Shown here: one piece after another, positions 1 to 25,861 of the stretch | Position numbering within the stretch: position 1 is the stretch's first letter | How the letters are laid out: every line of letters begins with the position of its first letter | DNA from: Planctomycetota bacterium | GTDB taxonomy: Bacteria > Planctomycetota > Phycisphaerae > Phycisphaerales > SM1A02 | Direction: 5' to 3' | Length of the DNA: 25,861 nucleotides | Assembly (NCBI GenBank): GCA_009924765.1 | Contig: RFQW01000001.1 | Location: 1-25,861, forward strand | The notes under the pieces: model-generated | What the model saw: the letters and a program-made list of their open reading frames with translations, nothing else | Databases searched by the model: none | What the model was told of the DNA's origin: nothing | Translations under genes and position numbers: made by a program

Positions 1-1
1 G

Positions 2-370
2 AAGGTGTACTCGGTGAACGAGGCGTACACCGAGGGATTCCCCGAGGGCTATCAGCGCTACCTGAAGTGGGCGCACGCGCAGGGCTACAGCAGCCGCTAC
101 ATCGGCAGCATGGTGGCGGACATCCACCGCACGCTGGTCAACGGCGGCGTGTTCCTGTATCCGCCCACGAAGAAGCATCCGGACGGCAAGCTGCGCCTGC
201 TGTACGAGGCGAACCCGATGAGCTTCCTGGTGGAGCAGGCCGGTGGCGTGAGCGTGAACGGCAGCGCGCGCACGATGGACATCGAGCCGAAGGCGCTGCA
301 CGAACGCACGCCGCTGGTGATGGGTTCGGCCGACGAAGTGGAACATGTGCTGCGCCACGTGCGCGGCTGA
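2..370 (+). CDS. fbp: Class 1 fructose-1,6-bisphosphatase, C-terminal part (5'-truncated by window)
   Basis: Motifs SRYIGSMVADIHRTL, GGVFLYP and GKLRLLYEANPMSFLVEQAGG are typical of class 1 FBPase. The frame is open from base 2. Confidence 0.93.
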   Translation, partial: KVYSVNEAYTEGFPEGYQRYLKWAHAQGYSSRYIGSMVADIHRTLVNGGVFLYPPTKKHPDGKLRLLYEANPMSFLVEQAGGVSVNGSARTMDIEPKALHERTPLVMGSADEVEHVLRHVRG

Positions 371-409
371 ACGACACGGAACGCAATCACACTCAGGAGT
401 GACGCCCAC

Positions 410-3400
410 ATGCGACGCGCATTGATGGCCTTGGCGGTTTGCACGCAACTTGTCTCCGCCGCGCTGGCCGATGGCACCGTGCCGTTGCCTGCCGCGCCCG
501 GTCGTGGCTATGCCATGCATCCGGCGATCGCGGGGGATCGGCTGGTGTTCGTGGCGGATGGCGACCTGTGGACCGCGCGCCTGAACGGCGACCTGTCGAA
601 GCCCATCGAGGCCGCGCGCCTGACCAGCGGCACCGGCATGGAGACGGCGCCAGTGCTGTCGCCCGACGGCAGCATGCTGGCATTCATGGCCGACTATGAC
701 GGCACGCCCGAGGTGTATGCCATGCCCGTGACGGGCGGCGCGCCGCGGCGGCTCACCTTTCATCCAAGCACGGAGCGGCCGCTGGCGTTCACCGCCGATG
801 GCGCGCAGGTGATCTATCGAAGCGATCGCGCGAACCCGCTTGGTCGCACCGAACTGTGGAGCGTGCCGGTGGTGGGCGGACCGTCGAAGCCGCTGGGCAT
901 CGGCGAGGGCTCGCTGGCCAGCATCGACGCGGCCACCGGTCGCATGGCGTTCACGCCGTGGAGCAACGAGAACTGGAGCTGGAAGCGCTATCGCGGCGGC
1001 ACCGCGCCAGACCTGTGGATCACCGACGCGGAGCGCAAGAACTTCACGCGGCTCACCAAGACGCCGGAGAACGAGCTGTTCCCGATGTGGCTGCAGGGAC
1101 GCGTGTGGTTCCTGAGCGACGCAGATGGACGCATGAACCTGTGCAGCGTTGCGGCGGACGGTAGTGATCGGAAGCAGCACACCAGGTTCGGCACGAATGA
1201 CCTGGAGCCGCGCTGGGCGAAGGCCGATCCGGGCAAGGAAGGTTCGCGCATCGTGTTCACGCGCGGCGCCGATGTGGTGCTTTTCGATGCGAAGGATGGT
1301 GCGCAGCGCACGCTGGACCTGCGGCTGATCGGAGATCGATTCGCCGATCGCCTGCGGCAGCGGCCGGCCACCGAGAGCGCGTCGGGATTGTCGCTTTCGC
1401 CGGAAGCCGAGGCGCTGTTGATCGAGAGTCGCGGCGAGTTTGCCGTGGTGCCGCTGGCGGGTGCGGGGCATCGTTCGTTGAGTGGCTTTCAGGCGCCAAA
1501 CACGGCGGGCAAGCGCGAGTACGGCGCTGCATGGCTCGATGAAAGCACCATCGCGTACGTGACGGAGCATGGGGATGGCTACGCGATCGTGGCACGCGAC
1601 CTGAGCGATTCTGAGAGTGGCGAAGCCGTGCTGACCACGTGCCCCGTGTGGTGCCTGGCGCCACGGGCGAGCTCGGACGGAAAGTTCCTGACCTTCGCGG
1701 ACAAGACGGGCGTCTTGAGGTTGGTCGATGTGGAGAGCGGTGCGGTGACGGAGATCGACCGCAGCGAGAATGGGATTCCGCGTTACTACCGTTTCAGTCC
1801 GGATGGAGAATGGGTGTCGTGGGCACGACCGCTTGCGAATGGATTGTGGCAGATCGTGCTGCGCGAGATCGCGTCCGGCAAGACCGCCGCGATCGGCGAC
1901 GGCATGACCAACGACACATCGCCGCGATGGGATCCGGCCGGCGCGTACCTGTACTTCCTGTCGGATCGGCACATCGATCCGGTGATGGATGGCATGGAGC
2001 TGAACTTCGCCAACGTGAACACCACCGCGGTGTGCGCGCTGCCGCTGAAGGCTTCCACGCCACCACCGTTCGCCGCTGAGGCTGCCGAAGCGGAATTCGA
2101 TCTGGAGGCGTGGGCCACGGGCAAGTTGGGTGCGTGGGAAGCGGGCAAGGCGGATGGCGACGAGGATGCCGACAAGGGTGCGGATGCCGCGCCGAAGGTC
2201 AGCGCGTCGGCGAAGTCGAAGGGCGCGAAGAAGGTGGCTTCGACGTCCGACGACGATGCAGATGAAGCCGATGAGGATGACGGCGCGGGCGCGCACGTTG
2301 CATCGATCGCCGTGGATCTGGAAGACATGGCATCGCGCGTGGTGGTGCTGCCGATCACGCCTGGCAACTTCGACGGCTTCGAGGCGGCGCCGGGTGCGGT
2401 GCTGCTTGGCCGTTGGCCGCTGCAGGGCGTTGCCAGCGAGCCGTGGCCGGTGCCGCCGCTTGGCAAGGGCGGCACGCATCTGGAGCGGTTCGACATCGTG
2501 CAGGAGAAGTCGTCGCCCGTGTTCGACAAGCCCATCGAGGCGTGGGTGATGGACGGCACGGCCGCGCAGGTGGTGGTGTGGGATGGCGAGCACATGGCCA
2601 TGGTTGCACCCACGGGCGGTGAGCCAACCGAACTGGGACTGGACGGCGTGATGGTGGACGTGGATCCGCGTCAGGAGTGGCGGCAGATGTTCGACGAGGC
2701 GTGGCGTCTGCAGCGCGACTTCTTCTGGCGAAGCGACATGGGTGGCGTGGACTGGAATGCCGCGCGGCAGCGCTACCTGCCGCTGGTGGATCGCGTGGGC
2801 ACGCGCCAGGAACTGAACGACCTGATCGGACAGATGAGCAGCGAGCTTGGCAACAGCCACGTGTACATCGACGGCGGCGAGGAATTCCGCAAGCCCGAGC
2901 ATGTGGAGATGGCCACGCTGGGTGCCGATGTGGAACCACGCGATGGCGGATGGGTGATCACGCGCGTGCTGCCGGACTTCCATGCCACGGGTGGTCCGGA
3001 GAGCCCGCTCGCGGCACCGTTCCGCGGCGTGAAGCCGGGCATGTTCGTCGTGGAGGTGGATGGCAAGCCGGTGTTCCCGGATCGCGAGATCGGAGCGGCA
3101 CTGGCCGGCCGCGCGGGCCATGCCACCATGGTCACGCTGGCCGATGCGCCCGATGGCACCGGCGCGCGCGTGTTGGAGGTCACCTTGCCGTCGAGCGATT
3201 CGGCGCTTCGCTACTTCGACTGGGTGGAGACGAATCGCCGAGCGGTGGCGCAGCGCAGCGGTGGGCGGCTGGGCTACATGCACATCCCCGACATGGACAC
3301 CGCGGGCATCACGGCGTTCATGCGCACCTTCTATCCGCAGGTGGATCGCGAAGGCATGGTGGTGGATGTGCGCAACAACGGCGGCGGCTACGTGAGTCCG

Positions 3401-3874
3401 GTGCTGGTGGAACGCCTGTCGCGCAAGCCGTGGGCCTACAGCGTGCCGCGCGATGGGCGCGCCGAGACCACGCCGAACAAGACGCTGGTCGGGCCGATCG
3501 CTGTGCTGATCGATCAGGATGCCGGCAGCGACGGCGACATCTTTCCGGAGAGCATGCGCGAGATGAAGAACGGCACGCTGATCGGCACGCGCACATGGGG
3601 CGGCGTGATCGGCATCGAGGGTGACAAGCCGTTCGTGGATGGTGGCATGGCCACGCAGCCCGGATGGGGTCACTGGACGCCTTCGCGCGGCTACGCGATG
3701 GAGAACCAGGGCGTGGCGCCCGACATCGAGGTGGAGATCACGCCGGCGGACCGTGCGGCGGGCCGCGATCCGCAGCTCGACAAGGCGATCGAGACGCTGT
3801 CAGGCAAGCTTCCGGCGAAGCGCTTTGTGCCGCCGCGACCGGAGACGCAGCCGCCCACCTCGCCGACGCGGTGA
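410..3874 (+). CDS. Secreted tricorn-like S41 family protease (beta-propellers, PDZ, S41 catalytic domain)
   Basis: 1154 aa with an N-terminal signal-peptide-like segment, PD40-like repeats (PVLSPDGSMLAF, FSPDGEWV), SHVY (catalytic His region), DVRNNGGG and AGSDGDIF (tricorn catalytic Ser motif). AGGAG SD lies upstream. An acidic/Lys-rich linker is at ~2150-2290. Confidence 0.92.
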   Translation: MRRALMALAVCTQLVSAALADGTVPLPAAPGRGYAMHPAIAGDRLVFVADGDLWTARLNGDLSKPIEAARLTSGTGMETAPVLSPDGSMLAFMADYDGTPEVYAMPVTGGAPRRLTFHPSTERPLAFTADGAQVIYRSDRANPLGRTELWSVPVVGGPSKPLGIGEGSLASIDAATGRMAFTPWSNENWSWKRYRGGTAPDLWITDAERKNFTRLTKTPENELFPMWLQGRVWFLSDADGRMNLCSVAADGSDRKQHTRFGTNDLEPRWAKADPGKEGSRIVFTRGADVVLFDAKDGAQRTLDLRLIGDRFADRLRQRPATESASGLSLSPEAEALLIESRGEFAVVPLAGAGHRSLSGFQAPNTAGKREYGAAWLDESTIAYVTEHGDGYAIVARDLSDSESGEAVLTTCPVWCLAPRASSDGKFLTFADKTGVLRLVDVESGAVTEIDRSENGIPRYYRFSPDGEWVSWARPLANGLWQIVLREIASGKTAAIGDGMTNDTSPRWDPAGAYLYFLSDRHIDPVMDGMELNFANVNTTAVCALPLKASTPPPFAAEAAEAEFDLEAWATGKLGAWEAGKADGDEDADKGADAAPKVSASAKSKGAKKVASTSDDDADEADEDDGAGAHVASIAVDLEDMASRVVVLPITPGNFDGFEAAPGAVLLGRWPLQGVASEPWPVPPLGKGGTHLERFDIVQEKSSPVFDKPIEAWVMDGTAAQVVVWDGEHMAMVAPTGGEPTELGLDGVMVDVDPRQEWRQMFDEAWRLQRDFFWRSDMGGVDWNAARQRYLPLVDRVGTRQELNDLIGQMSSELGNSHVYIDGGEEFRKPEHVEMATLGADVEPRDGGWVITRVLPDFHATGGPESPLAAPFRGVKPGMFVVEVDGKPVFPDREIGAALAGRAGHATMVTLADAPDGTGARVLEVTLPSSDSALRYFDWVETNRRAVAQRSGGRLGYMHIPDMDTAGITAFMRTFYPQVDREGMVVDVRNNGGGYVSPVLVERLSRKPWAYSVPRDGRAETTPNKTLVGPIAVLIDQDAGSDGDIFPESMREMKNGTLIGTRTWGGVIGIEGDKPFVDGGMATQPGWGHWTPSRGYAMENQGVAPDIEVEITPADRAAGRDPQLDKAIETLSGKLPAKRFVPPRPETQPPTSPTR

Positions 3875-3879
3875 GTCCC

Positions 3880-3949
3880 ATACGAGGGACGGGGGTACAT
3901 ATGAGACGCGCGCAAAGTTGCGTCTCATATGTACCCCCGTCCCTCATAT
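3880..3949. repeat. Long inverted repeat (30-bp arms, 1 mismatch, 10-nt loop); REP/MITE-like copy 1
   Basis: 3880-3909 ATACGAGGGACGGGGGTACATATGAGACGC versus 3920-3949, whose reverse complement is ATATGAGGGACGGGGGTACATATGAGACGC. It fills the gap between the convergent tricorn and prpD stops. Confidence 0.9.
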
Positions 3950-3952
3950 CGG

Positions 3953-5503
3953 TCACTCGAAGGGGCCGCGGTCGATGATGTCGAAGTTGTGGATCGACGC
4001 GAGGTCGCGCTTGCCCATCTCGCCCACGGCGAGCAGGTTCTTCGCCAGTCGCTTGGGCTTGTCCACGGCCAGCTTGCCCAGCAGCTGGAACTTCGCGTCG
4101 AGGATGCCCTTCAGGTCGGCGGTGGTGTTGCGCGCGTGGCCCGAGGGGAACATTACCAGTCCGCTGTCGAAGCTGGCGCCGCCTTCCATCTCCACCTTGA
4201 GCGAGGTGGGGATGCCTTCGGGGTAGCGGCGGTCGTACTCGGCGCCGCCGTGCTGGAAGTCCATCTTGGCCATCAGCGCGCGCGTCTGCGCGTTCTTGAT
4301 CGCATCGGGGTCGTAGTCGTGCGGCCCAAGCATCAGCGTCTTCCACACATCGTCGTTGCCGGCGCCCAGCGCGGTCGCGCCCTTCTTGGCCACGCGCTCG
4401 GCGGCCTTCCGCAGCAGCGTGCCCACGATGTACACCATGCTGTGATCCGCGCTCTGGCGCGTCTTGGGATCGCGCTTGGCCGGGTCGCCGATGATGCCGA
4501 ATGCCGGCTCGTAGGCCGTGATCAGGATGCGCTTGATCGCCTGCGGCTTCTGCGCGATCTCGGGGTGCTTCTGCACCAGATCGATCATGCCCTGCAGCGC
4601 GCCCGCGCTCTGGTGCTCGTACAGGCCCAGCTTGAAGTGCATGCCCATCACCGCGAAGTCGTCGCCGCCCATCGACAGCTGCAGGTCGAACGGGCTCTCG
4701 CCGCCGGTCTTCACGAACTGCCGGAACATGCTCTCGGGGTTGCGGAAGATGTCGCGCGGCCCCATGAAGCCGCGCATGGATCGCTGCATGCACAGGATGG
4801 CGAACTCGGTGCTGATGGCGGCGCTGGCGCCCTTCGAGTCGCTGAGCTGCTTGCCCGCGCGGATGGCGCGCCACGGAATCGCGTGCGCCACGAACATGCC
4901 GATGGCGCTCTCGATCTCGTCGGCGCTGGCACCCAGCATGGCGCCGTACACGGCGGCGCTGGCGATGGCGCCGTGCACCACGTGATCGATCTTGTAGGTC
5001 TTCAGCGAGAACACCTCGGCCAGTCGGCCGCGGATCTCGTCCAGGCACACCATGCCGCGCAGCGCCATGTCGCCGCCCTCGCCGGCCAGCTGCGCCGCGG
5101 CCACGGGCACCGCATAGAAGTCGTTGTGGCCGAACTCGCCGGCGGTGTGACCCAGCGCGGGGCGGTAGCCGAAGTTGGTGCCGTTGCTGTCCCACTCGCG
5201 CACGGCCGCGCAGTTGGCCACGATCGCCTTCTCGGGCGCCACCTTGCGCGTGCTGCCGAACACCGTCACGCCCTTCTTGTTCGGGTAGCGCAGCGCCTCC
5301 TGACGCAGCAGCGTTGGCGCGTTGGTGCACAGGGCCAGCGCGCTGGCGCCGCACAGCACCGCATCGGTGAAGAACAGGCTGGTGCGCTCCAGCACCGTGG
5401 CGCTGGGCGCGCCTTCACGCAGGAAGTCGATGGCGTACTGCCCGATGCCAAGGGCCTGGTTCGTGTCGCGGTTCAGCTTGCGGGGTGCGGATGCGTCGCT
5501 CAT
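3953..5503 (-). CDS. prpD: MmgE/PrpD family protein, probable 2-methylcitrate dehydratase
   Basis: 516 aa from ATG 5503 (GGAG SD 7 nt upstream). Motifs VREWDSNGT, GHNDF, IDHVVHG, QLSDSKG and FKLGLYEHQSAG match the PrpD/MmgE layout. The ORF-track 5' extension to 5977 is a shadow of the upstream gene. Confidence 0.8.
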   Translation of the reverse strand: MSDASAPRKLNRDTNQALGIGQYAIDFLREGAPSATVLERTSLFFTDAVLCGASALALCTNAPTLLRQEALRYPNKKGVTVFGSTRKVAPEKAIVANCAAVREWDSNGTNFGYRPALGHTAGEFGHNDFYAVPVAAAQLAGEGGDMALRGMVCLDEIRGRLAEVFSLKTYKIDHVVHGAIASAAVYGAMLGASADEIESAIGMFVAHAIPWRAIRAGKQLSDSKGASAAISTEFAILCMQRSMRGFMGPRDIFRNPESMFRQFVKTGGESPFDLQLSMGGDDFAVMGMHFKLGLYEHQSAGALQGMIDLVQKHPEIAQKPQAIKRILITAYEPAFGIIGDPAKRDPKTRQSADHSMVYIVGTLLRKAAERVAKKGATALGAGNDDVWKTLMLGPHDYDPDAIKNAQTRALMAKMDFQHGGAEYDRRYPEGIPTSLKVEMEGGASFDSGLVMFPSGHARNTTADLKGILDAKFQLLGKLAVDKPKRLAKNLLAVGEMGKRDLASIHNFDIIDRGPFE

Positions 5504-5555
5504 GGGGTGTCTCCGGTTGAAGGGGACACACTCTAGCAGCGGCAGCCGCGCGATT

Positions 5556-6671
5556 TCAGGCGGGGAACAGGGCCTCGAGCAGCTCCACGATGCCCTTGCC
5601 CTGCGTGGCGATGGTCTCCAGGATGGGTCGTCCGCCGGCCACATCCAGCAGTTCGCGCACCAGCTTGGCCTCGCCCGCGTGGTCGGCCTTGTTGGCCACG
5701 AACACGTCGGCGATCTCCAGGATGCCCGCCTTGTCCATCTGCACGCTGTCGCCCATGCCCGGCACCACCACGACCGCGGTGCGATCGACATGGTTGCGGA
5801 TGGCGACGTCGTTCTGGCCAGCGCCCACGGTCTCGACGACCACTTCGTCGAAGCCGGCCTCGCCCAGCAGCCCAAGGATGTCGGGCAGGCTCGCGTAGTC
5901 CTCGCCCACGATCGCCAGCGAGCGGTAGAACACCTTCTCGTCGACGGCGTTGAAGTCGACGCGCAGGCGATCGCCAAGCAATGCGCCGCCCGTGATCGGG
6001 CTCATGGGGTCGAACGCGATCACGGCCATGCGGCGGCCGCGGCGAACCGCTTCGCCCACCATGGCCGCCACCAGCGTGCTCTTGCCAGCGCCGGGTGCGC
6101 CGGTGATGCCCACCACGCGCTTGGGTCGACGCCCGGCCATCTTGCCCGTGGGCTTGGCGTGCGCCATGGAAATGCGGCGTGCCAGCACGGCCTCGGCGCT
6201 GGGCGAAGTGAGCGGCACATGCGCCTTCACCGCCTCGCGCACGCTGTCCACGATGGTGTCCAGGCCCGCACCCGTGTGGAAGATGCGGTGCACGCCCGCG
6301 TCGAGCAGGGGCTTCACGTCTTCCTTCGGAATGATGCCGCCCACGTTCACGACCATGTCGGATCGGCCCAGCTTGCGGCACTCGTCGAGCAGACGCGGCA
6401 CCAGCACCAGATGGCTGTTGCTCATCATGCTGCAGGCGATGCAGTCCGCGTCCTCGTCGCGCGCGCCGATGGCCAGGCTGCGCGGCGTCTGCCACAGACC
6501 GCTGTAGATCACGTGCACGCCGCTGTCGCGCAGCAGGCGCGCGATCAGCTTCACGCCGCGGTCATGGCCGTCGAGCCCCATCTTGCCAAGCAGCACGCGT
6601 GGACGGTGCGGCAAATCGGCGCAGCGATCGCGCTTCTCGATGGGTGTGGTTGGTTCAGTGGTGCCGTGCAC
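5556..6671 (-). CDS. Cobalamin-binding domain (methylmalonyl-CoA mutase C-terminal type) fused to a MeaB/ArgK-like GTPase
   Basis: The N-half has RVLLGKMGLDGHDRG (DxHxxG) and VGGIIP. The C-half has GITGAPGAGKST (P-loop), DPMSPITGGALLGDR, ETVGAGQ and NKAD. GTG 6671 has AAGGA 9 nt upstream. Confidence 0.88.
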   Translation of the reverse strand: MHGTTEPTTPIEKRDRCADLPHRPRVLLGKMGLDGHDRGVKLIARLLRDSGVHVIYSGLWQTPRSLAIGARDEDADCIACSMMSNSHLVLVPRLLDECRKLGRSDMVVNVGGIIPKEDVKPLLDAGVHRIFHTGAGLDTIVDSVREAVKAHVPLTSPSAEAVLARRISMAHAKPTGKMAGRRPKRVVGITGAPGAGKSTLVAAMVGEAVRRGRRMAVIAFDPMSPITGGALLGDRLRVDFNAVDEKVFYRSLAIVGEDYASLPDILGLLGEAGFDEVVVETVGAGQNDVAIRNHVDRTAVVVVPGMGDSVQMDKAGILEIADVFVANKADHAGEAKLVRELLDVAGGRPILETIATQGKGIVELLEALFPA

Positions 6672-6691
6672 GGGAAACCATCCTTGGTCGT

Positions 6692-7384
6692 TCAGGATGC
6701 GGGGGTGTTGGCCGCGTCGTCGGAGGGCTGTGCACCGACGCGCTTGGCATCCGGCGTCCACTCGTCCGGATGCAGTCGGTGCGCGATGGCACCGATGATC
6801 AGGTGCATGTTCTTGTGATCGTGGTCGTCGAGCAGGATGGTGCGGCCATCCTTCAGCACCGCTTTGGCGGTCCAGGTGCTGCGGCGGTCACCCGTGGCGC
6901 TGCACCAGCGGCTCATGTCGATGTCCACGATGTCGGCAGCCGACACCGATTCGCTGGGCGTGCGCAGCGTGCCGTCGTCCTCGAGGCGATAGGGCTTCAT
7001 CCTGGTGCGGATGATGGGCCACACGAACATGGGCACGCCCAGGACGCCGCAGCCCACGATGTACAGCCACAGCTGCATGGGGCGGTCGTACACTGCCGGC
7101 TTCGCGGGCACCGTGCTGCCGTATCGCGCGCGGATGCCGTCGAGGTCCTTCTTGGCATCCTCCATCTGCTTGATCTGCGCGTCGTCGAGCGGCTTGGTTT
7201 CAGCCTGCTTCTCCAGCGTGGAGCGGGTGTCCTTGGCCTTCTCGTAGATGGCCGAGTCGACCTCGAGTCGCGGGATCTTGATGGCGTAGTCGTACCAGCC
7301 CCACACGCCGAACACCGCGCACAGCACTGCGAAACCGACATTGCGCCAGAGAGTGAACGGCTGGATGCCTGTGACGATCGCCAT
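6692..7384 (-). CDS. Hypothetical membrane protein with two predicted TM helices
   Basis: 230 aa from ATG 7384 with high-GC codon usage. Hydrophobic segments are VGFAVLCAVFGVWGWYDY and LWLYIVGCGVLGVPMFVW. TACACT -10-like box lies 9 nt upstream. Confidence 0.75.
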   Translation of the reverse strand: MAIVTGIQPFTLWRNVGFAVLCAVFGVWGWYDYAIKIPRLEVDSAIYEKAKDTRSTLEKQAETKPLDDAQIKQMEDAKKDLDGIRARYGSTVPAKPAVYDRPMQLWLYIVGCGVLGVPMFVWPIIRTRMKPYRLEDDGTLRTPSESVSAADIVDIDMSRWCSATGDRRSTWTAKAVLKDGRTILLDDHDHKNMHLIIGAIAHRLHPDEWTPDAKRVGAQPSDDAANTPAS

Positions 7385-7421
7385 GGGTGCAGAAGTGTAC
7401 TGCAACGCGTGACCCGCAACG

Positions 7422-7453
7422 CAGAAGCCCTCGCGCGGGGGCGAGGGCTTCTG
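7422..7453. terminator. Perfect 13-bp stem-loop, terminator-like
   Basis: CAGAAGCCCTCGC-gcgggg-GCGAGGGCTTCTG. The U-tract is weak on both strands. Confidence 0.5.
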
Positions 7454-7480
7454 GAACCGGCACGAGGCCGGCATTCAAAT

Positions 7481-7673
7481 CGCGATGGGGGCGGCCTTGT
7501 TGGGAGGCGGCCACTTCGACTGGTCCGGCTTCCGTTCCGGACCATGCGGCCGCCGGTAATGGCCGCGATCGAAGGGTCGGGACAAGCGGTCTCCGTGCTC
7601 GTCCGACCAGTGCAAGGAGGGTCCATCCACTCGCCGACCTTGGTTCCTCCCCTTGGGGTCCGACCCCATCGCG
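7481..7673. ncRNA. Candidate structured ncRNA (~193 nt), possibly 6S RNA
   Basis: Ends pair (CGCGATGGGG 7481-7490 / CCCCATCGCG 7664-7673), with a nested GGGAGG/CCTCCC helix and several internal hairpins. It is intergenic and flanked by two separate stem-loops. Identity is not verified. Confidence 0.5.
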
Positions 7674-7681
7674 TGCGTGCG

Positions 7682-7719
7682 CCCGATTCGCCGTCGGAGC
7701 AGTGACGAAGCGAATCAGG
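7682..7719. terminator. Stem-loop just downstream of the nrdJ stop
   Basis: CCCGATTCGC (7682-7691) pairs with GCGAATCAGG (7710-7719) with one imperfect pair, plus an inner CGTC/GACG pairing. Confidence 0.4.
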
Positions 7720-7737
7720 CGTTGTCCAATGCGTCCG

Positions 7738-10700
7738 TCAGCTGCAGCCCATGCTGTTGCCGCAGTTGAGGCACCGGTAGCAGGTGCCGTTCCGGACGGT
7801 GATCGATCCGCATCCGTCGCAGGCGGGCGCGTCACCCATGAGGGTGGCCGTTGCCTGATCGAGCACGCTGACGCGCTTGGTGGCGACGGTGGTCTCCGTG
7901 ACCACGCTCACCCCAGCCGAATGTGCGCTCGTCGACACGTCCGACTCGGTGATCTGCGTGGTCTCGGACAGGATCGAGGCGATCCTCTCCGAGCCGCGCG
8001 GGGAATCCGTGGACGACCCTGACGCGCCCATGTCGCTCGACGAAATCCGGTCGCCGAGGCGAGCGGATGCGCCGTCCGTGCGATGCTGCCATGCTGTGTC
8101 CTCCTTGACGCCACGTCCGTGATGATCGGCCAGCGGCTCCGCCGTGACCGGTGCGGCGACCGACGCAGGTCGCCGCGGTGCGTTCTGATCCCGATAGCCG
8201 GCGATGAACTGCATGCCCATCCACCGGAAGATGTAGTCCACCAGGCTCTTCGCGAAGGGGATGTCCGAGTTGGTGGTCATGCCCATCGGCTCGAAGCGCT
8301 GGTGCGCGAACTTGTTCACCAGGCTCTCCACCGGCACGCCGTACTGCAGGGCCACGCTGATCGCGGTGCCCAGCGAGTCCATCAGGCCGCCGATGGTGGA
8401 ACCTTCCTTCGCCATGGTGATGAAGAGCTCGCCCGGGCGGCCGTCCTCGTAGAGACCCACGATGAGGTAGCCCTCGTGGCCCGCCACGTTGAACTTGTGC
8501 GTGATGCTGCCGCGCGTCTCGTTCAGACGACGACGCATGGGCCGCTCGATCACGCGCTCCACCACGCGCTCCACGATGCGCTCCACGAATCGGTCACCCT
8601 CCACCAGGACCGAGCTTTCCTCGGCCACGGGGGATTCGAACGATGTCGTCGAGGTCGATGTCGCAGGCACCGCTGCCGCACGCGTCGCGCCCTGGCTGGA
8701 CGCCGCCGAAGCCACGGGCTCCCCCGCGGTGGCGGACTCCTCCAGGCCTTCGGTGTCCTCGTCTTCCTGCTCCACATCGGTCTTGGTGGAGAGGGGCTGG
8801 CTCAGCTTGCTGCCGTCGCGGTACAGGGCGTTGGCCTTCAGGCCCAACTCCCAGCTCATGCGGTACGCGTCGCCGATCTGCTCGACCGTCGCCTCCGAAG
8901 CCATGTTGATGGTCTTCGAGATGGCGCCCGAGATGAAGGGCTGCGCCGCGGCCATCATGTGGATGTGGCCTTCGGGGCGGATGAACCGCGTGCCGGTGGG
9001 GCCACACTTGTTGGCGCAGTCGAACACCGCCAGATGCTCCGCCTTCAGGTGCGGTGCACCTTCCACGGTCTGGGTGCCGCAGATTCGGCGGTTCAGCGAC
9101 TCGATCTGCTTCTTCTTCAGGCCGAGCACCTTCAGGCCGTTGAACTTGCCGTCGGCCTTGGCCGCAGCGGGGTCAAGGCCGGCGGCCTCGAGCACCTGCG
9201 TGGGCATGCTCCATGCGCTGAACGCGAAGCCCAGCTCGAACATCATGGGCAACTGGTTCTCGAGTGCCACCAGGTTGTCGCCGGTGTAGCCCTTGGCGGT
9301 CAGGTGCTGACGGAACGTGGGGCCCGTGGCCGGAATGCGGCCATCCGCATCGGGCATGGGGGTGTCCAGGTTCAGCGTGCCCATGACGTGCGCCAGGATC
9401 TCGTCGGTCTGCGTGGCGCTGTAGCCGAGGGCCTTCATCGCCGGACGCAGGCTCTGGTTGGCGATCTTGAAGTAGCCGCCGCCGGCGAGCTTCTTGAACT
9501 TGGTCAGCGCGAAGTCGGGCTCCACGCCGGTGGTGTCGCAGTCCATCAGCAGGCCGATGGTGCCGGTGGGGGCGATCACGGTGACCTGCGCGTTGCGGAA
9601 ACCGAACTTGGTTCCGAACAGCAGCGCGTCGTCCCATGCGGCGAGCGAACGGGCGAGCATGTCGCCGGCGTTCGCCAGCGGAACCTTGCCGGCCTTGAAG
9701 ATGCCGTGGTCGATCGACACCGGACGGATGCGCAGCGACTCCCACTCGGAGGCGTCGCGAGCGGTGCCGTAGGCCGCGCGGCGATGGTTGCGGATGACCC
9801 GCAGCATCTCCTCGCGGTTCTCGGCGAAGCCATCGAACGCGCCGTGCTCGGCGGCCAGCAGGGCGCTGGCGGCGTAGCTGCGACCGGTCAGGATGGCGCT
9901 GAAGGCGCCGCGCGACCTTCATCGCTGTCGTAGGGAATGCCCGCCTGCATCAGCAGTGCGCCCAGGTTGGCGTAGCCAAGACCCAGCGTGCGGTACTTCC
10001 AGCTGCGCTCGGCGATCTCCTTGGAGGGGAACGCCGCCATCAGCACGCTGATCTCCAGCACCACGGTCCACAGGCTGATCGCGTGCTCGTAGGCCTCGAG
10101 GTCGAAGTTGCGGGTCTCGGGGTCGTACAGCTTGAGCAGGTTGATGCTGGCCAGGTTGCACGCCGTGTTGTCCAGGAACATGTATTCGCTGCACGGATTG
10201 CTGGCGTTGATGCGGCCACCGTTGGGGCAGGTGTGCCAGGCGTTGATGGTGCTGTCGTACTGCAGGCCCGGATCGGCGCAGCGCCATGCGGCGAAGCTGA
10301 TCTGGTTCCACAGGTCGCGCGCCTTCAGCTTCTTGGCCACCTTGCCGTCGGTGCGACGGATCAGGTTCCAGTCGGCGTCGGCATCGACGGCTTCCATGAA
10401 GGCATCGCTCAGGCGCACGGAGTTGTTGCTGTTCTGGCCGCTGACGGTGTAGTAGCTCTCGCCGTTGAAGTCGTAGTCAAGCTTCAGGCCGAGGCGCTGC
10501 GCCGTCTCCTTTTGCTCGGGGGTGAAGTGCTTGGCGCCTTCCACCAGCGCTGCCACCTTCAGCTCCTCGCGCACCTTCCAGTTGACGAAGGCCTCGACAT
10601 CGGGGTGATCCACGTCCAGGCACACCATCTTGGCGGCGCGACGCGTGGTGCCACCGCTCTTGATGGCGCCGGCGGCGCGGTCGCCGATCTTCAGGAAGCT

Positions 10701-11417
10701 CATCAGGCCGCTCGACTTGCCGCCACCCGACAGCGACTCGTTCTCGCCGCGGACCGAGCTGAAGTTGGTGCCGGTGCCCGAACCGTACTTGAACAGGCGG
10801 GCCTCGCGGGTCCACAGGTCCATGATGCCGCCTTCGCCCACCAGATCATCGGCCACGGCCTGGATGAAGCAGGCGTGCGGCTGCGGATGGGTGTACGCAT
10901 CGGTGGCCAGCGTCGGCGTGCCGGTGGCGTGATCGGTGATCCAGTGGCCCTGCGCGGGGCCGCTGATGCCGTAGGCGTAGTTCAGGCCGGTGTTGAACCA
11001 CTGCGGGCTGTTGGGCGCCGCGACCTGGTTCAGCAGCATCCACGCGATCTCGTCGTAGAACGCCTGCGCATCCTTGGCGCTGGCGAAGTAGCCGAACTTC
11101 TCGCCCCAGTGGCGCCAGCAGCCGGCGAGGCGGTGCACAACCTGCTTCACCGAGCGCTCGGGGCCGAGCACGGGCTTGCCGCTCGCATCGACCTTGGGCT
11201 GGCCATCGGTGCCGATCTGCGGCACGCCGGCCTTGCGGAAGTACTTGCTCACCACGATGTCGGTGGCGAGCTGACTCCAGGTGGCGGGGATTTCCGCGTC
11301 GTTCATCTCGAAGACGGTGCTGCCGTCACTGTTGGAGATGCGACTGGAGCGGGTGCTCCACTCGATCGAGGCGTACACATCCTTGTTTGGTTCGGTGAAG
11401 CGTCGGTGAATTCGCAT
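7738..11417 (-). CDS. nrdJ: Class II (adenosylcobalamin-dependent) ribonucleotide reductase with C-terminal TSCPD-like and Zn-ribbon domains; frame broken at ~9905-9915
   Basis: Motifs PNSPQWFNTG, QPHACFIQ, GSGTG, NPCSEY (thiyl radical Cys), TIAPTGT-like VIAPTGTI, QPFISGAISKTIN and terminal CDGC..CLNC..GCS. It is split into ORFs 9888-11417 and 7738-9807, but the second frame continues upstream as GAFSAILTGRSYA. Confidence 0.92.
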
Positions 11418-11459
11418 GGCTCGTTCCGTGTCCGTGTGCGAGAGGGTGAAGAAAACGTT

Positions 11460-11479
11460 GTCGCCCGCGTGCGGGCGAC
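11460..11479 (-). terminator. Possible intercistronic terminator between dcd and nrdJ
   Basis: On the minus strand, GTCGCCCG-cacg-CGGGCGAC is followed by AACGTTTTCTT. Confidence 0.4.
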
Positions 11480-11492
11480 GGGTTGCAGTGCG

Positions 11493-12083
11493 TCAGCCCT
11501 TGCTGGCGGGCGCGAGCCCGTCCACCAAGGGAAGCGTGAGTCCGGTCTGATCCTGATACTTGCCACCCTTGTCCGCGTAGCTGCTGACGCAGGTGCGGCT
11601 GGCCTTCAGGAACACCATCTGGGCGATGCCCTCGTTGGCGTAGATGCGGGCCGGCAGGGGGGTGGTGTTGCTGATCTCGATGGTGACCTTGCCGCGCCAC
11701 TCGGGCTCGAGCGGGGTCACGTTCACGATGATGCCGCAGCGGGCATACGTGCTCTTGCCGACGCAGATGGCGAGGCAGTCGCGCGGAACCTGGATGGTCT
11801 CCACGGTCTCGGCCAGTGCGAAGGAGTTGGGCGGAATGATGATGTGGTCGCGGCCGGTGCCGGCGAGCTCGACATCGATGAACAGATCGTCGGTGAACTT
11901 CTTGGGGTCGACCACCGCGGTGCCACCGCTGGTGGCGTTGGTGAACACCTTGAAGCGCGTGCCCACGCGGACGTCGTAGCCGTAGCTGCTCACGCCGAAG
12001 GAGATGCGACCCGGTCGCTTGGTCATCGACTCGAAGGGCTCGATGCCGACGCGTTCCTGGATTTCTGCATCAGACAAGACCAT
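11493..12083 (-). CDS. dcd: dCTP deaminase
   Basis: 196 aa from ATG 12083 (GAGGA SD). Motifs [49 protein letters not shown] and YADKGGKYQ. Confidence 0.93.
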
Positions 12084-12157
12084 GGGGCGCTTCCTCTGGA
12101 ACCGGTTCAGACGTGCAAGGCCCTCGGCCACGGGACCGAGGGAATGCCTCCACGACA

Positions 12158-12179
12158 TCCGAACAAATTCCGAACAAAT
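12158..12179. repeat. Perfect 11-bp tandem direct repeat TCCGAACAAAT x2
   Basis: Seen at 12158-12168 and 12169-12179, in the dcd/uvrD divergent region. Confidence 0.85.
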
Positions 12180-12289
12180 GACTGCTCTTTCGTACCGCTT
12201 CCGACACGCTTCCAGGGCCTCTGCACGCCTGCGAGGTGGTTGCGTGAGGCGGATCGTACCCCCACCCATTGGGGCCGCAAGTTCGAGTG

Positions 12290-12430
12290 ACACGAAATAT
12301 TGTGATTTCACGGAGCACCTCCACAAGTTCAACAACGGGCGCACCTTGCACATCGGCACATTCTTCACGAGACTCCAACAAATGGTGTGGAGAGGCTGTC
12401 CAATCTGTCCAAAGGCCCAAGATCTTGTGG
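12290..12430. promoter_or_regulatory. Three candidate NrdR boxes upstream of dcd-nrdJ
   Basis: ACACGAAATATTGTGA (12290-12305), CTCCAACAAATGGTGT (12373-12388) and GCCCAAGATCTTGTGG (12415-12430) resemble the acaCwAtATaTwGtgt consensus. Start-to-start spacings are 83 and 42 bp. Confidence 0.6.
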
Positions 12431-12485
12431 AGTGGGGTGCTCGGAATGGCCGAAAGCAGGCTGTTTTTGCGCTTAGACTCGCCCA

Positions 12486-14695
12486 GTGAATTCCGAAGCC
12501 CCCAATCGCCTGCTGGATGCCCTGACCGAACCCCAGCGTGAGGCGGTGCTGCACACGGCGGGACCGCTGCTGGTGCTGGCGGGGCCAGGCTCGGGCAAGA
12601 CGCGCGTGATCACGCACCGCATCGCGCACCTGGTGGAGCAGGGCGAGCGCGCGTCCAGCGTGCTGGCGCTCACCTTCACCAACAAGGCGGCGGGCGAGAT
12701 GCGTCGGCGTGTGCAGGCGCTGATGCCGGATCCGGACGAGGCCGCGCGCATCGTGGCGGGCACGTTCCACAGCTTTGGCGCGCGCGTGCTGCGGCGCTAC
12801 GCGACCGAGGCTGGCGTGCCGGCGGACTTCACGGTGCTGGATCCCGATGACCAGACCAAGGCGTGCAAGCAGGCGATCACCGAATCGGGCGAGGCACTGG
12901 ATCGCTTCTCGCCCAAGACGGTGCTGAGCGAGATCAGCGGCTTCAAGGACATGCTGATCACGCCGGACATCGCGCAATCGCAGGCGCAGGACTGGCGCGC
13001 GCGCGTGATCGCGCGCATGTACGCGGCCTACGAGAAGGTGCTGCTGCGAAGTTCGTCGCTGGACTTCGACGACCTGCTGTGCCGCACCGCCAACCTGCTG
13101 CGCACCAACGAGGCGGTGCGCGAGCAGCTGCAGGCGCGCTTTCGCAACATGCTGGTGGACGAGTACCAGGACACCAACCATGCGCAGTTCTGCACGGTTC
13201 TGGAGCTGGCGAAGTCGCATCGCCGCCTGTGCGTGGTGGGCGATCCCGACCAGAGCATCTACGGCTGGCGCGGCGCGGATCTGCGCAACATCCTGAAGTT
13301 CGAGGAGCACTTTCCCGACGCGATCGTGGTGCCGCTGGGCGAGAACTTCCGAAGCACGCACCCCATCGTGAGCGCGGCGGCCACGCTGATCCAGAACAAC
13401 CGGCAGCGTCGTCACAAGGAGCTGCGCAGCATGCGCGGCGAGGGCGAGGCGCCGCGCTACGTGCGCTGCGTGGACGAGCGCGACGAGGCGCAGCGCGTGG
13501 TGCAGGAACTGCGCGAGGCCGGCAAGCGCGGCGTGCCGTGGCGCAGCATGGCGGTGCTGTACCGCATGAACAGCATGAGCCGCGTGCTGGAGGAGGCGCT
13601 GCGGCGCGCGGACATGCCGCATCAGGTTGTGCGCGGCACGGCCTTCTACGACCGCCGCGAGGTGCGCGACCTGGTGGCGTACCTGCGACTGGCGGGCAAT
13701 CCGCACGACGAACTGGCGCTGGCGCGCATCGCCAACGTGCCCACGCGCGGGCTGGGCGACACCAGTCTGTCGCGCATCGAGCTGCATGCGGCGAAGCGGC
13801 AGCTGCCGCTGATCGAGGCGCTTCGCGTGGCGGAGGAGGCCGGCGCCTCCGCGCGTGCGGCCAACTCCGCGCGCAAGCTGGCCGAGATGATCCTGGCGTG
13901 GCGGCGCGAGGCGGAGACCTCGTCGGTGGAGGCGCTGGGCGAGCTGGTGGGTCGCGTCGCGCGCGAAAGCGGCCTGGAATCGCACTATCTGGCCGAGGAT
14001 CGCGAGTCGCCCGACGACGGCGAGAGTCGCACCGAGAACCTGGCGCAGGTGGTGAGCGCGGCGGCGGAGTTCATCACCGAGCGCATGGCGCAGGAGAGCG
14101 GCGAGATGGAAGGCACGCCGCCGCTGCGCACGGCGCTGGATGGATTGCGCGCGTACCTGGAGCGCATCGCGCTGGTGGCCGACAGCGACGCCTTCGACCC
14201 CGAGACCGGTGCGGTGACGCTGATGACGCTGCATGCGGCCAAGGGCCTGGAGTTCGGCGTGGTGTGCATGGTGGGTCTGGAGCAGGGCAGCCTGCCGCAT
14301 GCGCGCAGCATGGATTCACCCAGCGATCTGGAGGAGGAGCGTCGCCTGTGCTTCGTGGGCATGACGCGCGCCGAGGATCGCCTGATGATGTCGAGCGCCG
14401 CCACGCGCACCATGCGCGGGCAGCCGATGGCCACGGTGGAGAGCATGTTCGTGCGCGAACTGCCGCCCGAGGTGGCGCGCGAGGATGCCAGCGACTCGCA
14501 GTTCGACGGCTTTGCCGGGCACCGCGCGCCGGCGCCATGCGCGTGGGCACGCGCGTGCGTCACCCGCTGTTCGGCATCGGCGTGGTGGAGTCGGTCACGC
14601 CGCGTGGCGGCAGCACCGCGCTGCGCGTGGCCTTCAAGGCCGTCGGCAGCAAGACGCTGATCCAGGAATTCGCGCGCCTGCAGGTGATCGGCTGA
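12486..14695 (+). CDS. uvrD: UvrD/PcrA superfamily 1 DNA helicase; C-terminal Tudor-like domain out of frame (break ~14490-14535)
   Basis: Motifs [47 protein letters not shown] and [13 protein letters not shown]. The typical tail [17 protein letters not shown]...FARLQVIG is in another frame (14537-14695). Confidence 0.92.
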
Positions 14696-16833
14696 TCACT
14701 TGCCTGCGGGCTGCTTCGCGTACGAATCGCACAGACCCGTGCGCCACATGAGGAAGGACCACTGGTCCACCTGATCGCGGATGCGCGCGGCCAGCGGCTT
14801 GCCCTGACCGTGGCCGGCTTCGCGGTCCACCCACAGGAACACCGGGTTGGCGCCGGTGTCGCTCGCGTTCATGGACTGCATGCGCGCGGCCATCTTGCGT
14901 GCGTGCAGCGGATGCACGCGGCTGTCGTTCTCGCCGGCGGTGAAGAGCACCGCGGGGTACTTCGTGCCCTTCTTCAGGTTGTGGTAGGGGCTGTAGGCGC
15001 GCAGCCAGCCGAACTGCTCGGCGTTCTCGCTGCTGCCGTACTCGGGCACCCAGTACTTGGCCAGCAGGAAGTTCTGGTAGCGCAGCATGTCGAGCAGCGG
15101 CACGGCGCTGATGGCGGCGCAGAACAGGTCGGGTCGCTGCGTGATGGCCACGCCGGTGAGCAGGCCGCCGTTGCTGCCGCCCTGGATGGCGAGATGGTTG
15201 GCGTTGGTCCACTTGTTGCCGATCAGCCACTCCGCGCAGGCGTAGTAGTCGTCGAACACGTTCTGCTTGCGACCCAGCATGCCGGCCTCGTGCCAGCCTT
15301 CGCCGTACTCGCCACCGCCGCGCAGGTTGGCCACGGCGTAGATGCCGCCCGCCTCCACCCACGGCGTGATGCTGGGGTTGAAGCCGGGCTCCAGGCTCAC
15401 GTTGAAGCCGCCGTAGCCGTACAGCAGGCAGGGGTGGTCGCCGGTGGGTGCGAGATCCTTGCGGCGCACCATGAACAGCGGAACCATGGTGCCGTCCTTG
15501 CTGGCCACGCGCACGCGTTCCACCATCCACTTCGAGAGATCGACCGGCACGCTTGGCTTCCACCAGATGACGGGCTTGGGGTTGGCGAGGTCGGCCACGT
15601 GATACACGCTGCGCGGCTCGTTGTAGCTGGTGTAGCTGATGAAGGCGTCGGTGCGATCCTCGTCCACGCTGTAGGTGGCGGCGCCCAGGCCGGGCAGCGG
15701 AATCTCGCCCTGGCTCTTGCCCGAGCGATCGAAGCGCTCGAGGCGCGTGCACACATGCTTGGTGAATGCGGCGACCATCGCGCCCTTGGTGAAGCCCACG
15801 CTTTCGAGCACCTCGTCCTTGGGCTCGGGGATGATGTCCTTCCAGTTGCCGCGCGCGGCGTTGGCGAGATCGACCGCCACCAGACGCGCATGCGGCGCGT
15901 CGAGCGTGGTCATCATGTACATGCGCGCGCCGTCGAAGCCGATGGGCGTGAACTTCGCGGGCAGACCCTTGGCGATCTCGATGGCGGGGGGCGTGCGGTC
16001 GGCACCGCCTTCGCGCCAGGCCTTGAAGTCCATCACCGACAGGTCGTTCGCCTGCCAGCCGCGGCTGAAGCCGGTCATCATCCAGCGACCGTCGCGGCTG
16101 AGGCCCGCGAAGGGAATCTCGCTGGGGTTGGTCTGCTTCAGGATCACGCGATCGTTCTTCACGTCGCTGCCGAGCACGTGGAAGCGCACCTCGCGGCTGT
16201 AGGGATCCTTGGGGTTGGTGAGCGCGCTGTACAGGAAGCCGTCGTTGGTCGGGGTCCAGCCCTCGAAGTTCACCTTGCCGGTGATCACGTCGGGCTTCAG
16301 CGCGCCGGTGGCCACATCCATCACGTGCAGTTCGCTCATCTCGCTGCCGGACTTGCTGGTGCCGTAGGCAAGCAGCGTGCCGTCCTCGGTGGCGCTGTTC
16401 CAGTCGAGCGAGGTGAGGCCCTTCGCGTCCATGGTGTTGGGATCGATCAGCGTGCGCGCCGTGGCGCGGCTCGCGGGGTCGGTTCCCTTCTGCACCTTCA
16501 GCACGCCCTGGTTCTGGTCGCCGGTGCGCTCGCCGAAGAAGGCCCAGTCGCCGTGCATGCCGGGCATGCCCACGCTTGGCAGCTTCATCAGCGGCTCGAG
16601 CGTGCTGGCGATGTGCGCGCGGCAAGGCAGCGCGTCCAGCGCGGCGCGCGTGCGGTCGATCTGCATGGTGGTCCAGTCGCGCACGGCGGGCGACTCGGCC
16701 TCCAGCGTTTCCAGCCAGCGGTTCTCGTCGACGAAGGTTTCGCCGTGGATCGCGTCTCGGTGACGGGTGCGAGCGGGGCGGCGGCGTCGTTGCCGGCGAG
16801 GGCCAGCACCAGCGGAAGAATCGCGTTGATCAT
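14696..16833 (-). CDS. Prolyl oligopeptidase (S9A) with signal peptide; frame broken at ~16751
   Basis: Catalytic motifs GGSNGG, ENDSRV and AGHG. ATG 16833 gives the signal-like [18 protein letters not shown], and the downstream frame continues [14 protein letters not shown]. Removing 2 nt restores 712 codons. Confidence 0.88.
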
Positions 16834-16858
16834 GCGGGCAAGGTACCGATTACAACAC

Positions 16859-16986
16859 CCGATATGAGGGACGGGGGTCTGTATCGGACCCACGCGGCGC
16901 AGGCTGGCCAGATGCGGATGCAGGCTGAATCGAGCGGATGACCCGCGGGAGCGATGCCCGAGCGTCCGATACAGACCCCCGTCCCT
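16859..16986. repeat. Inverted repeat (23-bp perfect arms, 74-nt spacer); REP/MITE-like copy 2
   Basis: AGGGACGGGGGTCTGTATCGGAC at 16867-16889 and its reverse complement at 16964-16986. 16859-16878 is identical to the reverse complement of 3933-3952. Confidence 0.9.
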
Positions 16987-16998
16987 GTTACGCGGACG

Positions 16999-18210
16999 TT
17001 AGTGGGCGATGCGCATGCGGATGGTTTCGGGCATGGCACCCAGACCATCGAGCAGCGTGGCGTCGCCGAAGGGATCCACATCCAGGATCACGAAACTGGT
17101 GTCGCTGTCGCTCTGCAGGAACTCGGCGTGGATGTTGATGCCCGCCTTCGCCAGCAGCGTGTGCATGGTGCCCAGCACGCCCGGCACGTTGCGGTGCACA
17201 TGCAGGATGCGCAGCAGACCATCCTTCACCTGCGGCAGATCCACCTGCGGGAAGTTGACCGCCGTGGCCGTGGTGCCGTGCTTCCAGAAACGCGCCAGCT
17301 TCTCGGCCACATCCACAGCGATCGCTTCCTGCGCCTCCTCGGTGCTGCCGCCGATGTGCGGCGTGAGGATGACGTTGCCCAGTCCGGCGAGCGGCGTGCG
17401 GAAGCCCTGGCCGTTCTCGGCGGGCTCCTCGGGGAACACGTCGGCTGCGGCGCCCGAGAGATGGCCGCTGCGCAGCGCCGCCGCGAGCGCCTCGAGATCC
17501 ACCACCTTGCCGCGGCTGTTGTTGATCAGCGCCGCGCCGCGCTTCATCTGCGCAAGTTCCTTCGTGCCGATCAGGTTGCGCGTGCGATCCGTGTCGGGCA
17601 CATGCAGGCTCACCACATCGGACGCTTCCAGCACCGCCTGCAGCGAGGGCAGCGCGTGGGCGTTGCCAAGCGCCAGCCGTCGCGCGATGTCGAAGTACAC
17701 CACGCGCATGCCCAGGCCTTCGGCCAGCACGCTGAGCTGGCTGCCGATGTGCCCGTAGCCCACGATGCCCAGCGTTCGGCCGCGCACCTCGCGGCTTTCC
17801 TTGGCGCTCTTGTCCCACAGACCCGTGTGCAGCTGCGCGCTCTTGTCGAACAGGCGTCGCGACAGCGCGATGATCTCGGCCAGCGTGAGTTCGGCCACGC
17901 TGCGCGTGTTGGAGAAGGGGCTGTTGAACACGGGCACGCCGGTGCGTGCCGCGCACGCCAGATCCACCTGATCGGTGCCGATGCAGAAGCAGCCCACGGC
18001 GGCGAGTCGTTGCGCGGCGGTGAGCGATGTGGCGGGCAGACGCGTCTTCGATCGCAGGCCGATCACCGTGGCGCGTGCAAGCAGCGCGGCCAGCTGCGAT
18101 GCATCCGGGCTTCGGTCGAGCCGCTCCACATCGAAGCCCGCCTCGCGCAGCGGACCATCGGCCGCCGCGTGGATCGCCTCCACCAGCACCGCCAGCGGGC
18201 GCTCGCTCAC
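16999..18210 (-). CDS. serA: D-3-phosphoglycerate dehydrogenase (SerA, short ACT-containing type)
   Basis: Motifs GLRSKT, GCFCIGTDQVDL, FSNTRSVAEL, GIVGYGHIGSQL, NNSRGKVVD, LTPHIGGSTEEAQ and a C-terminal ACT domain (HRNVPGVL). GTGA overlap with the map stop. Confidence 0.92.
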   Translation of the reverse strand: MSERPLAVLVEAIHAAADGPLREAGFDVERLDRSPDASQLAALLARATVIGLRSKTRLPATSLTAAQRLAAVGCFCIGTDQVDLACAARTGVPVFNSPFSNTRSVAELTLAEIIALSRRLFDKSAQLHTGLWDKSAKESREVRGRTLGIVGYGHIGSQLSVLAEGLGMRVVYFDIARRLALGNAHALPSLQAVLEASDVVSLHVPDTDRTRNLIGTKELAQMKRGAALINNSRGKVVDLEALAAALRSGHLSGAAADVFPEEPAENGQGFRTPLAGLGNVILTPHIGGSTEEAQEAIAVDVAEKLARFWKHGTTATAVNFPQVDLPQVKDGLLRILHVHRNVPGVLGTMHTLLAKAGINIHAEFLQSDSDTSFVILDVDPFGDATLLDGLGAMPETIRMRIAH

Positions 18211-19022
18211 GCCTTGCCTCCGACCACATCGGGCAGTTCATCGAGCGCGGCGGTGAACACCTCGCAGCCATCCTCGGTCACCATCACGTCGGCCTCGTAG
18301 TGCACGCTCAGGCTGCCGTCGGCGGTCCAGATGGGCCACGCGTTGCCCTTGGAGCGGATCTCGGTGGTGCCGGCGCTGATCATGGGCTCGACCGCGATCA
18401 GCATGCCCTTCTCGAAGGGCTTCCAGGCCTCGGTCCATTCGCCGGGATACGACGGTGGCGTGTTGGCGATGTACGGACTTTCATGCAGCGTGTGGCCGAT
18501 GCCATGCCCGCCGAGGCCGCGCACCAGATGGAAGCGGCAGTCGCGTTCCACATAACCCTGCACGGCCTTCGCCCACTCGATCATGGGTCGTCCCGCCTTG
18601 ATGGCCGCGATGCCGCGACGCAGACTTTCGCGGCCGCAGGCCTGCAGGCGCTTGCCCATCTCCGTGGCCGAGCCGATGGAGTAGGTCCATGCCGCGTCGC
18701 CGATCATGCCGCGGTGCTTCACGCCGATGTCCAGCGCCAGCAGATCACCTTCGGCCAGTGGCGTGGCGTCATGCTCGCCATGGACCACCATGTCGTTCAC
18801 GCTGAGGCAGGTGTGGCTGCGGAAGGGCGGGTGGCCTCGCACCTTGTAGCCGATGAAGGCGCTCTTGCACTTCAGTTCCTCGAAGATGGAGCCGCAGAAG
18901 GCGTCCACCTCGGCCAGCGTGCGACCCACGCGCAGCCAGCCCGCGAGTCGGCGGTGCGTCTCCACCACGCACATGGCGGCGGCGCGCGCATCCTCGATTT
19001 CCTTGGCGGTGCGAAGGATCAC
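18207..19022 (-). CDS. map: Type I methionine aminopeptidase
   Basis: Motifs CLSVNDMVVHG, LDIG, GDAAWT, GGHGIG, AVEPMI and HYE metal-ligand pattern. Confidence 0.9.
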   Translation of the reverse strand: MILRTAKEIEDARAAAMCVVETHRRLAGWLRVGRTLAEVDAFCGSIFEELKCKSAFIGYKVRGHPPFRSHTCLSVNDMVVHGEHDATPLAEGDLLALDIGVKHRGMIGDAAWTYSIGSATEMGKRLQACGRESLRRGIAAIKAGRPMIEWAKAVQGYVERDCRFHLVRGLGGHGIGHTLHESPYIANTPPSYPGEWTEAWKPFEKGMLIAVEPMISAGTTEIRSKGNAWPIWTADGSLSVHYEADVMVTEDGCEVFTAALDELPDVVGGKA

Positions 19023-19057
19023 GGCGCGATGGTATCGCGGCGCGGTGCGGCGAATGT

Positions 19058-20269
19058 TCAGGCCAGCACGCGACCGCCTAGCACCACATGCGCCGGGGCC
19101 GGGCCACCGAAGCCGTGCACCAGACTGCGCTCGTCGCGCTCACCGAGCACGATCAGGTTCGCGCGCATGCCGGGCGCGATCGACCCCATCTGATCGCCCA
19201 GCCCCAGCGCATGCGCGGCGTTCGCTGTGGCCGCCACCAGTGCCTCGTGGCACGACAGTCCGCAATGCCGCACCGCCAGATGCATGGCGAACCGAAGATC
19301 CACGGTTGGCGCGCTGCCCGGATTGCAGTTGCTGCCGAGCGCCACGGCCGCGCCCGCATCGATGAGCGCGCGACCCGGCGCGTAGCGACCATCGAGCGCG
19401 TAGCCCGAGCAGGGCAGCAGCACGGCGATCGCGGCGCCGGCACCCACGCGCGCGATCGTGGCCTGACTCGAAGCCTCCAGATGATCGACGGTGCGCGCGC
19501 CTTCCTCGATGGCCATCGCCGCGCCGCCGAGATCGTTGAACTGATCCGTGTGCAGACGCGCCGGCACGCCCGCCGCCCGCGCCGCGCGCAGCACCGCACG
19601 CGCCTGCTCCACGCTGAAGGCGTTCTTCTCGCAGAAGGCATCCACCGCCGCATCCGGAAAGCGCCGCGCAAATTCGGGAATCACCTCGCGCACCAGTCGT
19701 TCGGGCCACGCCGCGTCTTCGGGTGGAATGGCGTGCCCGCCCAGGAACGTGCGCCGCACCGTGATGGGCGAATCGCTCGCCGCCATCTCGATCGCCTGCA
19801 GCATGCGCGATTCACTCGCTGGCTCGAGTCCGTAGCCCGACTTCGCCTCGGTGGCGCCGATGCCCAGTCGCGCCATCGCGTGCAGACGTTCGCGCACGCC
19901 GGCGGCCAGTTCCATTTCGCTTGCCGCGCGCGTGGCGCGCACCGTGCTCAGGATGCCGCCGCCCGCCGCAAGGATGTCGCTGTACGGAACGCCCGCACGC
20001 ACCTGTTCCCATTCGCTCCAGCGATCGCCGCCCCAGCACAGGTGCGCATGCGCGTCCACCAGCGCCGGCATGCACACGCGACCTGCGGCGTCGATCACAT
20101 CGCCCTGCACATGTTCGGGCGCGCCCGCACCCACGCGCACGATGCGTTCCCCCTCGCATTGCACGAAACCGCGCTCGATCACGCCCACGTCGCGCATGGC
20201 CGCACCGCGCCGCGGACCGCCGCCGGTCATGGTGAGCACGCGAGCATTCAGCACGGTGAGCGCCGTCAT
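19058..20269 (-). CDS. hutI: Imidazolonepropionase-like amidohydrolase
   Basis: Motifs PALVDAHAH, GGGILSTVRATR, EAKSGYGL, DAFCE, HTDQF, DHLE and NPGS. Start at ATG 20269. The usual metal-ligand Asp reads Asn (GSNCNPG). Confidence 0.75.
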   Translation of the reverse strand: MTALTVLNARVLTMTGGGPRRGAAMRDVGVIERGFVQCEGERIVRVGAGAPEHVQGDVIDAAGRVCMPALVDAHAHLCWGGDRWSEWEQVRAGVPYSDILAAGGGILSTVRATRAASEMELAAGVRERLHAMARLGIGATEAKSGYGLEPASESRMLQAIEMAASDSPITVRRTFLGGHAIPPEDAAWPERLVREVIPEFARRFPDAAVDAFCEKNAFSVEQARAVLRAARAAGVPARLHTDQFNDLGGAAMAIEEGARTVDHLEASSQATIARVGAGAAIAVLLPCSGYALDGRYAPGRALIDAGAAVALGSNCNPGSAPTVDLRFAMHLAVRHCGLSCHEALVAATANAAHALGLGDQMGSIAPGMRANLIVLGERDERSLVHGFGGPAPAHVVLGGRVLA

Positions 20270-20306
20270 GCGGCGCAAGGTATCCGCTGCACTAGCATGC
20301 GCCTTC

Positions 20307-20939
20307 ATGCGCCTGATCATCGTGCGACACGCCCGGGCCAAGGATCGCGACGCGAAGAGCTGGCCCGACGACACGCAGCGCCCGCTCACCAAGGGCGGGC
20401 GTCGCGAATTCGCGCGATTGGCGGCGCGCGTGCCCAACTGGATCGAGCCACCCGCGGCGGTGCTGTCGAGCGGCTGGGTGCGCGCCTGGGACACCGCCGC
20501 GATCCTGTGCAACGAGACCGGCTGGCCCGATCCCATTCGTTGCCGCGCGCTGGAGACCGAGGGCGGCGCGTCGGCGGTGCAGGCGATCCTGCAGGAACTC
20601 CGGGCGCGCGCGGATCAGGCAAGTGTGGCGATCGTCGGTCACGAGCCCGTGCTGGGCGAACTGATCGGTCACCTGCTTGGTGGCGATGCCCTGGTGGCCG
20701 TGGCCAAGGGTGCCGTGGCGGTGCTGGACATGCACCCGGACGAGGGCCGTGGCACGCTGCTGGCGCTGGTTCCCCCGTGGCCGTGGCCAAGGGTGCCGTG
20801 GCGGTGCTGGACATGCACCCGGACGAGGGCCGTGGCACGCTGCTGGCGCTGGTTCCCCCTGAAGCCGTGCAGCGTCCGTGAGCGCGTCGCTGCGCTCGGG
20901 CGTGGTATAAGAACACCCCGCAAGGACCAACACCCATGA
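20307..20939 (+). CDS. sixA: SixA-like phosphohistidine phosphatase (histidine phosphatase superfamily), C-terminus altered by an 83-bp duplication
   Basis: Motifs LIIVRHA, RPLTKGG, SSGWVRAWDTA and VGHEP. Without the duplication the gene would end at TGA 20879-20881 (163 aa). Confidence 0.82.
   Translation: MRLIIVRHARAKDRDAKSWPDDTQRPLTKGGRREFARLAARVPNWIEPPAAVLSSGWVRAWDTAAILCNETGWPDPIRCRALETEGGASAVQAILQELRARADQASVAIVGHEPVLGELIGHLLGGDALVAVAKGAVAVLDMHPDEGRGTLLALVPPWPWPRVPWRCWTCTRTRAVARCWRWFPLKPCSVRERVAALGRGIRTPRKDQHP
20694..20859 (+). repeat. Exact 83-bp tandem duplication inside sixA
   Basis: 20694-20776 is identical to 20777-20859 (GTGGCCGTGGCCAAGGG...GGTTCCCCC). Confidence 0.93.
20903..20911 (+). 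promoter_or_regulatory. Possible extended -10 promoter (TGgTATAAG) for the STAS gene
   Basis: AT-rich hexamer with TG in a GC-rich background, 24 nt upstream of ATG 20936. AAGGA SD at 20921-20925. Confidence 0.35.
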
Positions 20940-21325
20940 CCAACGCACCCGCTGAACTCCCCGACGAGAAGACCACGCCCCTGATCGGCATCAAGTGGAA
21001 CGGCAGCGTGCTCATCCTGCGGCTGGTCGGTCCCAACATCGGTCAGCGCGAGAGCCCCATCCTCACCGAGGAGTTCACGCCCTACTTCAAGAAGCACGGC
21101 AAGGCGATCAAGCACATGGTGCTCGACCTGACCAGCGTGAACTTCATGAGCAGCATGGGCCTTGGCATGTGCATCGCGTGCCGCAACCTGGCCAACGCGC
21201 AGGGCGCCACCAGCATCCTGTTCGGCATGAACAAGGATCTGCAGGCCCTGATGGCCATGATGAAGATCGAGAAGATGTACAAGATCGCCAAGAACAACGA
21301 CGAGCTGCAGAAGCTCGTGCGCTGA
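20936..21325 (+). CDS. STAS-domain protein, anti-sigma-factor antagonist family
   Basis: 129 aa. Motif VLDLTSVNFMSSMGLG corresponds to the D/xSSGLG phospho-Ser motif. Confidence 0.85.
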   Translation: MTNAPAELPDEKTTPLIGIKWNGSVLILRLVGPNIGQRESPILTEEFTPYFKKHGKAIKHMVLDLTSVNFMSSMGLGMCIACRNLANAQGATSILFGMNKDLQALMAMMKIEKMYKIAKNNDELQKLVR

Positions 21326-21344
21326 GGCACCCCGGGCGCGCGCG

Positions 21345-21956
21345 TCAGCGCGTGGCGGGCTTCTTTGCAGGCAGATCGGTGGGGGCAACCACGCGTGTGG
21401 GTGCGGTGTAGATCACCACATCGGCGCGCTCACGATCGCCTTCCTGCAGGAATCGGGCAGCCGACGGCACCAGTGCCACGGTGGTGACGCTGGTGAACAG
21501 GCTGCGTGCGCGGATCGCGCGCGACACGGCCTGCAGCGAATCCGGTCCGGTGCTGCGAACCACCACGCGGCGGGGCTTCTGACTCCACGCATCGTGCACC
21601 AGATCGGCACATGCGTCGGCATCCTGGTCGCAGTCCACCACCACCACGGGCGGGAAGGACGACTGCACGTCGTCCACCAGCGCGTTGCGCGCCGCAACCG
21701 CGCCGGCGTCGCTGGCGGAACCATCCACCACGATCACGTCGGTGCGGCGCACCAGTCGCATGATGTCGGCCCACATCACCACGCGACCATTCACGCCGTC
21801 GAACATCACCAGATCGCGTGGTGGATATGGCGTGTCGGGCAGGGCGGTGGTGTACTGCATGGGGCTGCCCCACGGCTCGCCAAGCTGATCAGCGCCGGTG
21901 CAGGCGACAGGCAGGCAGGCAAGCAGGGTCAGGCACGCGGCGGTGGGACGAAGCAT
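21345..21956 (-). CDS. Hypothetical lipoprotein, weakly ChaN-like
   Basis: N-terminal LLACLPVAC lipobox-like signal. The segment VMFDGVNGRVVMWADIMRLVRRTDVIVV recalls the ChaN N-terminus (from memory). Start at ATG 21956 or GTG 21959. Confidence 0.6.
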   Translation of the reverse strand: MLRPTAACLTLLACLPVACTGADQLGEPWGSPMQYTTALPDTPYPPRDLVMFDGVNGRVVMWADIMRLVRRTDVIVVDGSASDAGAVAARNALVDDVQSSFPPVVVVDCDQDADACADLVHDAWSQKPRRVVVRSTGPDSLQAVSRAIRARSLFTSVTTVALVPSAARFLQEGDRERADVVIYTAPTRVVAPTDLPAKKPATR

Positions 21957-22074
21957 CACGGGAGCGTGGCGTGGATGGCGCTCGCGGTCAACCCAGGGCG
22001 TGCGAGAACGTTTTTTCGGGGCCGATTTGCATGTTCCTTCTGGTCTTTGGCCCCCGCCCGACTAGTTTGCAGGG

Positions 22075-23823
22075 GTGAAGATCCGCTCCACGATGGCTGT
22101 CGTCTGCGCACTCGCCACCATGCTGGGGGCGACCGCCCCGCCCGACGCACCCCTGGAGGCGCCGCTGGCGGGCGAAGTGGAGCCCGTCACGCGCTACGAC
22201 GACGAGGTGGTGATCCGTGTCACGCTTCGCAACGCGCAGGATCTGATGCTGATGACCCAGCTCAGCGACGATCCGTGGTCGCATGCGCCGGGCATCGGCG
22301 CTCCCAGCGACTGGCGCGTGCATCGCGCAGCGCTGCTCACGCTGCGCCGCGCCGGCGTGCCCTTCGAGATCTTCATCGCGGATGTGCAGTCGCTGGTGCA
22401 GGCCGAACGCGAGCGTGTGGCGCAGCCCGTGGAGGCGGCCGACTGGTTCGCCGACGTGAAGAACCTGGCCGCCATCAACGCGCGACTGGATGCGCTGGTG
22501 GCGCTTCGCCCCGACATCTGCAAGATCGTCACCGCCGGCACCAGCTACCAGGGTCGAAGCATCCGCGGCGTGCGCATCTCGCGCCATCCCGAGGGCACGC
22601 CGATTCCCGCCTTCGTGTTCACCGCCACGCAGCATGCGCGCGAATGGGCGACTCCGATGACGGCCATGTGGTACGCCGACCGCCTGGTGGAGGATGACGG
22701 CACCGACGCGCGCATCACGGCCATCGTGGATTCGAGCGAGGTGTACGTGTTTCCGGTGCTGAACCCCGATGGCTACGAGTACAGCTGGACCACCACGCGT
22801 CTGTGGCGCAAGAACCGTCGCCTGAACTCGGGCGGCAGCTACGGCGTGGACCTGAACCGCAACTGGGCCACGGGCTGGGGTGGCAGCGGTTCCAGCGGCA
22901 CGCAGAGCAGCGACACCTACCGCGGCACGGCGGCGTTCAGCGAGCCGGAATCCGCGGGTTTCCGCGACTTTCTGCTGCCCAAGACCAACATGGCCGGTCA
23001 CGTGGACATCCACAGCTACAGCCAGATCCTGATGTGGCCCTACAGCTACACCAGCACGCTGCCACCTGAATCGAGCAGCTACACGCGCGTGAGCACCGCC
23101 ATGGGCAACGCCATGAAGGCGGTGAACAACAAGACCTACACCGTGGGCAACAGCTGGGCCGTGTACGGCGCCACCGCGGGCTGCATCGAGGACTGGACCA
23201 GCACCACCACCGGCGGCATGGGCTACTGCGTGGAGGTGCGCGACACCGGCACCTACGGCTTCGTGATGCCGGCCAGCGAGGTGCTGCCGAACGCGCGCGA
23301 GAACTTCGCGGGCGCCGAGGTGATGATGGAGGAGCTGCTGAAGGCCTGCACCATCACGCTGGTGCAGGGGCCCTCCACCACGCTGGTGCCCAACACCGCC
23401 ACGCCCGTGAAGGTGACCGTGACCGCCAACGTTGGCTCGCTGCTCGCCAGCGGCGCCGTGCGCCTGAAGTGGAAGGTGGACGGTGGCGCCGCGCAGACCG
23501 CCAACATGACGCTGGCCAGCGGTCAGTGGAGCGCGTCGCTGCCGGCGACGGCATGCGGCAAGACGGTGACCTGGTGGGTGGAAGCCGAGACCAACTTCAC
23601 CGCCACGCGATGGCCGGCCAATTCGCCAGCCGTCGTGCGCACCTCCAGCACCGGTTCGTGCGCCATCGAGGGCGACCTGGATGGCGACGGCATCGTGGGT
23701 GCAGGTGACATCGCGATCGTGCTGCTCGACTTTGGCGACTGCACCAATTCGCCCTCCGATGTGGATGGCTCCGGCTGCGTGGATGCCGGCGACATCGCGT
23801 TCCTGCTGCTGCTCTATTCCTGA
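22075..23823 (+). CDS. Secreted M14 zinc carboxypeptidase with propeptide, Ig-like domain and C-terminal dockerin/EF-hand-like module
   Basis: Motifs QHAREW (His/Glu Zn ligands), WRKNR, GVDLNRNW, FSEPES, DIHSYSQ (third ligand) and VEVR (catalytic Glu). The tail has GDLDGDGIVGAGDI and DVDGSGCVDAGDI. Confidence 0.9.
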   Translation: MKIRSTMAVVCALATMLGATAPPDAPLEAPLAGEVEPVTRYDDEVVIRVTLRNAQDLMLMTQLSDDPWSHAPGIGAPSDWRVHRAALLTLRRAGVPFEIFIADVQSLVQAERERVAQPVEAADWFADVKNLAAINARLDALVALRPDICKIVTAGTSYQGRSIRGVRISRHPEGTPIPAFVFTATQHAREWATPMTAMWYADRLVEDDGTDARITAIVDSSEVYVFPVLNPDGYEYSWTTTRLWRKNRRLNSGGSYGVDLNRNWATGWGGSGSSGTQSSDTYRGTAAFSEPESAGFRDFLLPKTNMAGHVDIHSYSQILMWPYSYTSTLPPESSSYTRVSTAMGNAMKAVNNKTYTVGNSWAVYGATAGCIEDWTSTTTGGMGYCVEVRDTGTYGFVMPASEVLPNARENFAGAEVMMEELLKACTITLVQGPSTTLVPNTATPVKVTVTANVGSLLASGAVRLKWKVDGGAAQTANMTLASGQWSASLPATACGKTVTWWVEAETNFTATRWPANSPAVVRTSSTGSCAIEGDLDGDGIVGAGDIAIVLLDFGDCTNSPSDVDGSGCVDAGDIAFLLLLYS

Positions 23824-23965
23824 TTTCACCAGCGTTATTGCCCTGAATTCGGCCCCGCCGGCCGTTCTTGTCGATTTCTGTTTGGGTTTCGGGGAGTTGG
23901 GGGTACCTTCGCTCCACACGAGGGAACCGCCTCGTGACTCGAAACACCTGCATTGGAGCCGCTGG

Positions 23966-25861
23966 ATGAACCGCACATACGTCTTTCTTTCTGCAATCAT
24001 CTCCCTCGGCTTCATCGCCAGCGCATCGCGCGCGCAGAGCAACGTGGTGGGGTGGGGCCTTGTGCCTTCCGTCTCGCCCCCATCCATCGAGCGCGTGTCG
24101 CAGGTGGCATGCGGTGGATTCCACACCGTGCTGCTGCGCACCGACGGCGGCGTGGCATGCTTCGGCTACGGTCTGGACGGTCAGTGCGATGTGCCACCCA
24201 GCGCGCTGGGCGGCGTGACGCAGGTTGCGGCCGGATTCTCGTTCTCGATGGCGCTGAAGAACACCGGTGGCGTGCTGGCCTGGGGCAACAACTCGAGCGG
24301 GCAATGCGATGTGCCCACGAGCGCAGGCAGCGGAGTTGCTCGCATCGCGAGCAATGCGGTCGGTGCCTTCGCCCTTGCTCAGAAGCAGGATGGATCGCTG
24401 GTCGGCTGGGGTGACAGTGGCTTTGGCGTCACCACCATCCCCGCATCGGCGCAGGGAGCCACGCAGTTCGCGTGCGGCAACAATCACGCACTCGCGGTGA
24501 CACCGGACGGTCATGTGGTGGCGTGGGGCGAGAATGACGACTACTGGGGCCAGGCGCTTGGCAGCGACGCCAACGGCAATCCAATCGCGTGTGATGGAAG
24601 CGCCGCCACGGGACAGCAGGTGCAGGTGCTTGGCCAGACGCTGACGAATGTCGCGCAGGTGGCTGGCGGCATGAGCTTCTCGCTTGCGCTGCTCAACAAC
24701 GGTCTTGTGGTGGGGTGGGGCTCGCCCAATGCCGGTGCGGCCTATGTGCCAGCCGACCTTGCCGGCGTCACGGGGCTTGCCACGACGGCCAACAGCTGCC
24801 TCGCGCTCAAGAGCGACGGTCACGTGGTGGAGTGGGCGACCAATGGTCCGATCGAGGTGCCCGCGAATGTGCACAACGTGACGCAATTGGCGGCCGGCTA
24901 CGGTCATCGCATCGGGCTTGTCGAGGGCGGCGCGGCGATCGGGTGGGGCGACAATTTCGCCGGGCAGTGCAACACGCCTCCAAGCACCCTGGCGCCGTGC
25001 ACCGCGATCACCTCGGGTGAAACCCATGCGCTGGCGCTGATGCCCGGCGGAGAGGTGATCGGTTGGGGCAGCACGGGCAGCGGTGAGATCAACATCCCTG
25101 CCGCCGCGAAGCAGGGCGTGACCGCGATCGCCGCGGGCCGACGCTTCTCGGTGGCGGTGCGCGATGGTGGCGTGCTGCTGTGGGGCGAGAACTGGGGCGA
25201 CATGAACGTGCCGGCGAGTGCCCAGTCCGGCATCACCACGTTGGCTGCCAGCATCGGCTCGCCGCGATGCCTCGCGTTGAAGGGTGACGGCGTGATCGCG
25301 TGGGGCGCCAACTGGGGCGGTCAGTGCCTGGGCACCGACGCGAACGGCGATCCGGTGATCGAGCTGCACCCGGACTATGGCTTCCCGCTTCCGGCCACGG
25401 GTCAGTTTGTGCAGATCATGGGTCAACAGCTGCAGGGCATCACGCAGATCGCCTGCGGCGATTCGCATTCGCTTGCGGTCACCAGCGATGGCGCGGTGCG
25501 CACATGGGGTGATTCGCGGGGCGGCATCCTGGATGTGCCAGTGTCGGCGCAGTCCGGCGTGTCCAGGGTTGCGGGTGGAATGGGATTCACCGTGGCCGTG
25601 AAGGTCGATGGTTCGATGCTGGCATGGGGTGTGAACGAGAGTGGCGAGTGCAACATTCCACCATCGGCGCAGACTGGCGCGGTGGATGTCGCCTGTGGCT
25701 CGGGTCACTCGATCGCCCTGTTGGCGGATGGATCGATCGCGGCGTGGGGACAGAACTACAACGGCCAATGCGCGGTGTCGCCAGGTCGCTACGCGCATGT
25801 CGCGGCTGGAGCGAACTCCACCTACGCCATGCTGCTGCAGAATGCGGATCCCTGCGATGGT
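23966..25861 (+). CDS. Secreted RCC1/BLIP-II-like beta-propeller repeat protein (3'-truncated by window; absent from ORF track)
   Basis: Manual translation from ATG 23966 (GGAG SD) stays open for 632 codons to the window end. It has a signal-like MNRTYVFLSAIISLGFIASASRAQ and repeats of the type QVACGGFHTVLLRTDGGVACFG..GQCDVP. Confidence 0.88.
   Translation, partial: MNRTYVFLSAIISLGFIASASRAQSNVVGWGLVPSVSPPSIERVSQVACGGFHTVLLRTDGGVACFGYGLDGQCDVPPSALGGVTQVAAGFSFSMALKNTGGVLAWGNNSSGQCDVPTSAGSGVARIASNAVGAFALAQKQDGSLVGWGDSGFGVTTIPASAQGATQFACGNNHALAVTPDGHVVAWGENDDYWGQALGSDANGNPIACDGSAATGQQVQVLGQTLTNVAQVAGGMSFSLALLNNGLVVGWGSPNAGAAYVPADLAGVTGLATTANSCLALKSDGHVVEWATNGPIEVPANVHNVTQLAAGYGHRIGLVEGGAAIGWGDNFAGQCNTPPSTLAPCTAITSGETHALALMPGGEVIGWGSTGSGEINIPAAAKQGVTAIAAGRRFSVAVRDGGVLLWGENWGDMNVPASAQSGITTLAASIGSPRCLALKGDGVIAWGANWGGQCLGTDANGDPVIELHPDYGFPLPATGQFVQIMGQQLQGITQIACGDSHSLAVTSDGAVRTWGDSRGGILDVPVSAQSGVSRVAGGMGFTVAVKVDGSMLAWGVNESGECNIPPSAQTGAVDVACGSGHSIALLADGSIAAWGQNYNGQCAVSPGRYAHVAAGANSTYAMLLQNADPCDG

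Follow-up and report, generated by a model that had tools for sequence, protein, structure and literature searches.

A conserved structured RNA that probably forms the 3' untranslated tail of nrdJ messages in a family of Phycisphaerales

We describe a structured RNA of roughly 257 nt that makes up the 3' untranslated tail of the nrdJ mRNA, running on the minus strand from ~7737 to ~7480 of a 25,861-nt stretch of contig RFQW01000001.1 from a Planctomycetota bacterium (the window, along which all positions are numbered). We hold with considerable confidence that the element is a 3'-UTR RNA co-transcribed with nrdJ. It is a new RNA family, matched by no Rfam family and described in no paper that we found; the original prediction, made from the sequence alone, had offered a new RNA class as an alternative to 6S RNA. 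The unannotated structured RNA with a closing stem that it proposed proves to be conserved, with compensatory changes in relatives. As the best explanation of the whole, we tentatively propose, giving it somewhat less than even weight, a structured nrdJ tail that combines a 3' cap formed by its closing helix, P1, with a candidate docking site for a CsrA-type protein.

Genomic context and strand

The genes adjoining the element are both on the minus strand, and the 353-nt intergenic gap between them (7385-7737) contains the RNA. The nrdJ gene, which encodes the only B12-dependent ribonucleotide reductase seen in the window, ends with the stop codon TGA at 7740-7738 (encoded C-terminus ...GTCYRCLNCGNSMGCS*). 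The downstream gene encodes a 231-aa membrane protein with its ATG at 7384-7382; the 260-aa ORF listed for it begins at an upstream in-frame ATG, and the CATG conserved in relatives marks 7384 as the start. Because a conserved -10-like box lies 7-9 nt ahead of this ATG in all relatives, the gene looks leaderless, with a promoter of its own. Beyond it is a gene that fuses a B12-binding domain with MeaB. A promoter and terminator scan of 7200-7900 found neither a sigma-70 promoter nor a U-tract terminator. The features of the locus outside the RNA are as follows.

7738-9807, minus strand: 3' part of nrdJ, class II (B12-dependent) ribonucleotide reductase; Pfam Ribonuc_red_lgC and TSCPD
7382-7399, minus strand: far boundary of the element, -10-like TACACT (7399-7394) and ATG (7384-7382) of the membrane-protein gene; CATG and TACACT/TACAAT kept in relatives
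7422-7453, no strand assigned: 13-bp hairpin of great stability that separates the RNA from the promoter of the next gene, without a U tract and outside the cover of the RNA contigs; terminator- or insulator-like, with hairpins of differing sequence at its place in relatives

The original prediction emphasized words on the plus strand, but the functional strand is the minus strand. We read the element on this strand because G.U cells outnumber A.C cells there, by 60:8 in the genus alignment and 41:12 in the family core alignment, and a plus-strand reading turns those pairs into mismatches. Moreover, textbook intrinsic terminators with U runs follow the element on the nrdJ strand in other genera.

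In 45/45 loci the element shares the strand of nrdJ and sits directly 3' of it, 8-480 nt past the stop codon; these loci comprise 20/20 genomes of the genus and 25/25 further loci from other genera of the family. The gene on its far side varies, being either a membrane-protein gene at differing distances or a convergent gene, identified at two loci (L038 and L051) as class 1 fructose-1,6-bisphosphatase (fbp) on the opposite strand. Since the element stays fixed 3' of nrdJ on the same strand while its far neighbour changes, we assign it to nrdJ and not to the downstream gene; a 5' leader of the latter is rejected, the next gene being leaderless or convergent. Other plausible convergent genes were seen at three more loci (L035, L043, and L044).

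Secondary structure and its support

On the plus strand the folding energy is -103.4 kcal/mol, compared to -87.6 +/- 4.9 for 200 dinucleotide shuffles (ViennaRNA; z -3.2), and on the minus strand it is -104.5 compared to -81.3 +/- 4.3 kcal/mol (z -5.4), with 0/200 shuffles as stable as the native sequence on either strand. Because the energy beats dinucleotide shuffles on both strands, the fold is not a chance outcome of GC content, a possibility that the original prediction had itself raised. The helices that it listed are all in the sequence, and the minimum free energy (MFE) fold recovers the 10-bp terminal helix (7481-7490/7664-7673), GGGAGG/CCTCCC (7502-7507/7646-7651), the hairpins 7521-7528/7537-7544, 7546-7551/7561-7566, and 7575-7580/7603-7608, and the CTTCGA/TCGAAG helix closing a 3-way junction; the flanking stem-loops at 7422-7453 and 7682-7719 are present as well. 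Its alternative ACTGGTC/GACCAGT pairing, on the other hand, is lost in G009-type relatives.

Homologues with covarying pairs, also anticipated there, were found. In an alignment of 16 distinct sequences (15 from the genus and one from a neighbouring genus), standard pairs fill 94.6% of cells over 58 proposed pairs, compared to just 36-49% when partners are slid by 1-3 columns as a control, and 12 pairs change on both sides. The RNA begins, with hairpin A, 17 nt past the nrdJ stop codon. Its parts are listed below in 5' to 3' order of the minus strand, 3' strands of helices being given with their partners except for that of P1.

7682-7719, minus strand: hairpin A, 10-bp stem 7719-7710/7691-7682 with an 18-nt loop
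7674-7681, minus strand: short linker CGCACGCA between hairpin A and P1, conserved in the alignment
7664-7673, minus strand: P1 5' strand CGCGAUGGGG of the closing helix, invariant in the genus
7646-7651, minus strand: P2 5' strand GGGAGG, pairing with CCUCCC 7507-7502 in the MFE fold
7636-7639, minus strand: junction strand GGUC, putatively pairing with GGCC 7512-7509, within the conserved GUGGCC / GGUGRCC segment
7611-7635, minus strand: P3 hairpin, GGCGAG 7635-7630 / CUUGCA 7616-7611, loop UGGAUGGACCCUC 7629-7617
7575-7608, minus strand: P4 hairpin, GGUCGG 7608-7603 / CCGACC 7580-7575, inner GAGC/GCUU (GAGC/GCUY in the family)
7596-7588, minus strand: P4 loop ACGGAGACC, CA-N-GGA with GGA at 7594-7592
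7514-7574, minus strand: P5 variable arm, in the genus a 3-way junction with base CUUCGA/UCGAAG
7566-7561/7551-7546 and 7544-7537/7528-7521, minus strand: P5a and P5b, with P5b loop AACGGAAG
7481-7490, minus strand: P1 3' strand CCCCAUCGCG, which holds the last paired base of the RNA
7474-7487, minus strand: apparent transcript 3' end, from contigs that end at 7480, 7482, 7474, and 7487; no loose ends there

P1, a short intervening helix, and P2 together form a closing rod. Between genera P1 is compensated, as GCGGUGGGG/CCCCACCGC, UCGCAGUGGA/UCCACUGCGA, GCGACGAGAGCG/CGCUCUCGUCGC, and AAGGGCUUCU/AGAAGCCCUU, and in G009-type relatives P2 is AGGCA/UGCCU instead of GGGAGG/CCUCCC. The GGUC/GGCC junction helix is a tentative assignment drawn from the alignment, in which 87.5% of its cells are paired, one U.G to U-A change is seen, and GRCC is conserved across the family. 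Hairpin A shows both-sided changes in 6/10 pairs with 92% of cells paired, and the 3' part of its loop, CUCCGAC (7699-7693), is nearly invariant across genera and kept in other families.

The P3 loop contains GGA at 7628-7626 and at 7624-7622, and G-R-A-H-GGA is kept in all homologues. One pair of its stem occurs as GU19/GC7/AU6, and divergent homologues have GCGCC/GGCGC and GCGAGC/GCUCGC. An alternative P3 pairing from RNAalifold, GUG/CAC, breaks without compensation in the wider family, and we dropped it in favour of GGCGAG/CUYGCC. The outer helix of P4 changes on both sides in 5/6 pairs, with 96.6% of cells paired among 34 family sequences; its loop GCAYGGA is conserved, though in two divergent homologues the loop aligned with it has GGU or GGC. 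The P5 base, P5a, and P5b each include covarying pairs, and in other genera (G024 and others) P5 is a single hairpin.

Linkers of 0-3 nt join P2, P3, P4, and P5, which makes the four-way junction nearly perfect, and invariant A-N-GGA loops form the tips of arms P3 and P4. Deep conservation among unpaired bases is limited to the P3 loop (G-R-A-H-GGA), the P4 loop (G-CA-Y-GGA), and the hairpin A loop (CUCCGA), joined in other genera by a fourth item, the terminator loop CCCACC. A kissing interaction between CUCCG of the hairpin A loop and either CGGAG of the P4 loop or GUCGG of the junction would allow 4-5 bp and shows no covariation. Pairing of the CCCACC loop with GGGYGA is compensated in few cases and not in the majority.

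Conservation and distribution

The gap sequence is single-copy in the 2.53-Mb assembly and occurs once per relative; a mobile repeat (MITE or REP), which would be present in multiple copies, is thereby rejected. Every genome of the genus (20/20) has the element, with 76-97% identity across 7478-7727, and another genus shares a 49-nt core at 96% identity. A covariance model (CM) of a 79-nt core (R1) retrieves exactly one copy in 27/39 further family genomes and none in 111 genomes from the order's five remaining families. With a broader core model (R2), which misses true divergent copies, no match appears outside the family among 150 phylum-wide genomes. The core models under-detect: of five model-negative family genomes that we inspected, four carry recognizable divergent versions right after nrdJ, while in the fifth (G090, low GC) the one form present is very divergent.

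The source organism is itself a relative of the Phycisphaerae, the class from which the original prediction proposed to gather homologues. We also surveyed 80 Phycisphaerales nrdJ loci in public MAGs that carry names (Phycisphaerales/Phycisphaerae) and come from freshwater and marine settings, which gave 19 strong and ~10 weak CM matches at the same place (29/80). Further divergent copies after nrdJ could be recognized by eye in other families of the order. The core words GGCGAGUGGAUGGAAC recur in families f3 and f6, f5 has a minimal tail of ~120 nt with three A-N-GGA motifs and a terminator, and the version in f2 is without A-N-GGA hairpins; some divergent tails have 3-6 A-N-GGA motifs.

Transcription

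The stretch 7380-7800 is present in 18 metatranscriptome runs (about 20 lake or freshwater studies). Some of these runs are as small as 40 million letters. RNA contigs from four runs in four lake metatranscriptome studies cover 7480-8400+, 7482-7801, 7474-8304, and 7487-8151 within 6900-8400; all four cross the nrdJ stop codon, joining the coding sequence to the element, and their ends fall no more than 7 nt from the final base of P1, concordant ends that are a weak hint, as contigs give neither strand, exact ends, abundance, nor proof of a single transcript. A similarly weak hint is that no contig of the four runs covers 7155-7460, where the very stable hairpin 7453-7422 lies and the next gene begins. 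Versions from related species occur in the same libraries, one contig of depth 56.7 bridging the nrdJ end and the core.

The contigs and the genomic evidence are together most simply explained if the element is co-transcribed with nrdJ and the message has its 3' end at the foot of P1. The only AU-rich stretch, AUUUGAAU, follows this apparent end, which could be made within that stretch or by trimming back to P1. The original prediction of a stand-alone RNA and not a leader is right in one half: the element is not a leader of the downstream gene, which has its own conserved -10 box, but a stand-alone RNA is not supported, given its start 17 nt past the nrdJ stop codon, its place on the nrdJ strand at every locus, and the contigs joining it to nrdJ.

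Relation to known RNA classes

Searches with Rfam 15, over the whole window at gathering score and over 7300-7850 at E<=10, gave chance hits only. These were to a flavivirus repeat, mir-1538, and a Burkholderia sRNA terminator. The 6S, SRP, and riboswitch families suggested as candidates by the original prediction have no match at the element even at E<=10. ARAGORN detected no tRNA or tmRNA. Divergent SRP RNA, RNase P RNA, or tmRNA can be rejected as identities because all three are encoded elsewhere. A 64-codon ORF on the minus strand (7475-7669), the sole overlapping ORF of any size, is rejected as a protein-coding gene, G009-type relatives having single-base gaps inside it, and substitutions in the element follow base pairing. 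We found no relevant account in the literature of an nrdJ 3'-UTR RNA or of a 6S RNA in Planctomycetes, nor in work on CL500-3 or in lists of RNA motifs.

A divergent 6S RNA, binding RNA polymerase as a mimic of an open promoter, would fit the size of the element (~190 nt), its long closing stem, and its strong presence in metatranscriptomes, and would fill a slot that is formally empty, with SRP RNA, RNase P RNA, and tmRNA all found and RF00013 unmatched in five family genomes. Yet RF00013 finds nothing in the window at gathering score, in 7300-7850 at E<=10, or in those five whole genomes at E<=1. The fold is a four-way junction and not a rod with a central bubble, for a 5' side of ~75 nt with two hairpins faces a 3' side of ~6 nt. 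The element is moreover physically continuous with the nrdJ mRNA and narrow in range, the core model finding none outside the family in 150 phylum-wide genomes. Despite the likeness to 6S RNA to which the original prediction pointed, we consider this identity highly improbable.

Slightly less probable still is a highly divergent cobalamin riboswitch, an idea that comes from the word GAGCACGGAGACC, whose similarity to a B12 box is superficial, and from a setting beside the B12-dependent NrdJ and the B12-binding/MeaB fusion. Neither RF00174 nor clan CL00101 matches at the element at E<=10, although RF00174 scores 41-74 bits at other loci of the same genomes; GAGCACGGAGACC is here a hairpin loop and not a junction strand (J6/3), alignment to the Rfam consensus does not fit, and the element lies 3' of its gene and not in a 5' leader.

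Candidate CsrA docking and 3' cap

In the explanation that we prefer, the flush, GC-rich P1, with no single-stranded 3' overhang, would cap the message against 3'-to-5' exonucleases, and the near-perfect four-way junction, by stacking its arms in pairs, could set the P3 and P4 loops side by side. The A-N-GGA motifs of these loops, 33 nt apart, would then offer a dual docking site to a dimeric protein of the CsrA/Rsm family, and binding might titrate the protein as nrdJ is transcribed or else determine how long the nrdJ message survives. Taken alone, the docking function is a possibility that we consider rather doubtful.

CsrA sites have the SELEX consensus RUACARGGAUGU with GGA in a hairpin loop, and a CsrA dimer bridges sites 10-63 nt apart (PMC7652899), a range that includes the 33-nt spacing here. 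Both loops fit the CsrA/RsmE rule, having GGA in a hairpin loop with A two bases upstream, and CA before GGA. The P3 loop GAUGGA and the P4 loop CACGGA are found in all aligned homologues of family f1 and in most of the divergent ones (with two exceptions). A.GGA occurs 114 times compared to 50 expected (z 9), but the two inherited core sites alone account for this excess, and the variable flanks show no enrichment. Genes for CsrA (PF02599) occur in 60/61 genomes of the family and 81/81 of the order, usually as two copies, as in the genome of the window; in five genomes checked, one csrA copy lies beside fliW and the other is an orphan without adjacent fliW. Since CsrA is everywhere in the order, whether or not the CM finds the RNA, its co-distribution with the element carries no signal. 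Against CsrA, each RNA has just 2-3 GGA loops, whereas known CsrA sponges carry 5-22. The GGU or GGC of two aligned P4 loops and the f2 version without A-N-GGA hairpins also count against it. Nor does CsrA explain the invariant CUCCGAC loop or the invariant CCCACC terminator loop of other genera.

Other functions fit parts of this evidence. An element that serves purely as a structural cap or insulator, ending and protecting the operon transcript and shielding the next promoter with no specific partner, would agree with RNA contigs that end at the foot of P1, with the next gene's own promoter, and with the classic terminator added after the element in many relatives. A simple hairpin would suffice for this, however, and near-invariant loops over many genera on a conserved four-way junction are needless for blocking an exonuclease; we judge such a passive role unlikely. 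A trans-acting sRNA, with the domain cut from the nrdJ message and the loops CUCCGAC, GGAUGGACCCUCC, and ACGGAG pairing with other mRNAs, is a little less likely again. It could account for a 320-nt contig of run X10 (7482-7801) that has a depth of 5.45 compared to 2.5 for the next contig in the coding region, though contigs cannot show a processed 5' end, and no promoter-like hexamers were found between the nrdJ stop codon and hairpin A. A candidate target is a leaderless lipoprotein mRNA on another contig, to which 7699-7669 is complementary at 29/31 nt around codons ~10-20 (E 3e-5). This match is confined to the genome studied and a 97%-identical sister, and orthologues in 15 other genus genomes show nothing above cross-genome controls (RNAduplex over-extends on long inputs, and its energies were used only for own-versus-cross comparisons).

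A ligand might instead be sensed from the 3' end. A riboswitch-like aptamer in which a metabolite (adenosylcobalamin, dNTP, or NTP) stabilizes the junction and P1, and so sets the protection of nrdJ mRNA, would explain the invariant loop and junction nucleotides framed by covarying helices, which are a hallmark, the strict link to one metabolic gene, the B12-related genes nearby, and a 3' end that sits exactly at P1. Against it, the junction has almost no unpaired nucleotides for a pocket, riboswitch families are unmatched even at E<=10, canonical cobalamin riboswitches turn up at other loci of these genomes and not at the element, and we know of no precedent for a riboswitch at a 3' end. We think it improbable, marginally more so than the sRNA. 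A 3'-end sensor, in which a partner at the four-way junction locks P1 and decides the decay of nrdJ mRNA from its 3' end, seems to us equally improbable; the orphan CsrA paralogue might be that partner, or else a metabolite, for instance adenosylcobalamin or a deoxynucleotide. If true, the message would be controlled at its 3' terminus by a decoy or in the manner of a riboswitch.

To our knowledge, an elaborate covarying fold whose loops are invariant has, almost without exception, a specific job, as ribozyme, riboswitch, or protein platform, and nearly all the bacterial examples known to us are 5' leaders or separate genes. The element is such a fold at the 3' end of nrdJ, across a family of abundant freshwater and marine Phycisphaerales, and is well represented in lake RNA libraries. 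Were CsrA its partner, this would be the first RNA partner of CsrA outside Proteobacteria and would tie global post-transcriptional control to DNA-precursor synthesis; were the loops to bind something else, a new RNA-partner pair would be at hand. The family merits a public covariance model and is tractable for binding and probing.

Comparison with known systems

The closest functional parallels to our preferred reading are the CsrB and RsmX-Y-Z RNAs and the CsrA decoys embedded in mRNAs, with which the element shares A-N-GGA or CA-N-GGA in hairpin loops at a spacing that suits one dimer. As with CsrB and RsmX-Y-Z, it is strongly present in RNA libraries, CsrA genes are present, and an intrinsic terminator follows the RNA of relatives. 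Unlike them, it shows no sequence or covariance-model similarity and has 2-5 motifs only, and these sit on a covarying four-way junction in an mRNA 3' UTR instead of a separate gene, with binding being predicted. We know of no RNA antagonist of CsrA in Planctomycetota. Compared to 6S RNA (RF00013), the element has a similar length of ~190 nt, a long closing helix, and strong presence in RNA libraries, but differs in having a four-way junction without a central bubble or model match, in being co-transcribed with nrdJ, and in its narrow taxonomic range.

Orphan structured RNAs of the raiA, OLE, and GOLLD type likewise have multi-helix covarying folds with invariant loops and are lineage-restricted and expressed; the element belongs to none of these families (Rfam 15) and is fixed 3' of a single gene. 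The icaR 3' UTR and CpxQ-type sRNAs are functional RNAs downstream of a stop codon that are transcribed with their gene, as is the element. Such regulatory 3' UTRs consist of short, weakly structured seed regions and a terminator, whereas the element is a closed domain of ~190 nt with a conserved junction, and the complementarity found, to the lipoprotein mRNA, is not a conserved one. Its kind, a structured and probably protein-binding UTR element, is known; the novelty lies in the host lineage, in the four-way scaffold, and in the attachment to the 3' end of a single metabolic mRNA.

The end of the nrdJ tail

The nrdJ tail is closed in most other genera and families by a sequence-conserved intrinsic terminator lying ~100-300 nt after the conserved core of the element (loci L034, L035, L039, L040, L049, L052, L067, L068, L103, L146, L148, L155, L156, and L158), with the pattern CCCCCGRGC..CCCACC(A/U)C..GCYCGGGGG followed by a U run and with UCCUCCCC 5' of it. 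We rejected this CCCACC-loop pattern as a general terminator because it is no more frequent than a control with the pattern reversed, and because in genomes G072 and G086 the copy able to form the hairpin is that at nrdJ. The terminator seems to belong to the element, and to have been lost in the window's genus. Family f2 (locus L157 of genome G035) lacks the A-N-GGA hairpins 3' of nrdJ; its tail instead carries GCCACC three times and ends in a terminator with a CCACC loop, so that another solution may have arisen at this position.

The nrdJ reading frame

Within the window, nrdJ appears to fall into two ORFs:

9888-11417, minus strand, nrdJ N-part, 509 codons
7738-9807, minus strand, nrdJ C-part, 689 codons

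Over minus-strand 9780-9920, good NrdJ sequence (GAFSAILTGRSYAASALLAAEHGAF...) continues in the C-part frame across the N-part stop (9888-9890), and relatives have one uninterrupted frame of 1190-1310 codons. The split is a 1-nt frameshift near 9895-9915 rather than two separate genes; it is probably an indel in the MAG assembly, possibly a recent break in the gene.

Predicted leaderless starts and a complementary mRNA

7394-7399, minus strand, -10-like TACACT of the downstream membrane-protein gene (start codon 7382-7384), kept in relatives
G000:C588:1044-1073 (locus L002), stretch of the leaderless lipoprotein mRNA (MSRRLPTRATACVRRFAVGALMCAFALTGC...) complementary to the element

A TACACT or TACAAT box stands 7-9 nt ahead of the membrane-protein start codon, conserved among relatives, and the lipoprotein gene has the same box at the same distance in 17/17 genus genomes examined (5' regions of L161-L180 and L002); this spacing is a predicted leaderless signature. 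Codons ~10-20 of the lipoprotein mRNA match window 7669-7699 of the element at 29/31 complementary positions (E 3e-5), a match limited to the window's genome and a near-identical sister and not found in 15 other orthologues.

CsrA and cobalamin

G000:C224:8038-8600 and G000:C97:1921-2088, two csrA paralogues of the window's genome
5556-6761, minus strand, fusion of a B12-binding domain with a MeaB-type GTPase, 3' of both nrdJ and the membrane-protein gene
G000:C35:3126-3271, cobalamin riboswitch match, 41.3 bits (above threshold)
G000:C228:550-671, cobalamin riboswitch match, 26.6 bits (below threshold)

One csrA paralogue lies directly downstream of fliW (the partner-switch type), whereas its orphan counterpart scores lower against Pfam, a pattern that recurs across the order. 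The B12-binding/MeaB fusion keeps its place in all genus genomes with a long enough fetched stretch, and also in some other genera, which suggests that a unit for handling cobalamin accompanies the B12-dependent reductase. Elsewhere in the same genome, the two matches listed are to the canonical cobalamin riboswitch.
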